The notes under the pieces: model-generated
Database searches by the model: none
Told to the model about the DNA's origin: nothing
The model's input: only the letters and a program-made list of their open reading frames with translations
Shown: positions 1 through 64,000 of the stretch, in pieces
Position numbering within the stretch: the stretch's first letter is position 1
How the letters are laid out: every line of letters begins with the position of its first letter
Translations under genes and position numbers: made by a program
Assembly: GCA_964384105.1 (NCBI GenBank)
Contig: CAYLJV010000001.1
Coordinates: 480,001 to 544,000 of the forward strand
Reading direction: 5' to 3'
Length of the DNA stretch: 64,000 bases
Source of the DNA: Candidatus Hadarchaeota archaeon
GTDB lineage: Archaea; Hadarchaeota; Hadarchaeia; Hadarchaeales; JAGGTB01

Positions 1-235
1 CGGGGAGGATACTCGGGAGCTTCTGGAGGATTTTGCCGAAGAGGTGTTTCTGGATGAGAGCGAGAATCTCATAGGTATTTTTGATAGCAGGAAAAAGGCC
101 GCGGAGGCAAACCTGTCTCTCTATACTAAATTCTCGGAGGACCTGAAGGTGGATATGGTGGAGCCGTCCATGGAAGACGTGTTCCTCCATGTGGCCGGTG
201 GTAGATTGGATGAGAGTGGTGAGTTGGTAGAATGA
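1..235 (+). CDS. ABC transporter ATP-binding protein, C-terminal fragment (truncated by window edge)
   Basis: C-terminal PSMEDVFLHVAG motif typical of ABC-2 (DrrA-like) ATPases; stop overlaps the ATG of the permease (ATGA). Confidence 0.75.
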   Translation, partial: GEDTRELLEDFAEEVFLDESENLIGIFDSRKKAAEANLSLYTKFSEDLKVDMVEPSMEDVFLHVAGGRLDESGELVE

Positions 236-1485
236 GGGGAAGTTTCACGGTATTTGCCGCAGTTTTAAAGAACTGGTTCAGGAGTAAGAGCGGAGTTTTC
301 TTTTCCTTCCTCTTTCCTTTGATGCTGTTGTTAATTTTCGGTACGATATTTGGGGGAACTGGAGATCAAAGTTACTCTCTGACTGTTCAGAACAACGACC
401 TGGTGGACGGCCAACCCACTGAGCTCTCTAGTAATTTTGTGGAGACGTTAAATTCCGTTGGAGCACTTAATGTAGATACTATCTCTTCAGGCATAGATCT
501 GGATAAATATGCCGGGGAGGATCCGTCCTTTGAGACCAGAAGGATTCTAGTGATTCCCGAGGGTTTTCAGAAGAGGGCGATGGAGAGGAATATCTATGTT
601 AGAACGGGGGTAATCCTCGACACGTTGGACTACTTTGTAGATAACTATTCTCAATGGGTTGGAGAGAAAAACCTGGAGTCGATGGAGCAGGGGATCTACG
701 CACTTAGGTCCTTCAGGGAAAATATGAGTATCGAGAATGTTGGAGTAGTCCTTTTGACCAGTCAGGGTGACACCTCAGCAGGTATAGTTCAAAGTATAGT
801 TTCCAGCGTAACTAACGCCTTTAATGATCGGATTATCGGTGCAGAGTCGGTCGTAACTATCGACACGGGGGAGATCGTCCAGAGGGAGTTGGACCCGGTC
901 GACTACTATCTACCGGGTTATATTGCGGCTTTCATTATGACAAATGGGATTATCGGAGTGACGACTAATTTTTCTGAGTTCAGGAGGAACGGGGTTATCA
1001 AGAGGTTGGCTGCAACTCCGCTAGGGAAGGGTTCCTGGATAATGGGTAACCTTCTGCACCAGGCCTTGTTGGCGTTTATATTGATGGTCGTGATGATCGG
1101 GGCGGGTTGGGCCATCTTCGGAGTTCAGGCTATCCCCGGAGTGTTCGCGCTTTCACTCATCTTTCTGGGGGCTGTAGTTTTCAGTAGCATCGGAATTGTT
1201 CTCGGTGGTATGATAAAGGACACTGAGGCGGCCAGTGCCGCGGGCAATGCAATCGGTTTTCCAATGATGTTTCTCTCGGGAGCATTCTGGCCGGTGGAGA
1301 TGATGCCTAGTTTCATGCAGTCTGTCGCCAAGGCTATGCCCCTTTACTACTTCCACGAGGGTTTGAGGGAATTAATGATCTACGATAGTCCGAGCGGTGC
1401 TTTGTTCTCTTTCATACTCTATGGTTCACTCGCCGTAGTCTTCGTCCTTCTCGCGATAAAAGTAACTAAGTGGAAGGAATTTTAA
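232..1485 (+). CDS. ABC-2 type exporter permease
   Basis: N-terminal TM (FFSFLFPLMLLLIFG), extracellular loop, EFRRNGVIKRLAATPL and PMMFLSGAFWP ABC-2 motifs. Confidence 0.9.
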   Translation: MRGSFTVFAAVLKNWFRSKSGVFFSFLFPLMLLLIFGTIFGGTGDQSYSLTVQNNDLVDGQPTELSSNFVETLNSVGALNVDTISSGIDLDKYAGEDPSFETRRILVIPEGFQKRAMERNIYVRTGVILDTLDYFVDNYSQWVGEKNLESMEQGIYALRSFRENMSIENVGVVLLTSQGDTSAGIVQSIVSSVTNAFNDRIIGAESVVTIDTGEIVQRELDPVDYYLPGYIAAFIMTNGIIGVTTNFSEFRRNGVIKRLAATPLGKGSWIMGNLLHQALLAFILMVVMIGAGWAIFGVQAIPGVFALSLIFLGAVVFSSIGIVLGGMIKDTEAASAAGNAIGFPMMFLSGAFWPVEMMPSFMQSVAKAMPLYYFHEGLRELMIYDSPSGALFSFILYGSLAVVFVLLAIKVTKWKEF

Positions 1486-1549
1486 TCTTTATCAGGTAAT
1501 GAGAGATTCGGTTAAAAGTTTTTATTAGATCTGTTTAGGACCTCAGATC

Positions 1550-2179
1550 TTATTCTCTTTTGAGCCAAGAGACACCTAGATAAACGAATGGGGTATCAAA
1601 CAGAGCAACTACGATTTTTAGTATCCAGTAGGGTATTATTAGCGCAAAAATGTAGGAAACTGTAAATTTTGGTGATATTCCGTAGAATGCTATGAACATG
1701 AATATTGTGGTGTCTAGAAATTGGCTTGTTATTGTGGATAGGTTGTTTCTTAGCCACAAAAATCTGCCGTGAGTTTTTTCTTTCCAGAAATTAAAAGCCC
1801 AAACGTCATGAAATTGGCTTATAGAGAAGGCGGTTATGCTGGCCACGAAGATTCTCAAACTGATGCCGAAAATTTGAGTGTATTCTTCTTGCACGAGACT
1901 TCTTTCTGCGAATGGAAGAGATACCGAGAGGGATGTCAGCAGTAAAACGAATATTAGGGAAATCAAACCTGTGGTTACCAATTGTTTTGTTTTTTCTTTT
2001 CCGTGTACCTCTTCGATTACATCTGTTATCAAGAAAGTTATTGGAAAAGCGAATATACCTACGGAAAATTCGATAAACCATAATTTTGCGATTTTTGTTC
2101 CTAGCAAATTGGCTGCGATCAAGGCGGCTATAAAAAGACCTTGCAGTAGACTGGTTTTTTTCTCTTTGTTAAATTTCAT
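1550..2179 (-). CDS. Queuosine/archaeosine precursor (preQ0/preQ1) transporter, YhhQ/VUT family
   Basis: FPITFLITDVIEEVHG, SQFHDV, WLRNNLSTITSQFLDT and DTPFVY motifs. Confidence 0.88.
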   Translation of the reverse strand: MKFNKEKKTSLLQGLFIAALIAANLLGTKIAKLWFIEFSVGIFAFPITFLITDVIEEVHGKEKTKQLVTTGLISLIFVLLLTSLSVSLPFAERSLVQEEYTQIFGISLRIFVASITAFSISQFHDVWAFNFWKEKTHGRFLWLRNNLSTITSQFLDTTIFMFIAFYGISPKFTVSYIFALIIPYWILKIVVALFDTPFVYLGVSWLKRE

Positions 2180-2283
2180 ACAACAACAAGAAAATCCATA
2201 GACTTATTAATTTTCCTGAAACAACTCTAAGTCCTGGGTTTAAGAAAAAATATTAGTTCAAAAAGAAATAATAGATAAAGGAG

Positions 2284-2565
2284 GTGAAAAGAATCCTATT
2301 TAGAAAGGATTTCGCATTTATTCAGGCGATAGTAGGTGTTATCCTGATTTTTATCCCTATTGCCACGCTTCTTACTATCTCTAAAGATCAAATGACCTTT
2401 TATCAGGCGAGGGCTTTCTTCACACTGGTTAGTATAGCCTGCGGAGGAGTGGGAGTGTTCCTGATTATGAATGGCTACTACAAGCTTCTCAATAAGTTTA
2501 AAGAATTCGAAGCTTCGGATTTGGAGGAAATCAGAAAAAAAGCACCCTCTTCTGAGTCCGATTAA
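2284..2565 (+). CDS. Small hypothetical membrane protein (2 TM)
   Basis: Two hydrophobic segments; GGAGGTGA SD-like sequence at the start. Confidence 0.5.
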   Translation: MKRILFRKDFAFIQAIVGVILIFIPIATLLTISKDQMTFYQARAFFTLVSIACGGVGVFLIMNGYYKLLNKFKEFEASDLEEIRKKAPSSESD

Positions 2566-2881
2566 TCGGACCTTAGTTTGAGTTCCGGGAGCTTTTAATT
2601 TTCCCCCTTCTTAAGGCTCTAGTCTTATAATTCTTTAAATAAACTCTATTTTCGCAAAGGCTATTTAATTACCCTTTGTGAACTTTTCTAGGCTTTATGG
2701 ATTCCTAAAACTCCGGAAGAAGCTTTTATGTTGTCTTTTTAGTTCTTTAGGTAAACGGTCGTTGGAGATTCTTTAAATATGCCGTTCTTTATCTGGTTAC
2801 CCATGACTGCAAGTGAATGGAGTTAGATTTCAAAAAGTCCAAACACGGATTTCAGTCTCAAAAATCAAGTCAGGAGGTGAA

Positions 2882-3895
2882 ATGAAAATGTTGAATTTAG
2901 GACAAACAGGGATAGCATCAGTAGCGGCAGTGATGGTTTTAGTTGCGGTAGCTGGTGGAGCCGTTGGAACTCCGGTGGCGATGGACTCCTTAGCGGATCA
3001 ACAACCTGATAGTCCGTTGTATGCGCTTGAGAGGCTCGGAGAACGTATAAAAGAGGCAACTTACGCAGGAGGATCTGACTGGAACTTAGATAGGGCGAGA
3101 GAGCGGATAGAAGAGTATCGGCAGGTTTCTGGGAAGGAAGTATCCAACAATCATATTGGTTTGCTTGAAGATGCAGGAAATAATCTAACTACGGCTTCTA
3201 GAAAGGCTGGAGGTGTAGCTGGCTTGGAAAGAGTACAGCAAGCTACTAGAAATCATATAAGAGTTTTAGAAAATTTGAAGGAAGAAGTTTCGGATTCCGC
3301 CAGACCCGCAGTAGAAAGAGCATTGATACACAGCAGATATCAGGAAAGAGTTCTCGAAAACGTTTCAGAGAGGTTAAGAGCGGGTATTCTATCTCCAAGG
3401 TCTCTTAAAGGAGAGTTGGAGAACAGAGACTTCACTCTCGAGGATATTAGAGATCTTCTAGAAAATAAAGGGGTTTCACTGGAAACACTAGAAGAAATCA
3501 TGGAGAATCGAGATATTCCTCTCGAAAACTTGAGTGATTTTCTGAAAGGGAAGAGAGTATCACCTTTGATACTTTGGCAAGTTTTGGATAGAGAGTTCGA
3601 AAATGTGGACAGTGAAGATATTGAAGAGTTAATTCAAAGAATCGAGAATAGACTGGGTAACCTTTGTGACGGAGATGAATTAACTGAGAGAGTAAGAGAG
3701 AGATTGGAGCAGAGATTGGAACAGTCTCAAGGAATAACCGAAAGAATCAGAGATCGACTTACGAATCTTGGTGACCTCGATAAAAAGGTACGCGAGAGAC
3801 TTGAGAATGAACTGAGAGAGATGGAAGGTAGAGAGAGGAGGATCAGAGAAATGCTAGAAAAGAGATTTGAGAACAAGGATGCTAAAGGTTCATAG
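2882..3895 (+). CDS. Membrane-anchored/secreted coiled-coil protein with DUF5667-like domain
   Basis: SD GGAGGTGA at 2873-2880 (start ATG 2882 or 2888); hydrophobic N-terminus; PDSPLYALERLGE motif; E/R-rich helical C-terminus. Confidence 0.7.
   Translation: MKMLNLGQTGIASVAAVMVLVAVAGGAVGTPVAMDSLADQQPDSPLYALERLGERIKEATYAGGSDWNLDRARERIEEYRQVSGKEVSNNHIGLLEDAGNNLTTASRKAGGVAGLERVQQATRNHIRVLENLKEEVSDSARPAVERALIHSRYQERVLENVSERLRAGILSPRSLKGELENRDFTLEDIRDLLENKGVSLETLEEIMENRDIPLENLSDFLKGKRVSPLILWQVLDREFENVDSEDIEELIQRIENRLGNLCDGDELTERVRERLEQRLEQSQGITERIRDRLTNLGDLDKKVRERLENELREMEGRERRIREMLEKRFENKDAKGS
3416..3583 (+). repeat. Four degenerate in-frame 42-bp (14-aa) tandem repeats
   Basis: LENRDFTLEDIRDL / LENKGVSLETLEEI / MENRDIPLENLSDF / LKGKRVSPLILWQV starting at 3416, 3458, 3500, 3542. 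Confidence 0.6.
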
Positions 3896-4272
3896 AAAGC
3901 TTAAAATTCGGGTTAAAGACTGCTGCGATACTTTTTTTCAAATATTTTTTATTTTCTAACTCAGGTAAGTGGTTTAAATTTCGGCAGGTGAGGATCTTGT
4001 TTCTGGCTGAAAGTGCATGGAGGACTTCGCCAATTGTTTCGGCAGAAAATTCATCAATGTAAATGGCTACTCGATGAGGTTACTTATGGGATTTAATCTC
4101 AAGTTCTGCTGAAAGAGGGATCTTTTCCGAAGCCTTTTTTGAAGTGTTTACCAGCAGTCTTATGTGTTAAACATGAATTCATGGTAGAAACGCAAACTCC
4201 AAATTACATAAAAATGAGCGGGAGATAGGCTATGAAACTTTATACTCTATCTTAAACTCATAATGGAATCGT

Positions 4273-4644
4273 ATGAAGTGGAAACAAATAGTTGCGATAA
4301 TAGCAGGTTTCATCATAGGCCTTATGATTCTATACGGTTTTGCGGAGTTAGATTTAGGACAAAGTAGAGTTGTGGTTGATAGGACTGTAAGTATAGGAAA
4401 TAATCATACTTTTAATTACGATTTAGACGCTGGGAGATACGCTATAGAGGTTAGCTCTGACGAATATGTAGTGATAAGGTTTGGTGGAGGAGGAGTAGAT
4501 AAGGCTATGAATACTAGCCAAAGCGTCAAACACTATAATCGAACGGTAATTGTCACTGATCCTAGTGTAATGGAGATCCATAATCCACCTGAGATTCTAG
4601 ATAACGATACAGCTACTGTAAATTTGAAAATTCTTAGAGAGTAA
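4273..4644 (+). CDS. Hypothetical membrane-anchored beta-rich protein
   Basis: N-terminal TM/signal followed by a beta-strand-patterned domain. Confidence 0.65.
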   Translation: MKWKQIVAIIAGFIIGLMILYGFAELDLGQSRVVVDRTVSIGNNHTFNYDLDAGRYAIEVSSDEYVVIRFGGGGVDKAMNTSQSVKHYNRTVIVTDPSVMEIHNPPEILDNDTATVNLKILRE

Positions 4645-4875
4645 TCTACTCAGTTTAAAAGTAGTAGATTTAACGTTTATTTGGTTCGAAAGGTTGTTAT
4701 CCCTCGTTTCTAGTTTTAGTACTTTTTCCGAAGTTGCTATAGATCTATCTTTTCGATGAAATTCCTAAAGAGCACTGTATAATCTGTGGATAGTAGCGAA
4801 GTTGGATTTTCTGTTGATTTAAGAGTTTAAAAAAGGATGTAATGGAATTAATAACTTAAGATTTGATTATTTTAT

Positions 4876-4946
4876 GATGTCGATGAAGAGGGATTGTTTC
4901 CTGACTTTCGTTTTGAATGATGTCATAAAAAGGCCTCTGAGACATC
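4876..4946 (+). ncRNA. Candidate box C/D methylation-guide sRNA
   Basis: Terminal stem GATGTC(4876)/GACATC(4941); box C ATGAAGA 4883, D' CTGA 4901, C' ATGATGT 4917, D CTGA 4937; 11- and 13-nt guides; TATA-like TTAATAA at 4848. Confidence 0.7.
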
Positions 4947-4994
4947 TTTTGTGATTTATTTTTTATTCACGGATTTATTTTCAGAATATAGTTC

Positions 4995-5015
4995 AGTACT
5001 GTTACTAATAGTACT
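4995..5015. promoter_or_regulatory. Imperfect 21-bp palindrome (candidate operator) upstream of a TATA box
   Basis: AGTACTGTTA-C-TAATAGTACT; TTTTATAA at 5024 precedes ORF 5054. Confidence 0.4.
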
Positions 5016-5053
5016 AAATAATATTTTATAAGCGGGGCAAAGGGGAGATAAAT

Positions 5054-5440
5054 TTGATTGATTTGAGCATATATACGTCTAATAGCTCATCTGAATTATG
5101 TCAGAAAGACTACCCTATAGTTTGGATTGAGAAAAAATATTATGGTGACAATGAGGATTTAAAGCAGGATATTAGAGACTTATCTCGTGAGGTTGGATTT
5201 AAAATAACAAAAATAGTCACTCATAAATCTCCTGACAATAGTCGGAATGAGATAGTTAAAGCTTATACTAAAACATATCGAGAAATTCCTTTTTCTATGA
5301 AAAAAGTCGTAAAAAAATGGTTGATGAAAATTTCATGGTCCAAATATATAGTCGATGTTAGTATCAAGATAAGTGAAATTTCGGAAATTAATGAACCAGG
5401 TAAAAATCCAAAAAAACTTGAAGGCAGTGTTTATTCTTAG
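5054..5440 (+). CDS. Hypothetical protein
   Basis: 128-aa ORF with GGGGAG SD-like sequence and TATA upstream; no recognised motif. Confidence 0.5.
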   Translation: MIDLSIYTSNSSSELCQKDYPIVWIEKKYYGDNEDLKQDIRDLSREVGFKITKIVTHKSPDNSRNEIVKAYTKTYREIPFSMKKVVKKWLMKISWSKYIVDVSIKISEISEINEPGKNPKKLEGSVYS

Positions 5441-5462
5441 AGGATGGATAATCTCTGAGAGT

Positions 5463-6038
5463 TTAAAATGGATATTGGTCTGCTTGTAGCGATTCTCTGA
5501 TTTTACCTTCTATGATTTTAGCATACATTTCCATTTCAATAGTTCTTATGTCTCCCATTATGTAAACTAAAATATTTGAATTTCTGAAGAGAATATTTCT
5601 TGAATCTCTTCCTCTTTCTAAGGAGCGGCTTTCTCTGCCTATTTTAATCACTGGCACCTCTTCGATTCTATGGGGGTATAATGTGGTAATCGAGTCAAAA
5701 GCTACCTTAGCTCCTATAACGTCTTCAAATCTAGAGACTAGTACATAGAATTTACTTTCCTCTTTTTCGCTACTATGATAATGAACGATTGACCCGGTCT
5801 CATATCTCCACGTTTTGACTTTCTCAAGATCAGGCCCCATGATTGCGGAGAATTGATAAGTTGGAACGGAAGATTGGGACGTTATTTCAAAGTCCTGTCT
5901 TATTTCTCGTTCGGTTAGAGTAAATTCGATAGGCTCTGTTTCTATAGCTTCTTCGCGTGGAGGGGTTTGAAAGTAATATGCCAGTGATAGCCCGCTGATT
6001 AGTATTGCTATACCAAGCGCTAGAAAGACTTTAACCAT
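5463..6038 (-). CDS. Hypothetical membrane-anchored extracellular protein
   Basis: N-terminal TM then soluble alpha/beta domain; GGGGG SD-like sequence. Confidence 0.65.
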   Translation of the reverse strand: MVKVFLALGIAILISGLSLAYYFQTPPREEAIETEPIEFTLTEREIRQDFEITSQSSVPTYQFSAIMGPDLEKVKTWRYETGSIVHYHSSEKEESKFYVLVSRFEDVIGAKVAFDSITTLYPHRIEEVPVIKIGRESRSLERGRDSRNILFRNSNILVYIMGDIRTIEMEMYAKIIEGKIRESLQADQYPF

Positions 6039-6116
6039 GTTTCTAACCCCCTTGTCAAAATTCTAATTCTGGATGATTTTTTATGAGTTCTCCCAACTCT
6101 ATTTGTTTTTTCTTTG

Positions 6117-6602
6117 TTATCTTTCATAAAGCGAGTTTAACCCCCTCATGAATTTTTTTCTGAAACGGAAGAAGAGAGCAATCAAGAGACTAGCTGAGAA
6201 GACTATGGAGGTTACTCCAGTCCAGTAGCTATGCATGTAGCTTATCTCATAGAAATAGGTTACAAAGATATAACTTTCGTTTGGGTTCGATATTTCAAAT
6301 CTATAATCCGCTTCTCTGGATATCGGAATGGTTATATCTACGCTGGATCCCTGAACCCGATAGCTCATTTTTCTGCCTTCTATCTGGATTCGTGCTTCTC
6401 TGTTTTCTAGAGTTGACAGATTTATTTTAACTTGATCTCCTCTCTGGAGGTGTGATTCGAGAATGATTTCGGAGTCGGGATAAAGAACTTCGGTGTCTTC
6501 ATAGCTTTGATTGCTTTGATTAAATGTAGTGTAAATGCCGATAGATAAGAAAGTTGCTATGATTATAATAGTAACAGTAATGATTTTGTTTTCTTCTCCC
6601 AA
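6117..6602 (-). CDS. Hypothetical membrane protein (TM - beta-sandwich - TM)
   Basis: N- and C-terminal TM helices flank a beta-rich domain (YRFEISNP). Confidence 0.6.
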   Translation of the reverse strand: MGEENKIITVTIIIIATFLSIGIYTTFNQSNQSYEDTEVLYPDSEIILESHLQRGDQVKINLSTLENREARIQIEGRKMSYRVQGSSVDITIPISREADYRFEISNPNESYIFVTYFYEISYMHSYWTGVTSIVFSASLLIALFFRFRKKFMRGLNSLYER

Positions 6603-6608
6603 CGAAAC

Positions 6609-7304
6609 TCATCCTCCAGTGATCAGGAATATTCGCCCTATTAGAATTCCGAGATATACGGCAGCGAGAGAGGTCCCGACGATCAGAGTGGTCCGCTTAA
6701 GGACTTTCCAGTTATTCTCCATTTCATTATCTGGTTTTTGGTGATATCCTTCTTCGAATACTAGAATTAGGATAAGATAAGCTACTGTAATTGGGGCGAA
6801 CGGTGTAACAAGAGTTGAAATTACGAAGACTGGAGTTATCCATATAAGAAGCTTTAGATGGTTCTTCATCCATATAATAGGTAGAAATCCTATCATGGAG
6901 AATACTTCTACTTCGGGGGCTTTCCAGTCCCAAATATAGTTTCTTTCTACCCCATAGTGCAGAAGTTGTTCTCCTACCAGATCTTCTACGGATAAATAGG
7001 CTCCTTTTACAATAAAGAATACGGATATTAAGAAAAGATAGTTACGTACATTGCTCTGCTTAAGTTGGTCGCTATAGTACATTCCCAGAATCCCTATTGA
7101 GAGTGCAATATATCCGATGAGTCCATGGTGGATTCCTAGATGGATATCTAAGAACAATGTGTCGAGTAGAATAAATTGACTGGGATTGAGATTTGCTGCT
7201 GCCAAAAAATAGGGAATGTTGAGAAAGGTGATAAAAAGCCACAAACTAGCGAAAAATTTAGGAAAGAATTGTTTCCTGATTTTTTCATCTTTTAAGTTTT
7301 CCAT
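6609..7304 (-). CDS. Hypothetical multi-pass membrane protein
   Basis: About 6 hydrophobic segments, HLGIHHGLIG motif, GAGGAGG SD. Confidence 0.65.
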   Translation of the reverse strand: MENLKDEKIRKQFFPKFFASLWLFITFLNIPYFLAAANLNPSQFILLDTLFLDIHLGIHHGLIGYIALSIGILGMYYSDQLKQSNVRNYLFLISVFFIVKGAYLSVEDLVGEQLLHYGVERNYIWDWKAPEVEVFSMIGFLPIIWMKNHLKLLIWITPVFVISTLVTPFAPITVAYLILILVFEEGYHQKPDNEMENNWKVLKRTTLIVGTSLAAVYLGILIGRIFLITGG

Positions 7305-7446
7305 AGACCCCTCCTCGGTTTTGATTTATATCCCTCCCTTTCTTATATTGAATTCTTCCTCTTAGAATCTTTTTTTTTAGTATTTTCACCGACTAATTGT
7401 TTTATTAGTAATTATTTAATCTAGAGAGAAAATGGAGGTGTGTTAA

Positions 7447-7773
7447 TTGACTATTTTCAGAGATGAACTCGATAAAATCGAAGAGCCGATACCTCTCTTA
7501 AGAAAAATGAGTAGGGATACATTCTATTCTTATGAAGAGATGGTCGAGAAAATATTGGGTAAGAGTTTCTCATTTAAAGAAGAAAATTTGTTGAATGATT
7601 TCAGGGAAAAATTTGGAGAGAAAGAGACTGAAACAGAAGATTTGATGGCATGGGCTCTCGGATTTACTAGAAATATCGCACGTGTTGAGGCGGTGCTTGC
7701 AATTCATATAATAACCGGTGATATCGTACTTGGTTTTAAGGGAAATGAAATTTATTACGGTAAATCGGAGTGA
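7447..7773 (+). CDS. Hypothetical protein
   Basis: GGAGGTG SD before TTG start; 108 aa. Confidence 0.6.
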   Translation: MTIFRDELDKIEEPIPLLRKMSRDTFYSYEEMVEKILGKSFSFKEENLLNDFREKFGEKETETEDLMAWALGFTRNIARVEAVLAIHIITGDIVLGFKGNEIYYGKSE

Positions 7774-8004
7774 CTGAAGTATCTTTACTACGGTTAGGGC
7801 TACTCCTAAAATTTAGGCAATCATAGTAAACTTAATTTAGAGTCTTGTTGATTTATTGGAATTAATTTTCTAGATCCAATGGAGAGTAAAGATAAATTGC
7901 AAACGGTGGAGCATTTTGGGAATTAGTTGCTTAAGAAGATATAATTTTTCCAGAGGTATTAAGAAACATTATTAATTCTAGAATCCACTAGTAAAAAATG
8001 GATT

Positions 8005-8823
8005 ATGGATTTTAAGTTGGATGTGTCGACTCTTCTATATGCAATAGGTATCATACTTGGGATAGTATCCGTTGTTTACTTTGGTAGGAGCATAATCGCA
8101 GATTTGTCTCCTACTATAAAATCTGTCTTGCTTTTGTTAGGTTTTCCCGTACTTTTTGTCTCAGGGGATCTGATTCAAAAAAGAATTATAGATAAGTTCT
8201 TTTATCTGCTTTCTGCGGTATCTTACGTAGTTTTCCTTTGGTATGCGTTTGGTACTTTTGAGCTGGGTGGTAATTTTGTCTTTCTTATCTTGGTCTTATC
8301 TTCCGTTCTTTTTCTGAGTTTGGGATATTTGAAGAGTCGAGAAGTCAACTTAAAGAGCAGTTGGAAGAAAATAACTCTTATTGTCCTGATAGCTCTAATG
8401 ATCGGCTTGACTTCGTTTGATGTTATGGGAGCTCAACCTAAATACGACTTGCAATTAGAGGATAGTATAAATTTTGAGGGAGTCTGGGAGAGGGATGAAC
8501 AGAGAATCAGAATAGGAACTTTAGAAGTAAGGAATGATTTTGTATTTTCCAGATTCACGCATTTTCCTGAGTTAAGGGCATGTTTATATACTCCAGGAAA
8601 ACATGAAATTTATCCTTATTATTCTCGGTGGGAAGTCAATATAGTTGGAGGGGGAGAAACGGAAAACATTGAGGTTTCAATATATCCACCTCGGGGAGAG
8701 GAACTTGGAAAACCTCCTGCCTATATGGAAAATATTAAAATAGTGCCGATTGAGGGGGCAGATTCTTGCCCGGAGGAGGTAGAGGAGCCAAAGTTGATAG
8801 TGACTACGGGTGGGAGATTCTGA
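8005..8823 (+). CDS. Conserved-looking archaeal membrane protein (about 5 TM plus extracellular domain)
   Basis: Hydrophobic N-terminal half (DLSPTIKS motif); C-terminal domain with two Cys. Confidence 0.7.
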   Translation: MDFKLDVSTLLYAIGIILGIVSVVYFGRSIIADLSPTIKSVLLLLGFPVLFVSGDLIQKRIIDKFFYLLSAVSYVVFLWYAFGTFELGGNFVFLILVLSSVLFLSLGYLKSREVNLKSSWKKITLIVLIALMIGLTSFDVMGAQPKYDLQLEDSINFEGVWERDEQRIRIGTLEVRNDFVFSRFTHFPELRACLYTPGKHEIYPYYSRWEVNIVGGGETENIEVSIYPPRGEELGKPPAYMENIKIVPIEGADSCPEEVEEPKLIVTTGGRF

Positions 8824-9053
8824 TTTGTAAAAATAGCTCCCAAGATTGGGAGCGGTAGGTCTTCGACCTTTCCCTTAGATGGATTGAATTCATATTGTGG
8901 ATAAATTAGTGTCAGGTGAAGAAGGTATTGCTAGGAATCTTCTAAAAACTTTTTAACGTTTAAATGCCTCTGGACTACACCAAGGATTCATAAACCTAAT
9001 TGAAAACTGATTACCCTATATTAACTAAATTTTTTAAATGTTCGAGGAAGTAT

Positions 9054-9130
9054 TGGTGGACCCGTCGGGATTTGAACCCGAGACCTCCGCCTTGCGAAGG
9101 CGGCGCTCATACCAGCTGAGCTACGGGCCC
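9054..9130 (-). tRNA. tRNA-Ala(CGC), CCA encoded, no intron
   Basis: Reverse complement GGGCCCGTAGCTCAGCTGGTATGAGCGCCGCCTTCGCAAGGCGGAGGTCTCGGGTTCAAATCCCGACGGGTCCACCA; anticodon loop TTCGCAA; G3:U70 pair. Confidence 0.97.
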
Positions 9131-9308
9131 TCCTTACATTTTTGGTAATTTCGCTTGAAAGTCTTTCATAAATAAGCCTATTTAAGATTGTTTTTGTTAA
9201 ATCTACGTTTGATTGGATGAAGAGAATCGGAGTCTGAAGACAAATTTCTTAATTGTAGTTACTAAATTTAACAATAGAATTCTGAATTGAAAGATGGAGG
9301 TGATATAT

Positions 9309-9563
9309 TTGACTGGGGAACATGAAGGTAGAGAGAATCTTACAGAGGAGACTAAGGATCTCGAGAGGGCAAGACAGTCTTTGATAGAAGAACTTGAGGC
9401 TATAAATTGGTATCAAGAGAGAATTGAAAATACAAAGAATAAAGAGCTAAAGAAGATATTGGAGCATAATCGCGATGAAGAGAAGGAGCATGTCGCTATG
9501 TTGGTAGAATGGTTAAGAGCTAACGATGAGGTACAAGACCGCGAGTTTGAAGACCACGATTAA
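9309..9563 (+). CDS. Ferritin-like protein of the encapsulated-ferritin (EncFtn/Flp) type
   Basis: RARQSLIEELEAINWYQER and HNRDEEKEH ferroxidase motifs; SD GGAGGTGA points to TTG 9309 (ORF track starts at 9294). Confidence 0.85.
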   Translation: MTGEHEGRENLTEETKDLERARQSLIEELEAINWYQERIENTKNKELKKILEHNRDEEKEHVAMLVEWLRANDEVQDREFEDHD

Positions 9564-9655
9564 GTTTATCAACCTTATTTCTTTCGTAAAACCAAAATTT
9601 TTCTTTTATTTACAATTAAAAAGGATAGGAGGAGACCTTGGGGCCTCGTGTAGAA

Positions 9656-10180
9656 TTATTCGTCGTTATCTCCGTCATCCTCTATTTCATTCAGGACCCT
9701 TTCACCAAGTTGCGAATCTATCATTAGCAAACTGCTGGTACTGTCTTTTGCCATTTCCAATTTCTGTACGATTTTATTCACGGAATTCTCTTCTTCTACC
9801 TGTTCTTCTACAAACCACTGGAGCATTTTTACCGTTGCTTTATCTTTCTCTTTTTCTGCCAAGTCGACTAGATCGTTAATTCTACCCGTGATGTACTGTT
9901 CGTGTTCATAAGCGTCTTTGAATGCTTTGTGGGGTGATTCCCATTCCGTTTTAGGTTTGTCTATTGCTTTCAGTTTTACTCTTCCACCTCTCTCTTCGAG
10001 GTAATCGTACAGTCTTATAGCATGTTCAACCTCCTCCTGAGCTTGTATCCTCATCCAATTAGCGAATCCTTCTAGATTCTTATCGCCGAAATCTGCAGCT
10101 ATCGAGAGATACAAGTAGGCAGAGTATAGCTCTGCATTTATCTGGTCGTTAATCGCTTCTTCTATTTTTTCTTTAATCAT
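9656..10180 (-). CDS. ftnA: Non-heme ferritin
   Basis: QINAELYSAYLY, QAQEEVEHA and WFVEEQVEEE motifs; SD GGAGGTGA before ATG 10180. Confidence 0.95.
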   Translation of the reverse strand: MIKEKIEEAINDQINAELYSAYLYLSIAADFGDKNLEGFANWMRIQAQEEVEHAIRLYDYLEERGGRVKLKAIDKPKTEWESPHKAFKDAYEHEQYITGRINDLVDLAEKEKDKATVKMLQWFVEEQVEEENSVNKIVQKLEMAKDSTSSLLMIDSQLGERVLNEIEDDGDNDE

Positions 10181-10210
10181 ATTTTTCACCTCCTGTGGTG
10201 TATGTGGGCT

Positions 10211-10228
10211 AAAAAAAAACAAAAAAAA
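10211..10228 (-). terminator. Oligo-T tract after peroxiredoxin gene
   Basis: T8-G-T9 on the minus strand just after the stop at 10234. Confidence 0.45.
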
Positions 10229-10233
10229 TGAAT

Positions 10234-10899
10234 TTATGGTGCCTTATGACAAAGCCACCAGTCGTAACATTCGAATTCTCCCTTTTTCGATCTTTTCAAT
10301 CTATCTTTTGCGGTTTCAACGTCTTTGGCCGGCGGTATTATTACATGGTCGCTCATCAATTCGTTTTCTGGCCAGTTAGCGGGAATTGCTACATTATCTT
10401 TGTCTGCTTTTTGGAATCCTTTTATCATTCTTATTAATTCGTCCATATTTCTCCCAAGTTCTTGGGGGTAATAAAGAATCGCCCGGATAGTGGATTCAGG
10501 GTCTACCATAAAAACGGCTCTTACTGTGTTATTTCCTTTGTTTGGATGAATTAGACCAAGAGTATCTGCTACTTTGCCTCGATCGTCTGCAATTATGGGG
10601 AACTCTATTTCCTCTCCTAATTTTTCTTCGATCCATTCGGCCCATTTTATGTGGCTGAACACTTGATCTATACTAAGTCCGATAAGTTCGGTATTTAATT
10701 CTCTAAATTTGTCATACCTTTTTTGGAAAGCATAGAATTCGGTGGTGCACACAGGTGTGAAATCTCCAGGGTGGGAGAATAGTATCCACCATTTTCCTTT
10801 ATAATCTTCTGGGAGCTTCTTTGTTCCATGAGTGGTTGTGACCGACATTTCTGGGAAGTTATCTCCTATCAAGGGCATTCTTGTTTTTCCTTCTTCCAT
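10234..10899 (-). CDS. Peroxiredoxin (archaeal Prx6-type)
   Basis: [15 protein letters not shown] active site, [10 protein letters not shown]-terminal CYDWWLC. Confidence 0.95.
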
Positions 10900-11011
10900 A
10901 ATTATTCCACCTCCCTTTACGTTTTATCTAAATTTTTCTACGATAGTAAGATATTTAAGCTTTTAGTTTCGTATTATTTAGTGCGATATTCGTAGGTTAT
11001 GTGGTAAAGTC

Positions 11012-11446
11012 ATGGTTGATGAAATAGATGAAAAATTAATTGAAATTCTCCAGAAGGACTCAAGGACGCCTAACACTGAAGTGGCAGAAAAATTGGATAT
11101 CAGTGAGGCATCGGTCAGAAATCGAATCAAGGATCTTCAGGAGCGGAATGTGATAAAGAAATTCACTGTTGAGGTCGATCCCGGAAAGATTGGCTATAAC
11201 TCAATAGCGTTAGTTGGCGTTGATGTGGACCCAGAAAAATTTCTCCCTGCTGCTAATAAGCTTGCAGAGTTCGATGAGATTCGAGAAGTCAGTCTTACAA
11301 CAGGCGACCATATGATTATGATGGAAATATGGGCTAGAACCGGAGAACATTTGACAAAAATTTTGAGCAAAAAAGTTGGGAGTATTGAAGGTGTAGAAAG
11401 GATATGTCCTGCCGTTATTCTCGAAAAAATAAAGGACGGTTTTTGA
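11012..11446 (+). CDS. Lrp/AsnC family transcriptional regulator (LrpA-like)
   Basis: N-terminal HTH (DSRTPNTEVAEKLDISEASVRNRI), TGDHMIM, RICPAVILE. Confidence 0.93.
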   Translation: MVDEIDEKLIEILQKDSRTPNTEVAEKLDISEASVRNRIKDLQERNVIKKFTVEVDPGKIGYNSIALVGVDVDPEKFLPAANKLAEFDEIREVSLTTGDHMIMMEIWARTGEHLTKILSKKVGSIEGVERICPAVILEKIKDGF

Positions 11447-11531
11447 GAATGGTTTCTTGTAGGAAAGTATTGCATAGGACTTGTTTTTAATAAAATGAAA
11501 ATTTCAACTTAGTTAAGTTGGTGAGTCCTAA

Positions 11532-12341
11532 ATGGTGGAACTAATTTCGTTAGGGTGCGGTGGCGGGAGGTATCAAACTTTGGATCAGACTTTTCGAACT
11601 GGTGGATTTAGAATTCATGATGAGGTAAAATTACACATAGACCCTGGCCCTGGAGCACTTCTATTGACTAACCAGCTTGGATTAAATCCGATGGAATTGG
11701 ATGGGGTAGTCGTTTCTCATTCTCATCCAGATCACTATGCAGATGCTGAGGTCCTTATAGATGCAATGTATCGGGGTGATTCAGGTGGTGTTTTTTTGGG
11801 GAACAAAAGTGCAATAGATGGTGCTGCTGATCATGGGCCCCTTGTCTCTAGATATCACAGAGAAAGAGCTAGTAAGATTGTCTCTTTGAAGCCTGGCGAG
11901 AATTTTGATCTACGGGGTTTAAATATTGAGTCTACTCCTACGGAACATACCGATCCCACTGCGATTGGGTTAAAATTTAGTACAGAAGATGGTACAATTG
12001 GGTACACAGGAGACACTGGTTATTTTGAAGAACTCCCGGGGATTTTTGTGGATTCAAGAATTTTGATTGCAAATGTTACCAGACCAGGGGATAAAAGGAT
12101 ATACGGACATCTCTGCTCGGATGATTTAATTAAAATATTGAATGTTGTCGAACCGGAGCTTGCTGTAGTAGTACATATGGGGATGTTATTTTTGCGGAGT
12201 TCTCCTAAAAAAGAAGCAAAATATGTTGAAGAAAAGACTGGGGTTAGGTCGATCCCAGGATACGTCGGGATGAAGGTAGATATGTGTGAAGAAGTGAACA
12301 TTATAAGAAAGTCTGTCCCCGATTTAACAAAATTTTCTTAA
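11532..12341 (+). CDS. MBL-fold metallo-hydrolase
   Basis: IDPGPG, SHSHPDH and YTGDT motifs. Confidence 0.88.
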   Translation: MVELISLGCGGGRYQTLDQTFRTGGFRIHDEVKLHIDPGPGALLLTNQLGLNPMELDGVVVSHSHPDHYADAEVLIDAMYRGDSGGVFLGNKSAIDGAADHGPLVSRYHRERASKIVSLKPGENFDLRGLNIESTPTEHTDPTAIGLKFSTEDGTIGYTGDTGYFEELPGIFVDSRILIANVTRPGDKRIYGHLCSDDLIKILNVVEPELAVVVHMGMLFLRSSPKKEAKYVEEKTGVRSIPGYVGMKVDMCEEVNIIRKSVPDLTKFS

Positions 12342-12386
12342 CTGGCTATTACTATTCCTTTTATACCGGAAGAATTCGAATTTGTT

Positions 12387-15065
12387 GTGATAGAGATGGA
12401 CATCCCGAAATCTTACGAACCGGAGAAAGTCGAGGAGAAATGGCAGAAAAAGTGGCGAGAGTTGAATATTGACGAGTTTGATCGGGAGGATCAGGAATCC
12501 CCGACCTATGTGATAGATACTCCACCTCCTTATCCCAGTGGAGAATTTCATATTGGAAACGCTTTAAATTGGATGTATTTTGATTTCGTTGCCAGATACA
12601 AACGGATGAAGGGATACAATGTACTATTTCCTCAAGGTTGGGATTGCCATGGATTACCAACTGAAGTTCAAGTTGAGAAAGAGAATAATGTGAGAAAGGG
12701 GGATATGCCCCGTGATGAGTTCCGAAGATTGTGTGTTGAGCTAACTGAAAAGAATATATCTCATATGAAAGAGGAGATGCGTTCTCTGGGCCTCTCCATA
12801 GATTGGTCTACTGAATATAGGACTATGGATCCCGAATATTTTGGAAAGACACAGCTGTCTTTTGTTAAATTGTATAATGACGGGTTGATTTATGAAGGCA
12901 AGCACCCGGTTAACTGGTGCCCCCGTTGTGAGACGGCGATAGCCGATGCGGAGGTTGAATATGAGGATCGAGAAGGAGTTATCAACTATATCAAATTCAA
13001 GGTTAAGGGAGAAGATGATCACCTTGTCATTGCCACTACCCGACCTGAGCTACTTCCCGCATGTGTTCTTGCAGCTGTCCATCCTGGGGACGAGAGGTAT
13101 GAAGAGTACGTTGGTAAGGAACTGGTAGTTCCAATTTTTGGACAGACTGTTAAGATAGTCGAGGATAATGAAGTGGATCCGGATTTTGGAACCGGAGCTG
13201 TGATGATTTGTACTTTTGGTGACAAGACGGATGTTCAATGGGTCAACAGATACGATCTTCCTATAATCGAAGCAATTAACGAAAAGGGTGAGTTGACAGA
13301 GGTTGCAGGATCTTATTCTGGACTTAGTGTTGATGAAGGCAAGAAAAAGTTTATCGAGGATTTGGGGGAGAAAGAGATTCTCATTAAAAAGGAACCTTTA
13401 GAACAAAACGTTGGCGTTTGTTGGCGTTGCAAGACCCCTGTTGAGATTTTGACAAAGGATCAGTGGTTTATGAGAGTTATGGATCTCAACGACGAAGTTG
13501 TAAGGGTGGCGGAGGAGATTAGATGGGTTCCTGAACACATGAGACTTCGGTTGCAAGAATGGGCGAGTTCCATGGATTGGGATTGGGTTATTTCTAGACA
13601 AAGAATATTTGCTACTCCCATTCCCGTTTGGTATTGCTCGGAGTGTGGGAATCCAATAGTAGCTAGAGAAGAGGATGTTCCAGTTAATCCTGTTCAAGAT
13701 GAAGCCCCGATAGAGGCTTGTCCAGAATGTGGTTGCTCTGATTTTGAGCCAGAAGAGGATGTTTTGGATACTTGGATGGATAGCTCTATTACCCCTGCGG
13801 TCCACGCGGGTTGGCCGGATATGGATTCAAGGCTGTTCCCTGCAGATCTCCAACCTAATGGAACGGACATCATTCGGACTTGGGACTACTATCTTCTGGT
13901 AAGAAGTTTGGCCTTGTTTGATCAACCACCATATAAAACTGTTCTAATAAATGGCATGGTTTTTGGGGAGGATGGAAGGAAAATGTCAAAGTCACAAGGA
14001 AACTATGTTGAAACAACTAGGGCGAGGAATCGGCATGGTGCAGATGCTCTCCGACAATGGGCGGCGATGGGGGCTACTCCTGGATCAGATGTTCCATTTT
14101 CTTGGAAAGAGGTGGATTTTGGATATAGGTTCTTCAGGAAATTATGGAATGCAGCTCGTTTTGCGGCACCACATATTGAGGAGGTAGATCTAGATTGGAA
14201 TCACGAAAATGTTGAAATGCGTCCGCCCGACAGATGGATTTTGAGCAGATTGAATAGGGTTATCGATCAGGCTACTCAGCATATGGATAATTTCAAATTC
14301 AATCAAGCTTTGAAAGAAATTCGAACTTTTGTTTGGCACGAATTTTGTGACATGTATATTGAAGAAATAAAGCATCGTCTCTACGATGGGGATATATCTG
14401 CTAGTGGTGCAAGATATTCTTTATATCAAGTTCTTTGGAATATTACCCGGCTTCTTGCTCCGTTCGTACCTCACTTTTCAGAGGAGTTGTATCATACTCA
14501 TTTCGCTTCCGAATACCCGTATGACAGTATTCATCAGTCTGAATGGCCGAAGTCTCAGGGGGGACGGATTGATGAAGATGCAGAAGAGCTTGGAAATGTA
14601 TTAAATTCGATTATTTCCGAGATTAGACAATTTAAATCGGATAGAGACATGCCTTTAAATGAAGAAATTTCTTCCGTAGAGATATATTCTCAGTCTGAAA
14701 AGGTAGCGGGGATTGTTGAGAAAGTGAAGGAGGATATTGAGGGATCTGCTAAAGTTTCCGAGCTTGTTACCAGTACTAAAAAACCGGATGTGGATGAGAA
14801 GATAATATCGGTGGAGCCGGATATGGCAGTTCTAGGTCCAAAGTTAAGAAATGATTCCAAATTGGTTTCCCGGGCTTTGTCTGAAAAGGATCCTGAAAAG
14901 TTAGCTAAGGAATTTGATGGGGAGTTATTAGTAGAGATTAATGGAAGAGAGTTTAATTTAACTGAAGAAGATTTGATAATAAAAAGAGGAACCGTTAGTT
15001 CCGGCAAGAAGGTGGAAGTTAGGAACATTTCAAATCCGGGAATAACTTTGGTAATATCTCGTTAA
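12387..15065 (+). CDS. valS: Valine--tRNA ligase
   Basis: [31 protein letters not shown]. Confidence 0.96.
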
Positions 15066-15119
15066 AGGAAGCTATTGGTTATGGATCTAATAGAATTAAG
15101 ATTCTTAGAGGGAGATTAA

Positions 15120-15842
15120 GTGAGATGTATTATATGTGGTAAAGGAGGGTCTGGAAAAAGCGTTATAACCTCCCTTTTGGCGAAAGAGATTTCGAGTAGG
15201 GGTCTGAATGTAGTCGTTGTTGATAACGATGAATCTAATTTTGGTCTTCATTCTTACCTTGGGGTGGATCTTCCTGGGAAGCTTATGGATTATTTTGGGG
15301 GACGGAAGGAGTTGTTCGATCGAGTAGAAGAAATGGAGCAGTTTAAAGTAGATTCTTTACCTTCCAAGTTCGTGTCCGAAAATAATGGCATAAAGCTCTT
15401 GGCCATGGGTAAGATAGAAGATTATGGTGAGGGGTGTGCATGTCCTATAAACGTTCTTACAAGCAAGTTTCTAAAAAATTTGGATTTAAATGAAAATGTT
15501 TTTCTATTAATTGATTCCGAAGCAGGTATTGAGCACTTTGGGAGGAAGGTAGAGGATGCATGCGATTCTGTTCTGGTAGTTGTAGACCCGACTCAGGAAT
15601 CCTTGAGACTTGCCGAAAAGATTTTGGGATTTGAGAGTATTGTAGAAAAAGGCGTTTTCTTTGTTTTGAATAAAGTTGATAAAGAAAGTGAAGATTTTCT
15701 ACTGAAATCCCTACCTAAAGAGAGAGTAATCGCTACTGTGTATGATAATCGGGATATATTCAAGGCGGGTATGAGAGGGAGGGAAGTAGATGGAAAGTAT
15801 AGGGGGATTGAGAAATTAGCGGATTTCTTGTTGGGAATATAG
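15120..15842 (+). CDS. CooC-like nickel-insertion ATPase (MinD/SIMIBI family)
   Basis: GKGGSGKS deviant Walker A, GEGCACP Cys-x-Cys motif, DSEAGIEHFGR. Confidence 0.82.
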   Translation: MRCIICGKGGSGKSVITSLLAKEISSRGLNVVVVDNDESNFGLHSYLGVDLPGKLMDYFGGRKELFDRVEEMEQFKVDSLPSKFVSENNGIKLLAMGKIEDYGEGCACPINVLTSKFLKNLDLNENVFLLIDSEAGIEHFGRKVEDACDSVLVVVDPTQESLRLAEKILGFESIVEKGVFFVLNKVDKESEDFLLKSLPKERVIATVYDNRDIFKAGMRGREVDGKYRGIEKLADFLLGI

Positions 15843-15898
15843 GAAGAAATAGTTTTAGCATTCCTCTAATTTTTTCTAATTGAAATTTTGGTGTTTAA

Positions 15899-16294
15899 AT
15901 GAGTAGTTCAGATAAGAGTTTGCAAGAGACACTTGACGAGGGTTTGGAAAATTTTTGGAAAATATTGGATAGAATTATCGGTTCAACTTCAAAACGCCCT
16001 CGAAAAGAGCTCGATGAAGCGATTATGAGACTCGAAAGGAGACTGAAAGAAGGGGTTAATAAAAAAGTTGGAGATACTGAAGAGAAGAAATCAAAAATCC
16101 TTCAGATTGAGGTGATGATAAGCGAGATCAGAAATAACTTGGATAGGATTTTAGAAGTAAAAGCTGATGATCGTGGAGAAAAGAAAAAACTGAAAATTTC
16201 GGGTGATTCAAAAGATTCACAAAAAAAGCTCGACGAATATCCCGATAGCAATCTAGAATCATTTAAGGAGAAAATAAATTCTTTAGACTTTTGA
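15899..16294 (+). CDS. Hypothetical charged helical protein
   Basis: 131-aa K/E-rich ORF filling the gap; no motif. Confidence 0.5.
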   Translation: MSSSDKSLQETLDEGLENFWKILDRIIGSTSKRPRKELDEAIMRLERRLKEGVNKKVGDTEEKKSKILQIEVMISEIRNNLDRILEVKADDRGEKKKLKISGDSKDSQKKLDEYPDSNLESFKEKINSLDF

Positions 16295-16320
16295 AGACTG
16301 ACTTCTGACCGGAGAATTTA

Positions 16321-17022
16321 CTATTTGTTTCCTGGTGGCAGAATTAGAGTTCCGCTGTGAGCTGCTCCGTCCATTATCTCAGGTAGTCTTTCAATTTCGT
16401 TTTTGCCTAGTACTAGACTTTTGATTTTTGCCCCTTGAATTATTCGAGTAGCCATAGGGTCTATGATAGTAGTCATTCCAGGTTCGAATTTCATTTTTTT
16501 CATTAGATCTGAAAGCTCTGCTGTTGTCATTTTGTCTATCTTCTCTGCTTTTTTGTTCTTTTTTGGATCTGCGGTATAAACGCCATCGACATCGGTGAAA
16601 AATATCAACATCTTAGAGTCGCTAGTCTCTGCAAGTTTTGCTGCCACAGCATCGGTTGTATGGCCTGGTTTTGTTCCACCCATGACGGGTATTTTGTTTT
16701 TGAAAGTTGAACGATTAGCTTTTTCGAAGTTTTCCGTTGGTTTTTCCTCCGCTATTTCACCCAAGGAGGAAATAAGGAGCTGAGCATTTAGTCTAGTGAC
16801 CGCTATTCCTATTATATCGAGATCTTTATGTGAAATTCCAAGTTCTTTACCCGCTTGTATATATCTACGGGCGGTCCGTCCTCCACCTGTTACAACTAAG
16901 ATTTCATGACCTTCTTTTTTTAATTGTTTCAATGTTTTAGATATGGTCTTTATTACTTCAACGTCTATTTCATCTGGATTTAGAATAGAGCCACCGAAAT
17001 TTATTGTTACTTTCATTAGCAT
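16321..17022 (-). CDS. pyrH: UMP kinase
   Basis: GGSI, VTGGGRTARRY, MGGTKPGHTTDAVA, TDVDGVYTADP. Confidence 0.93.
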   Translation of the reverse strand: MLMKVTINFGGSILNPDEIDVEVIKTISKTLKQLKKEGHEILVVTGGGRTARRYIQAGKELGISHKDLDIIGIAVTRLNAQLLISSLGEIAEEKPTENFEKANRSTFKNKIPVMGGTKPGHTTDAVAAKLAETSDSKMLIFFTDVDGVYTADPKKNKKAEKIDKMTTAELSDLMKKMKFEPGMTTIIDPMATRIIQGAKIKSLVLGKNEIERLPEIMDGAAHSGTLILPPGNK

Positions 17023-17185
17023 CCGAAATCTTCTTTTGAATTTTATATTATTAACTTGGTGGTTATTTTTGAAAAATTAACAAAAAATGCTTTTGTTATT
17101 AATAAATGGAACAAAAAGTACTTAGATAAACATTACAAAATTCCTATAAAGGAGAAATTACACCTTTGAGTAGGGAGGTTTCGGA

Positions 17186-17425
17186 ATGGTACGAGCATAT
17201 ATTTTGGTAACTACCGAAGTTGGAAAAATGAGAGAAGTCTTTGAACAGTTGGAGAAAATCGAATCCGTAAAGGAAATCGATATGCTTACTGGGCCATATG
17301 ATCTAATTGTTCAAGCTGAAGCCGAAGATATGACAGATCTTACAGATGGAATTGTAGAAAGAATAAGGGATGCTGATGGTGTAAAGGATACGACTACTAA
17401 TATCGTGATAGAGGGCAGTGCTTAA
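17186..17425 (+). CDS. Stand-alone Lrp/AsnC ligand-binding (RAM) domain protein
   Basis: AYILV...TGPYDLIV...IRDADGVKDTTT; no HTH. Confidence 0.88.
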   Translation: MVRAYILVTTEVGKMREVFEQLEKIESVKEIDMLTGPYDLIVQAEAEDMTDLTDGIVERIRDADGVKDTTTNIVIEGSA

Positions 17426-17500
17426 CCTCGGTTATATTTTAGAAGTTTAGAATCCGAAATCATCTCTAATTAATAGATATAAAGGATAAGGAGGTGTGAG

Positions 17501-17719
17501 ATGGTCTTTATAAGAATAGATCAGAATGATTGTTCTGGTTGCGGAGCTTGTTTTAGTGTTTGCAACAGGGTTTTTAGAACTGATGAGGGGAGAAATTCAC
17601 AGCTTGTCGAGCAATATCAAGGTGATAGTCCGTATGTAGGTGAAGTCCCAGATAGTTTGAAGAGCTGTGCTAAGAATGCCGCGGATAGCTGTCCCAATAA
17701 TGCCATTAATATCCAGTAG
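17501..17719 (+). CDS. Single-cluster ferredoxin
   Basis: CSGCGAC...AADSCP; GGAGGTG SD. Confidence 0.9.
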   Translation: MVFIRIDQNDCSGCGACFSVCNRVFRTDEGRNSQLVEQYQGDSPYVGEVPDSLKSCAKNAADSCPNNAINIQ

Positions 17720-17946
17720 AAAACTCATTCGTTTGTTTATTTTTTACTTAAGGGTTTACTTTTGACTGGTCTTTATGCTAAGGTAGTGGGGAATGTAGAA
17801 TTTTTTCTGCGATCTATCTTTTAGTTAAAGTTGATTTTATTTTTTAGCTGATCTATTAATAGCTATTTATTAAGTCTTCAGTTTCAGGGGAAGATCGGGT
17901 TATTGATCCTAAAAGGATTTAAACTAAAGAAAATATTAGCATTCTA

Positions 17947-18351
17947 ATGCAAACTTTTTTACCCTATTCCAGTTTTCAAGCCTCTGCTAGAGTTCTTGAT
18001 TATAGAAGATTAGGTAAACAACGAAGCGAAGCATTGGTTATAGTGAGGGCTATAGAAAAAGGTAATGGATGGAGCAATCATCCAGTGACAAAAATGTGGA
18101 AGGATTATGTTATGGCTCTCAAACTTTATCATAACGTAATTATTGAAGAGTGGATAAAAAGAGGTTATAATAACAATATGGATCTTTTCGAGATTAGAAA
18201 ACCAGTTGTTAAACCACCATGGCTAGGTGATCAAAGACTTCATAGAAGCCACAGATCAAATTTACTGAGAAAAGACTTGGAATACTACAGTCAATTCGGT
18301 TGGAATGTTCCAGACAATCTTGGATATTTTTGGCCTACAAAAGATTATTAA
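17947..18351 (+). CDS. Pyrimidine dimer DNA glycosylase/T4 endonuclease V-like protein (MSMEG_6728 family)
   Basis: MQTFLPY, LDYRRLGKQRSEA, GWSNHP..KMW, PPWLG..LHRSHRSNLLRKD, YFWP. Confidence 0.85.
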   Translation: MQTFLPYSSFQASARVLDYRRLGKQRSEALVIVRAIEKGNGWSNHPVTKMWKDYVMALKLYHNVIIEEWIKRGYNNNMDLFEIRKPVVKPPWLGDQRLHRSHRSNLLRKDLEYYSQFGWNVPDNLGYFWPTKDY

Positions 18352-18455
18352 GAATAAAAAAATTGAAAGTTCAAATTCTATTAGTGAATATAGTTTGTCT
18401 TGGACCATTAATAGACTATTTTTCTCGATAATGTGAAACAAGATAGCTTAGTTCT

Positions 18456-18599
18456 CTAAAAGCCAGTGTAATATTTCTTAACTTCTTTTGCTACTGCCTC
18501 ACAAGGCATCAAGTTCTTTCCACAAATAGAACATTTACCATCTGATGTAATTTTTGGTTGTTCTTTTACTTCTTTTCCACAAATTCCGCACTTAACCAT
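18456..18599 (-). CDS. Zinc-finger microprotein, 47 aa (below ORF-track cutoff)
   Basis: MVKCGICGKEVKEQPKITSDGKCSICGKNLMPCEAVAKEVKKYYTGF; two CxxCG knuckles; SD GGGGGTGA upstream. Confidence 0.75.
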   Translation of the reverse strand: MVKCGICGKEVKEQPKITSDGKCSICGKNLMPCEAVAKEVKKYYTGF

Positions 18600-18662
18600 A
18601 ATTAATCACCCCCCTCGGTCTTTATAAAGCGTTTTTCCCAAACCAGGCCTACTAATAACATC

Positions 18663-18677
18663 TTATCTTTAAGATAA
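18663..18677. promoter_or_regulatory. Perfect inverted repeat between the divergent Zn-finger and heliorhodopsin genes
   Basis: TTATCTT-T-AAGATAA, upstream of TATA-like TTTTAAAT near 18694. Confidence 0.35.
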
Positions 18678-18742
18678 TTAAAGATTACGTATTATTTTAA
18701 ATGTTAGTTCCTATATATCATTATAAGGGGTAGTGAGGTAAT

Positions 18743-19498
18743 TTGAATTCTGATTTTTCCTTTTTAAGAAAATTTAATGCTTTTATGGGTTTTCTACACC
18801 TTTTTCAGGCTATTTTAATGTTAATCCTCAGTAATGATTTTTCTCTCACGATAACGAATACTTATCCGGGGGGACCGCCGGGAAGTGGGGAAATAATTAC
18901 GGAAAGTATTGGTAGTTTAAGAATAGGTCCATTAGTAGCAGTTTTTCTACTTATTTCTGCAGTTTGTCACTTTTTGCTCGCAACAATTCTCTACGATTGG
19001 TACGTCAGAAACTTAAAGAGAAACATCAATCATCTTCGTTGGATTGAATATTCCTTCAGCAGTTCGATTATGATTGTTATTATCGCTATGTTTGTTGGAT
19101 TTTTTGATATCAGCGTTCTCCTATTGATCTTCATCTTGAACGCTTCTATGATATTTTTTGGATGGTTGATGGAACTTTATAATCAGAGAACTGAGGAAAC
19201 TAAGTGGTCTCCGTTCATTTTTGGTTGCATTGCTGGTGCGGCTCCATGGGTTGCAATTGCCATTCGTCTTATAACGGCTGTTTGGAGTTCTCCAGTAGAC
19301 GTTCCAGGTTTTGTAATAGGAATTTTTGTCTCCATAGCCATTTTCTTTAATATATTCGCCTTGAATCAGTTACTTCAGTACAAGAAAGTAGGTCGTTGGA
19401 GGAATTACATATTCGGCGAAAAAATGTATATCGTTCTTAGCCTTGTAGCAAAATCAGCATTGGCTTGGCAGATTTTCTCTGGAACCCTGATAGATTAA
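18743..19498 (+). CDS. heR: Heliorhodopsin
   Basis: 7 TM; helix A His (FLHLFQA), helix B His (SAVCHF), RWIEYSFSS (Arg plus Glu counterion), LSLVAKS (retinal Lys). Confidence 0.95.
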   Translation: MNSDFSFLRKFNAFMGFLHLFQAILMLILSNDFSLTITNTYPGGPPGSGEIITESIGSLRIGPLVAVFLLISAVCHFLLATILYDWYVRNLKRNINHLRWIEYSFSSSIMIVIIAMFVGFFDISVLLLIFILNASMIFFGWLMELYNQRTEETKWSPFIFGCIAGAAPWVAIAIRLITAVWSSPVDVPGFVIGIFVSIAIFFNIFALNQLLQYKKVGRWRNYIFGEKMYIVLSLVAKSALAWQIFSGTLID

Positions 19499-19939
19499 GT
19501 CAATGTCTATTTCGGCGATTGATAAAAGACGAATTACTAACGTATCTTGATAAGAGTTATTCTTAGTGCAATAAATTTAGTATGGGGATTTCTATCCCAA
19601 GTACCAAATCCCGATAGTGAACTCTCAATCGAGATTGAAAAATTCAAAATTGACACAAGAATCTCAATCTTGATATTCTTTCATTCAGTATGGAGGAGAG
19701 CGGCTTAGTTCTTCTAGAAGAATTAAAAATACCCCGAATCAAACCAAAGTCAGATTCTTCACTTTTAAGAAGTATAATTGACGAAATAGTAAGAGCAAGA
19801 GGTTGTGGTACCTGTATGAAAAAGGAAGAATCTCTACTTTATAAAAGGCTTTTTAGAAAAGAATAAATACGATCTCCATCAAGTTTGTTTGAATGATTTC
19901 ACACTTGATACTATTTTTCATAAACAAAGGATTTGAAGG

Positions 19940-21457
19940 TTGAAAATTTTGGCTAAGTCGCTTATGGGTAAAAAACCGAAAGTAGCCTTCTTTGATTTTG
20001 CAGGTTGTGAAGGAGATCAGTTACAGATAGCAAATCTTGAAGAAAAAATACTGAATCTGTTGGATCTTGTGGAAATAGTAAGTTTCAGAGAGGTTATGAC
20101 TGAACACTCAAACGACTATGATATCGCATTTGTTGAAGGTTCCATAACGAGACCAATGGATGAAGAGCGATTAAAAACTATAAGAGCAGAGGCTAAGAAG
20201 CTTATTGCTTTGGGAGATTGTGCCTGTAATGGTGGTGTAAACAAGTTACGGAATGATTGGTCGGTAGAGGATGTGGAAGAGGAGGTTTATCAGGGATCGG
20301 AGGATGTGATAAAAGACAACGAATTCTTCAACGCATATCCAACTAAGGCAGTTGATGAGATTGTGGATGTGGACTATTACATACGGGGATGTCCGGTTGA
20401 AGGAGAACAGGTGTTTTATTTCATAAAAAGACTGGTCTCTATGCCTTTAGAATCTAACAAAGATGTTTATTTTGACATTACGTTAAAAAATATAGATGTA
20501 GACGAACGTTCTCTGGTCAGTTACAATCCCAACAAGTGCATTCTATGCCGACGATGTGCCAATATTTGCCAAGACGTTTTGGGTGTTGATGCATTAGGCC
20601 CGGTCGATAGAGGGTGGACTACCATTATTTCGACCCCTGAAAACATAGGCTTTGATGCTAATGGTTGCATACAGTGTGGTCAGTGTATTTCTGTTTGTCC
20701 AGTCAATGCGCTTTACACAAAGTCACCTGTAGAGGGTTTGATTGAAGAGCTGAAAAATAGTGAACTTTCTATTGCTGTGGATTCCGTTGCGCTAGCATCT
20801 TTTGTTCAGAATCACCGGCTACTCAGTGATCTAGATCCAAGTCTCGCAGAGAAATATGTTGTAGCAGGTCTTAGGAAAATAGGATTTCGTAGAGTACTTC
20901 AGTATGATAATTATCTCCATAAGTCTCGAGAGGAGGATGAGAAGGCCGATAGTGCGATTCTTGCTAGCTGGTGTCTCCCTGCTCGAAATTATTTTGATGT
21001 TAGTAGTACCAGTGTTCTACGTTCGTATGAGGAAAACTCTCCTTGGAATTTGCTTATAGGTGAGGAGGGCGAAGGAGTCTGCTTGTTGAGTCCGTGTATA
21101 GGTCTCAAGGAGATTGAGCGATTAGGACCTGTGATTACTTCTCCGGAATTGGAAGAACTTTTCAATAAGATGGAATTAGATTTGGGGTTTTTGGATCCAG
21201 AGAATGGCGAGTATGACGGAGAGGTTGTTGACGAAGGTTTCGAACATCCAGGTGTTCCATCTAAAAAGGATACATTCAATATCACTGATGATTTGAAAAA
21301 TGAATTAGCTGAATCAGATCTTTCTGAGGGCCCAATTGGTGTTTTTCCATGTCTTAAGGGATGTGTGAGTGGTGGCGGTAATTATCCCACCGTCGATGAA
21401 TCCGATATACAGGAAAGAGTTGATTGGATTAATAATTTGAGGGGGGTTAATTTATGA
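19940..21457 (+). CDS. Hybrid subunit: group 3 [NiFe] small-subunit N-domain + 2x[4Fe-4S] + degenerate [FeFe]-hydrogenase (HydA) H-domain
   Basis: AGCEGD, FVEGSI, GDCA and RGCP; then KCILCRRC and CIQCGQCISVCP; then SWCLP, SPCIGLK and FPCLKGCVSGGG. Confidence 0.88.
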   Translation: MKILAKSLMGKKPKVAFFDFAGCEGDQLQIANLEEKILNLLDLVEIVSFREVMTEHSNDYDIAFVEGSITRPMDEERLKTIRAEAKKLIALGDCACNGGVNKLRNDWSVEDVEEEVYQGSEDVIKDNEFFNAYPTKAVDEIVDVDYYIRGCPVEGEQVFYFIKRLVSMPLESNKDVYFDITLKNIDVDERSLVSYNPNKCILCRRCANICQDVLGVDALGPVDRGWTTIISTPENIGFDANGCIQCGQCISVCPVNALYTKSPVEGLIEELKNSELSIAVDSVALASFVQNHRLLSDLDPSLAEKYVVAGLRKIGFRRVLQYDNYLHKSREEDEKADSAILASWCLPARNYFDVSSTSVLRSYEENSPWNLLIGEEGEGVCLLSPCIGLKEIERLGPVITSPELEELFNKMELDLGFLDPENGEYDGEVVDEGFEHPGVPSKKDTFNITDDLKNELAESDLSEGPIGVFPCLKGCVSGGGNYPTVDESDIQERVDWINNLRGVNL

Positions 21458-21939
21458 TGGAGAGCAAGGTTGAAGAGTTGTCTTGGGAAGAGAAAAGGAA
21501 ACTAGAGAAGATAATAGACTCTGTTGATAATCCTGAATATCAGAAAATAGAGCTTCTTCAAAAGACTCAAGAGGAGTATGGATGGTTGAAAGGTGAACAC
21601 ATGAAGTATATCGCTGAATGTATTGATACCAGTTATACAGATCTTTTTGGTATTGCGACCTTCTATTCTCAATTTACTCTTCATCCGCCAGGTCGTCACA
21701 AGATATCTGTCTGCATGGGGACCAGTTGTCATGTGAAAGGGGGCGAAGAGCTGATGGAAGAGTTACAGGAAATATTGAATATAGGAGTTGGCGAAACAAC
21801 GGACGACAAACGATTCTCTCTTAATCAGGTTAGATGTTTAGGTTGTTGTGGTCTTGCTCCGGTGATTGATATAGATGGTAAGATATTCAGTAGGGTTAGA
21901 CCCGCTCAAATAGAAGATATTCTGGAAGAATTTGAATAG
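21454..21939 (+). CDS. HydC/NuoE-like [2Fe-2S] subunit
   Basis: ATFYSQF, VCMGTSCHVKG, CLGCCGLAP. Confidence 0.93.
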   Translation: MMESKVEELSWEEKRKLEKIIDSVDNPEYQKIELLQKTQEEYGWLKGEHMKYIAECIDTSYTDLFGIATFYSQFTLHPPGRHKISVCMGTSCHVKGGEELMEELQEILNIGVGETTDDKRFSLNQVRCLGCCGLAPVIDIDGKIFSRVRPAQIEDILEEFE

Positions 21940-21947
21940 GTGATAAG

Positions 21948-24900
21948 ATGGTTATAGAAAAAATAGAAGATTTGGAAGAGATGGCCAAGATAGGCAAAAG
22001 AGAATTGGAATCCTATAATCCTAAGATAATATTTGGACATTCTACGTGCGGTATAGCTGCTGGTGCAGACGAGTTGATTGATTTTACAAAAGAATATTTA
22101 CGCAAAAATAATATCAAAGAAAAAATTGGGGAAAGAGGTCAGCCAGATATCGTTTCAGTAGGCTGTATAGGGATGTGTCATGCTGAACCACTTGTTGATA
22201 TTAAGATGCCAAAAAAGCCCAGAGTCACTTACTATAATGTTGATAAAAATAAATTGGAGCGCATATTAAACGAGCACTTGATCAATGACCGTCCAGTTGA
22301 AGAGTATGTACTGGGTCAACTCTCAAAAGAATTATCCGTTTGTGAACACGGGAGAGTTGATTACTCGTGGCAGTACGAACGCATACCCTCTTTAGATGAA
22401 CTTCCATTTTTATCCAAGCAAGTCAGAGTAGTTCTCAGAAATTGTGGTATTATAAATCCCGAATCTATTGGACAGTATGTTGCCAGAGGTGGTTACAGGT
22501 CCGCTTTAAAGGTTCTCAGTAAATACCATCCGCAGGGGGTCATAGAGGAGGTAAAAGAAGCAAATCTAAGAGGGCGGGGTGGAGCTGGTTTCCCGACTGG
22601 TTTAAAGTGGGAATTTGTGAGAAAGGCCGATGGAGAGCCAAAGTATTTAATTTGTAATGCCGATGAGGGGGATCCAGGCGCGTATATGGATCGTTCAGTT
22701 TTGGAGGGTGATCCACACAGCGTTATAGAGGGTATGATAATTGGTGCATACGCTATGGGTGCCTCTGTTGGTTATATTTACGTGAGAGCTGAATATCCGC
22801 TAGCCATTAAAAGATTGAAAAATGCTATAGAACAGGCGAAAGAGTACAACCTTCTCGGCGAGAATATTATGGGTAGCGATTTTTCTTTTGAGCTGAAAAT
22901 AATGAAGGGTGCTGGTGCTTTTGTTTGCGGTGAAGAGACTGCGCTTATCGCTTCTATAGAGGGTAAGAGAGGGGAACCACGTACTAAACCACCTTTCCCT
23001 GCGAATTCCGGTTTGTTTGGTAAGCCAACTAATGTGAACAATGTTGAGACGTGGGCGAACGTTCCTATGATTTTCGAGAAAGGTGCTGATTGGTTTAAAA
23101 GTATTGGTACAGAGAAGAGCAAGGGTACAAAGGTCTTTTCTCTTGTGGGAAACGTAGAACGTTCTGGGTTAGTTGAGATACCGATGGGAACCAAATTGAA
23201 AGAGATAATATACGAAATTGGAGGGAACATGGAAAATAACAGGAGGTTTAAAGCCGTGCAAACTGGTGGGCCTTCAGGCGGATGTATACCTGTAGATCAT
23301 CTCGATGTTGAAGTTGATTATGAGAACTTGAAAAAACTCGGATCTATTGTCGGTTCCGGCGGAATGGTTGCTATGGATGAAGACACATGTATGGTCGATG
23401 TTGCCAGATACTTTTTGGATTTTTGTGTAGGAGAATCCTGTGGACAGTGTGTTCCCTGTAGAATAGGAACCAGACGAATGCTCGAGATTCTGGACCGTAT
23501 AACTAGAGGTGAAGGAGATATAAAGGACATTGATATTTTGGAACATCTCGCGGTTCAAGTTAGAGATGGTTCACTTTGTGCCCTTGGTGGGACTGCTCCC
23601 AACCCAGTCCTAACTACTCTCAAATATTTCAGAAATGAGTATGAACAACATATTGAGGGAAAAGAGTGCCCTGCATCTTCCTGTGCCACCTTATTCCTTT
23701 CTCCCTGTCAAGACACGTGCCCAGCTGGTACGAATGTGCCTGGTCAAATGCAACTAGTTGTAGAAGGACGAATTGGAGAAGCTTATGAGCTACAGCGGGA
23801 GGATAATCCATTCCCTGGAGTTTCTGGTAGAGTATGTGATCACCCTTGTGAGGACCGGTGTCAACGGAGTCAACTTGATCGAGCGGTTTCGGTTATGGCT
23901 CAACATAGATTCGTCGCAGACCAGGTTTATTCTGGGGAGGTAGAGGATAGACCAGAGACCACAAGACTCGATCCAACAGGCAGAAGTATTGGAATTATTG
24001 GAGGGGGACCGGCAGGTCTTACAGCTGCTTATTTCCTGAAGAGACTGGGCCATGATGTTACAATATATGAAGGCCGTCCTGAACTTGGTGGCATGCTTAG
24101 GTGGGGGATCCCTGAGTACAGACTTCCTAGAGATATATTGGACTGGGAGATTCAGCAGATAATAGATCTTGGCGTTAATGTAAAACTTGACACTTCTGTT
24201 GGAAAAGACATATCATTTAATGAGGTACTGGATACGCATGATTCGATTTTCCTAGGTATTGGGGCTCATAAAGATATCTCGCTTGGATTAGAAAACAGCG
24301 ATGTGCTTGGGATACTGGAGGGGATGAAACTTTTAGAGAAGGTAAACAAGGGCGAGGAAGTAGAACTAGGTAACACAGTTCTGATAATTGGTGGGGGGAA
24401 CGTTTCAGTTGATATGGCAAGAACAGCACGGAGGTTAGGTTGTGAGAGAGTTATAGTCGCATATAGGCGGGAAGAGGTCGACATGCCGGCTTACCCTGAA
24501 GAAGTCGAGGAGGCTAAAAGGGAAGGTGTTGATTTCAAATTCCTCCTGTCTCCTGAAGAGATTATAGTTGAAGGTGGGAAGGCTGCAGGAATGGTATTTA
24601 CTAAGACTGAGATGGGTGAATATACCAAGGAAGGGCGTCGAAAACCGATGCCTTTAGAATATGAGAAAACCGTTTTGATGGCTGACACCATCATAACTGC
24701 TATCGGTCAGGAGATAGACAAAAGTTTTGCAGAAGATTTAGTTGATGAACTAACTGATGAGGAAAATAGACTTTTAGAGGTTGATTCCCTCACAATGAAG
24801 ACAAATCATCCAAAAATATTCGCGGGTGGGGATGCAGTTTTAGGTCCCTCAACAGTAATTGAAGCAGTCTCTCATGGTAAAAAAGCTGCTAAGGAAATAG

Positions 24901-25136
24901 ATGCTGAACTAATGGGTGAAGATAGGATGGAAGAACTGAGGAGTATTAATGACTATGATTATTCCATGGAAGAACGTGATAATGAGCAGTATATCCCCAG
25001 AGCGGAATTACAATCGCTCTCTGTTGAGGAGAGAAAAGATAATTTCAAAGAGGTTATTAAGTGTATGGATAGAGAAACTGCTGTGGGGGAGGCAGAACGC
25101 TGCCTAAGGTGTGATATAGGGAAGGGAGGAAAATAA
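21948..25136 (+). CDS. HydB/NuoF-like FMN diaphorase fused to a GltD/NfnB-like FAD-NAD(P)H domain
   Basis: N-terminal thioredoxin-like Cys domain; GRGGAGFP, NADEGDPG, CGEETAL, GGPSGG, CGQCVPCR; then GRVCDHPCE, GGGPAG, GGGNV, YRR, EAERCLRC. Confidence 0.93.
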   Translation: MVIEKIEDLEEMAKIGKRELESYNPKIIFGHSTCGIAAGADELIDFTKEYLRKNNIKEKIGERGQPDIVSVGCIGMCHAEPLVDIKMPKKPRVTYYNVDKNKLERILNEHLINDRPVEEYVLGQLSKELSVCEHGRVDYSWQYERIPSLDELPFLSKQVRVVLRNCGIINPESIGQYVARGGYRSALKVLSKYHPQGVIEEVKEANLRGRGGAGFPTGLKWEFVRKADGEPKYLICNADEGDPGAYMDRSVLEGDPHSVIEGMIIGAYAMGASVGYIYVRAEYPLAIKRLKNAIEQAKEYNLLGENIMGSDFSFELKIMKGAGAFVCGEETALIASIEGKRGEPRTKPPFPANSGLFGKPTNVNNVETWANVPMIFEKGADWFKSIGTEKSKGTKVFSLVGNVERSGLVEIPMGTKLKEIIYEIGGNMENNRRFKAVQTGGPSGGCIPVDHLDVEVDYENLKKLGSIVGSGGMVAMDEDTCMVDVARYFLDFCVGESCGQCVPCRIGTRRMLEILDRITRGEGDIKDIDILEHLAVQVRDGSLCALGGTAPNPVLTTLKYFRNEYEQHIEGKECPASSCATLFLSPCQDTCPAGTNVPGQMQLVVEGRIGEAYELQREDNPFPGVSGRVCDHPCEDRCQRSQLDRAVSVMAQHRFVADQVYSGEVEDRPETTRLDPTGRSIGIIGGGPAGLTAAYFLKRLGHDVTIYEGRPELGGMLRWGIPEYRLPRDILDWEIQQIIDLGVNVKLDTSVGKDISFNEVLDTHDSIFLGIGAHKDISLGLENSDVLGILEGMKLLEKVNKGEEVELGNTVLIIGGGNVSVDMARTARRLGCERVIVAYRREEVDMPAYPEEVEEAKREGVDFKFLLSPEEIIVEGGKAAGMVFTKTEMGEYTKEGRRKPMPLEYEKTVLMADTIITAIGQEIDKSFAEDLVDELTDEENRLLEVDSLTMKTNHPKIFAGGDAVLGPSTVIEAVSHGKKAAKEIDAELMGEDRMEELRSINDYDYSMEERDNEQYIPRAELQSLSVEERKDNFKEVIKCMDRETAVGEAERCLRCDIGKGGK

Positions 25137-25804
25137 TGGAAATAATCATAGATGGTGAACAGTATGAATGCCAGCCGGGTCAGAAAGTTTATGATGTGGC
25201 TGAAGAGAATGGTATTCATATTCCCACTCTCTGCTATAATCATTTGATTCCTGAGATAAGACCAGGTGCATGTAGAATTTGTGTTGTAGAGGTTGTTAAT
25301 AATGGTAAAGAAACGCAACTTGAGTCTAGTTGCACTTTGCCAGTCTCTGAAGGTCTAGAAGTTTCAACAAATAGTCAGGCTGTATACGATGAGAGGAGAC
25401 AGGACCTTGAACTGATGCTTTCTGAACATGAACAGGATTGTCGAAATTGTGTCAAGAGTGGAAATTGTAACTTTGCCGAGCTATGCTTGGAATATGATAT
25501 AGATGGAGTATCTATATGTGCAGAGTGTCCTAAGCAAGAGAGTGGATGTTTTCTTTCCAGGGGGGTGCTTTGCCTCGGTCCGATAACCCATGCAGGTTGC
25601 GATGCTTTCTGTCTGAGGAAGGACGAACCATGCGAGGGGTGTTTCAGCTTGCTTAGCGATGAGAGTGTACTAAAATTCGGTATTGAAGCCTTAAAGGAGA
25701 CGGGATTTGATAAGGATGAAGTACTTGAGGCTGTGAAGATTTTTTCTTTTGATGGGTTAAAACGGTTAGAAATGTTAATGGAAAAAGAGGGATGGAATGA
25801 GTAA
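25136..25804 (+). CDS. HydA/NuoG N-terminal [2Fe-2S]+His-[4Fe-4S] domain fused to the C-terminal half of a [NiFe] small subunit
   Basis: IPTLC...GACRICVVE...SC and HEQDCRNC..SGNC; then ICAEC...CLGPITHAGCDAFC...PCEGC. Confidence 0.88.
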   Translation: MEIIIDGEQYECQPGQKVYDVAEENGIHIPTLCYNHLIPEIRPGACRICVVEVVNNGKETQLESSCTLPVSEGLEVSTNSQAVYDERRQDLELMLSEHEQDCRNCVKSGNCNFAELCLEYDIDGVSICAECPKQESGCFLSRGVLCLGPITHAGCDAFCLRKDEPCEGCFSLLSDESVLKFGIEALKETGFDKDEVLEAVKIFSFDGLKRLEMLMEKEGWNE

Positions 25805-27104
25805 AATTGATATAAATGTGGAACTTTTGACTCGAGTTGAGGGACACGGTAACATAGTAGTTAATGCAGAGGAGGGCAAGATTAAGGAACTTTCGTGGAA
25901 AGTTGAAGAAGCCCCGCGATATTTTGAGGCTTTAGTTAAAGGTAAACCACATCACCAGTTAGCTCAGATTACTTCGAGAATTTGCGGAATTTGTTCCATG
26001 GCTCATCAATTAACTTCTTTGAAAGCTACAGAAAACGCGATGAATATCGAAGTATCTGAACGCGATGAACTTCTTAGAAGGCTTGCACTTCACGGTGAAT
26101 TTATTCAAAGCCATGTTCTCCACTGTGGTTATTTGGCTTTGCCGGATTTACTTGAAGTTGGATCAGTTATACCTTTAGCTTCTTCAAATCCAGATGAACT
26201 TAAAAATGTCATTAGGGTGCATAGAGTGGGTAATGAACTTTCTGACTTAGTCGGAGGTAGAAATACGCATCAACGAAGGCTTGTCCTAGGTGGACTTTCA
26301 AAACTGCCTTCACCACTAGAACTTAGGACATTAAAAAGTAAATTAGCTGATTCTTTAAAGGATTTAGAGAAATTGGTATCGTTCTTGAAGGGAGTGGTGT
26401 CCCAGTTACCTGATTTTAGACGCGAGACTGAATTTATATCTTTGAATCATGAAAAAAGATATCCACTCTACGATGGTAACATAGTTTCATCTGATACAGG
26501 TACTGCTCCGGTTGAGAAGTATTTGTCGATAACTAATGAGTATGTGGTTCCACAATCAACAGCTAAATACACTAAGCACAATCGGGAATCTTATATGACT
26601 GGAGCTCTAGCGAGATTTAATAATAATTATGATCATCTTGGGTCAGAGGCTAAGGAAGTTGCAGAAGAGTTTGGATTGGAACCAATATGTCATAGACCTT
26701 TCATGAACAATATTGCTCAGGTAGTAGAAACTGTACACTGTACTGTAGACGCAATAAAAATTATCGATGAATTGTTAGACAAAGGACTGGACTCTCAGGG
26801 TGAATATTGTCAACCTCACGTAGACGTAAAATCAGGAAGAGGAGTTGGAGCAGTTGAAGCTCCACGAGGTATTCTCTTCCACGACTATACTTACAATAAG
26901 AAGGGAGTGTGTACTAAAGCGAATTGTATTATTCCTACTAATCAGAATCATGGAAACATTCAGAGAGATTTAGAAAAAATGGTGCCAGAAATGATGGATG
27001 AGCCAGAGGAAAAAATAGAACATTCTTTAGAAATGTTGGTGAGAGCCTATGATCCATGTATTTCTTGTTCTACACATTATCTAGACGTAGATTTCGTTGA
27101 TTAA
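25797..27104 (+). CDS. [NiFe]-hydrogenase large subunit, group 3 (3b-like)
   Basis: TRVEGHG, L1 RICGIC, EAPRG, L2 DPCISCSTH followed by a short cleavable tail. Confidence 0.96.
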   Translation: MSKIDINVELLTRVEGHGNIVVNAEEGKIKELSWKVEEAPRYFEALVKGKPHHQLAQITSRICGICSMAHQLTSLKATENAMNIEVSERDELLRRLALHGEFIQSHVLHCGYLALPDLLEVGSVIPLASSNPDELKNVIRVHRVGNELSDLVGGRNTHQRRLVLGGLSKLPSPLELRTLKSKLADSLKDLEKLVSFLKGVVSQLPDFRRETEFISLNHEKRYPLYDGNIVSSDTGTAPVEKYLSITNEYVVPQSTAKYTKHNRESYMTGALARFNNNYDHLGSEAKEVAEEFGLEPICHRPFMNNIAQVVETVHCTVDAIKIIDELLDKGLDSQGEYCQPHVDVKSGRGVGAVEAPRGILFHDYTYNKKGVCTKANCIIPTNQNHGNIQRDLEKMVPEMMDEPEEKIEHSLEMLVRAYDPCISCSTHYLDVDFVD

Positions 27105-27161
27105 CTGCTTTTTGTTCGATCAATTCATGAAGATCTTTGAGAATACAGATTTAACTTTACG

Positions 27162-27623
27162 ATGAAGGCAATTATAGGTTTGGGAAATCCAATTAGGGCT
27201 GATGATGGAATAGGCATACGCTTAATTAAAGAAATTAGGAAAAAGGATCTCCCTCCCGATGTGGAAGTTTTCGACTCTGGCAACCGGGTAATGAGATTAT
27301 TACATCTTTTAAACGATTTAGAAATAGCCGTTATAGTAGATGCAGTCCATTTTGGTGGAAATCCAGGAGATTTTGTTTTCTTTTCGCCGGAAGAAGTAAA
27401 GTCTCTGAACACATCTAAAAATACCCATGATACCAATATTCTGGAGGTTCTTGAACTATCCAAAACTCTGAATAAAGAATCAAAAGAGATAATAATAATG
27501 GGGATTGAACCGAAAGATACGTCTTTTGAGGAAGGTATTTCGCAAGAACTTAAAGATCGCCTGCCTGAGATGATAGATGAATTATTAAAGAAAATAATGG
27601 TTATGGGATCGGATGGAAAATGA
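27162..27623 (+). CDS. Hydrogenase maturation endopeptidase (HycI/HybD family)
   Basis: GLGNPIRADDGIG, VDAV, NTHD. Confidence 0.93.
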   Translation: MKAIIGLGNPIRADDGIGIRLIKEIRKKDLPPDVEVFDSGNRVMRLLHLLNDLEIAVIVDAVHFGGNPGDFVFFSPEEVKSLNTSKNTHDTNILEVLELSKTLNKESKEIIIMGIEPKDTSFEEGISQELKDRLPEMIDELLKKIMVMGSDGK

Positions 27624-27760
27624 TATTTCTTTTAAAATCGAATCTTAGTTTTTGAGTTTTTAGTTTGAATCTAGATTCGGGGTTTATTTTTTACTGACTA
27701 TAATCTTTAAGATAGTTCGTAGATTTATACTATAAACCTTTGATTGACTAAATTTGTCTG

Positions 27761-29023
27761 GTGGATAATATGTCTGGAAAAAGTAAGAACAAGTATCAAT
27801 ATAAAAAGCTTCTTGAGAAATTGGAAGGAATAGAGGGTAGAGGTACTGAACTTGTAACGGTTTACATAACTCCGGGTTATGATCTCAATCAGGTGGTTCA
27901 GCAGTTGAGGGAGGAGGAGGGCACTGCCCAGAACATAAAGTCGAAAAATACGAGAAAAAACGTAGTTTCCGCATTACGTCGAATTATAAATTTTCTACAG
28001 AAGTATTCTGAAAAACATGGTAATGGGGCCCCGGAGCATGGAATGGCTATTTTTAGCGGTAATGTTTCGGGCGAGGAGGGAAAATCTGATATTAAATTGT
28101 ACTGGGTTGAACCTCCAGAGCCAATAGAATCTAGAATATATAGATGTGATCAAAATTTCCTGCTTGAACCCTTAAGTAAAGCCATGGAATCAAAGGAAAA
28201 AGTTGGATTAATTGTAGTTGATTCCAAGGATGCAACAATAGCGACTTTGAAAGGTAAAAATCTTAACATAGCTCGTAGGATGACCTCAGGAGTTTGGGGA
28301 AAGCATAGCAAGGGAGGACAATCCTCTCAGAGATTCGAAAGACTTAGGGAAAAAGCTCTCGATGAATTTTTGAAAAGAGCGGCAGCTTCTGCTAATCGTG
28401 AGTTTTATGATGATCCTGAGTTAAATGCTGTTCTTGTTGGAGGGCCTGGTCCTACAAAGGAGCGTTTTGTCAAAGAGGGTTATCTAAAGAATGAGGTTCA
28501 AGAAAAGATAGCTTCTGTTATTGATACGGGTTATTCGGATGAACAAGGTATTAAAGAATTGATGAATCGAGCGGAAGAGATTTTAGAGGGTTTAGAGGTT
28601 TCTAAGGAGAAATCTTTGATAAGAAGGTTTATGTCAGGTGTGGTTTCGAACGAAGGTTTGGTTACTTATGGGGAAGAGGAAGTTCGAAAACATTTAAAGA
28701 ATGGAGCCGTTGAGACTCTTTTGATTTCTGAAAGTCTGGATTTATATAGAGTTAATATTGAATGTGGCTCGTGTGGTGCGAAGTTTAGTGATATAGTTCG
28801 CGATAAGTTAAGTTTGGAACGGAAGTTATCAGAGAAACCGTGTCCGGAATGTGGGCAAACCGAACTCTCGTTAGTAAGTTCTAAAGATATAATTGGCGAG
28901 CTTTGTGATTTGGCTGATAAAACCGGAGCTGAAGTGGAGTTCATATCCGAGGAGACGGAGGAAGGCAAACAGTTTTCTAACGCCTTTAAAGGTATAGGCG
29001 CACTTTTGAGGTATAAGTTCTAG
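27761..29023 (+). CDS. prf1: Peptide chain release factor aRF1
   Basis: NIKS, YRCD, GGQS; Zn-ribbon insertion; likely ATG at 27770. Confidence 0.96.
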   Translation: MDNMSGKSKNKYQYKKLLEKLEGIEGRGTELVTVYITPGYDLNQVVQQLREEEGTAQNIKSKNTRKNVVSALRRIINFLQKYSEKHGNGAPEHGMAIFSGNVSGEEGKSDIKLYWVEPPEPIESRIYRCDQNFLLEPLSKAMESKEKVGLIVVDSKDATIATLKGKNLNIARRMTSGVWGKHSKGGQSSQRFERLREKALDEFLKRAAASANREFYDDPELNAVLVGGPGPTKERFVKEGYLKNEVQEKIASVIDTGYSDEQGIKELMNRAEEILEGLEVSKEKSLIRRFMSGVVSNEGLVTYGEEEVRKHLKNGAVETLLISESLDLYRVNIECGSCGAKFSDIVRDKLSLERKLSEKPCPECGQTELSLVSSKDIIGELCDLADKTGAEVEFISEETEEGKQFSNAFKGIGALLRYKF

Positions 29024-29162
29024 ATTTATTTTACGATACACACTACTAAAGCAAATAATTAGGAATTTGAACTGTTTTGGTCAAAAATTTATTTTTAGTT
29101 TTAGTGACAATAATAGAGACAAAGGATGATTGTAACGCTTTTTAAAATGGTAGGAACTTGAG

Positions 29163-31859
29163 ATGTCGGGCTCGAATGAAAATTTAACTTCAAAGTACAG
29201 CTCGAGGTCTGTCGAGGAAGTTTATGAAGATCTCAATGTTTCGAGAAGGTCTGGTCTGAGTGCAGCCGAAGTTGAAAAACGAAAAAAGAAATATGGTCTT
29301 AATAAGCTTCGAGAAACGAAGCAAGCATCGGCTATTGACATTCTTATTAATCAATTTAAGAGTCTCATAGTTTTGCTTCTTGTTGCCGCCGCTGTCATCT
29401 CTCTTATTTTTGGGGATCTGTTTGAGTCTATAGCTATCATGATAGTATTAGCTGTAAATACGGGCATTGGATTCTTTACTGAGATTAGAGCCGTTCGTTC
29501 CATGGAGGCACTTCGGAAGATGGGTAAGGTAGCTACGAGAGTTCGAAGAGATGGGGAGGTAAAGGAGATACCAGCTGACGAGATAGTACCCGGTGATGTA
29601 GTCCTGCTAAGCGGCGGGGATATTGTTACGGCAGATATTCGAATAGTGGAAGCGTCTAAACTTCAGTGCGATGAGTCTGCATTGACGGGAGAATCCGTTC
29701 CGGTAAGTAAAAATCCTGAAGTTATTGAAGAAGAAGTTTCGATTGCAGAAAGAAAGAATATGGTTTTCAAGGGAACTGCAGTCACTAGAGGAGAGGGGGA
29801 GGGAATAGTCGTTGGTACCGGTATGAATACTGAATTGGGAGAGATATCCACATTGGTTGGTGAAGCTGAGGATGAAAAGACTCCTTTGGAAAAAAAGTTG
29901 GCCAGTCTTGGAAATAAGCTTATATTGGTGACATTGGGGGTAGCAGCCGTCGCTACTATCTCTGGGATATTATCCGGTCGAGAAGTTTTCTTGATGGTGG
30001 AAACGGGGATAGCCTTGGCAGTAGCCGCTATTCCGGAGGGACTTCCAATCGTGGCTACTGTTGCTTTGGCTAGAGGTATGTGGAGAATGGCTAAGAGAAA
30101 TGCTTTGATTAATCAACTTTCTTCTGTAGAAACCCTCGGTGGAACTGGTATCATCTTTACCGATAAGACGGGTACGCTTACGGAAAATAAAATGACCGTC
30201 ACGAAATATGCTTTTGAGTCCGGAGACATAGACTTGGCGGGAGAAGGAGAGAGTCTAGATTCTAAATTCAGCGTGGATGAAAAGCCAATCAGGGTCGAGG
30301 AAAACAGGGTTTTGAAAGAAGCATTAGAGGTGGGGGTACTCTGCAATAATGCGTCTTTACCTAGATCCGAAGATCAAGATGATTCATTTGGGGATCCTCT
30401 TGAAATCAGCCTTTTGGTTGCGGGAAGAAAGGGTGGTATAAAAAGAAAGGAACTTCTCGAAAACCAGCCTGAGGTTCGGGAGGTTGCTTTTGATCCCGAG
30501 GTGAAAATGATGGCCACTTACCATAAGAAAAATAGGGGTTATAGAGTGGCTGTAAAAGGAGCTCCTGAGGTTGTCTTGAAGGCTTCTACTCATATTATGA
30601 CCGAGAGTGGAAAAACTGAGTTGAATGAAACTAATCGAGAAAAATGGTTAGAAAGAAACAAAGAAATGGCCAAAAAAGGACTCCGATTGTTGGCACTTGC
30701 TTCTAAAACTGTTGAATCCAGAGAGGAGGAGCCCTATCAGAATCTTACTTTCATCGGATTGGTCGCTATGTTAGATCCAGCTCGAGCAGATATTAAAGAG
30801 TCTATAGAGCGGGCGCAGCAGGCGGGAATAAGAGTGATAATGGTCACAGGTGATCAGGCTGATACGGCGAAGAATATAGGAATTTCAGTAGGTTTAGCGA
30901 AGGAGGAAGATGAGGTAATTCATGCTGATAATATAAGAAGTTTTCACGAATTATCGGAAGAAGAAAAAGAAATATTTTTGAGATCACCTATTTTTGCGAG
31001 AGTAAGTCCAAAACAAAAATTGGATATTTTGACCGCTCATCAAGAGACGGGTTCAGTAGTTGCGATGACCGGTGATGGAGTGAACGATGCACCGGCCCTC
31101 AAAAAGGCCGATATTGGTATTTCGATGGGTAAGCGAGGGACTCAAGTCGCCCAAGAAGCATCTGATATGGTTCTAAAAGACGATGCCTTTTCCACAATTT
31201 TGTCTGCGATCGAGGAAGGTAGGATAATATTCAACAATATAAAAAAGTTTGTTTTCTATCTGCTTTCCTGCAATATAAGTGAGATTATGGTCATTGCACT
31301 TGGCTCCGTATTGGGATTACCCCTACCACTTCTTCCCTTGCAAATTCTGTTTCTTAATATGGTAAATGATGTTTTTCCTGCTCTCTCTTTAGGTATGGGT
31401 GAGGGTAATCCAAATATAATGAATGAAGGGCCTCGGGATCCTAAAGAACCTGTGCTTACTAAAAATAATTGGTGGGGTATACTTGGATATGGAGCTATCA
31501 TAACAGCTTCAGTTATCATTTCACTGGTAGTGGCGTTAACGGTCTTGGGTCTGACTGGTACTAGGGCTATTACGATCTCATTTTTAACTCTGGCTCTTGC
31601 TCAGTTATGGCATGTCTTCAATATGAGGGGTAGAAACACTTCAGTCCTGTCAAATGAGGTAACTAGAAATAAGTATGTTTTAGGTTCTTTAGTTCTTTGC
31701 GTGGGTCTGATCTTTCTTGCTTTGTATGTTCCAGGGGTTTCTGACGTATTAGACTTAGTTCCTCCGGGTTTAGATGGTTGGGCACTTGTTATTGGATTGA
31801 GTCTGGTGCCTTTCATTATAGGTCAGTTGTTCTTGTCTTTTCCGGATTCTAAAAGGTGA
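29163..31859 (+). CDS. P-type cation-transporting ATPase (type II, Ca2+/Na+-like)
   Basis: TGES, IPEGL, DKTGT, KGAPE, TGDGVNDAP. Confidence 0.95.
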   Translation: MSGSNENLTSKYSSRSVEEVYEDLNVSRRSGLSAAEVEKRKKKYGLNKLRETKQASAIDILINQFKSLIVLLLVAAAVISLIFGDLFESIAIMIVLAVNTGIGFFTEIRAVRSMEALRKMGKVATRVRRDGEVKEIPADEIVPGDVVLLSGGDIVTADIRIVEASKLQCDESALTGESVPVSKNPEVIEEEVSIAERKNMVFKGTAVTRGEGEGIVVGTGMNTELGEISTLVGEAEDEKTPLEKKLASLGNKLILVTLGVAAVATISGILSGREVFLMVETGIALAVAAIPEGLPIVATVALARGMWRMAKRNALINQLSSVETLGGTGIIFTDKTGTLTENKMTVTKYAFESGDIDLAGEGESLDSKFSVDEKPIRVEENRVLKEALEVGVLCNNASLPRSEDQDDSFGDPLEISLLVAGRKGGIKRKELLENQPEVREVAFDPEVKMMATYHKKNRGYRVAVKGAPEVVLKASTHIMTESGKTELNETNREKWLERNKEMAKKGLRLLALASKTVESREEEPYQNLTFIGLVAMLDPARADIKESIERAQQAGIRVIMVTGDQADTAKNIGISVGLAKEEDEVIHADNIRSFHELSEEEKEIFLRSPIFARVSPKQKLDILTAHQETGSVVAMTGDGVNDAPALKKADIGISMGKRGTQVAQEASDMVLKDDAFSTILSAIEEGRIIFNNIKKFVFYLLSCNISEIMVIALGSVLGLPLPLLPLQILFLNMVNDVFPALSLGMGEGNPNIMNEGPRDPKEPVLTKNNWWGILGYGAIITASVIISLVVALTVLGLTGTRAITISFLTLALAQLWHVFNMRGRNTSVLSNEVTRNKYVLGSLVLCVGLIFLALYVPGVSDVLDLVPPGLDGWALVIGLSLVPFIIGQLFLSFPDSKR

Positions 31860-31878
31860 TTGGATTTCTTTGGTCCGG

Positions 31879-32976
31879 TTAGTGAAGGAAGGCTCTCATT
31901 CCCCCTTTATAACCAGCTTTTTCCACTTCGGGAACGTGTGCAGCTGCCATATTGTGGCGCCTGAGGGCCTTATAAGCTGCTTCATCTCTTATAGAGCCAG
32001 CTGGACTCAAACTTGCTACCACTCCAAAGGCATTTAGAACTTCTACTGTATCGGGGAATGGATAAAAAGCGCTGGAAATGGCCACGCTACCTTCGGTCCT
32101 CCCCTTCATTTCTAGCCCTATGAATTCAGCTAGTTTATCTAGTTCAGAGTTTTTACAGGTTCTGTCTATATCTTTTAGTTTTTCGTATGGTTTGTTAGCG
32201 CGGTACGCACTGATGAATCCTGCATCTACTCTATTTTGTTGTCCTGCTCCGATTCCGATGGTGGCTTTGTCTTTAACTAGAAGTACAGTGTTGGATTTAG
32301 TCCGTCTGTTTATTTTCCAACCGAATAACATATCTTCTATTTGGCTCTCAGTTGGTTTTTTTATTTCTTTATCCTCTAGGAATATTAGATCCTCTGGATT
32401 TATCTCAGTGTAATCAAATTCTTGAACTAGGAATCCTCCATATATTGGTCTCATATCGAATCCAGGATCCTTCGGCATTTTAGTTTCAATTTTTAGAATC
32501 CGGAGATTCTCTTTTTTTCTGAGGATTTCTAGTGCGCTATCTTCATATTCGGGGGCTATTATAGCTTCTAGAAACTTTTTATCTATAGCATATTCGGCGA
32601 CTTCTTTGGTAACTGGTCTATTTACTCCTGCGATACCACCGAAGGCACTTAGCGGATCACAGTTCCAAGCTCCTTTGTAGGCCTCCAGAATTTCTTTGTT
32701 CTGACAGGCACCTGAGGGGTTGAGATGCTTGAAAACTGTTGCGAAAGGCTTCTCAAATTGCCAGAGCATTTTAAGAACTGCGTCTGCATCTAACCAGTTA
32801 TTGAAAGACATCTGTTTTCCATGAAGTTTTTCAGCTTGAGTGATTGGAAAAATCTTGTAAGGTTCGCCGTCTTCTTTTAGAGTTTCGTATATAGCTCCAT
32901 CTTGCTGTGGATTTTCTCCGTATCTTGTTTTGGCAATCTTCTTAAGTACTAATCTTATTTCTTCTGGAAATTTCAA
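31879..32976 (-). CDS. purH: AICAR transformylase domain of PurH (stand-alone)
   Basis: RYGENP, GKQMSFNN..DAD, KHLNP, DPLSAFGG, GIGAGQ, GSIRD. Confidence 0.85.
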   Translation of the reverse strand: MKFPEEIRLVLKKIAKTRYGENPQQDGAIYETLKEDGEPYKIFPITQAEKLHGKQMSFNNWLDADAVLKMLWQFEKPFATVFKHLNPSGACQNKEILEAYKGAWNCDPLSAFGGIAGVNRPVTKEVAEYAIDKKFLEAIIAPEYEDSALEILRKKENLRILKIETKMPKDPGFDMRPIYGGFLVQEFDYTEINPEDLIFLEDKEIKKPTESQIEDMLFGWKINRRTKSNTVLLVKDKATIGIGAGQQNRVDAGFISAYRANKPYEKLKDIDRTCKNSELDKLAEFIGLEMKGRTEGSVAISSAFYPFPDTVEVLNAFGVVASLSPAGSIRDEAAYKALRRHNMAAAHVPEVEKAGYKGGMRAFLH

Positions 32977-32978
32977 TT

Positions 32979-33593
32979 TTAACTCCCTTCTACTAATTTT
33001 TTAGTCCAGTCTCTTATTTTTTCATCGTATTCACAAGTGTGATTGAATGCCTTGTAGACTAGAGAAATTATTGTGTCTTTGCTTAATGAGTTATTTTCAG
33101 ATAATTCTCTTAGTATTTTGTCGTAATCAGCGGGCTCGATAATTGGTACTACGTTCCCATGTCTTAGTGCCCCCTTTGCTGCCGATCTTATCAAAGTGGG
33201 TCCTCCAATGTCTATGTTTTCTACTAATTCCTCGTTAGTAGCTTTTCTTTTGAGGGTCTCTTCAAAAGGATAAAGATTTACTACGACTAGTTGAATAGGG
33301 ACAATTTCATTCTTTTCGAGATATTTCTTCTCAGGACCTCTTTTGGCATCTAGAAGTATTCCTCCGTGAACTTTTGGATGAAGAGTTTTTACTAACCCAC
33401 CGGGAGCCTCAGGGAACCCCGTGTATTTTGAAACATCCGTGACCTCAAATCCGCATTCTCTAATTTTTTTCGCAGTTCCCCCACTCGAGAATATTGTTAT
33501 ACCTGGGTTTATTTGGCGTAATCCTTCTACTAGTTTTTTAAGATTTTTTTTATTTGAAACACTTATGAGTGCTGATTTAATTCCTTTGTCCAT
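32979..33593 (-). CDS. purH: IMP cyclohydrolase (MGS-like) domain of PurH (stand-alone)
   Basis: ALISVSNK, SSGGTA, TGFPE..GGLVKTLHP, VVNLYPF, ENIDIGGPTL; likely ATG at 33593. Confidence 0.88.
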   Translation of the reverse strand: MDKGIKSALISVSNKKNLKKLVEGLRQINPGITIFSSGGTAKKIRECGFEVTDVSKYTGFPEAPGGLVKTLHPKVHGGILLDAKRGPEKKYLEKNEIVPIQLVVVNLYPFEETLKRKATNEELVENIDIGGPTLIRSAAKGALRHGNVVPIIEPADYDKILRELSENNSLSKDTIISLVYKAFNHTCEYDEKIRDWTKKLVEGS

Positions 33594-33804
33594 AACTACC
33601 CCAATTGATGATATTATCAAGTAATTTAAATTTGCTTAATGAACCGAATATAGAATTTCAGATCGGGACTAATTTTTCTATTCAAATTACGAGAAGCACT
33701 CATTTAATTAATAGTATAGCCTTCAGCTTAATCCTAATTATGTTTCATCTACGATACAAAGTTAATAATTTAAGAATTACAAGAAAGTTTCTGGGCACAA
33801 GAAT

Positions 33805-35181
33805 ATGAATAGAAATTTCCATGTTGTTGTTCTGATTGTCTTGATATTGGCGGTTGTGGCCGGTTCTTATCTAGTTTTGATAAGGCCAAATGGCTCAGGA
33901 AATCATTCGGAAAATAATTTCTTCTCCTTTGAGGAAGAGATGGAAGGATGGGTTAAAAACGGGACCGATTTGGATAACCCACCCGTTGAATGGTCTGTTG
34001 GCCGCTCCGAAAATTTAGCTACTCATGGAGATTATTCTCTAAGGTATTATCTTTCGAATGTTAATGATGCTGGAAAAATATGGATAGAACGGCCATTTCA
34101 AGTAGAGCCGAATACGAGTTACAAAGTTAATGTTTCCTACGATTTTGCTAGTGCTGATTATGGCGACATTAACTTGTGGAAGATTATCACAGGAGTTCAC
34201 AAAACGACTCCTCGAGATAGTGGAGAGCTAATTTTCCAGGGGGATACTGGTAATGGAGCTTCTTCGGACGTGGGATATAAGTGGATGGATAAAAGTTATG
34301 AATTTACCATAAATTCGGATTCCAACGGCGAAATTTACCTTGTAATTGGGGTATGGGGAACTTGGGAAACTGGTCGATTTTACTATTTGGACAATCTTAA
34401 TGTAAACATCGAAGAAATCGGCCAAAGTGGTGTGGTGACAGAAGATAAAAGTAAATTAATAGCAAAGAATTTCGTAAAAAATTCTCCTACCTACAAATTC
34501 GATGGTTCCGATTTGGAATATATTGAGACACTTTATCCTGACACTGTTGATTGTCCCTACTGTTGGACATTTGTTTTCGAGTTCACGTCCGGTGCCGCAG
34601 GTTATGGGGACCGAAGTGACGAGTCTGTGAACCCAGTAATAACTCCTCACGAGGCTCATGTTACTGTTGAAAATGGAGAAGTTACCAATGCTATTTTGGA
34701 TTTGAAATGGGATATGATAAATCAGAAATTTTTGGATAATGAAGTTTCTTATGGGGTATATGTTTTTGATCATAGTGGAGTTGGAGGATCAATAATAGAA
34801 AATGGATTAGAATATGATCCTGAAAATGTAGGTAGACAGAATTTTATAGATATTGTGAATTCCAAAGAAGAATCTAAGAAATTTGATTATTCACTTATCG
34901 ATAACAGAGTGGTCTCTTTTATTGATTCAACTAATTTTGATAAATCCTGTTTATTGGTTTTTCAAGAGTTCCCTGCTTCGACAGAACCGGATTACGAAAT
35001 AAAAAGTATCCAGAAATATAGCGGAAATTTGAAAGTATATGTTGGCCATTCCAGTCAGACGGGAACAGACGACATAACGATTGAGACAATGTTGATTAGA
35101 TTGCCTAATTGGATAAGTTCTGAATTTGAAACAATCGCTATAATTTCTGAGGATAATAACGTGACATCACTAGTGGTCTAA
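33805..35181 (+). CDS. Secreted/membrane-anchored multidomain protein
   Basis: N-terminal TM; beta-rich domain; central TYKFDG..CPYCW..AGYGDR..ITPH..WD module. Confidence 0.7.
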   Translation: MNRNFHVVVLIVLILAVVAGSYLVLIRPNGSGNHSENNFFSFEEEMEGWVKNGTDLDNPPVEWSVGRSENLATHGDYSLRYYLSNVNDAGKIWIERPFQVEPNTSYKVNVSYDFASADYGDINLWKIITGVHKTTPRDSGELIFQGDTGNGASSDVGYKWMDKSYEFTINSDSNGEIYLVIGVWGTWETGRFYYLDNLNVNIEEIGQSGVVTEDKSKLIAKNFVKNSPTYKFDGSDLEYIETLYPDTVDCPYCWTFVFEFTSGAAGYGDRSDESVNPVITPHEAHVTVENGEVTNAILDLKWDMINQKFLDNEVSYGVYVFDHSGVGGSIIENGLEYDPENVGRQNFIDIVNSKEESKKFDYSLIDNRVVSFIDSTNFDKSCLLVFQEFPASTEPDYEIKSIQKYSGNLKVYVGHSSQTGTDDITIETMLIRLPNWISSEFETIAIISEDNNVTSLVV

Positions 35182-35259
35182 TTTTTTCTAGTTGTTTTAT
35201 TGCCAAAGAGTTAGTTATTTGATACAAGGAATGGAAAAGAAATTGTTGGTGTTACTAGA

Positions 35260-35577
35260 GTGAGTAAATATTACTTAGTCTTATCAACCATTGATGATTT
35301 ATCGGAAGCGAAGGAAATAGCAAGAAAACTGATTGAAGATCAATTAGTAGCTTGCGTGAACGTTATTCCCGATATAGCTTCGATTTACCGTTGGGAAGGT
35401 AAGATAGAGGAGTCGGAGGAAGTGCTAATTTTAATTAAAACGGTGAAATATCGATTAGACGAATTAATTTCAAAGGTAAAAGATTTGCATAGCTATGACG
35501 TACCTGAGATTATCGCGATTTCAATCGAAGAAGGATCAATGAATTATTTGAAATGGTTGTCCAAGAATGTAAAATAA
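35260..35577 (+). CDS. cutA: Divalent-cation tolerance protein CutA
   Basis: LVACVN, SIYRWEG, HSYDVPEI, YLKWL. Confidence 0.93.
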   Translation: MSKYYLVLSTIDDLSEAKEIARKLIEDQLVACVNVIPDIASIYRWEGKIEESEEVLILIKTVKYRLDELISKVKDLHSYDVPEIIAISIEEGSMNYLKWLSKNVK

Positions 35578-35601
35578 ATTGGAAATCGATTTTTTGGCGT
35601 C

Positions 35602-36855
35602 TTAGGTACAGGTTTTCCAAGATTTGAGATATTCTATCTGTTCTTTAGTTGGTTCTTCTAATTCTGAGCCCATTGCTTCCAGTTTTAGTTTGGCGACCTC
35701 ATGGTCTATTTTGGAGGGTACTTCGTAAACTCCTACCTCAAGGTCTTCATTTAATACGTATTCAGCTGTTAGAGCCTGTAGAGCAAAACTCATGTCCATT
35801 ATTTCTGCAGGGTGTCCCAATGATTTTTCTCCGGCTAGATTTACTAATCTTCCCTCTGCTAGAACGTGTAACCTTCTTCCATCCTCCAATTTGTATTCCT
35901 GTATATCCTCTAAAATTTCTCTTTCTTCAACCGACATATCTTTCAATTCCTCTAGATCTATTTCTACATTGAAATGCCCAGAGTTGCACAGTATGGCGCC
36001 GTCTTTCATTTTTCTAAAATGTTCTTTTCTGATTACCTTCAGATTACCGGTTGCTGTTACAAATATATCACCATATTTCGCTGCTTTTTTCATACTAGTT
36101 ACCTCGTATCCTCTCATGGAGGCTTCTAAGGCTTTTATTGGGTCTGTTTCAACCACGGTTACTTTTGCCCCTATGCCTTTTGCTCTTAATGCTATCCCTT
36201 TCCCTACAAATCCATAACCTATTACCACCACGTGTTTTCCAGCAATCATCGAATTTGTAATACTCATAATCGCATTGATTGTGGATTCTCCCGTACCAAA
36301 TCTGTTGTCGAATAGTTTTTTTGCAGGTGTGTCGTTAACTGCTAATACAGGTATTTTTAGGTCTCCCTGTTCTTTCATCGCTAAAAGTCTATTAACTCCT
36401 GTCGTTGTTTCTTCGGCACCACCTCTAACTTCCGAAATAAAGTCATAGTCTTTGGAGTGCAGAGCTGATATTAAATCCGCTCCATCATCTATGATGATAG
36501 TTGGTTTTTCTTCTAAAACTCGCTCAATATTTCGGTTGTACTCTTCTTCAGTTTCCCCTCTCCATGCGAAGATATTGATATCTTCTTTTGCGAGGCTGGC
36601 GGCCACTTCATCTTTTGTTGATAGTGGATTGGAACCGGTAACGACGAGAGTTGCACCACCTATTTTTAGGGTTTTGAGTAATGCGGCTGTTTTTGCTTCG
36701 ATATGCAGAGAAACTCCAATGGTGGTGTTTTTAAAAGGTTTTTCTTCAGAGAATCTTTCTCTTATACTCATAAGGACGGGCATATGTTGCTCTACCCATT
36801 TTATGGATCGATCTCCATTGGGAGCTAATTCAATATTTTTTATTTTATATTGCAT
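35602..36855 (-). CDS. ahcY: Adenosylhomocysteinase (SAH/SIH hydrolase)
   Basis: LHIEAKT, IDDGADL, EETTTG, FDNRFGT, GHFNVE, GRLVNL, GHPAEIMDMSF. Confidence 0.95.
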   Translation of the reverse strand: MQYKIKNIELAPNGDRSIKWVEQHMPVLMSIRERFSEEKPFKNTTIGVSLHIEAKTAALLKTLKIGGATLVVTGSNPLSTKDEVAASLAKEDINIFAWRGETEEEYNRNIERVLEEKPTIIIDDGADLISALHSKDYDFISEVRGGAEETTTGVNRLLAMKEQGDLKIPVLAVNDTPAKKLFDNRFGTGESTINAIMSITNSMIAGKHVVVIGYGFVGKGIALRAKGIGAKVTVVETDPIKALEASMRGYEVTSMKKAAKYGDIFVTATGNLKVIRKEHFRKMKDGAILCNSGHFNVEIDLEELKDMSVEEREILEDIQEYKLEDGRRLHVLAEGRLVNLAGEKSLGHPAEIMDMSFALQALTAEYVLNEDLEVGVYEVPSKIDHEVAKLKLEAMGSELEEPTKEQIEYLKSWKTCT

Positions 36856-38171
36856 TATCTGGCCCTTTTCTTTAGTTCTTCTGAAGCCTTTTGAGCTTTC
36901 TTTAAAAATTTCTTTTCATTCAGAGTCAGAACTTTCCTATTTTCCATAATCATCTTTCCATCTACGATTACGCTTTCTACGTCGGCTCCATTACTACTAT
37001 AAACTACATGCGATTCTACGTCATTGAAAGGAGTAAGATGAGGTTTTTGGAAGTCTAATAAGATGATATCAGCTTTTTTCCCGACTTCCAGAGATCCTAT
37101 TTCATTTTCCCGTCCTAGGGCTTTGGCTCCGTTAATAGTGGCCATTTCCAAAGCGTTCCTAGCGGGGACTGCGGTGGGGTCTTTTTTGCTAACTTTGCTC
37201 AATAGAGCTGCAAATTTCATTTCCTTGATCATGTCTAGTGTGTTATTGGATGCGGCACCATCGGTACCAAGAGCAACTGGAATACCTTTTGAAAGTAATT
37301 CAGGTATAGGAGCGATTCCAGATCCCAGTTTCATATTGCTTACTGGGTTATGTACTGGTTTTACACCATTTTCGTGAATTAGTTGGATTTCATTTTCTTG
37401 TAAATATGTACAATGTGCGGCAAGTAAGTCGGGTCCTAGAACGCCAGTTGATTTCAGAAGCTCTATGGGTCTTTTTCCTTGAGATTCAAGCACAGCTTCT
37501 ATTTCTTTTTCATTCTCTGCGAGATGTGTGTGTATTCCAACTTCGTATTTCTCTGCTAGTCTTCTCACTTCTTTTAGACATTTAGGAGAACAGGTATATG
37601 TGGAGTGGGGGCCAAACATTGTTTTAATTCTTCCCTTCGCTCTACCTTCATATTTCTTTACTAATTCTTCTCCTATTTTTAGTTCGTTTTTTCTTTTTTC
37701 GGAGTCGTTATTTTCTATTATTCCGTAAGACAAGGTGGCACGAAGCCCCGATTCTTCAACTGCCTGTGCTACTTTGTTCATGAAGAAATATTGATCTGAA
37801 AAGCACGTAGTTCCAGACTTTATCATTTCCAGACACCCAAGAACTGCTCCGGTGTGGGTGGTTTGCTCGTCTAGTTGACTTTCTAAAGGCCAAATTTTTT
37901 CCTGGAGCCAGGTTTGAAGATCCAAGTCGTCGGCTATTCCCCGGAATAGTACCATCGATAGGTGAGTATGGGCATTTATCAATCCAGGAAGTACGACTTT
38001 TCCTTTTGCATTTATTACTTTGTCTGCTGTTTTATCCAAATTTTTTCCTATCTCTACAATTTTATTCTCTTCTATTACCAAGTCTCCCCTTTCGATAATC
38101 TCCCTACCTTCGTTCATCGTTATGATATGACCATTTTTTATCAGAATACTGGACATTTTCCGGATCCTCAT
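36855..38171 (-). CDS. MTA/SAH/5'-deoxyadenosine deaminase (MtaD/DadD amidohydrolase)
   Basis: INAHTH, GPHS.YT, HTHLAE, HNPVSNMKL, GTDGAASNN. Confidence 0.88.
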   Translation of the reverse strand: MRIRKMSSILIKNGHIITMNEGREIIERGDLVIEENKIVEIGKNLDKTADKVINAKGKVVLPGLINAHTHLSMVLFRGIADDLDLQTWLQEKIWPLESQLDEQTTHTGAVLGCLEMIKSGTTCFSDQYFFMNKVAQAVEESGLRATLSYGIIENNDSEKRKNELKIGEELVKKYEGRAKGRIKTMFGPHSTYTCSPKCLKEVRRLAEKYEVGIHTHLAENEKEIEAVLESQGKRPIELLKSTGVLGPDLLAAHCTYLQENEIQLIHENGVKPVHNPVSNMKLGSGIAPIPELLSKGIPVALGTDGAASNNTLDMIKEMKFAALLSKVSKKDPTAVPARNALEMATINGAKALGRENEIGSLEVGKKADIILLDFQKPHLTPFNDVESHVVYSSNGADVESVIVDGKMIMENRKVLTLNEKKFLKKAQKASEELKKRAR

Positions 38172-38221
38172 CTTTTATTAATAACTAGACAACTAACAAG
38201 TATTACTTTCTTTTTTTAAAT

Positions 38222-40063
38222 ATGGTTGAAAATAAAGGTTATAGGAAGATAAAAATGAAGAATAAGTTCTACGTTACTACTCCAATATACTATATCAATG
38301 CTGTTCCACATATCGGTCATGCTTATTCGACCATAGCTGCAGATATTCTAGCAAGATGGCATCGACTTACCGGTGATGATGTTTTCTTTTTAACGGGTCT
38401 CGATGAAAATTCTGCCAAAACTGTTGAAGCTGCAAAGGATAGAGGATACGACGATATTCAGGAATATGCCGATTCGATAGCAGATGACTGGTTAGAAGTT
38501 TGGGATGCTTTGAATATCAGCAATGACGATTTTATAAGAACTACAGAGGAACGCCATAGAGAAAACGTGAGAGAATTCATCAATAAACTTCACGACCAAG
38601 GAGATATCTACAAAGATACTTACAAAGGCCTCTATTGTGAAGGTTGTGAGGGGTATTTATCTGAGAACGATCTTGTTGAGGGGAAGTGTCCGTTTCACGA
38701 AAAAGAACCGGTGCAGCTTGAAGAGGAAAATTACTTTTTTAGACTTTCTAAATATGAGGATGAGATCTACGAACATATAAAAAAGAATCCAGATTTTATC
38801 AAACCTAGAGGTAGAAGAAACGAAGTAATTTCTCTTTTGGAAGACGGTCTTGAGGATGTTAGTATCTCTAGACCACATCTTGAGTGGGGTATAAGCGTCC
38901 CTTGGGAAGAAGATCAAACTGTTTGGGTCTGGTTTGACGCTTTGATAAATTATATGGTGCCTGAAGATTATTGGCCGGCTGATTTGCATATCATTGCGAA
39001 GGATATACTTAGATTTCATTGTATTATATGGCCGGGTATACTACTTGCCGCCGGATACGAATTACCCAAAAGAATCTATTCTCACGGTTTCTTGACAGTT
39101 GAGGGAAAGAAGATCAGTAAGTCATTGGGTAATGTAATTGACCCTGTTTACTTATCCAAAAAATATTCTCCTGATGCGCTAAGATATTATTTAATGAGGG
39201 AGAAGACTCTCGGTCAGGATGGTAATTTCTCAGAAAAAGATCTTGTTACGAAATTCAATTCAGAATTAGCTGACGCATTTGGTAATTTTGTACATAGGGT
39301 ATTAACTTTCACATATCAGAACTTTGATGGCAAGATTCCGGAGGGTGAGGAGAATAAGGAGTTTTCTTCCGAGATTCGGAGCAAAGTCGATCAAATAGGA
39401 GAATATATGGAAGAAGTGAAGATCAACCAGGCTTTAGGATTGATTAATTCTCTGGTTAGACGTGGAAATGAGTATTTTCAAGAGTGTGCGCCGTGGAATT
39501 CTAGTGAAGAGGGGGCTTCTAATTGTTTATATAATTGTGTAAATTTGGTTGATACTCTAGCGATCTTGCTTTATCCATTTATACCTGAATCCTCGGAAAA
39601 ATTAGCGCAAATGCTGGATGTTGATTTGATGGATTTCAATTCTCTGAAGAATTTCAGAATTGATTCAGGGCATGTAGTTCAGAAACCGAAGATTCTTTTC
39701 GATAAGGTTGATATAAAGGAGGAAGAGGAGGTGAAAGAGGAGATGATTTCCTATAAAGATTTTCAAAAACTCGATATTCGAATTGGCGAGATCAAGAAAG
39801 TCGAGAATATAGAAGGGGCGGATAATCTGTATAAACTTCAAATCGATGTAGGTGGTAAGACCAAACAGAGTGTTGCGGGTATGAAGGGATATTATCCACC
39901 TGATGAGCTAGAGGGTAGAAAGATTCCTGTGTTAGTTAATCTTGAATCTTCTGAATTGATGGGTGTGAAAAGCGAGTGTATGATACTTGCGGCAGTGGAG
40001 GACGAAGAACCCGTTTTATTGAGGACGGATCGTGAAGTAGAAGTTGGCACTAAGATAGAATGA
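38222..40063 (+). CDS. metG: Methionine--tRNA ligase with C-terminal tRNA-binding (Trbp111-like) domain
   Basis: TTPIYY..PHIGH, single knuckle CEGC...CPFH, VWFDAL, KISKS; likely ATG at 38255. Confidence 0.95.
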   Translation: MVENKGYRKIKMKNKFYVTTPIYYINAVPHIGHAYSTIAADILARWHRLTGDDVFFLTGLDENSAKTVEAAKDRGYDDIQEYADSIADDWLEVWDALNISNDDFIRTTEERHRENVREFINKLHDQGDIYKDTYKGLYCEGCEGYLSENDLVEGKCPFHEKEPVQLEEENYFFRLSKYEDEIYEHIKKNPDFIKPRGRRNEVISLLEDGLEDVSISRPHLEWGISVPWEEDQTVWVWFDALINYMVPEDYWPADLHIIAKDILRFHCIIWPGILLAAGYELPKRIYSHGFLTVEGKKISKSLGNVIDPVYLSKKYSPDALRYYLMREKTLGQDGNFSEKDLVTKFNSELADAFGNFVHRVLTFTYQNFDGKIPEGEENKEFSSEIRSKVDQIGEYMEEVKINQALGLINSLVRRGNEYFQECAPWNSSEEGASNCLYNCVNLVDTLAILLYPFIPESSEKLAQMLDVDLMDFNSLKNFRIDSGHVVQKPKILFDKVDIKEEEEVKEEMISYKDFQKLDIRIGEIKKVENIEGADNLYKLQIDVGGKTKQSVAGMKGYYPPDELEGRKIPVLVNLESSELMGVKSECMILAAVEDEEPVLLRTDREVEVGTKIE

Positions 40064-40120
40064 GATTGGGTACGCCAAGTTCTGAGAGCATTTATTTTTA
40101 ACTTTCTTTCCCTATTTTTT

Positions 40121-40777
40121 GTGGTGAAGTATTTGCATACTTTTGATTTACATGTTCATACGGAAAATTCGGGAGATTCTCCCTGTAGTGTTAGTGACGC
40201 TATAGAAGCGGCAAAGAAAAGGGGATTGAGTGGAATAGCAATCACTGATCACAATTCTGTTTCTGGATTAGAAGAAGCTGCTAAGTTAGTCAAGGGTGAG
40301 GACTTTCTCATTATCCCAGGAATTGAGGTTTCTAGTAAAGATGGGCATATTTTGGGACTTGGAATCGATGAAGTCGTTCCCAGAGACCTACCTGCATCGG
40401 AGGTAGTTGAAAGAATCCGAGGTCTGGGGGGGATAGCAGTTTCTGCGCATCCTTTTGGTCTAGGTCCAAAGCCTTTCTCCTTATTAAAAGCCGATTTTGA
40501 TGCAGTAGAGGTTTTTAACCCTAGAAGGATACTTGGGAATTTTTTAGCGAGCAATTATGCTTCCAAACATGAAATAGCTGTAACTGGTGGATCGGATTCT
40601 CATTTTCGAGAAGAGGTGGGCTTAGCAGGGATTAAATTAGATTGTAAATTAGAGGTAGAAGATATTTTAAAGAAGATAAAACAGGGAAGAGCATCCGTTT
40701 TTGGCCAGCTTCTTCCTCTTTCAGGATATATCCGGAGGCTTCTCTTCAGATTTCCTCTTACAGATAACCAATATTGA
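40121..40777 (+). CDS. PHP-family metal-dependent phosphoesterase
   Basis: DLHVHT, ITDHN, GIEV, AHP, GGSDSH. Confidence 0.9.
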   Translation: MVKYLHTFDLHVHTENSGDSPCSVSDAIEAAKKRGLSGIAITDHNSVSGLEEAAKLVKGEDFLIIPGIEVSSKDGHILGLGIDEVVPRDLPASEVVERIRGLGGIAVSAHPFGLGPKPFSLLKADFDAVEVFNPRRILGNFLASNYASKHEIAVTGGSDSHFREEVGLAGIKLDCKLEVEDILKKIKQGRASVFGQLLPLSGYIRRLLFRFPLTDNQY

Positions 40778-41858
40778 GGTTGATGGGGGCCTCAGCTCTT
40801 TTCGAGCTGGACCCCCTGGAGGAGTTCACCCCTTTGTCGGAGGCTGGACCGAGGAGGTGAGGTGAACTTGCCCCGCTTATTAGTAGGATTGTTTGGAGAG
40901 TTTCTCCAAGATTTCGGTTTATACGTGCCCCAAGAATATTTTGGGTATTAGGATTTACATATTCTTGAACTATTTCTCCTATTCTATTCGCTTCAGCAAT
41001 ACTGACATTTGATCCTGATACGTGCATTATCACACCTTTTGCTGTTGAGTAGTCGATATCTCCCAAGAGAGGACACTCTAGGGCTTGAAGTACTGATTTT
41101 TCAGCTCTATTTTCACCTTTTGCTTCACCAGTTCCTACGAGCATTATACTTCCCTCTTCCATGATGGCTCTTACGTCGGCAAAGTCCAGATTTATCAGAC
41201 TTGGGGCCATTATCGTTTCTGCTATTCCTTTCACCATTTGGGATAATACCTCATCCGCCATGGTGAATGCGTACCTCATTGGAAGGCCGGAAGCCATGTC
41301 TGAAAGGCGATTATTATCTATAACTATGACAGAATCCGCATATTTTCTGAGTTTTTCTAATCCATTTTCAGCCGTTTCTGTTTTCTTTTCTACTTTGAAT
41401 GGCATTGTTACTACTCCCGTTACCACTGCACCTTCTTCTTTTGCTATCTTTGCCAGTATAGGTGCGCCACCTGTGCCTGTTCCTCCACCTAGACCACAGG
41501 CTAAGAATACTAAATCTTGTCCTTTGAATAGATCTCTGAGCTCTTCTTCTGCATTTTCAGTAGCTCTTTCGCCAATTTCAGGGAATCCACCGGTTCCTCT
41601 TCCTTGAGTTATCTCCTGCCCTATTGCTATTTTTTTGTTTGTTTTCACATGCTTCAGATGTGTCTGGTCTGTATTTATCGCGACCATCTCCACTTCAGGT
41701 ATTCCTTTTGCCGATAGTCGGTCTACAGTGTTATTTCCTCCTCCCCCTATTCCTGCTACCAATATTTTCGGTTTGTGGGAATGAAGTTCATTTTCAGTTA
41801 TGGAAGTGTGAGAAGCTTGATTGGTTCCTTGCATGACAGCTTGAAGCGGGCTTTTCAT
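40758..41858 (-). CDS. ftsZ: Cell division protein FtsZ (FtsZ2-like by context)
   Basis: GGGGNN, AINTD, GGGTGTG, IDNNRL, T7 loop NLDFAD. Confidence 0.95.
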   Translation of the reverse strand: MKSPLQAVMQGTNQASHTSITENELHSHKPKILVAGIGGGGNNTVDRLSAKGIPEVEMVAINTDQTHLKHVKTNKKIAIGQEITQGRGTGGFPEIGERATENAEEELRDLFKGQDLVFLACGLGGGTGTGGAPILAKIAKEEGAVVTGVVTMPFKVEKKTETAENGLEKLRKYADSVIVIDNNRLSDMASGLPMRYAFTMADEVLSQMVKGIAETIMAPSLINLDFADVRAIMEEGSIMLVGTGEAKGENRAEKSVLQALECPLLGDIDYSTAKGVIMHVSGSNVSIAEANRIGEIVQEYVNPNTQNILGARINRNLGETLQTILLISGASSPHLLGPASDKGVNSSRGSSSKRAEAPINLNIGYL

Positions 41859-41910
41859 TTTGACCCTCCAACTATTCTAATTCTAGAAATATTACTCACT
41901 TATTTTCCCC

Positions 41911-42129
41911 CTAGTTTGAACTAATATAGCCCTCTTCTTCAGCTTCTTCTGCTATTTTCAGTAATTCCTGCCGCTTCTCGATATTATCGTTCAACCATGA
42001 TTGGATAATATTTCTGATAACTTCACTTCTGGTGTTTCCATAAGCGCCAATGAGGTCATCGACTATTTTGAGTTGCACTCCACCTAGAAAGACCCTGACC
42101 TCGGCTTTTTTTGTCTTTTTTTCGGGCAC
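41911..42129 (-). CDS. Small ribbon-helix-helix (CopG/CdrS-like) regulator
   Basis: Beta strand EVRVFL then helices with YGNTRSEVIRNII; immediately upstream of ftsZ; GGAGG SD. Confidence 0.8.
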   Translation of the reverse strand: MPEKKTKKAEVRVFLGGVQLKIVDDLIGAYGNTRSEVIRNIIQSWLNDNIEKRQELLKIAEEAEEEGYISSN

Positions 42130-42149
42130 CTATTCAAACCTCCGACTTT

Positions 42150-42182
42150 CAGTAAAACTGCATTATAACGTCAGTCTTACTG
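42150..42182. promoter_or_regulatory. Twin palindromic operator sites CAGT-N3-ACTG
   Basis: CAGTAAAACTG 42150-42160 and CAGTCTTACTG 42172-42182, 22 bp apart, downstream of a minus-strand TATA (TTAAATA, 42208-42214). Confidence 0.55.
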
Positions 42183-42315
42183 CACTTAAAATAAGAGTTG
42201 TACACAATATTTAAGGGTTTTGTTTGTTTCTGAAAAATTGACGAATATCTACGTGGAATTAAAAAAGCCATATAAGTGATATTTGGAGATAAACGAATGG
42301 TAAGGTGAGATTAGT

Positions 42316-42564
42316 TTGAATTCTTCAAGAGTTTTAGGTGGGCTTCTTTGTTTAGCCACTGCTGCTGTAGCCGTTCTACATATCTATTTTGGATATGTGG
42401 TTGGTTCGGTTCCACAAGGTTACGCTTTTGCTCTTCCTGTGACTGTATTTGTTTTAGTGGCTACGGGACTAGGTTTTTGGTTGGGATGGATCATGGTTAC
42501 TACTAATGAGTCTGCCCCCGCTTCTGCCGATGTTGAGAGGGAACAAAAAGAGTCTGAAGGATGA
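42316..42564 (+). CDS. Small 2-TM membrane protein
   Basis: Two TM segments, ALPV..GFWLGWIM motif; GGTGAG SD. Confidence 0.65.
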   Translation: MNSSRVLGGLLCLATAAVAVLHIYFGYVVGSVPQGYAFALPVTVFVLVATGLGFWLGWIMVTTNESAPASADVEREQKESEG

Positions 42565-42605
42565 AAAATTGCAAAGACTATTTTAAATTGGAAGACGCCT
42601 AAAAT

Positions 42606-44942
42606 TTGGAAGGTGCTAAATTGAACTATAGGAGATTGTTTATCGTCGGGTTCGTTGTGGCCTTGGCTGTCTTTTCGTTTTATCACCTATCAACGGCAGG
42701 TTCTGATTATAGGGTGTTAACAACCTCCGATAGTGGGTTTTTCGAAGGGGTAGCGGAGGGTATCGATGAACAAGATGGTTTCATTGATAAATATGAATTG
42801 TCGCACCCTCCACAAGGAAAGACTATCTCAAAGTCCCAGCAGTTCCAGTCTTTGTTGGCAGTGTCCATATACCGAGGGTTACACGCTTTGGACCCAGGTA
42901 TTTCTTTGTCAACTGTTATTCAATATTTCTCTCCTTTTTTGTTTGCCTTAGCAGTTATTGGAGCTTTCTTAGCAGCTCGTGAGTTAGGTGGAGACTTAGC
43001 GGGTTGCACATCTTCACTTTTAATTAGTACTCTAGTTGGTTCTATTTACTGGACTAAAATTGGTGCATTCGACAGAGAGACAACTTTGATTTTCTTTGGA
43101 GTTTGGATGTTCTACTTACTAGCTAAAATTTACAAAGCTAGGGGAACTGAAATTTTCAAGTACTCTGTTATGACTGGATTACTTTATGGATTATTTCTGA
43201 TTACGTGGTCTGGTGCGCCTTTTATAGCGGTAATCTTTGGTTTGGCTCTGGTTTTGACGGTATTGGAAAAAGCTATTTCTGGTCTGGGCTTGACGGTTAC
43301 AGGTCTTTTATTGTTTGTATTAGGTTATAATTTCTCAGGGTTTGATGTCCCGGAGCTAATTGGTGTATTTGTATTCCTTGCGGGGATTGTGAAGATTGCC
43401 AGGGATTGGGAGTCATTGAAACGAATTGAAAGTAGTTTTATCTCTAGTTTTAGAGATAACTCTTGGTTGATAGCTGGGATTATAGTTATATTTGGCGTGT
43501 CTACTGTTTTTGCTGTGTCATTAGGGGGAAATTCTCCAGACTTCTGGACTGGTATCTTCGGGGAGAGTATACCCGGGTTTTTAGGTGCAGGTGGTGATGG
43601 AGGAGTTTCTTTCCCCAGTATAGCTACGGAGATGGCTGCTGCTCCTTCGAATCCTGGTGGATACTATAGCAATTTAATATCGCAGCTCTATGGTAGTTCT
43701 GCTCTAACAGGAGTTACCCTATTTCTGGTTGCTCTTGCGGTAATTCGGATTTTCATGGAAACTAGGAGACGAGATCTTATGATACTCTCTTGGATTATTA
43801 TTGTAGCTCCAATGCCTCTTTCCCAGGCTCGATTCTTTAGGTTATTCTGGCCCATGTGGCCTGTTTTAGCTGGTATTGGCTTTGCTGCCCTTATTTGGAT
43901 GGGTAGGAAGGCTTTAGCTTCGACTAGTCTCTCGGATTTAAGTTGGGTGAAGAAATTTAGGCACCCGTTAGCTTTGGCTCTTATAGCCACTCTTCTGATA
44001 GTTCCGTTTGTTCAAAATGCTCGTGCGGATATGCATGCGAGTGATACTGTTCCTTATCCCCACGGTGGTTCATTGCCATCTAATTATTATCATTCCTTAC
44101 TCGATAGTTACAATTGGATAGAAGAAAATACTCCCGAGAATTCTGTCATTGTAATACCGTGGTCTTATGGCCACTTTGCGACTGGAGCTACTGGTAGGCC
44201 ATCTGTTACTGATGGTGCACAAACTATGGGATGGCGAGATGAGTGGGAGAACTCACCCGGAATAAAACCACCTGATTACATAAGGTACATCTCCGGTGGA
44301 AAAGGTTACATAGTTGGAAGAAATGCTCCAGTTGAAGCCTATCAGATCAACGGAAGAAGAATAGACGTACAGAGAATGGTAACTATGGGCGATGAAAAAG
44401 AATTTGCTTGGTTAGTGGATACTTACAAGGAAAACTACAACCTGGAAATGGATTACATAGTTTTCAACAATTCCGTTTCAGGTGGAATGACTTCTTTCCA
44501 ATCGTCTTTGCTCTCCTTGTCGGAGAATATGGAAACTACGAATAGTACAGAAGAGAATGGCCGTACGTACACTTTCAAATTCAAGAAAGAGAATATTAGC
44601 TTTGACTTTGCGAATGCACCGGTTACACAAGATAATGAGGAATTAGCTGGTTTCATTTATTATCAGCTACCCCCAGAGGGGTCCAATAGACCTGGAACTT
44701 TGCTGAATTACCATTTCACGGACTCACCCGATAAGTCCAAGATTTTGTGGGTATTTTTCTCAAGCCAGCAACAGATTCAAGGAGCGGGTTTAGCAGATTT
44801 CAAAGGCGTACCGATGTTAGTGAGAGCTTTAAGAGGGTACGACATGCCGGACTATTTGGAAAGTGCTTATAGTAGCCAGTACGGGCAGGCCGAAGTTTAT
44901 AAGATCATTCACGAAAATATTCCCAAGTATCTGCCCGAGTAG
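42606..44942 (+). CDS. aglB: STT3/AglB-family oligosaccharyltransferase-like protein
   Basis: Many N-terminal TMs, early loop Asp (TSDS), FDRE, RF motif, WIEENTPENSVI-PWSYGH...TDG. Confidence 0.8.
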   Translation: MEGAKLNYRRLFIVGFVVALAVFSFYHLSTAGSDYRVLTTSDSGFFEGVAEGIDEQDGFIDKYELSHPPQGKTISKSQQFQSLLAVSIYRGLHALDPGISLSTVIQYFSPFLFALAVIGAFLAARELGGDLAGCTSSLLISTLVGSIYWTKIGAFDRETTLIFFGVWMFYLLAKIYKARGTEIFKYSVMTGLLYGLFLITWSGAPFIAVIFGLALVLTVLEKAISGLGLTVTGLLLFVLGYNFSGFDVPELIGVFVFLAGIVKIARDWESLKRIESSFISSFRDNSWLIAGIIVIFGVSTVFAVSLGGNSPDFWTGIFGESIPGFLGAGGDGGVSFPSIATEMAAAPSNPGGYYSNLISQLYGSSALTGVTLFLVALAVIRIFMETRRRDLMILSWIIIVAPMPLSQARFFRLFWPMWPVLAGIGFAALIWMGRKALASTSLSDLSWVKKFRHPLALALIATLLIVPFVQNARADMHASDTVPYPHGGSLPSNYYHSLLDSYNWIEENTPENSVIVIPWSYGHFATGATGRPSVTDGAQTMGWRDEWENSPGIKPPDYIRYISGGKGYIVGRNAPVEAYQINGRRIDVQRMVTMGDEKEFAWLVDTYKENYNLEMDYIVFNNSVSGGMTSFQSSLLSLSENMETTNSTEENGRTYTFKFKKENISFDFANAPVTQDNEELAGFIYYQLPPEGSNRPGTLLNYHFTDSPDKSKILWVFFSSQQQIQGAGLADFKGVPMLVRALRGYDMPDYLESAYSSQYGQAEVYKIIHENIPKYLPE

Positions 44943-44951
44943 GTGATTTAT

Positions 44952-46214
44952 ATGCAAAGACCAAGAGGAACCAGAGATTTATACGGAGATGAACTTCGAA
45001 GGATTCGGAGGGTACAGAAGGGGTTGGAAGAGGTATTCAAGCGTTATGGTTATGATGAGATAGAGACGCCTATTTTTGAAAATCTGGAATTGTTCACTAA
45101 GAAGAGCGGGTCCGAAATAATGGACCAAATCTATCATTTTGAAGATAAATCTAAGAGAAAACTTGCTTTAAGACCCGAGTTGACCGCCCCGGCTATTAGA
45201 CTGTATAATAACGAACTCAAAAGTAGGCCTAAACCTTTAAAAATATATTATTTTGGTCACTGCTTCAGGTACGAGAGACCCCAAGCCGAACGATGGCGCC
45301 AATTTTTACAGGCAGGAGTTGAATTGATTGGTTCCGACCGGCCCGAATCAGATGCAAGTGTCATTGCTTTAACAAATGATTCCATTAAGGAGCTGGGGCT
45401 AGAAAACTGTGTTCAGAGAATAGGTCATATTGGTCTTCTGAGAAAGGTTTTGGATTACGGAGGTGTTTCTCGAGATAATCAGGATCCAATTCTGAGAGAG
45501 ATAGATAGTAGGGACGAAGAGGGTTTGAAAAAAGAACTGGAAGAGAAGAATGTTAATTCTGATGTTCGAGAAAAAATCTGGTCATTAATAGATCTTAGGG
45601 GGGGTCCTGAAATGGTTGAGGAGGCCGAAGAACTGCTAGGGATGGTACCTGGAACTAATAAGGTTTTCAAAAATTTTCGAGATATACTGAGGAGATTAAA
45701 TCAAATGGGAGTGGAGGATTACGAGATAGATTGGGGAATTGCTAGAGGACTAGAGTATTACACCGGGTCTGTTTTTGAGGTGTATCATGAAGGAGTTCAA
45801 ATCGGTGGTGGTGGTAGGTATGATGGATTGATAGAATCTCTTGGTGGTGAGTTGACTCCGGCCGTTGGTGTGGGTTTCGGCGTTGATCGAATTGCTAGCG
45901 CGATAGAAAAAGAAGATGGTGAACCTAGGAGATATGGCGTTGATGCAATGTTGCTGCCGACTGGCGATGGAATGTTGAGTGAGAGCTTGAAAATGGCTAG
46001 AGAACTGAGAAAAGATGGTTTTGAAATCGACATAGATCTGATGGGTCGAAGTTTGAGCAAGGCCCTTAGCTATGCAGATTCTAGAAAAGCTAAGTATGCG
46101 GTTATCGTTGGCCCAAAGGATATGGCCGAGGGTAGAGTAACTATTAGAAATATGGACAGTGGAGACCAGGAAAGAGTTTTTTGGGAAGCTGTTTCTAAGA
46201 GGCTAAAATCCTAG
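44952..46214 (+). CDS. hisS: Histidine--tRNA ligase
   Basis: PRGTRD, LRPELT, FRYERPQ, RGLEYYTG, GGGRYD. Confidence 0.96.
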   Translation: MQRPRGTRDLYGDELRRIRRVQKGLEEVFKRYGYDEIETPIFENLELFTKKSGSEIMDQIYHFEDKSKRKLALRPELTAPAIRLYNNELKSRPKPLKIYYFGHCFRYERPQAERWRQFLQAGVELIGSDRPESDASVIALTNDSIKELGLENCVQRIGHIGLLRKVLDYGGVSRDNQDPILREIDSRDEEGLKKELEEKNVNSDVREKIWSLIDLRGGPEMVEEAEELLGMVPGTNKVFKNFRDILRRLNQMGVEDYEIDWGIARGLEYYTGSVFEVYHEGVQIGGGGRYDGLIESLGGELTPAVGVGFGVDRIASAIEKEDGEPRRYGVDAMLLPTGDGMLSESLKMARELRKDGFEIDIDLMGRSLSKALSYADSRKAKYAVIVGPKDMAEGRVTIRNMDSGDQERVFWEAVSKRLKS

Positions 46215-46232
46215 TTAGGATGTTGTAGATGA

Positions 46233-46811
46233 ATGCTAAGCGACATTCGGAAAAAGATAAAACCCTTGGTGGAAGCGGCTGCTCGACCTTTTGTTAGGTT
46301 GGGATTTAAGCCAAATCAGATTACCATATTGGGAGTTATTATCGGCATTGTAGCAGGTCTCCTTTTTTCTTTGAATGAGGTTCGTTTTGCTGGTGTTATT
46401 ATATTGTTAGGGGGATTTTTCGACATAATCGACGGCGCTGTGGCTAGGCTTACGGATCAAGTGACTGATTTTGGTGGACTGCTGGACTCTGTTTCTGATA
46501 GGATCACCGATGCAATATTATTTGTGGGAATAATTGCAGGTGGGATTGGTGGCTTATTTGGTTTACCTAGCTGGTTTTTGCCGGTTTTTGCCCTTATTGG
46601 AAGCTATCTAGTTAGTTATACTAGGGCTAGAGCAGAGGCAGCCGGTTCTGGCAAGTTGGATGTGGGTATTGCAGAGAGGGCCGAGAGGTTACTAATTTTA
46701 GCTTTGGGGGCTTTGCTTGGCTTAACGGCTTATGCTGTTTTACTGATAGTTGTACTTACATTTATCACAGTATCTCAGCGTATTTTAGAGTCATATAAAC
46801 GTTTCATATAG
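46233..46811 (+). CDS. pgsA: CDP-alcohol phosphatidyltransferase (archaetidylinositol-phosphate synthase-like)
   Basis: PNQIT, DIIDGAVAR...G.LLDS.SDR, SYTRARAE, ERAER; next to ino1. Confidence 0.88.
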   Translation: MLSDIRKKIKPLVEAAARPFVRLGFKPNQITILGVIIGIVAGLLFSLNEVRFAGVIILLGGFFDIIDGAVARLTDQVTDFGGLLDSVSDRITDAILFVGIIAGGIGGLFGLPSWFLPVFALIGSYLVSYTRARAEAAGSGKLDVGIAERAERLLILALGALLGLTAYAVLLIVVLTFITVSQRILESYKRFI

Positions 46812-46821
46812 TCTCTAATTT

Positions 46822-47163
46822 TCAGCCATAAAGATCGTCTATAAGTTGCTTTAGATACTTTTCCGACTCTCTAAGGATTTTTTTTCCTTTCTCCGTTATT
46901 TTGTAGTATTTTCGTGGTCTACTCTCTTCTTTCTTCCACTCCCCCACTATACAGTCTCCTCGTTCTAGTCGATATAGGACGGTGTAAGAGGATGTAAGGG
47001 GTGGTTCCCAACCAAAACGATTTTCTATTTTCTTGCGGAGTTCGTAAGCGTAGGCTGGTTCTTCTCCAAGTAGTTTTAGAATATAAGGCCAAAGAAGTTC
47101 TTCTCTTGTTTTTTTCTTTAGTCTTTCTATAGGCAATTGACCACATTCAGGGCTTAGCCGCAA
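46822..47163 (-). CDS. PadR family transcriptional regulator
   Basis: YAYELRK, YTVLYRLE, PRKYYKITEKG. Confidence 0.9.
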   Translation of the reverse strand: MRLSPECGQLPIERLKKKTREELLWPYILKLLGEEPAYAYELRKKIENRFGWEPPLTSSYTVLYRLERGDCIVGEWKKEESRPRKYYKITEKGKKILRESEKYLKQLIDDLYG

Positions 47164-47223
47164 AACTTATAAAGGTTTCCGAACTTGTAATATTTCAAGA
47201 CGTGAAATATTTTAGGTGTGGAA

Positions 47224-48297
47224 ATGGGAAAAGTAAACGTTGCTATCGCCGGTGTGGGGAATTGTGCCTCTTCTTTGGTACAAGGTATAGAGTACTATAA
47301 AGATGCCAAAGCAGGAGAAGACGTCCCAGGTTTGATGCATGTTGATTTTGGGGGTTATCACGTTAAGGATATAAATTTCGTCGCAGCTTTTGATGTTGAT
47401 GCGAACAAGGTTGGGAAGGATCTTTCTAGAGCGATATTTACTAAACCTAACTGCACAACTAAGTTTTCAGATGTCTCCGATTTAGGAGTCAAGGTTATGA
47501 AAGGATGTGTTGAGGACGGAATTGGGAAGTATCTGAAAAATACAGTTCCTGTAGATAAAACCGAAGAATGTGTTGATGTTGCTCAAGTGCTTGAGGATAC
47601 AGATGCTGATGTTTTGATAAGTTACATGCCAGTTGGTAGCTACACCGCTTCTCGATACTACGCTAATGAGGCTTTGAAAGCGAACGTTGGTTTTGTAAAT
47701 AGCATTCCTGAGTTTATTGTTTCCGAAGAGGAATGGGCGAATAAGTTTGAAGAAGCTGGAGTACCCTGCGCTGGTGATGATATAAAGTCGCAGGTCGGGG
47801 CAACGATCCTTCATAGGACAATTACCAACTTGCTGAAGGATAGGGGAGTGAGGGTTGAAGAGAGTTATCAGCTTAATGTTGGGGGTAATACTGACTTTTT
47901 AAACATGCTTGAGGAGGAGAGATTAACTTCTAAAAGGACGAGTAAAACTGAGGCAGTTTCCTCTCAGGTTCCTTACGAGGTGCCTCTCAGAATTGGTCCA
48001 AGTGATTATATCCCGTTTTTGGAAGACAATAAAATTTGCTATATATATGTAAAAGGAAGAAAATTTGGTGATGTTCCTTTGACGATAGATGCTAAGCTTT
48101 CTGTGGAAGACTCGCCAAATAGTGCGGGCGTTGTTATTGATGCGGTACGGGCGGTTAAGTTGGCTCAGGATCGGGGAATAGGAGGGCCTCTCACGAGTAT
48201 TTCCGCTTATTCTTTCAAACATCCACCCATTCAGATGACTGATTCGGAGGCAAGATTGGCGGTTGAGGAGTTTATAGAAGGAAAGAGGGAGAGATAA
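47224..48297 (+). CDS. ino1: myo-inositol-1-phosphate synthase
   Basis: [41 protein letters not shown]. Confidence 0.95.
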
Positions 48298-48299
48298 TA

Positions 48300-49187
48300 A
48301 TGGAACTAGATATTGTGGTGGTGGGACATGCTACCGTTGACGTGAACGTTTTCCCACATGGAATCATCGAGAGTGTGTTGGGTGGAGCTCCTACTTATGC
48401 AGGTTTCTCTTTGAAGGCTCTGAATAGGGAGGTTGGTGTAGTTTCTAAGATAGGAAAGGACTTCCCGGACTATTTTCCTCCGCTCTTCAGTAAGTTTGGT
48501 TTGAATACAGAGGGAATACTGGCGACTTCTGGGGAGACTACGAAGTTCGAAAATACTTATTCCGAAGATGGTGAGAGGAAACAGGTCGTTAAAAGTGTGG
48601 CTGATTCAATATCTCCCAAAGACGTTCCTCAGTCTTATCTAAATTCAAATGGATTCTATATATCCCCCGTTGTCGATGAAATATCTCCTGAAACTGTGTC
48701 AAAGATTTCTGAAGGAACGGGTATAGTTATGCTCGACCCTCAAGGATTATTCAGGGAGCTGGATGATTCTGGCAGGATAAATATTAAAAAGCCCGATGAT
48801 CTCGAGAGTTATCTATCTGGTGTGGACATTATAAAAATAGGAAAAGATGAATTCAAAGCCTTTGGGGAATCGGAGGAAAACGTTCTGAGAAATTTAGTCG
48901 AAATGGGTCCTAAAACAGCACTTCTGACGTTGGGTGGCGGTGGTTGTAAGGTATTCTCTGGAGAAGAGATAACAAAGATAGATAGTTTAGATGTAGATGC
49001 TCGTGATTTAACGGGGGCTGGTGATGTTTTTGGTGCGACTTTCCTTTCTAATTATCTAGATACGAAGGATTCTGTGGATTCGGCCAGATTTGCAAATGCT
49101 GCTGCCGGTCTTAAGGTCGAATATAAAGGACCGACTGGTTTTCCTTCCAGAAAGGAGATTAAAGAAGCACTTCAAAAGTCTCAGTAA
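48300..49187 (+). CDS. PfkB/ribokinase-family carbohydrate kinase (possibly inositol kinase)
   Basis: LGGAPTY, DPQG, DLTGAGDVF; 2 bp after ino1. Confidence 0.85.
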   Translation: MELDIVVVGHATVDVNVFPHGIIESVLGGAPTYAGFSLKALNREVGVVSKIGKDFPDYFPPLFSKFGLNTEGILATSGETTKFENTYSEDGERKQVVKSVADSISPKDVPQSYLNSNGFYISPVVDEISPETVSKISEGTGIVMLDPQGLFRELDDSGRINIKKPDDLESYLSGVDIIKIGKDEFKAFGESEENVLRNLVEMGPKTALLTLGGGGCKVFSGEEITKIDSLDVDARDLTGAGDVFGATFLSNYLDTKDSVDSARFANAAAGLKVEYKGPTGFPSRKEIKEALQKSQ

Positions 49188-50608
49188 GTTTTTGCTATAA
49201 GAACTTGCTTACTATTTGCTTTTCCACATATTGGACATTTTCCCGTTTCTTCTTCGCTATTTATCTCTCTGCCGAGAACGTCTCCGCCAGTTTCTTCTTC
49301 CAATTCTAATCCGCACTCTTTTTTTCCACACCAATAGATTTTCACTACACCCTCTCGGTTGTTCAAGATCTCTCGGGCCTTTTCGAGTTTTTCGATTTTT
49401 TGAATTCTTTCTTCTTGGAAGGATTTAGCCCTCTCCACTAGGTACTCAAAAATATCATCAAAAACTTCTTCAATTTTTTCTTTTACTTTACTCCTGGATA
49501 TTTCTATTTTTTCACCAGTATCTCTCCTAACCAGAGTCAGTTTGTTTTTCTTTACTTCTCTTGGTCCAATTTCTATCCTTAAGGGTACACCGCGTCGCTC
49601 CCAACGGTAATATTTATCACCAGGTCGTAGATCTCTTAAATCTAATTCGACTCGAATTCCTGCTTTTTCTAATTCCTCTTTTGCTTCTTTAGAAAATTTC
49701 TCAACGTCAACTTCTTCGTCTTGGAAGGGAATGGGCACTATTACCGCTTGTATGGGTGCTATTTTTGGAGGTAGACACAAACCTCTGTCATCTCCGTGTA
49801 CCATTATAACGGATGCAATTGCTCTGTCTGAGATACCGTAACTAGTTTGGTATAGATATTCTTGGTTACCTTCGGGGGTTTCGAACTTTAAGTCGTATAC
49901 TTTAGAAAAGTTCTGCCCAAGATTATGAGCGGTTCCGATTTGCAGAGTCCTTCCATCAGGAGCCAAGGTATCGAAGGCTATGGAGTATTCTGCTCCGGCA
50001 AAAGTATCCCAAGGGGGTCTTTTTGTGATTAGGTATGGAACTCCTAGTTCATCGAAGAATTCTCTGTATATCTCAACTGCTTTTTGGACTTGTTCCTCGG
50101 CTTTTTCTTTAGATTTATGTGCTGTATGAGCCTCTTTGAAAGTAGTAACTTCTCTTAATCTTATAAGAGGCTTTGTCATTTTTGTTTCGTGACGGAATAT
50201 ATTTACGATTTGGTAGATTTTCATCGGAAGATCGGTGTGTGATCTAATCCATCTGCTGAGCATAGGATAGATTGAAGTTTCGCTTGTGGGTCTTAGAGCA
50301 AGCTCCACGTTCAGTTTTTTTCTGCCTCCATGGGTTACCCAGTAAACTTCGTCTCCGAATCCTCGTATATGGTCGGCTTCTTTTTGAAAGATATCTTTTG
50401 GAATTAACAATGGAAATAAAACTTCTTCATGGTCAGAATCGTTCAAAAGTTTCTTAATAATGCTCATAGTGTTGTTGCGGAGTTTTATCCCGTGGGGTTT
50501 CCATACATATAGTCCTTTGACGGGATACTGGATGTCCATTATCTCTCCTTGCGAAATAGTTTCATTAAACCATTCGCTAAAGTTTCCCTGCCATTTTTCT
50601 CTTTTCAT
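49181..50608 (-). CDS. proS: Proline--tRNA ligase (archaeal/eukaryotic type)
   Basis: LRPTSET, FRHET, HNLGQNF, HGDDRGL.LPP, C-terminal Zn Cys and terminal KTY. Confidence 0.96.
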   Translation of the reverse strand: MKREKWQGNFSEWFNETISQGEIMDIQYPVKGLYVWKPHGIKLRNNTMSIIKKLLNDSDHEEVLFPLLIPKDIFQKEADHIRGFGDEVYWVTHGGRKKLNVELALRPTSETSIYPMLSRWIRSHTDLPMKIYQIVNIFRHETKMTKPLIRLREVTTFKEAHTAHKSKEKAEEQVQKAVEIYREFFDELGVPYLITKRPPWDTFAGAEYSIAFDTLAPDGRTLQIGTAHNLGQNFSKVYDLKFETPEGNQEYLYQTSYGISDRAIASVIMVHGDDRGLCLPPKIAPIQAVIVPIPFQDEEVDVEKFSKEAKEELEKAGIRVELDLRDLRPGDKYYRWERRGVPLRIEIGPREVKKNKLTLVRRDTGEKIEISRSKVKEKIEEVFDDIFEYLVERAKSFQEERIQKIEKLEKAREILNNREGVVKIYWCGKKECGLELEEETGGDVLGREINSEEETGKCPICGKANSKQVLIAKTY

Positions 50609-50685
50609 CTGACCACGATCACACTAAAAAAGTCCCGGCAATTCACTTAAACTTTTATGTTAAATTAGGATTGAAATGATTCAAA

Positions 50686-51150
50686 ATGGTTTATCAGAAA
50701 GTGGAAACTCTCAAGAAATTCATGGATAGAGAAGGTGTAGAAGCTAAATTTTATGAATTCTCGGAGTCAACTCTTTCGGTTGAGGATTCTGCTAGTCAGT
50801 TGAAAGTGGATCCAAGTAGAATAGTTAAGTCGCTTGTTTTCAAGGATTCACGGAATAATCCTTTGCTTGTGATAGTTTCTGGAGTTAAGAAAGCTGATGA
50901 AGAAAAACTTTCGGATGTTTATGGATCTAAAATTTCAATGGCAAAGGCTAGAGAAGTGGAGGAGTTTACAGGATATAAGATTGGGGAAGTCCCACCAATA
51001 TGCTCAGGATTAAAGACTTTTTTAGATTCAGAAATATTAGAATTCGAGTCGGTGTTTGCGGGTGGAGGTTCGACTCACACTCTAATGGAATTAGATCCTA
51101 GAGATATAGTTAGGGTTGCTAATGCTACTTTAGCAGAAATTAGTAGATGA
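50686..51150 (+). CDS. YbaK/EbsC (ProXp) aminoacyl-tRNA deacylase
   Basis: IVKSLVF, TGYKIGEVPP, AGGG. Confidence 0.88.
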   Translation: MVYQKVETLKKFMDREGVEAKFYEFSESTLSVEDSASQLKVDPSRIVKSLVFKDSRNNPLLVIVSGVKKADEEKLSDVYGSKISMAKAREVEEFTGYKIGEVPPICSGLKTFLDSEILEFESVFAGGGSTHTLMELDPRDIVRVANATLAEISR

Positions 51151-51154
51151 ATGT

Positions 51155-52228
51155 TTAAATTCCTGTTAATTTTTCGTATCCTTCTTTTTTGACTAGAACC
51201 GTATCCTCAAATCTACATCCCCCAATTCCCTTTATGTAGATCCCTGGTTCTATGGTGATTACCATATTTTCTTTTAATACTTCATCTGAGGAGATAGAGA
51301 TGTTGGGTGGCTCATGAGTGTTAAGTCCTACTCCATGTCCGAGACTGTGTAAATAGTATTTTTCATAATCCTTTCTCCGGAAAACATTTCTAGCTACTCT
51401 ATCAATTTTCTTTACTTCTACTCCATCTTTAACTTGCTCTAGAGCACTTTGTTTAGCTTTTCGAGTTATTTTCATTATTTCTTTCAACTTTTTGTCGGGT
51501 GATATTCCAAAAGTGCGAGTCATATCTGACTTATAACCCCTCCATTTGGCTCCGAGATCTATAGTTACTAGCCCGGATTCTCTCAGTCTTTTGTTTGTGG
51601 CCTCAGTATGGGGGAACCAAGACGTTTCTCCTGAGGCTATGATGGTATCAAAGGCAGTACCTTCTGAGCCAAGTTTTCTCATCTCGTATTCAATTTCAGC
51701 AGCAATTTCTATTTCTGTATATCCAGGTTCTATTATTTCCGCAGCCTTTCTCATTCCCTGTGTAGCAATTTCTCCAGCTTTTTTAATTCGGCTTATCTCT
51801 TCGAGGGTTTTGGTTTTTCGTAAAGTTTTGATTAATTCAGATTCGTTTCTGTATTTTGCTTTGTATGTTTTTTTGATTTTTTGTAATGTTTTGTTTCTTA
51901 GATTATCAAAACCGACTGTTTTTACTCTAAGTTCACTTAGAATTTCGGAAATCGCTTTGCTGAATTCACCAAAAATAATTTCTTCACAGTCTCTGAGAGG
52001 TGTATCTAGGTCAGTATAAGCTCGGATATCCTCTATTTCACTTTCTTTTTTTGTTCGATCTAAATCTAGTCTACTACAAACTAGGACTATTTTTTCGTGA
52101 GTCACGATAACCGCAACAGGAGTGGGTGTGTCTGAAAGATAGCGGGCGTTTTCAATAGCTAGAAAGGAATCTAGATTCTTTTCGACCATCTTTTTCCGTA
52201 ACTGTGAGATTTTCATATTGCTCTTCAC
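51155..52228 (-). CDS. Xaa-Pro aminopeptidase/prolidase (M24)
   Basis: PH, DLGA...SDMTRT, HSLGHGVGL..HE.P, TIEPG, RFED. Confidence 0.92.
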   Translation of the reverse strand: MKSNMKISQLRKKMVEKNLDSFLAIENARYLSDTPTPVAVIVTHEKIVLVCSRLDLDRTKKESEIEDIRAYTDLDTPLRDCEEIIFGEFSKAISEILSELRVKTVGFDNLRNKTLQKIKKTYKAKYRNESELIKTLRKTKTLEEISRIKKAGEIATQGMRKAAEIIEPGYTEIEIAAEIEYEMRKLGSEGTAFDTIIASGETSWFPHTEATNKRLRESGLVTIDLGAKWRGYKSDMTRTFGISPDKKLKEIMKITRKAKQSALEQVKDGVEVKKIDRVARNVFRRKDYEKYYLHSLGHGVGLNTHEPPNISISSDEVLKENMVITIEPGIYIKGIGGCRFEDTVLVKKEGYEKLTGI

Positions 52229-52327
52229 AAAATATGGAGGACAGGCTAAAAGAGCTTTTTATTTCTTAACTGGCAAATCAATTGCTACAAACGAAAGCTT
52301 TTTTCTTCTTTAAATTTTCCTGTTTCT

Positions 52328-53431
52328 ATGATGAGTTCCATTGAAGATAAAATAAAGGAAATTGAGGAGGAAATTAGAAATACCCCCTACAATAAGGCTA
52401 CAGAGCAACATATAGGCCGATTAAAAGCAAAGCTGGCTAAGTTAAAAGAAGAGAAGATCAGCAAGTCTAAGAAGAGTGGTGGCGGAAAAGGTTATGATAT
52501 AGAAAAATCGGGGGATGCTACCGTTATATTGGGTGGATTTCCTTCTGTAGGAAAATCCACTATTCTCAACTCTTTGACTAATGCAGATTCCGAAGTCGCA
52601 GATTATGAGTTTACTACCCTCAAAGTCATACCAGGGACACTAAAGTATAAGGGTGCTAATATTCAGATTTTGGATGTCCCAGGAATCATATCAGGGGCGG
52701 CAGAAGGGAGGGGTAGAGGAAGGGAGGTTATCTCGGTTCTGAGAAATGCAGACCTCTTAGTCATTATTATGGACCCCTTCGACATTGATCAGTATGAAAA
52801 AGTCAAAGAAGAACTTCATAAATCTGGAATTCGACTTAATCAAAGTCCTCCGAAAGTAGAGATTAGAAAGAGGGGCAGCGGAGGTCTCGACATCAATTCT
52901 ACGGTTAAATTAGATATTGGAGAATCTGAAATGAAGTCTATATTGAACGAAAATGGGATTATAAATGCGGAAGTTTTAATCCGGGAAAATCTTAATTCCG
53001 AACGTTTTATTGATGCGGTTATGGGAAATCGGAGGTATGTTCCTGGTTTTGTAATCGTAAATAAAGTGGATTTGTTAGATAACGTTCAGTTAAGAGAACT
53101 AAAAAATGAAGTAAATGAAAAAATCGAGGAGGATGCCTTATATGTTTCAGCTAGGTTCGATGAATTGGATTCAATCAAGGAAAAAATATTTTCCGAGTTA
53201 AATTTTATAAGAATTTATCTCAAACCGAGGGGTAAGCAGCCAGACATGGATGAACCTATGATTTTACGAGATGGAGCAACTATAGAGGACCTTTGCAGAA
53301 AAATTCATAGAGATATGGTGGATTCATTTAGGCACGCCCGAGTTTGGGGTAAATCTGCTAAACATCCCGGTCAGAAGTTGGGGAAAGAACACGAGCTTGA
53401 AGATGGGGATATTGTTACTGTCTTTTCTTGA
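52328..53431 (+). CDS. DRG/Rbg family GTPase with TGS domain
   Basis: GFPSVGKST, YEFTT, DVPG, NKVD, C-terminal TGS. Confidence 0.94.
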   Translation: MMSSIEDKIKEIEEEIRNTPYNKATEQHIGRLKAKLAKLKEEKISKSKKSGGGKGYDIEKSGDATVILGGFPSVGKSTILNSLTNADSEVADYEFTTLKVIPGTLKYKGANIQILDVPGIISGAAEGRGRGREVISVLRNADLLVIIMDPFDIDQYEKVKEELHKSGIRLNQSPPKVEIRKRGSGGLDINSTVKLDIGESEMKSILNENGIINAEVLIRENLNSERFIDAVMGNRRYVPGFVIVNKVDLLDNVQLRELKNEVNEKIEEDALYVSARFDELDSIKEKIFSELNFIRIYLKPRGKQPDMDEPMILRDGATIEDLCRKIHRDMVDSFRHARVWGKSAKHPGQKLGKEHELEDGDIVTVFS

Positions 53432-53450
53432 AGATTTTTAATATCAGAAA

Positions 53451-53912
53451 TCAAGAGGTGAGTATTACTGCTGCTACAGAGGCACCATTTTTCTTGACAG
53501 TGTGTTCTACTGCTGCGGTGTCTATCCGGTCTATTTTTAGATTCCTACTCTCCATCATGTTTTTTAGGATTGATTTCGCCTTTACCTTAGCTTCTTCTTT
53601 TGTAATTTTTTTTCCAGTGAATTCGGAAATTAGACCATGGGATCCCTTGCTTTTAGCAACTGCAATAGCTGCCGATATTTTTTCGTCCCTATTAGAACTA
53701 GATATTTTAGCTATTGCTACTGGTACTATAGTTCCAGGCTCTATTTCTGTTAATTCCGAGATTTCGCAATCAGCAGGTAATACACTTGATACCTCTACTA
53801 GGTTTAGGTTACCTATTCCTGCCTCTAAAAGGGCATTGTCTATTGCTTCTAATTCTGTTTCACCTTCCCCGGTTCCGCAGATCAACGAAGCTTTTTTTGG
53901 TATCAGCTGCAT
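53451..53912 (-). CDS. pdaD: Pyruvoyl-dependent arginine decarboxylase
   Basis: DNALLEAGIGNLNLVEVSSVLP with Ser-Ser cleavage site. Confidence 0.9.
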   Translation of the reverse strand: MQLIPKKASLICGTGEGETELEAIDNALLEAGIGNLNLVEVSSVLPADCEISELTEIEPGTIVPVAIAKISSSNRDEKISAAIAVAKSKGSHGLISEFTGKKITKEEAKVKAKSILKNMMESRNLKIDRIDTAAVEHTVKKNGASVAAVILTS

Positions 53913-53976
53913 TTTGTTTCTCCAGTTTAGTTTCTAGTGAGTAATTTTATTCTCCCTTTTAATAATTATTATTTGC

Positions 53977-54537
53977 ATGGAGCAAAAATTGTGGAAGAGA
54001 AAGAAAGAACTAATGACTCTTTATAACTCGACTGCTGGTGGCTATGATCGTAGATACAGGGAGCTTCAGAAGTACAAGTTTGAGGAGATCAGAAAATATG
54101 TAGTTGATTCTGCTAGGATTCTAGATGTAGGATGTGGTACGGGATTAGCTCTCGAAACTATTTTCAACGAAAAGAAATTTGTTGTGGGTGTGGATTTTTC
54201 TATAGAGATGTTGAAAAGGGCTAATGGGTCTTTTGACGAAAGGCCTTTCGTGGTAGCAGATGCCGATAATTTGCCTTTTAGAGAAGAGAGTTTTGATTTA
54301 GTGATTTCTTTTACTCTTTTACAGAATATGCCGGAGCCTAAGAAGACAGTTTCAGAAATGAATCGAGTGGTGAGTCCTGGGGGGAAAGTAATAGCTACAG
54401 TATTAAAGAAAAAATATTCCCCAGATATTGTGAGAAGCTGGTTCAAGTCTGCAGGATTAGACATATTGGATTATGGGGAAATAACTAATAGTGAGGATGT
54501 ATTTTGTATAGGTACAAAGGGAAATTCTAATTTGTAG
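53977..54537 (+). CDS. Class I SAM-dependent methyltransferase
   Basis: ILDVGCGTG, GVDFS, ADA..LPF..SFD. Confidence 0.9.
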   Translation: MEQKLWKRKKELMTLYNSTAGGYDRRYRELQKYKFEEIRKYVVDSARILDVGCGTGLALETIFNEKKFVVGVDFSIEMLKRANGSFDERPFVVADADNLPFREESFDLVISFTLLQNMPEPKKTVSEMNRVVSPGGKVIATVLKKKYSPDIVRSWFKSAGLDILDYGEITNSEDVFCIGTKGNSNL

Positions 54538-54551
54538 GATTAAGAGTTATT

Positions 54552-55088
54552 ATGACAACAGCAGTTTTGATTATTGATATGATCAAAGATTTTGTGACCG
54601 GGAAATTTGAGAATGAGAGGGCGAAAAGAGTTGTTCCGAATATTGCATCTTTAATAGAGGTAGCTCGAGATAGAAATAAGCCGATAATATATGTCACCGA
54701 TTCGCATCCGGAGGGGGATCATGAGTTCGGCATATGGGGACAACATGCTGTTTCGGGATCTAAAGGTTCAGAGGTGGTCCCCGATTTGGAGCCAATGGAG
54801 GATGATTATAAGTTAAAGAAGATTAAATACAGTGCATTCTATGAGACTGAACTTGATTCTATTTTAAATAATTTAGAGGTTGACGAAGTTGTTCTAACAG
54901 GGGTTTTGACCCACATTTGCATACAACATACAGCAGCAGATGCATTTTATAGGGGCTATCAAATAACCATTCCAAAAGAGTGTGTTGATGATGTTTCCGA
55001 AGAAGCTAATCAGAGAGCGATCGAATTTATCAAAGAAAATTATGGGGCAAGAATTATAGATTTGGACGAACTTATCGAGGAATGGTAG
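54552..55088 (+). CDS. pncA: Isochorismatase-family hydrolase, probably nicotinamidase
   Basis: IDMIKDF, DSH, WGQH, K..YSAF, THICI; adjacent to pncB. Confidence 0.8.
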   Translation: MTTAVLIIDMIKDFVTGKFENERAKRVVPNIASLIEVARDRNKPIIYVTDSHPEGDHEFGIWGQHAVSGSKGSEVVPDLEPMEDDYKLKKIKYSAFYETELDSILNNLEVDEVVLTGVLTHICIQHTAADAFYRGYQITIPKECVDDVSEEANQRAIEFIKENYGARIIDLDELIEEW

Positions 55089-55091
55089 AAT

Positions 55092-56282
55092 ATGAGTAGA
55101 TTTCATATTGCTTCGGAAGATGAGATTAAGTCCGGAAAAACGACTGATATCTATTTCAAAAGAACTGAACAAGTTTTGGAAGCCGAAGGTTTAACCGATA
55201 GAAAAGTAGTAGCGGAAGTTACTTTGTCGTCTTTACCTGATGAGTGGGAATGGGCAGTGTTTGCAGGTGTTGACGAGTTTGCTTCTCTTTTTGAAGATGT
55301 TCCCGTGAATGTTTGGTCTTTACCAGAAGGTACTGTTTTTAGTCCTTATGACTTGAGTGGAGTTAGAGTTCCTCTTTTGGTTATAGAGGGGGCTTACCAC
55401 AGCTTTTGTACTTTAGAGACGCCAATGCTTGGTTTCCTTTGTCAGGCTTCAGGAGTTGCGACTAGATCCGCTCGTGTTAGGAAGATAGTGGGGGATAAGA
55501 ATACCCTTGCTTTCGGAATAAGAAGAATTCACCCTGCCATCTGTCCTATGCTGGATAGAGCGGCGTATATCGGGGGTTTTGATGATGTTTCTAGCATTGC
55601 GGGTGCGAAAGAAATCGGGAAGGAACCGGTTGGCACTATGCCCCACGCTTTAATAATAACTTTTGGGGATCAGGTTGAGGCTTGGAAAGCTTTTGATAAG
55701 CATACTCCAAAAGACGTTCCAAGGATTGCGCTTGTTGATACGTATTCTGATGAAAAAGAAGAGGCCGTGAAGGCTGCTGAGGCCTTAAAAGATAAGCTAG
55801 AAGGGGTAAGATTGGATACTCCCGGTTCACGAAAAGGACGGTTCGCTGAGCTGGTCAGAGAAGTGAGGTGGGAGCTAGATGCGAGGGGTTTCGAACACGT
55901 TGATATCTATGTCTCTGGTGGTTTGAACGAGGACAACATACCGGAGCTTCTGAAGGCTGGAGCGGAGGGATTTGGAGTAGGAACTTCAATTACAAATGCA
56001 CCGGTTCTTAATTTGGCTATGGATATTGTCGAAGTTGAAGGAAAACCGGCTGCTAAAAGGGGTAAATTGAGCTGTAAAAAAGATGTTTGGCGCTGTAAAG
56101 ATTGTTTTGGCACGGTAGTTAAACTGTCAGGTTCAGAAAAACCTGAATGTCCAGAGTGCGGTGGAGGAACCGAGAAAGCGTTAGTACCTTTAATAGAAAA
56201 GGGTAAAATTGTCCGTGATTTACCTTCGCCGGATGAGATAAGGGATAAGGTTTTGGGGCAACTTGAAGCGTTTGACTTGTGA
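55092..56282 (+). CDS. pncB: Nicotinate phosphoribosyltransferase
   Basis: TDIYF, FGIRR, GTMPH, LVDT, VRLDT, SGG, GVGT; C-terminal Zn ribbon. Confidence 0.93.
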   Translation: MSRFHIASEDEIKSGKTTDIYFKRTEQVLEAEGLTDRKVVAEVTLSSLPDEWEWAVFAGVDEFASLFEDVPVNVWSLPEGTVFSPYDLSGVRVPLLVIEGAYHSFCTLETPMLGFLCQASGVATRSARVRKIVGDKNTLAFGIRRIHPAICPMLDRAAYIGGFDDVSSIAGAKEIGKEPVGTMPHALIITFGDQVEAWKAFDKHTPKDVPRIALVDTYSDEKEEAVKAAEALKDKLEGVRLDTPGSRKGRFAELVREVRWELDARGFEHVDIYVSGGLNEDNIPELLKAGAEGFGVGTSITNAPVLNLAMDIVEVEGKPAAKRGKLSCKKDVWRCKDCFGTVVKLSGSEKPECPECGGGTEKALVPLIEKGKIVRDLPSPDEIRDKVLGQLEAFDL

Positions 56283-56422
56283 AATAAGATCTTTTCCCCA
56301 GCTTTATTTGAAATACTCGATTTTATGAACTTTGATAAATACGATTCAGTTTATATTTTTTAATATTGAAACCAAGTGGACTAATAAAGTAAAAGGCCTC
56401 AGGCAGAAGTAGCCAAATTAAG

Positions 56423-56929
56423 GTGTTCAATGCAATGGAGAAATACAATAAAGTTGTGGTTGGCGGAACATTTGATTTTTTGCATGATGGACATAAAGCG
56501 GTTCTGAGCAAAGCTTTTGAGGTTGGAGATAAGGTTTTAATAGGTATAGTTTCCGGTCATTTAGAGCTAAGAAAGGACTGTGCGGGGATTCAATCTCTCC
56601 AACACCGAATGGAAAAATTGAAGAGTTTTTTAAGGGCTAGAGGCTGGATCGATAGAGCTGAATTAGAGATTATTTCTGATCCGTTAGGGTCTACAGGGGT
56701 AGATGGAGAGCTTGAGGCTATTGTTATTACAGAGGAAACTAGGCTGGGGGCAGATCAGGTGAATAAATATAGAAACGAAAAAGGTCTTGAAGAATTGGAA
56801 GTTGTTGAAGTACCTATTGTCTATGCTGACGATTGCCGCCCAATCTCTTCGATTAGGATTAGGTACGGGGAAATTGACGTTCATGGTAACTTAAAAAAAG
56901 ATGAAAAAGAAGTTTTAGTGGCAGATTAA
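56423..56929 (+). CDS. coaD: Phosphopantetheine adenylyltransferase (archaeal type)
   Basis: GGTFDFLHDGH, ITEET, ISSIRIR.GEID. Confidence 0.9.
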   Translation: MFNAMEKYNKVVVGGTFDFLHDGHKAVLSKAFEVGDKVLIGIVSGHLELRKDCAGIQSLQHRMEKLKSFLRARGWIDRAELEIISDPLGSTGVDGELEAIVITEETRLGADQVNKYRNEKGLEELEVVEVPIVYADDCRPISSIRIRYGEIDVHGNLKKDEKEVLVAD

Positions 56930-57005
56930 TTTTTATTTTCTAAAAATCAAGCTTTTTAGACAAATTTTTAAGTATAGTAGAGTTTTCCTTTTTTAAGGTG
57001 GTACT

Positions 57006-58214
57006 TTGCATCCTTCAAAGGATATCATTGGAGCTAAGAACAATTGTTTAAAAGATCTTAAGATAGCTCTTGGGATCACAGGAAGCGTAGCGGCTATAAG
57101 ATGTCCGGATATAGCCCGTTCCCTAATGCGAGAGGGTGCGGAGGTTAGAGTAGTAATGTCTAAAAGTGCTACTCAAATGATTACTCCAGAAATGATGCAT
57201 TGGGCTACGGGAAATGAAGTTCTCTCTGAGCTTACTGGTTCACTTGAGCATGTTGAGCTAGCTAAATGGGCGGATGTTGTTGTAATGGCCCCTTCTACAG
57301 CTAATACTATTGGAAAAATAGCCAATGGGATCGATGATACCCCACCCACTTCTGTTGTTTCAGTTGCTCAAGGTTTAGGGAAGCCAATAGCTTTGGTTCC
57401 TGCTATGCACAGTTCGATGTATTCCCATGATATTATTCAGAAGAATATTACTTATCTTGAGAAGGTAGGATTTAGGATTCTTGAACCTAAGTTTGAGGAA
57501 GAGAAGGCTAAGGTACCTCCCGTAGAAGAAATTGTAGACTTTATAAAGTCTACTCCTTACCCGGCGAATCTGAAGGGTAAAAGGATTCTAGTTACAGCAG
57601 GGCCTACTATAGGGCGGTTAGATCCGGTTCGGTTCTTAACTAATAAAAGCTCTGGGAAAATGGGTATTTCTATAGCTCGTTTGGCCTCCAACAGAGGGGC
57701 GGATGTTACTCTGATTTATGGAGAGGGCACCGAACCCGAGCCAACGGGAGTTAATACAATAAGAGTTGAGACTACCGAAGAAATGTTTGATAGAGTTGTT
57801 GAAGAACTTGAGAATCATTATGATCTTATTGTTGCTGCTGCTGCACCCCAGGATTTTGCTCCGGAAAAGAGTTTTGAGAAGAAAATAAGAAGAGGGGAGT
57901 CTCTAGATGTCAAGCTCTTGCCGACTCCAGGGATTTTAGAGAAAGCTGCTGAAGTGTCTTCGAATTCTTACTTAGTGGGATTCAAAGCGGAATGTAATGT
58001 GACCGATGGGGAGTTGATAGAAGCGGCTAGAGCGAAGATGGAAGAATGTAATTTGGATTTGATAGTAGCGAACGATGTTATGAGAGAAGGAGCTGGGTTT
58101 GGTACTGATACTAATGAAGTTATTCTTTGTTCATCTGATGGCACTGAACATATTAAAGCTACTAAATTTGAAATAGCTAACTCTATACTCGATAGATATC
58201 TGCAAGATCTTTGA
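57006..58214 (+). CDS. coaBC: Phosphopantothenoylcysteine decarboxylase/synthetase
   Basis: GITGSVAA, HVELA, PSTAN, PAMH, TAGPT, DPVRF.TN.SSGKMG, GFKAE. Confidence 0.95.
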   Translation: MHPSKDIIGAKNNCLKDLKIALGITGSVAAIRCPDIARSLMREGAEVRVVMSKSATQMITPEMMHWATGNEVLSELTGSLEHVELAKWADVVVMAPSTANTIGKIANGIDDTPPTSVVSVAQGLGKPIALVPAMHSSMYSHDIIQKNITYLEKVGFRILEPKFEEEKAKVPPVEEIVDFIKSTPYPANLKGKRILVTAGPTIGRLDPVRFLTNKSSGKMGISIARLASNRGADVTLIYGEGTEPEPTGVNTIRVETTEEMFDRVVEELENHYDLIVAAAAPQDFAPEKSFEKKIRRGESLDVKLLPTPGILEKAAEVSSNSYLVGFKAECNVTDGELIEAARAKMEECNLDLIVANDVMREGAGFGTDTNEVILCSSDGTEHIKATKFEIANSILDRYLQDL

Positions 58215-58224
58215 GGAGACTATA

Positions 58225-59130
58225 ATGGCAACCTCGGAAGTATTCGTTCCAGGCCATATTTCGGGTTTTTTTCAAGTCCATAGATCTAACAACCTAAGTC
58301 GTGTTGGTTCTAGAAATTGTGGTCCTTGTATAGATGCAGGGGTTCATACTAAAACTCGAGCCGAAGAAAGCGATTTCACTGATATAGAAATTACTATAAA
58401 TGGCCAGAAGAGAGAAGCTGATTCCACCAAAATGGGGGTGGAAGAGTTGTTAAAAGTGTCTGGTAGGAAGGCCAATATCAAAATTGAGCATTCTGTCAAA
58501 GCTCCGATCGGGGCAGGTTATGGAATGAGTGGTGCGGGAACTCTTGGAGCAGTACTTTCTCTTTCAAATGCTTTGGCTTTGGATATTGGAGCGGATAGGA
58601 TACTATCAATTGCCCATAGGGCTGAAGTTGCTTGCAAATCGGGTCTTGGTGATGTAGGCCCGCAGATGATGGGGGGATTTATCATAGGATTGGAGGCTGG
58701 TGGTCCTCCCTTTGGTAAGTGGAAGAGTATGAAAGTAAGTGAGGATATTAAATTTGTTTGTGGAACCTCAGGTCTTTTGCCTACTTCGGATTTTCTAGAT
58801 AATGATTCTTTTATGAAAAGATCTATTTCCCTTGGGGGAACTGCTCTGAAGAATTTACTATCTGATCCAAATCTCAGAAGTTTTATGAGGGTTTCAAAGG
58901 ACTTTGCTTTGGATTTAAATATATTTGAAGAAGATTTTATCGAAGTTCTCGAAGATATCTCTATAAACAGTCCTCTGGGAGCTAGTGCTGTAATGCTTGG
59001 GCGAGCTATTTTTGCTCCGGTCAAACCATCAGAAGTAGAGGCCATAAAAGAATTATTCCTTGATTATTTTGACCATCGGTCGGTCTTTGTTACCTCGGTA
59101 GATTTCAAGGGAGCAAGAATTTTACCATAA
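58225..59130 (+). CDS. Pantoate kinase (GHMP family)
   Basis: FVPGHISGFF, PIGAGYGMSGAG, AHRAEV..SGLGDV; follows coaBC. Confidence 0.9.
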   Translation: MATSEVFVPGHISGFFQVHRSNNLSRVGSRNCGPCIDAGVHTKTRAEESDFTDIEITINGQKREADSTKMGVEELLKVSGRKANIKIEHSVKAPIGAGYGMSGAGTLGAVLSLSNALALDIGADRILSIAHRAEVACKSGLGDVGPQMMGGFIIGLEAGGPPFGKWKSMKVSEDIKFVCGTSGLLPTSDFLDNDSFMKRSISLGGTALKNLLSDPNLRSFMRVSKDFALDLNIFEEDFIEVLEDISINSPLGASAVMLGRAIFAPVKPSEVEAIKELFLDYFDHRSVFVTSVDFKGARILP

Positions 59131-59297
59131 CTCTTTTCTATGTTTTCAGAAGAAAAATTGTGCTAATATGTAGCCGATTATGAACACAATTATGAGTTTT
59201 AATATCTCTTTTCTTGACATTTTGATGCCTTTATGGATTGATAAGGGTTAGCGCATCTGAGCTTTTAAAGAGTCCGTTTTGTGATAATGAGGATATA

Positions 59298-59834
59298 TTA
59301 GTAGTATTTTTCTCCGTAAACATTTTCATAAGTTATTTCCTCTAAGTCTCTTTTTTTTGGGGCTTTCGGTTGTTGAACGGGTTTCCCTATGGGGATAAGA
59401 GCTAGTGCCCTAACTTTTTCAGGGCCTTCTATAATTTTTTCGACCACCCCCTCGTCGTATGCACCTATCCAACAAGTTGCGTAACCAAGAGACTTGGCCG
59501 CTAGATGGATGTTTTGAATTGAAGCTGCTGTATCCTGGATTATGTACAGCTCGGATCCCCTTTTACCATATCTTTTGCTAGTCCGAGGAATGTTCGCACA
59601 GACAACTACTACGACTGGAGCCTCTGCTATGAAAGATTGACCATGAGCCGCTTTGACTAATTTTTCTTTTATATCTTGATTCGTAATTACCACGAGTTCT
59701 AGGGGTTGCATGTTGCCAGCGGATGGGGCCATTCGGGCTGCATCGAGTATTTTCTTTAAATCTTCTTCAGGTACTGGATCTGGCTTATATTTTCTGACAC
59801 TTCGTCTTTCCTTTATAGCGTCCAATACATCCAT
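59298..59834 (-). CDS. Nitroreductase family protein
   Basis: RRSVRKY, APSAGN.QP, LG..TCWIG. Confidence 0.92.
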   Translation of the reverse strand: MDVLDAIKERRSVRKYKPDPVPEEDLKKILDAARMAPSAGNMQPLELVVITNQDIKEKLVKAAHGQSFIAEAPVVVVVCANIPRTSKRYGKRGSELYIIQDTAASIQNIHLAAKSLGYATCWIGAYDEGVVEKIIEGPEKVRALALIPIGKPVQQPKAPKKRDLEEITYENVYGEKYY

Positions 59835-59883
59835 TTTATCAGTTTGTTTTATACATTAGAGTTCTATATACCTTGTTGAGAAA

Positions 59884-60132
59884 ATGGGAAGTGCTGATAT
59901 CGATTGGATTGTCGAAAAGGCATCTGAGTTACTTGCGGACAAGGTTGAGGATGGTCCGTTGAAAGAGGAAGATATAAGACTTGCCTATGAAATGTTCGCT
60001 GAACCTCGATTGAGCAAAATTTCTGATTCGTTTTCCGATGAAGACGAATACACAGAGGCAACGAACGAGATTAGAGTCAGGCTTCACGAAATAGCAAATG
60101 AATTAAATGAAAATAGATGGGGTAGAGAATAA
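59884..60132 (+). CDS. Small acidic hypothetical protein
   Basis: 82-aa helical ORF divergent from the nitroreductase. Confidence 0.6.
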   Translation: MGSADIDWIVEKASELLADKVEDGPLKEEDIRLAYEMFAEPRLSKISDSFSDEDEYTEATNEIRVRLHEIANELNENRWGRE

Positions 60133-60149
60133 AGGCGCTGATTGGGGTC

Positions 60150-60353
60150 TTATAGAGGTACTGCCCCTCCGGGATTTCCTAAGATCAACCAGTAGAATAG
60201 GAATATACAGACAGCGACTATTGCGAACATTCCACCGCTCCACTTTTTAGCTTGGGCTTTCCATGAGATATAGCCAAAAAGTCCTGCTGCGGCGATTATA
60301 GCAGCTAGGATAATCCCAAAGATTATTCTTAAAGCCCACATCCACCAGACCAA
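60150..60353 (-). CDS. Small 2-TM membrane protein
   Basis: Two hydrophobic helices; AGGTG SD before TTG. Confidence 0.55.
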   Translation of the reverse strand: MVWWMWALRIIFGIILAAIIAAAGLFGYISWKAQAKKWSGGMFAIVAVCIFLFYWLILGNPGGAVPL

Positions 60354-60942
60354 TTTAACACCTTAATTTCCTTAATTTTTAGATATAAAAATATTGGCTC
60401 CGTAAAAAGTAGTACTTTTTGCCGATTTGATTGTTCGAAACTTGTTTTTCGGTTATTTTCTAATCCTTAAGTTGTTTTCTCCTTTATTATCTCTTATTTT
60501 TATTCTAAAATTCTCTTTGTTTTTCAGCTTGAGAACTTTTTATTTCATAACAACATCCGCCGGATTTCTTGGTACATCAATAACAAATTTTGTGGAAAGG
60601 ATTGAATTATCTGAAAAGACTGTCCTCGTTAGAAATAGGGATAATACGGATGAGGTAAGCAAGCCGGAAAAAACTGAATCGAGCAGATGTAAAATCCTTT
60701 GAAATAAAAGAATATCCCTATCAGCTCGAAAAAGAGAAAACTACTGGTGGTGGTCGAGGATGGTAAAAGACGAAACTAGCATCGCTTTTGCAAAAACATG
60801 AAAAGATCGGAAAGTGGGGGATTTACCTACTTTGACTAAGTTTTGAGTTTGTTGATGGAGTTTAAGAATGGAAGGTTGAATAAATATGACCAAGGTTTAT
60901 ACTAGGAACTAACTTACATGAAGGGAATAGCAAAGGTTAAAC

Positions 60943-61437
60943 ATGTTAGAAAGAGTAGAGAGAAGTCAACTCAATTGGATAATCGGTGGCTTAGCAATTT
61001 TAGTAGTGGTTGCATTTGTCGCAGGTTCCTTTTTCGGTGGTGGTTTAGCAGATGAGTTCAGAAATGATGAATCACCGACGGGTGGGGATATAGAAATAGG
61101 AGAAGAAGTATCAGAGGATGAAATAAAACAAAATGCCCAATCGTTTATGGATTTACAATTGGCACAGACGAGGCGGCAGTTAGAAATGATAGTGGACCAG
61201 AGCGAGAATATCTCCGAAGATGATGTCTACATCGATGCATCGATCGATGATGTGTCATCGTCAGAGTTCGGTTCGTTATATAACGTGACTGTATCGATAA
61301 CTGGAACTATGCCTTCCCAAACAGGTGGACTTGAGGATATCGATCAAGAACAGAGCCTATTCATCTCTGAAGACGGACGATATGTTTTCCAAGAGCCAAT
61401 AGATTTGGAGCAGGATTTAGGGCAATCGCAACAATAA
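60943..61437 (+). CDS. Acidic membrane-anchored hypothetical protein
   Basis: N-terminal TM; D/E-rich; LYNV...FISEDGRYVF resembles the DsbC N-terminal domain. Confidence 0.65.
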   Translation: MLERVERSQLNWIIGGLAILVVVAFVAGSFFGGGLADEFRNDESPTGGDIEIGEEVSEDEIKQNAQSFMDLQLAQTRRQLEMIVDQSENISEDDVYIDASIDDVSSSEFGSLYNVTVSITGTMPSQTGGLEDIDQEQSLFISEDGRYVFQEPIDLEQDLGQSQQ

Positions 61438-61828
61438 TTCTATAGTTTCTAGGAGCTGGAAATAAGAATCTTATTTTGGAAATTAGCCTAGAGATATCAG
61501 TAAATAATTAGGATTTGTATAACTAACCTAAAGGGGAGCCAAGAAGTATTCCTTCTGTGGCCAACAGGGCTCTCTGAACAATAAGATGTGGTGTGACTGA
61601 AAGATATCACTTGGTGAAAGGTTCTAGAGGGGATTGTGGACAAGGCCTAGGGATACTGGAAAGGGATCTATGGTGAAAAAATTCTTAGAGAGATTTAGAG
61701 ATTTAAAAGATTCAAGGAGAAGAATAGTTTAGGATAGTCTTTTTTTAGTAATAGGAAGTAACTTGAACCTTATTTTTTACTAAAAAGAAATTAAATAGAT
61801 TGTAGAATTCAATAAAGAGGTCATCAAG

Positions 61829-63589
61829 ATGCCCAGAATTGCAGTATTGGATCGAGAAAAATGTCAGCCGAAGAAATGCGCCATGGAGTGCAAGAATTTT
61901 TGTCCTGGTGTTAGAGTAGGAGATGAAACGATTACGATTGATGAGGATGGAAAGCCAGTTATTTCGGAAGAGTTGTGTACGGGTTGTGGGATCTGTGTGC
62001 ATAAATGCCCATTCGACGCTATCCATATAATCAATTTGCCTGAGGAGTTAGAGGAGAAATGTGTTCATAGATATGGTCCCAACGGTTTTGCACTTTATGG
62101 TTTGCCTATCCCTCGAGAGGGTAAGGTCTCAGGGCTTATCGGTCAAAATGGAATCGGTAAGACGACGGCTCTCAGGATCCTAGCAGGAAGATTAAAGCCT
62201 AACCTCGGTGGACAAAAAACCGCTTCCGAAGACGAACTTTTGGAATTTTTCAAGGGTTCAGAATTACAGACCTATTTTGGAAAGATAGATGAGATAAAAA
62301 TTTCCTACAAACCTCAGTCTATAGCAAACATCCCTTCAACGGTTGAAGGACGGACTGGTGACTTACTTGATCAGGCCGATGAACGGGGAGTATCCAGACA
62401 ATTAGCCGAAAGCCTAGATCTTTCTGGAGTTATGGATAGGAAAGTAAGTGCTCTAAGTGGGGGGGAGCTTCAGAGGTTGGCTATAGCTGCAGTGGCTGCA
62501 AAGGATGCGGATTTGTATTATTTTGACGAACCTACATCTCATCTGGATATTTATCAGAGACTAAATTCTGCGAGAACAATTCGGGAGTTGGCAGAAGCGG
62601 ACAAGGCTGTTTTGGTGGTTGAGCATGATTTGGCTGCGCTTGACTATATGTGTGATTACGTTCACGTTGTTTACGGTACTCCGAATGCTTATGGTGTTAT
62701 TTCAGAGCCAAGAGGGGTAAGAGTGGGAATAAATGCGTATTTGGAGGGCTATCTAAAAGAGGAAAACGTGAGATTTAGGTCTGATTCAATTTCCTTTGAG
62801 ACAAGGGCTCCTGATGAATCACAAAGGGGTATAGAATCGCTTTTAGAATTTCCCGAGATGACGAAAGAATTTGATGGATTCAGGCTGGAGGTTGAAAGCG
62901 GTGATATCTTCCCGGGTGAAATCGTAGGTGTTGTTGGTCCGAATGCTACTGGGAAGACCACTTTTGTCAAACTTTTGGCGGGTGAGTTGGAGCCTACTGT
63001 GGGTAGGTTGGATACTGAACTTAATATTGCTTATAAGCCCCAGTATCCCCAGATAGAGGTCGAGGGAACTGTTCGATCTTATTTGGCTTCTAATGTGGAC
63101 GAATTCGATAAAAGGTTCAAAATAGACGTATTAAAGCCTTTAGGGGTTGAGGGTCTTCTTGATAACGATATTCAGGGTCTTAGTGGGGGGGAACTCCAGA
63201 GAACTGTTATATCTGCCTGTTTGGGCCAAAAAGCGGATTTGTATCTTCTGGATGAGCCTAGTGCTTATTTGGATGTTGAGCAGAGGCTGGGAATGGCGAG
63301 AGCCCTAGATCGGTTTATTGAAGGTAGAGGGGCCGCCGCTTTTGTTGTGGATCACGATGTGCTTTCCGTCGATTATGTGTCTAACAAATTACTGGTGTTT
63401 ACAGGAGAACCGGGTAAAGAAGGAAAAGCTAGAGGCCCTCTAAAAATGAGAGAAGGTATGAACACTTTTCTTAGAGAAGTTGCTGTAACTTTTAGGCGGG
63501 ACCCTAAAACCGGCAGACCGCGGGTGAATAAACCAGATAGTCAACTTGATAAGAAGCAGAGGAAAAGAGGAGAGTACTACTATACCTAG
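61829..63589 (+). CDS. rli: Ribosome recycling ATPase ABCE1/RLI
   Basis: N-terminal Fe-S Cys motifs, two ABC cassettes (GQNGIGKT, GPNATGKT, LSGGELQR twice), C-terminal GEYYY. Confidence 0.96.
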   Translation: MPRIAVLDREKCQPKKCAMECKNFCPGVRVGDETITIDEDGKPVISEELCTGCGICVHKCPFDAIHIINLPEELEEKCVHRYGPNGFALYGLPIPREGKVSGLIGQNGIGKTTALRILAGRLKPNLGGQKTASEDELLEFFKGSELQTYFGKIDEIKISYKPQSIANIPSTVEGRTGDLLDQADERGVSRQLAESLDLSGVMDRKVSALSGGELQRLAIAAVAAKDADLYYFDEPTSHLDIYQRLNSARTIRELAEADKAVLVVEHDLAALDYMCDYVHVVYGTPNAYGVISEPRGVRVGINAYLEGYLKEENVRFRSDSISFETRAPDESQRGIESLLEFPEMTKEFDGFRLEVESGDIFPGEIVGVVGPNATGKTTFVKLLAGELEPTVGRLDTELNIAYKPQYPQIEVEGTVRSYLASNVDEFDKRFKIDVLKPLGVEGLLDNDIQGLSGGELQRTVISACLGQKADLYLLDEPSAYLDVEQRLGMARALDRFIEGRGAAAFVVDHDVLSVDYVSNKLLVFTGEPGKEGKARGPLKMREGMNTFLREVAVTFRRDPKTGRPRVNKPDSQLDKKQRKRGEYYYT

Positions 63590-64000
63590 TCTGGATTCCA
63601 CCGTAAAGTGATTAGAATAATTGTTTGATGTTGTTAGAGAGCGTATTTACCGGTTAGGATTTATCGGATTTTTATAGTAATGGAAATTTATTATTTGCAT
63701 TCCCAAAAACTCTGTCAGAAACCACTGTTTGTTGGTTGTGAGGGGGTGGAATACTTTCACTTTCCCCACAGCATTCTTTTTTAATTGATTTTGGGAGAAT
63801 TTAGCCCATGTTCGAAACTCAAATAGAAAAAGATATTCAATATGTTAAAGCATTGGTCGGTTCAAGAATCTCATTGCATACTTCAAATACGAAAAAAGTC
63901 GATATTACTTTCAAAAGATTGGGAAATTTAGTTATACTTAACTATTAAAAATTAGTAAACTACCTACAAAGAGGCTGGTTAAATGGGAATCAAAAGCGAT

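Follow-up and report, generated by a model that had tools for sequence, protein, structure and literature searches.

The locus described here raises two questions: what kind of enzyme is encoded by a gene cluster in which parts of [NiFe] and [FeFe] hydrogenases are joined, and whether its [FeFe]-type part still forms a standard site for H2. The window analysed is a 64,000-nucleotide stretch of a Candidatus Hadarchaeota genome. An initial annotation had placed five tightly coupled genes and a protease gene at 19940-27623, and all six open reading frames are found there, closely spaced on the forward strand, with names that agree with Pfam and NCBIfam (Table 1). Genes 1 and 2 overlap by 4 nt, genes 3 and 4 by 1 nt and genes 4 and 5 by 8 nt, whereas 8 nt separate genes 2 and 3 and 57 nt separate genes 5 and 6. 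The operon very probably encodes one soluble multi-subunit group F [FeFe]/group 3f [NiFe] hybrid hydrogenase. This type was first described in 2024 (Greening et al., Cell; PMC11216029), and the features given there, a single chain with HyhS at its N-terminus and HydA at its C-terminus and an uninterrupted series of genes for HydC, a GltD-bearing HydB, a four-cluster HydD and HyhL, all recur here. The order hydA-hydC-hydB-hydD-hyhL-hyaD is identical in the operon and in two UBA287 entries of Table S2 of that paper. Since gene content and order equal those of the published hybrid, the operon joins a rare class that is already known and is not a new one, as the initial annotation had recognized from the general plan.

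Table 1. Genes of the operon and the domains of their products (positions in the window)
Feature	Positions	Strand	Residues	Basis
Gene 1, HyhS::HydA fusion	19940-21457	+	505 aa, counted from first TTG	ORF
N-domain of fusion, [NiFe] group 3 small-subunit core	19964-20494	+	9-185	Structure alignment, NF040836
F-domain of fusion, two [4Fe-4S] motifs as in HydA	20495-20722	+	186-261	Invariant ligands, HydA1 match
H-domain of fusion, short form	20723-21454	+	262-505 (~244 aa)	MAFFT alignment, invariant residues, fold comparison
Gene 2, HydC	21454-21939	+	161 aa	ORF
Gene 3, HydB::GltD	21948-25136	+	1062 aa	ORF
NuoF-like part of HydB, FMN/NADH site and [4Fe-4S]	21948-23672	+	1-575	PF01512, PF10589, PDB matches
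GltD-like part of HydB, two [4Fe-4S], FAD and NAD(P)H Rossmann folds	23673-25136	+	576-1062	PF14691, PF07992, PDB matches
Gene 4, HydD	25136-25804	+	222 aa	ORF
N-part of HydD, HydA/NuoG N-terminus	25136-25495	+	1-120	NF040763 positions 2-125; PDB 7q4v_A, 7t2r_A
C-part of HydD, C-terminal cluster region of group 3b small subunit	25496-25804	+	121-222	NF040836, NF040831, BLASTP
Gene 5, HyhL	25797-27104	+	435 aa	ORF
Gene 6, maturation protease	27162-27623	+	153 aa	ORF

The first gene encodes a HyhS-HydA fusion, as phmmer, NCBIfam and fold comparison all confirm. The reading frame is real, but its start is likely to be the ATG at 19964, which gives 497 residues, in place of the first TTG, since this is also the length of the database copy (P0005) and the pLDDT of the model falls below 50 over residues 1-8. 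In the AlphaFold2 model (pLDDT 87.3), residues 11-183 superimpose on residues 1-194 of the delta subunit of P. furiosus SHI with a Z-score of 21.4 and an rmsd of 2.0 over 159 aligned residues (VIA-align). Pfam places Oxidored_q6 at residues 23-164 (E 3.1e-24), together with two 4Fe-4S motifs, and the N-domain covers positions 3-155 of the 261 in NF040836. The proximal-cluster positions are C23, D26, C94 and C151, the second of which is Cys in most relatives; Asp occupies it in 10 of the 55 short forms and in none of the 21 long forms. Asp ligation of a comparable cluster is known from other hydrogenases, so that this site may bind a cluster all the same. In the F-domain, which aligns with HydA1 (8a6t) from residue 121 on in phmmer, the two sets of ligands (C200, C203, C206, C210 and C243, C246, C249, C253) are invariant in all 77 aligned relatives.

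The fourth gene had been annotated as a NuoG-like Fe-S protein. This holds for its N-terminal part, to which must be added that the C-terminal part corresponds to the cluster-bearing C-terminus of a [NiFe] small subunit. Pfam recognizes Fer2_4 (E 2e-15) and NADH-G_4Fe-4S_3 (E 2e-10), and the N-part provides ligands for a [2Fe-2S] cluster (C33, C46, C49, C66) and a His-ligated [4Fe-4S] cluster (H98, C102, C105, C111). The C-part covers positions 161-257 of 261 in NF040836 and 159-238 in NF040831, matches the stand-alone small subunit P0090 (BLASTP E 9e-11), and has invariant Cys residues at 128, 131, 138, 146, 155, 159, 166 and 169 for two [4Fe-4S] clusters. Altogether, 16 ligands are invariant among the 72 HydD proteins compared, sufficient for four clusters. 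By homology, HydA and the [NiFe] small subunit are thus combined in two reciprocal chimeras, the fusion and HydD. Compared with the classical 3b sulfhydrogenase, the small subunit is split, its N-part sitting on HydA and its C-part on the HydA N-terminus; compared with group A3/A6 HydABC, the HydA N-terminus is on another chain.

The two chains are predicted to interlock. Their complex prediction scores 0.83 in three runs, against 0.00 for the best of three controls, a mark that 116 of 157 solved complexes attain, as do 2 of 215 mismatched pairs, although this success may stem from the predictor's memory of solved structures of HydA and of small subunits. At least 82% of contacts are shared between the runs, with a partner pLDDT of at least 87. 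HydD 120-207 contacts the small-subunit domain at 93-183, HydD 94-113 contacts the F-domain at 196-209 and 252-256, and HydD 32-46 contacts the H-domain at 472-490.

HydA homology of the C-terminal domain had been singled out as the point to be checked, and the domain proves HydA-homologous. The Pfam profile Fe_hyd_lg_C (PF02906) gives 13.3 bits (E 0.066) over residues 262-505, below its gathering threshold of 22.1 bits, and has no match anywhere in the genome; the threshold is exceeded by long-form relatives such as L058 (73.8 bits). The profile misses the short form, yet homology is established by other means. The bifurcating HydA1 8a6t_A matches fusion residues 175-321 and the L3 motif (phmmer E 7.6e-21), NCBIfam FeFe_hydrog_A6 matches at E 5.9e-29, and the fusion is homologous over its full length to longer relatives that carry PF02906. 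The HydA-type half of the model superimposes on CpI with a Z-score of 31.6 and an rmsd of 3.1 over 326 residues, and residues 190-505 on residues 25-416 of the D. desulfuricans hydrogenase with a Z-score of 27.6. The group A3/A6 enzymes (7p5h, 8a6t, 7q4v) share the F-clusters, the H-domain fold, HydB and HydC with the operon, whose H-domain is smaller by about 130 residues and has SWC(L)P where theirs has TSCCP.

A quick IQ-TREE of 87 rows, confined to 77 fusions and 10 group A proteins to the exclusion of a HydDB reference set and of groups B-E and G, splits the fusions from the group A rows with an SH-aLRT of 100. The fusion falls in a monophyletic short-form clade together with P0060, a catalogued UBA287 group F member (PMC11216029 entry DAEG01000100.1_3) that shares 45% identity across 95% of the query length. 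Identity to the long forms is 38-44% overall and 25% in the H-domain. Membership of the short-form clade is one of the points that the present analysis adds. The proteins chosen for assays and modelling in PMC11216029 (UBA147, 591 aa, 67 kDa) are of the long form, the only ones assayed being Th1 (5.1% of CrHydA1) and Th2 (0.36%). Two bacterial short-form relatives, P0045 (859 aa) and P0061 (869 aa), have N-terminal receiver and histidine-kinase ATPase domains fused to the HyhS-HydA unit.

The short domain certainly keeps the four cysteines for the [4Fe-4S] part of the H-cluster. Its motifs are SWC345, SPC386 and C471xxxC475xxGGG; in the MAFFT alignment, C345 corresponds to the second Cys of group A TSCCP, C386 to that of MPC, and C471 and C475 to those of CxxxC, and all four ligands are invariant in the 77 aligned relatives. 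W344, P368, G478 and G479 are likewise invariant, and E304, D333, W369, Y425 and H436-P437-G438 are invariant specifically in short forms. Because the ligands, the GGG motif, K390 and P368 show little or no variation and the domain is modelled at a pLDDT above 95, it looks like a maintained function rather than decay. Set against this are the absence of about 50 internal residues relative to the long form, a segment that aligns with the group A 'FGATGGVMEAALR' helix and the hairpin that follows, and substitutions at the positions which, from residue roles in CpI, we take to be those of the relay Cys, now Trp, and of both pocket Met residues. The H-domain is also the least conserved domain of the fusion (0.45 versus 0.63 and 0.69), the reverse of group A HydA, where it is the most conserved (0.60 versus 0.51 and 0.57) among 29 proteins that were drawn from matches to the fusion and are not a balanced sample. 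HydE, HydG and HydF are not found above cut-off in the 90.2%-complete, 1.6-Mb genome. On account of the missing maturases, the lost segment, the replaced residues and the low conservation, we lean slightly towards an H-domain that would not be a standard H2-active H-cluster site.

This lean is weakened by the long-form group F H-domain that lacks the relay Cys and makes H2 with a synthetic [2Fe] cofactor. In the proposal of PMC11216029, the [NiFe] site and a genuine H-cluster both turn over H2; carried over to the short H-domain, with an H-cluster made independently of HydEFG and two arms meeting at a shared cluster ahead of the HydBC bifurcation module, this arrangement is quite possible, if short of probable. 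It would accord with the invariant Cys ligands, GGG, Lys and Pro, with the HydA fold, and with short-form-specific residues that resemble a remodelled rather than a decayed pocket. The absence of HydEFG counts against it, as weak evidence, since according to PMC11216029 archaea that encode [FeFe] hydrogenases as a rule lack these genes, as do most of the genomes treated there and one source of active enzyme. The deleted pocket-lining segment, the replaced Cys and Met residues and the low conservation also count against it. Of the assayed long forms, Th1, active after artificial maturation, speaks for the arrangement, and Th2, with its very low activity, against it.

In group 3 large subunits, the metal is bound by an N-terminal RxCGxCxxxH motif and a C-terminal DPCxxCxxH motif, and HyhL (NiFeSe_Hases PF00374, E 5.8e-30) has both intact, as annotated, in RICGICSMAH (L1) and DPCISCSTH (L2), the latter followed by an 8-residue cleavable tail. 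The nearest families, ShyA and HydA sulfhydrogenase alpha, both stay below their cut-offs, and the best solved match is the alpha subunit of P. furiosus SHI (9nez_D, 3.3e-65), an enzyme that is also the nearest solved relative of the small-subunit N-domain. HyhL is 64% identical to the large subunit of a complete classical 3b-like set elsewhere in the same genome; the beta and gamma subunits of such a set are absent from the operon, as had been noted. In the PMC11216029 table, the [NiFe] neighbours of group F are labelled '[NiFe] Group 3b' by HydDB. The last gene, which matches HycI (PF01750, E 9.9e-23) and TIGR00072 (E 4.4e-35, above cut-off), is by these matches the C-terminal maturation endopeptidase of a [NiFe] large subunit. 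HypD (486 bits) and HypF (904 bits) are encoded elsewhere in the genome. A Pfam sweep (E <= 1e-10) of the 48 remaining ORFs in the window that are 90 aa or longer, which could miss genes of HypA or HypC size, finds no hyp or hydEFG families, in line with the initial annotation.

HydC and HydB bear out the names first given to them. HydC (2Fe-2S_thioredx PF01257, E 3.1e-48, with NuoE and HoxE matches in NCBIfam) is, by family, a NuoE-like thioredoxin-fold [2Fe-2S] subunit. In HydB, Complex1_51K (PF01512, E 3.7e-50) and NADH_4Fe-4S (PF10589, E 1.6e-34) are followed by Fer4_20 (PF14691, E 3.7e-19) and Pyr_redox_2 (PF07992, E 6e-29). The NuoF-like part matches PDB 9bov_B, 8oh5_B, 9n5u_B, 7t2r_B and 7q4v_B at E 1e-198 to 1e-209; for the last four of these taken together with 8a6t_B the range is 1e-174 to 1e-207. 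The GltD-like part matches 9bov_A, 9n5u_A (NfnA) and residues ~102-567 of 8oh5_C at E 1e-99 to 1e-115. Since HydB and HydC are homologous to the NuoF-like and NuoE-like cores of proven bifurcating Bfu-family enzymes, the coupling is more likely than not bifurcating or confurcating. Pfam searches of gene 3 show no distinct counterpart of the ferredoxin domain at the C-terminus of canonical HydB, which makes ferredoxin coupling uncertain. It is unlikely that HydBC-GltD is simply a diaphorase that substitutes for the 3b beta and gamma subunits and links H2 to NADP(H) and/or NAD(H), with no coupling to ferredoxin. The kinship of HyhL with the 3b large subunit and with NADPH-linked SHI fits such an enzyme, as do the unrecognized ferredoxin domain and the NADPH:dye activity that the GltD module supports alone in StnC, where it is the NADPH/FAD entry module (PMC10482914). 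Nevertheless, HydB and HydC are closest to proven bifurcating enzymes (8oh5, 9n5u, 7t2r, 7q4v, 8a6t), and beside the classical 3b set a second plain NADP-hydrogenase would be redundant.

Gene content, homologies, fold and conserved ligands are directly demonstrated, and the interlocking of the fusion with HydD is predicted; beyond this, we infer the electron path, like the stoichiometry, substrates and direction of the complex and the cofactor of the H-domain. H2 would be split or formed at the [NiFe] site of HyhL, matured by the operon protease and the Hyp proteins encoded elsewhere. Electrons would exit through the proximal cluster in the fusion N-domain and pass to the two clusters of the HydD C-part, which would complete the small-subunit fold across chains. 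They would then run through the HydA-type F-clusters and the His-[4Fe-4S] and [2Fe-2S] clusters of HydD to the HydB/HydC flavin module, where an FMN/NADH site and a Bfu-type bifurcation site are expected, and the fused GltD module would contribute an FAD/NADP(H) site. Based on the flavin module and this last site, the enzyme would couple H2 reversibly to NAD(P)+ and probably ferredoxin. The account as a whole, comprising identity, mechanism and the lean on the H-domain, is moderately probable. A regulatory or H2-sensing complex, suggested by the kinase-bearing relatives P0045 and P0061, is highly improbable: Pfam finds no signalling domain in the fusion, its neighbours are a complete diaphorase module and the maturation protease, and the gene order is that of the metabolic operons listed in PMC11216029.

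Other assemblies combine some of the same parts. Stn/NfnABC of the Bfu family (8oh5, 9n5u; PMC10482914, PMC12018979) has the same HydB/HydC-type core and a GltD-like FAD/NADPH module with two [4Fe-4S] clusters, but no hydrogenase catalytic subunit; there the module is inserted in the NuoG-like subunit, whereas in the operon it is fused to the NuoF-like one. The suggested resemblance to NiFe-HydABCSL of Acetomicrobium mobile (7t2r/7t30) is borne out, chains of 7t2r being among the best PDB matches of HydB (E 2.8e-202), HydD (to the HydA N-part, 1.8e-20) and HyhL (7.3e-46). In both, a [NiFe] dimer is attached to a HydABC-type bifurcating core. The A. mobile enzyme differs in having no GltD module and in using separate chains for its small subunit (179 aa) and for HydA (692 aa), and its HydA matches the fusion over the F-clusters only (query 177-259), with no H-domain match. 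Besides the operon, the genome holds four other [NiFe] loci. A NiFe-HydABCSL-like locus, separate from the operon, lies on contig 5.

All six open reading frames recur exactly where the initial annotation had drawn them, strand included, and the NCBIfam calls agree with the Pfam naming of each gene. From 5' to 3', genes 1 and 2 overlap by 4 nt, genes 2 and 3 are 8 nt apart, genes 3 and 4 share 1 nt, genes 4 and 5 share 8 nt, and the last pair is separated by 57 nt. HyhL has the motif RICGICSMAH near its N-terminus and DPCISCSTH, followed by eight residues, at its C-terminus. The interpretation of the operon as a [NiFe] hydrogenase joined to a HydABC-type module is supported by Pfam, by NCBIfam, by the HydA homology of gene 1 and by the match to group F hybrids.

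Coordinates of the hybrid operon in the window and of hydrogenase loci elsewhere in the genome and genus
Feature	Position	Strand	Basis
Fusion gene (Oxidored_q6 [NiFe] small-subunit domain, then two 4Fe-4S motifs)	19940-21457	+	Pfam
Thioredoxin-like [2Fe-2S] protein (HydC)	21454-21939	+	Pfam
HydB::GltD, NuoF-like flavoprotein joined to GltD-like pyridine-nucleotide oxidoreductase	21948-25136	+	Pfam
HydD, NuoG N-terminus-like	25136-25804	+	Pfam
HyhL, [NiFe] large subunit	25797-27104	+	Pfam
HycI-type protease	27162-27623	+	Pfam
Further [NiFe] loci L060-L063	C1:~230-234k, C1:~409-415k, C5:~16-21k, C1:~34-40k		PF00374 and neighbours
Classical 3b-like four-gene set	among L060-L063, first named		neighbours
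Hdr/Mvh-like set, then aldehyde:ferredoxin oxidoreductase	among L060-L063, second named		neighbours
NiFe-HydABCSL-like set (NuoF 571 aa, NuoG-molybdopterin 631 aa, small subunit 182 aa, large subunit 473 aa)	among L060-L063, third named		
Membrane-bound group 4 set	among L060-L063, fourth named		neighbours
Long-form loci in three genomes of the window's genus	L057:4351-13499; L058:2337-11998; L059:1-6500		

Gene 1 has three parts, a HyhS-type N-domain (residues 9-185), an F-domain (residues 186-261) and an H-domain (residues 262-505). The initial annotation had made its reading depend on the HydA homology of the C-terminal half. Residues 262-505 alone score below the threshold of Pfam Fe_hyd_lg_C (13.3 bits, E 0.066), which could be taken as absence of homology; this interpretation is countered by four other lines of evidence. 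In a phmmer search of PDB sequences, bifurcating HydA1 from T. kivui (8a6t_A, E 7.6e-21) ranks at the top together with T. maritima HydA and A. woodii HydA1; the matches span residues 175-323 of the fusion, and a separate weak one falls on the CxxxCxxGGG motif. The full HyhS::HydA architecture is common to about 85 database clusters, and the longer relatives (about 570-590 aa, 36-44% identity over 97% of the query) carry PF02906. W344, C345, P368, C386, C471, C475, G478 and G479 are invariant across 77 aligned fusions; in group A enzymes their aligned counterparts are the second Cys of TSCCP, the MPC Cys and the CxxxC-GGG motif. The AlphaFold2 model has a mean pLDDT of 87.3, with the H-domain blocks mostly above 95. 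Foldseek places T. maritima HydA first (E 2.1e-17), and the model aligns with CpI over 326 residues (Z 31.6, rmsd 3.1), with the D. desulfuricans enzyme through residues 190-505 (Z 27.6) and with the delta subunit of P. furiosus SHI through residues 11-183 (Z 21.4). The C-terminal domain is therefore HydA-homologous, and the reading survives the test set for it. Most of the group A hits P0095-P0124 read TSCSPGW, not TSCCPGW, which is either a matter of alignment or a real variant; the Ser presumably falls at the position of a cubane-ligating Cys.

HydD had been described as NuoG-like, which by Pfam holds for its N-terminal part; its C-terminal part is the cluster region of a group 3b small subunit. 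Over residues 2-130, HydD resembles the N-terminal end of HydA (NF040763 positions 2-125; PDB 7q4v_A and 7t2r_A); over residues 121-217, the likeness is to the cluster region at the C-terminus of group 3b small subunits (NF040836 positions 161-257 of 261), and BLASTP matches the stand-alone small subunit P0090 there (E 9e-11). In gene 1 this arrangement is mirrored, with small-subunit positions 3-155 followed by HydA positions from 134 onward (NCBIfam). Since HydD joins the N-terminal part of a HydA to the C-terminal part of a small subunit while gene 1 joins the complementary parts, each protein is, in sequence terms, a chimera of HydA and small subunit, and the two are reciprocal. In the methods of Greening et al. 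(Cell 2024, PMC11216029), the templates for HydD comprised a chain resembling HydA and one from a small subunit, so that a composite HydD is already implicit there. The 72 HydD relatives have invariant ligands for a [2Fe-2S] and a His-[4Fe-4S] cluster, plus eight further Cys. In complex prediction, the fusion and HydD score 0.83 in three runs (best control 0.00), a mark reached by 116 of 157 solved complexes and by 2 of 215 mismatched pairs; contact agreement is at least 82% and partner pLDDT at least 87. The predicted contacts rebuild both parental folds across the two chains. Because HydA and small subunits have been solved as single chains, this score may come from likeness to them and is no proof of binding.

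In HydB, the NuoF part matches the B subunits of Bfu-type enzymes with proven bifurcation (E 1e-174 to 1e-209), and the GltD part corresponds to residues ~102-567 in the large subunits of 8oh5, 9n5u and 9bov. The sequence around the second Rossmann fold of HydB::GltD reads AYRR, which we take to be associated with a preference for NADPH. In StnABC, the GltD module binds FAD and NADPH and passes electrons via two [4Fe-4S] clusters to the bifurcating core (PMC10482914). We picture the hybrid complex as a soluble H2:NAD(P)+/ferredoxin oxidoreductase that probably works by bifurcation or confurcation. Two chimeric Fe-S subunits that interlock, the fusion and HydD, would make it up together with the HydBC-GltD flavin module. 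The H2 site taken as certain in this scheme is the [NiFe] site, with the HydA-type site as a possible second one.

Group F [FeFe] hydrogenases, as presented in PMC11216029, are defined by the same HyhS-HydA fusion as gene 1, with HyhL, HydB, HydC and a four-cluster 'HydD' as its four contiguous partners. The cofactor templates for HydB included a glutamate-synthase chain, and 21 group F genes are catalogued in Table S2, where two UBA287 entries have the order hydA-hydC-hydB-nuoG-like-hyhL-hyaD, as in the window. The UBA287 protein P0060 (500 aa) reads the same as DAEG01000100.1_3 of that paper as far as the latter is printed, and is 45% identical to the window fusion. In a quick maximum-likelihood tree of 87 rows, 10 of them group A sequences serving as outgroup, the fusions split from group A with an SH-aLRT of 100. 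They form a clade of 55 short forms (support 100, stem length 1.34), in which the H-domain has about 244 residues, and a clade of 22 long forms (support 94); the window fusion and P0060 both lie inside the short-form clade. Because of the shared fusion and gene order, the identity to P0060 and the placement in the tree, the window operon is a further member of the published group F hybrid class and not a new class, just as the initial annotation had supposed. A literature search from 2024 onward, limited in coverage, found no later paper characterising group F hybrid enzymes. To our knowledge, hybrid [FeFe]/[NiFe] hydrogenases have been recognised in no more than a few dozen genomes of uncultured archaea, and purification of the whole complex has yet to be achieved for any of them. 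A contig search with a single fusion protein gave three loci, all stand-alone small subunits. A metagenome scan with the fusion alignment, which used general patterns, kept 80 loci; five have the fusion, all in the short form and one as a fragment, and the remainder are mostly group 3 small subunits that stand alone, or HydABC loci of group A. At residue 26 of the window fusion (20015-20017), Asp replaces the second Cys of the CxxC motif of the proximal cluster, as it does in 10 of the 55 short forms (this protein and nine close relatives) but not in any of the 21 long forms with a residue in that column. Two bacterial relatives of the short form, P0045 (859 aa) and P0061 (869 aa, named a Planctomycetota response regulator by one source), have N-terminal receiver and histidine-kinase ATPase domains joined to the HyhS-HydA unit, an architecture that hints at a sensory use of this module.

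Relative to group A, the short form lacks about 50 residues aligned to the FGATGGVMEAALR helix and the following hairpin, as well as about 22 residues at the C-terminus. Trp stands in for the relay Cys of TSCCP, a feature of all fusions, and Ser/Thr and Phe/Tyr take the places of the two pocket Met; the roles of this Cys as relay and of the two Met in lining the pocket are those we assume from CpI. Mean pairwise identities of the N-, F- and H-domains are 0.63, 0.69 and 0.45 among short forms, 0.66, 0.66 and 0.53 among long forms, and 0.62, 0.49 and 0.25 between the two, while in group A HydA, an unbalanced control set (n=29), the order is reversed (0.51, 0.57 and 0.60). In these alignments, the pocket-lining segment of the short-form H-domain is gone and the domain is evolving faster than the other parts of the protein. 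Among the group F rows available from Table S2 (sheet 3) of PMC11216029, those of Thermoproteota and Odinarchaeota have PYSEAE, PSSEAE or ARSPVE where the window clade has SWC, and no Cys precedes the L2 Cys, which by this reading would leave only three of the four cubane ligands.

The evidence on whether the short form maintains an H-cluster site points both ways. The cubane ligands, the GGG, K390 and P368 are invariant or nearly so, the short form has invariants of its own (E304, D333, W369, Y425 and HPG 436-438), and the fold is confidently predicted, all of which argue for such a site, while the deleted segment, the replaced relay Cys and pocket Met and the low conservation of the H-domain argue against it. 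The lack of maturases also counts against the site, since in the 90.2% complete assembly HydE, HydG and HydF have no match at cut-off (best scores 49.5, 25 and 53.8 bits, against 254.6, 312 and 325.6). In PMC11216029, HydEFG are missing from most archaeal genomes with [FeFe]-hydrogenases, and Th1, once artificially matured, reached 5.1% of the H2 production of CrHydA1 (Th2, 0.36%), two points in favour of the site; both assayed proteins are the 67-kDa UBA147, i.e. long, forms. On the sequences, we lean slightly towards a non-standard H-cluster site in the short form. A wider reading can be put forward only tentatively and is somewhat doubtful, namely that the short H-domain no longer activates H2, so that these 'hybrids' are functionally [NiFe]-only, and that the long forms are genuinely [FeFe]-active. 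The short H-domain would then be a remodelled HydA remnant with only the [4Fe-4S] cubane or another cofactor, the short-form hybrids would be NAD(P)/ferredoxin-coupled hydrogenases with a [NiFe] H2 site only, and the pair HyhS-N::HydA-C and HydA-N::HyhS-C would be the fossil of one hydA x hyhS crossover. Among the ten rows available from the length column of PMC11216029, most group F entries have 413-500 aa, the 591-aa UBA147 protein being the exception; the short-form H-domain typifies the window clade and, judged by their length, also the majority of the group F members catalogued in these rows. Its status decides whether the label 'hybrid' holds for most of group F, and also bears on the minimum size of an H-cluster domain.

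PF00374 matches at five loci in the genome, the hybrid operon and four other [NiFe] loci, and HypD (486 bits) and HypF (904 bits) are encoded outside the window. The hybrid HyhL shares 64% identity with the large subunit of the genome's own classical 3b set. Since the operon lies on a 717-kb contig of a 90.2% complete assembly (1.62 Mb, 12 contigs) with four other [NiFe] loci, this genome is a good setting for asking what the hybrid adds to the other hydrogenases.

Among 65 genomes of the class, the full-length fusion occurs only in the window's genus, the short form in the window genome and one other (63% identity) and the long form in three others (33-34% identity). The long-form fusions have 573-577 aa, with PF02906 at 2.1e-20 in L058. 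Where the contig allows, the gene order is an HdrA-MvhD fusion, the long-form fusion, HydC, HydB-GltD, HydD and an HdrB/C-like CCG protein; no [NiFe] large subunit is adjacent to the fusion in the three loci. The gene content suggests an [FeFe]-type hydrogenase coupled to heterodisulfide reductase via an orphan small-subunit domain. This Hdr-linked arrangement is not among the rows of Table S2 of PMC11216029 available here.

Gene 1 probably starts at the ATG at 19964, because its database copy is 497 residues long and the model shows disorder over residues 1-8. A scan for sigma-70 promoters and terminators gave nothing usable, the bacterial sigma-70 model being ill-suited to archaea; a TTTATAAAAGG string at about 19838-19848, some 115 nt upstream of this ATG, could be an archaeal TATA box. 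A 59-codon open reading frame with a CGTC motif (19690-19867, + strand) also lies in the gap before the operon, and none was seen in the shorter gap of L056, the congeneric short-form locus. An origin from a mobile element or recent transfer was set aside, as the flanks are housekeeping genes (aRF1, tRNA synthetases, FtsZ) and the GC content is no more than slightly raised (0.41-0.43 vs 0.34-0.39). Among public sequencing runs, no RNA run is listed for the operon and no expression data were found. Directly upstream, about 440 nt apart, lies a heliorhodopsin gene (18743-19498, + strand; PF18761, E 2.4e-101), which sets a light-sensing-type protein beside a strictly anaerobic-type enzyme, and DNA of this genome is present in microbial-mat runs.

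What the first reader, a model, noticed from the sequence alone, without database searches (positions are those of the whole stretch)
19940..25804. Reciprocal domain swap: a circularly permuted hydCBA block appears inserted inside the [NiFe] small-subunit gene
Gene 19940 is small-subunit N-half (proximal cluster, to RGCP near 20390) + HydA C-part (2x[4Fe-4S] + H-domain, from about 20480). Gene 25136 is HydA N-part ([2Fe-2S] + His-ligated cluster, to about 25500) + small-subunit C-half (CAEC...CLGPITHAGC...C...CEGC, medial/distal clusters). The breakpoints are complementary in both parents. The order S(N)-A(C), C, B, A(N)-S(C), L is what one crossover between a circular hydC-hydB-hydA molecule (opened within hydA) and a small-large subunit operon (within the small-subunit gene) would produce. 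All parental Fe-S domains are kept but cross-linked over two chains, which would lock the two enzymes into an obligate complex. This offers a one-step origin for hybrid hydrogenases; I do not know of it being described.
Basis: partly seen in the sequence, partly recalled or inferred. Interest (0 to 1): 0.88.

Follow-up and report, generated by a model that had tools for sequence, protein, structure and literature searches.

The report
Hybrid hydrogenase with reciprocally split subunits

Summary
Gene 19940-21457 is the N-half of a [NiFe] small subunit followed by the HydA 2x[4Fe-4S] and H-domain. Gene 25136-25804 is the HydA N-part followed by the small-subunit C-half, with all 8 Cys. The breakpoints are complementary in both parents, within about 5 residues.

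The locus itself is not new. It is a group F [FeFe] / group 3f [NiFe] hybrid hydrogenase (Greening et al. 2024, PMC11216029). The parts of that paper I read call the second protein a NuoG-like conduit, HydD. They do not describe the split small subunit, although the Methods use MvhG as one cofactor template for HydD.

Both chimeras co-occur in every locus with enough sequence: 29 of 29 genome loci and 33 of 38 metagenome loci (the other 5 are too short or unclear).

The one-step origin is only partly supported:
- Four gene orders exist. The two deepest, SA-C-B-AS-L and C-B-AS-L-SA, share one cyclic order, as a single hydA x hyhS crossover predicts, but the polarity is undetermined.
- Unswapped hydC-hydB-hydA-hyhS-hyhL operons also exist.
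- The two small-subunit halves give non-congruent trees in the window's clade (AU p = 0.049).

The parts
19940..21457 (+). SA fusion gene (published name HydA-HyhS): small-subunit N-half + HydA 2x[4Fe-4S] + H-domain. The probable true start is ATG 19964.
19940..20464 (+). S(N): flavodoxin-like N-half of a group 3 [NiFe] small subunit, residues 1 to about 175. Proximal-cluster ligands are C23, C94 and C151, with Asp26 where most relatives have the second Cys.
   Evidence: Pfam Oxidored_q6 3e-24; PDB small subunits; covers residues 2-168 of an intact small subunit; Asp26
20465..20734 (+). A(C), part 1: HydA-type 2x[4Fe-4S] ferredoxin domain, residues about 176-265, with 8 invariant Cys.
   Evidence: (one continuous alignment to HydA 121-266)
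20735..21454 (+). A(C), part 2: short divergent [FeFe] H-domain, about 240 aa, with no Pfam hit in this copy. W344-C345, P385-C386, C471, C475 and GGG478-480 are invariant among 14 fusions.
   Evidence: relatives L032, L034, L113, L123 and L130 hit PF02906
21454..21939 (+). hydC, NuoE-like thioredoxin-like [2Fe-2S] subunit.
   Evidence: Pfam 2Fe-2S_thioredx 3e-48
21948..25136 (+). hydB, 1062 aa: NuoF-like FMN/[4Fe-4S] module fused to a GltD/Pyr_redox_2-like flavoprotein module.
   Evidence: Pfam Complex1_51K 4e-50, NADH_4Fe-4S, Fer4_20, Pyr_redox_2
25136..25510 (+). A(N) part of hydD: [2Fe-2S] domain (C33, C46, C49, C66) and His-ligated [4Fe-4S] domain (H98, C102, C105, C111).
25511..25804 (+). 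S(C) part of hydD: C-half of a group 3 small subunit. It carries 8 invariant Cys (C128, C131, C138, C146, C155, C159, C166, C169), which correspond to the medial and distal [4Fe-4S] sites.
25797..27104 (+). hyhL, group 3 [NiFe] large subunit, 435 aa.
   Evidence: Pfam NiFeSe_Hases 6e-30; N-terminal RICGICS and C-terminal DPCISC are visible in the translation
27162..27623 (+). HycI-type [NiFe] large-subunit maturation protease.
   Evidence: Pfam HycI 1e-22

Best explanation
The locus encodes a five-subunit group F [FeFe] / group 3f [NiFe] hybrid hydrogenase plus its maturation protease.

Two of its chains are reciprocal chimeras:
- SA is the small-subunit N-half (proximal cluster) joined to the HydA F-clusters and H-cluster domain.
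- AS (HydD) is the HydA N-part ([2Fe-2S] and His-[4Fe-4S]) joined to the small-subunit C-half (medial and distal clusters).

Inferred working: SA and AS must pair so that S(N)+S(C) rebuild the wire from the [NiFe] site in HyhL, and A(N)+A(C) rebuild the wire from the H-cluster. Both wires then feed the NuoE/NuoF-like HydC and HydB(-GltD) module, as in electron-bifurcating HydABC enzymes.

Inferred origin: the simplest history is one reciprocal crossover between hydA and hyhS that made both chimeras at once. Which partner was circular, or whether the two genes were already neighbours, is unresolved. In the window's clade the S(N)+HyhL pair seems to have a closer tie to an intact paralogue than S(C) has.

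My odds: architecture 0.95; bifurcating hybrid complex 0.65; single-crossover origin of any topology about 0.5.
For: Domain homology and complementary junctions.

All ligand sets are invariant in 22 HydD sequences and 14 fusions.

The S(C) profile finds mostly intact small subunits, 112 of the best 150.

Same family as the published exemplar: L025 is a contig of Methanomassiliicoccales archaeon UBA147, whose HydD is 52-55% identical. The paper models UBA147.

Co-occurrence of both chimeras:
- 29 of 29 genome loci whose upstream part is present. The other 7 of the 36 loci start later.
- 33 of 38 metagenome loci. The other 5 are too short or unclear.

Gene orders: SA-C-B-AS-L in 28 genome loci and L110; C-B-AS-L-SA in 17 metagenome loci. 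These share one cyclic order. In an outgroup-rooted tree of the A(N) domain they occupy the three deepest lineages, with order II nested in I and order IV nested in III.

Two-chain model: ipSAE 0.84, best of 3 controls 0.00. The mark was reached by 58 of 80 solved complexes and 2 of 110 mismatched pairs. Runs agree in at least 93% of contacts and partner pLDDT is at least 87. The interface uses the S(N), junction, Fer4 and H parts of chain 1 and the A(N), junction and S(C) parts of chain 2.

Published: one of two expressed group F fusions made H2 after artificial maturation, and an AF2 model of all five subunits exists (section 10 read in full).
Against: No experiment on this protein or on any whole complex.

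The complex-model pass can come from likeness to solved single-chain HydA and small subunits.

The H-domain of the window copy is short and gets no Pfam hit. No HydE, HydF or HydG match exceeds the NCBIfam cut-off in the 90%-complete genome.

On the origin:
- The small-subunit halves are not congruent. Core hybrids against the intact neighbouring paralogue are 54.5% identical in the N-half but 25.7% in the C-half.
- N-half tree: core hybrids + paralogue 100/98.
- C-half tree: all 13 hybrids together 91/88, and the paralogue with P0178 98/89.
- AU test for hybrids + paralogue on the C-half: p = 0.049.
- Monophyly of all hybrid N-halves is not rejected, p = 0.249.
- The root of the HydD tree is weak, support 69.
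- A(N) is as close to Fdh/YjgC-like proteins (42-49% identity) as to HydA (40-44%).
- Fold search of the isolated C-half model gave no significant hit.
Confidence: 0.75

Rival explanations
1. A circular hydC-hydB-hydA molecule, opened within hydA, integrated by one crossover into the small-subunit gene of an hyhS-hyhL(-protease) operon. That gives SA-C-B-AS-L directly.
For: The window's order and that of 28 of 29 genome loci is exactly this. The protease follows hyhL, as it does in the intact S-L-protease paralogues. Junctions are complementary. S(N) and HyhL of this clade are closest to such an intact S-L paralogue.
Against: Order C-B-AS-L-SA (17 loci) is equally deep and reads as the converse insertion. 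S(C) does not group with that paralogue, AU p = 0.049. Nothing shows a circular donor.
Confidence: 0.2
2. An intramolecular swap inside an operon that was already hybrid. hydA and hyhS were neighbours (hydC-hydB-hydA-hyhS-hyhL). One crossover between them left C-B-AS-L and excised a circle that carries S(N) joined to A(C). That circle re-entered beside the operon, before C or after L.
For: Unswapped operons exist. Intact HydA, intact S and L lie on one strand in 4 of 401 genomes searched, and one of them has HydC-HydB upstream. The paper describes group G as having an unfused small subunit downstream of hydA. The B-AS adjacency holds in orders I, III and IV and the AS-L adjacency in orders I, II and III, while the position of SA varies.
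Against: The unswapped proteins I found are not specially close to the hybrids:
- A(N) is 35-36% identical, against 42-49% for bacterial relatives.
- The H-domain profile scores 58-70 bits, against 58-64 for bacterial HydA.
- The S halves are unresolved.
This route also needs a second event, the re-insertion.
Confidence: 0.2
3. Stepwise history. HydA and the small subunit were each split, then fused to new partners, in separate events. Domain boundaries dictated the matching breakpoints.
For: Both breakpoints lie at natural domain borders. Truncated small subunits exist elsewhere (HoxY 189 aa, A. mobile HydS 179 aa), as do HydA forms without the N-part (recalled, no call). The S halves are incongruent in the window's clade.
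Against: No intermediate turned up among the 29 + 33 informative loci. Neither chimera has a linker or lost residues. The cyclic order shared by orders I and III goes unexplained.
Confidence: 0.2
4. The C-half of HydD is just a generic 2x[4Fe-4S] ferredoxin-like tail, as in HoxU or NuoG, and is not derived from a small subunit.
For: Pfam finds nothing there. Fold search of the isolated model was not significant: 0 matches at E<=0.001, with 9nez_A at rank 25, TMq 0.52, E 5.
Against: phmmer E 2e-10 to P. furiosus SHI delta residues 160-254, with all 8 Cys and the C-terminal helices aligned. 112 of the best 150 profile hits are intact small subunits matched at their C-halves. No Fer4 family hits this part.
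Confidence: 0.02

Closest known systems
Group F [FeFe] / group 3f [NiFe] hybrid hydrogenase (Greening et al., Cell 2024, PMC11216029)
   Same: The same five genes: HydA-HyhS fusion, HydC, HydB with a glutamate-synthase-like domain, HydD with four Fe-S clusters, and HyhL. The same family as the published UBA147 exemplar (L025).
   Different: The difference is in the reading, not in kind. The paper's text (sections 10 and 12 read in full) assigns three [4Fe-4S] clusters of the fusion to the [NiFe] component and calls HydD NuoG-like. Here two of those three clusters are HydA F-clusters, and the medial and distal sites sit on HydD. Its Methods list 5ODC chain E among the HydD cofactor templates, so the authors' model implies this.
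   Same: An intact M3-type HydA, an intact small subunit and HyhL on one strand, once with HydC-HydB upstream. These are the same building blocks, before any swap.
   Different: No chimeras. [quoted passage not shown]
P. furiosus sulfhydrogenase I delta subunit (group 3b small subunit; PDB 9nez_A)
   Same: S(N) matches its residues 3-148 and S(C) its residues 160-254.
   Different: There it is one 261-aa chain. Here it is divided between two genes 5 kb apart.
Electron-bifurcating [FeFe] HydABC (T. maritima 7p5h, T. kivui 8a6t, A. woodii 7q4v)
   Same: HydB and HydC homologues are present. A(N) and A(C) each have these three HydA chains among their top four or top three PDB matches.
   Different: HydA is split after the His-ligated cluster domain. 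HydB carries an extra GltD-like module.
A. mobile [NiFe]-HydABCSL (7t2r) and HoxEFUYH (5xf9)
   Same: A NuoE/F/G-like module wired to a group 3 [NiFe] dimer, and a small subunit reduced to the proximal-cluster half.
   Different: Those enzymes have no H-domain and no small-subunit C-half on the NuoG-like chain.

Membership tests
Group F [FeFe] / 3f [NiFe] hybrid hydrogenase | One polypeptide with an N-terminal [NiFe] small-subunit domain and a C-terminal [FeFe] H-domain | tested here: met
   Oxidored_q6 at 23-164. A continuous HydA match at 175-321 plus the L3 region at 466-494. H-cluster Cys and GGG invariant in 14 fusions. The motif names are recalled.
Group F [FeFe] / 3f [NiFe] hybrid hydrogenase | Contiguous hydC, hydB, hydD (four Fe-S sites) and hyhL | tested here: met
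Group F [FeFe] / 3f [NiFe] hybrid hydrogenase | Sequence kinship with a published member | tested here: met
   L025 is a contig of archaeon UBA147, the genome modelled in the paper. Its HydD is 52-55% and its HyhL 58% identical to the window's.
Group F [FeFe] / 3f [NiFe] hybrid hydrogenase | H2 turnover at the H-cluster and assembly with the [NiFe] dimer | not testable with these tools
   Only a two-chain model and the paper's lysate assay of other members.
Canonical group 3 [NiFe] small subunit | Proximal, medial and distal cluster sites in one chain | tested here: not met
   The proximal site is on gene 19940. The 8-Cys medial and distal part is on gene 25136.
Trimeric bifurcating HydA (group A3, M3 architecture) | [2Fe-2S], His-[4Fe-4S], 2x[4Fe-4S] and H-domain in one chain | tested here: not met
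   The first two are on HydD and the last two on the fusion.
[FeFe] hydrogenase maturation system | HydE, HydF and HydG encoded in the genome | tested here: not met
   No match over the NCBIfam cut-offs in G000, which is 90% complete. The paper reports the same for most archaea.

The most novel reading that the evidence does not exclude
A single reciprocal crossover between hydA and the small-subunit gene founded all group F hybrid hydrogenases, creating both chimeric chains in one event. That would explain three things: the residue-exact complementary junctions, the fact that neither chimera is ever found alone, and the cyclic gene order (SA, C, B, AS, L) shared by the two deepest operon layouts. 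Later, the S(N)+HyhL pair of the Thermoplasmata-type clade was renewed from an intact paralogue. The family would also reach beyond the published archaea, into Balneolales-labelled bacteria and into Hdr-linked forms that lack HyhL.
Probability: 0.4. Interest if true: 0.7.

Novelty: new member of a known kind. Interest (0 to 1): 0.55.

Why it matters
The enzyme class is already known, so the gain is in how it is read. The [NiFe] small subunit of these hybrids is not simply fused to HydA; it is cut in two and cross-wired with a HydA that is also cut in two.

This has three consequences:
- It changes the cluster assignment in the published text. Two of the fusion's three relay clusters are of HydA origin, and the medial and distal clusters sit on HydD.
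- It gives a structural reason why neither hydrogenase half could work without the other chain.
- It turns the origin of the hybrids into a concrete, testable recombination model.

The census here also adds four operon layouts, a possible unswapped precursor layout, and apparent spread to bacteria.

Tried and rejected
Fold evidence for S(C):
- The AF2 model of whole HydD (pLDDT 74.8) gave Foldseek hits only to the N-part.
- The model of the C-half alone (pLDDT 67.1) gave no significant hit.
- Both were uninformative, probably because the cluster loops are modelled without cofactors.

The word-index search with the C-half found only 6 HydD proteins. The exhaustive profile search was needed.

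Synteny of the window's flanks with the 36 genome loci: none. The organism was therefore not placed more closely than 'archaeon'. This rests on eRF1 and on the nearest HydD relatives, which are labelled Hadarchaeota, Halarchaeoplasma and Thermoplasmata at 65-67% identity.

Whether the Balneolales-labelled contigs are truly bacterial: the flanking genes are HypF, HypB, a protease and a PyrD-like gene, which says nothing about taxon. Left open.

A tree-based parent for S:
- FastTree on 121 rows, then careful IQ-TREE on 58 rows.
- The 58 rows were 13 of 27 hybrids, 5 of 8 neighbouring paralogues, and 40 of 86 intact representatives.
- Of the 40, 16 were chosen for nearness and 24 drawn at random with seed 1, after I dropped 7 gappy or long rows: P0166, P0141, P0262, P0241, P0259, P0223, P0199.
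- hy_L004 and hy_L005 had been dropped earlier as near-duplicates.
- The backbones are largely unresolved.

The 86 intact representatives are those of the 112 that are 225-330 aa long.

Rejected: assembly artefact (conserved in independent assemblies) and a generic ferredoxin tail.

Literature: two searches found no later paper on the split. In PMC11216029, 'domain swap', 'medial', 'distal' and 'Balneol' occur 0 times. I read sections 10 and 12 in full and other parts only as passages. Its figures and supplementary tables S2 and S6 and Dataset S1 were not visible and may show the HydD/MvhG likeness.

Full report
WHAT IS THERE. Six co-directional, tightly packed genes lie at 19940-27623.
- Gene 19940-21457 has Oxidored_q6 and a Fer4 dicluster by Pfam.
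- Gene 21454-21939 is NuoE-like HydC.
- Gene 21948-25136 is a 1062-aa NuoF-like HydB fused to a GltD/Pyr_redox_2 module.
- Gene 25136-25804 has Fer2_4 and NADH-G_4Fe-4S_3 on residues 1-124, and nothing on residues 125-222.
- Gene 25797-27104 is a [NiFe] large subunit.
- Gene 27162-27623 is a HycI protease.
An eRF1 gene downstream marks the organism as an archaeon.

Searches against PDB sequences give the following.
- The first protein matches small subunits over residues 9-167: MvhG 3-165, P. furiosus SHI delta 3-148, HoxY and A. mobile HydS.
- In one continuous alignment it matches bifurcating HydA 121-266 over residues 175-321.
- The fourth protein matches HydA 1-123 over residues 1-125.
- Its residues 123-217 match SHI delta 160-254 of 261 at E 2e-10, with all eight Cys aligned.
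Against an intact 257-aa small subunit found next to a related hybrid operon (L025), the first protein covers residues 2 to about 168 and the fourth starts at 169/170. Against a 571-aa bacterial HydA, the fourth protein covers 1-116 and the first covers 137-262.

So each parent is cut once, with neither overlap nor a gap of more than a few residues, and neither chimera has a linker. A profile of the C-half searched against 1.84 billion representatives found 605 proteins at E<=1e-3. Of the best 150, 112 are intact small subunits matched at about residues 160-250. Another 33 carry only the C-half and are mostly short fragments, 3 are HydD-like and 2 are fused to HyhL. All ligand sets are invariant in 22 HydD sequences and 14 fusions. 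The likely start is ATG 19964.

IT IS A KNOWN ENZYME CLASS. Greening et al. 2024 (PMC11216029) describe group F [FeFe] / group 3f [NiFe] hybrid hydrogenases with exactly these five genes. They expressed two fusions, one of them clearly active, and modelled the complex for archaeon UBA147. I read sections 10 and 12 in full and other parts as passages. A UBA147 contig is among my loci (L025), and its HydD is 52-55% identical to the window's.

The text says the fusion carries the three [4Fe-4S] clusters of the [NiFe] component, and it calls HydD a NuoG-like conduit with four clusters. It does not say that the small subunit is split, and 'domain swap', 'medial' and 'distal' do not occur in it. The Methods, however, list 5ODC chain E (MvhG) as a template for placing cofactors on HydD, so the likeness is implicit in their model. 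Two literature searches found no later treatment.

HOW IT LIKELY WORKS (inferred).
- Chain SA holds the proximal cluster, two F-clusters and the H-cluster site.
- Chain AS holds the [2Fe-2S] cluster, the His-[4Fe-4S] cluster, and the medial and distal sites.
A two-chain model scored ipSAE 0.84 against a best control of 0.00. That mark was reached by 58 of 80 solved complexes and 2 of 110 mismatched pairs. The runs agree in at least 93% of contacts and the partner pLDDT is at least 87. The interface uses S(N), the junction, Fer4 and the H-domain on one side, and A(N), the junction and S(C) on the other. Because HydA and small subunits are solved as single chains, this pass shows likeness rather than proof. 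It fits the idea that both parental wires are rebuilt in trans and meet at the NuoG-like part before HydB and HydC.

The genome (1.62 Mb, 90% complete) lacks HydE, HydF and HydG above the cut-offs. The paper reports the same for most such archaea.

HOW GENERAL IS THE SWAP. A scan of one genome per species gave 36 loci with full-length HydD. In 29 of these the upstream region is present, and all 29 have both chimeras. Twenty-eight have the order SA-C-B-AS-L and one (L032) has C-B-SA-AS-L. The other seven contigs start later.

A metagenome scan with divergent HydDs gave 38 more loci. In 33 of them both chimeras are seen, and five are too short or unclear. Four orders appear in all:
- Order I, SA-C-B-AS-L: the window's order, plus L110.
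- Order II, C-B-SA-AS-L: L032, L105 and L108, with L106, L107 and L109 partial.
- Order III, C-B-AS-L-SA: 14 complete and 3 partial loci.
- Order IV, C-B-AS-SA, with no HyhL between: 10 loci.
Pfam confirms Oxidored_q6 + Fer4 + Fe_hyd_lg_C in SA proteins of orders III and IV.

In an outgroup-rooted quick tree of the A(N) domain (68 rows) the HydDs form three deep lineages:
- a type III clade (95*);
- a type III clade with type IV nested inside it (85);
- a type I clade with type II nested inside it (97*; type II 99*).
The root branch itself is weak, support 69.

Orders I and III are rotations of one cyclic order (SA, C, B, AS, L). That is what a single crossover between a C-B-A unit and an S-L unit gives. 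It reads as hydCBA inside hyhS in order I, and as hyhSL inside hydA in order III.

TESTS OF THE ONE-STEP ORIGIN.

For it:
- residue-level complementarity of the junctions;
- no locus with only one chimera;
- the shared cyclic order.

Complicating it:

(a) Unswapped operons exist. In 4 of 401 genomes of one archaeal phylum, an intact M3-type HydA, an intact small subunit and HyhL lie on one strand, once preceded by HydC-HydB. The two genes may therefore have been neighbours before the swap. One crossover between them would then leave C-B-AS-L and excise a circle that carries the SA fusion. These proteins are not specially close to the hybrid parts, however.

(b) The halves of the small subunit are not congruent in the window's clade.
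- Many Thermoplasmata-type genomes, and the window's own genome at C1:229843-232304, carry an intact S-L-protease paralogue.
- Core hybrids share 54.5% identity with its N-half but 25.7% with its C-half. That is less than with other intact small subunits, 29.4%.
- In careful trees the N-halves of core hybrids and paralogues form a clade (100/98) nested among ordinary small subunits.
- All 13 hybrid C-halves form their own clade (91/88), and the paralogue's C-half stays with P0178 (98/89).
- Forcing hybrids and paralogues together on the C-half costs 30.6 lnL, AU p = 0.049.
- Forcing all hybrid N-halves together is not rejected, p = 0.249.
Either S(C) sped up after the swap, or S(N) and HyhL were later renewed from the paralogue. 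The paper likewise notes that the large subunits fall into several clusters.

(c) A(N) is monophyletic among hybrids (98*). Its outside relatives are Fdh/YjgC-like as much as HydA-like. At the PDB level both A parts rank the three bifurcating HydA chains at or near the top.

VERDICT. The enzyme class is known. In the parts of the paper I could read, the reciprocal split is a refinement that the text does not spell out. A single hydA x hyhS crossover is the most economical origin, at roughly even odds.

Noticed in passing
window 18743-19498 (+): A heliorhodopsin gene (Pfam PF18761, E 2e-101) lies about 440 bp upstream of the hydrogenase operon.
   Followed up: no
G000 (own genome): C1:229843-232304, C1:412780-415679, C5:15549-22123, C6:3222-8910, C1:28578-38543: The 1.62-Mb genome carries at least four further hydrogenase-like or Bfu-like loci: an intact 3b-like S-L-protease paralogue, an Mvh-like S-L, a Hox/NiFe-HydABCSL-like operon, an Nfn/Bfu-like cluster and a group-4-like pair.
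   Followed up: partly
window 20015-20017 (residue 26 of gene 19940); L002, L003: The second proximal-cluster Cys (CxxC) is Asp in the window, L002 and L003 (GCEGD). Most other fusions listed or aligned have Cys at this position; L032 has Glu (CAGE). An Asp ligand is known from Frh (recalled).
   Followed up: partly
L034 119-9267; L033: In two Hadarchaeota-labelled loci no hyhL follows HydD. L034 has an HdrA-MvhD-like fusion (797 aa) upstream and a CCG/Fer4 HdrB/C-like gene (386 aa) downstream. This suggests an [FeFe] arm wired to heterodisulfide-reductase-like partners through the split small subunit.
   Followed up: partly
L007-L009, L011, L014, L015, L017, L019, L020, L029, L036: Eleven of the 36 genome loci have record titles naming bacteria: Balneolales-group 8, Gemmatimonadales, Nealsonbacteria and Gammaproteobacteria. 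Four Balneolales-group loci have a HoxEFUYH-like operon directly downstream. GC is 0.47-0.59 in the six Balneolales-group loci measured. The flanking genes did not settle the taxon. The paper treats group F as archaeal.
   Followed up: partly
L113 9943-11331, L123 6348-7757, L130 8697-10130: The SA proteins of orders III and IV keep the PCxxKK and CPGGCxxGGGQP-like motifs but show no Cys where the window type has W-C (the L1 position), in the three sequences I printed. The H-cluster site may therefore be altered in them.
   Followed up: partly
window 20735-21454 versus L010, L022, L026, L032, L034: The H-domain comes in a short form of about 240 aa (window, L002-L031; no Pfam hit in the window) and a long form of about 330 aa. 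Identity between the two forms is only 20-25%, even though S(N) is 65-70% identical.
   Followed up: partly
P0123 (248 aa), P0130, P0135, P0139, P0167, P0171: Some representatives hit by the S(C) profile carry two S(C)-like stretches or are about 430-460 aa long. These architectures were not examined.
   Followed up: no
L003, L004, L005, L020 (positions about 460-3430, minus strand): A second HydC-HydB-A(N)/Fer4 (Bfu-like) cluster lies divergently, just upstream of the hybrid operon, in four soda-lake-type loci.
   Followed up: no
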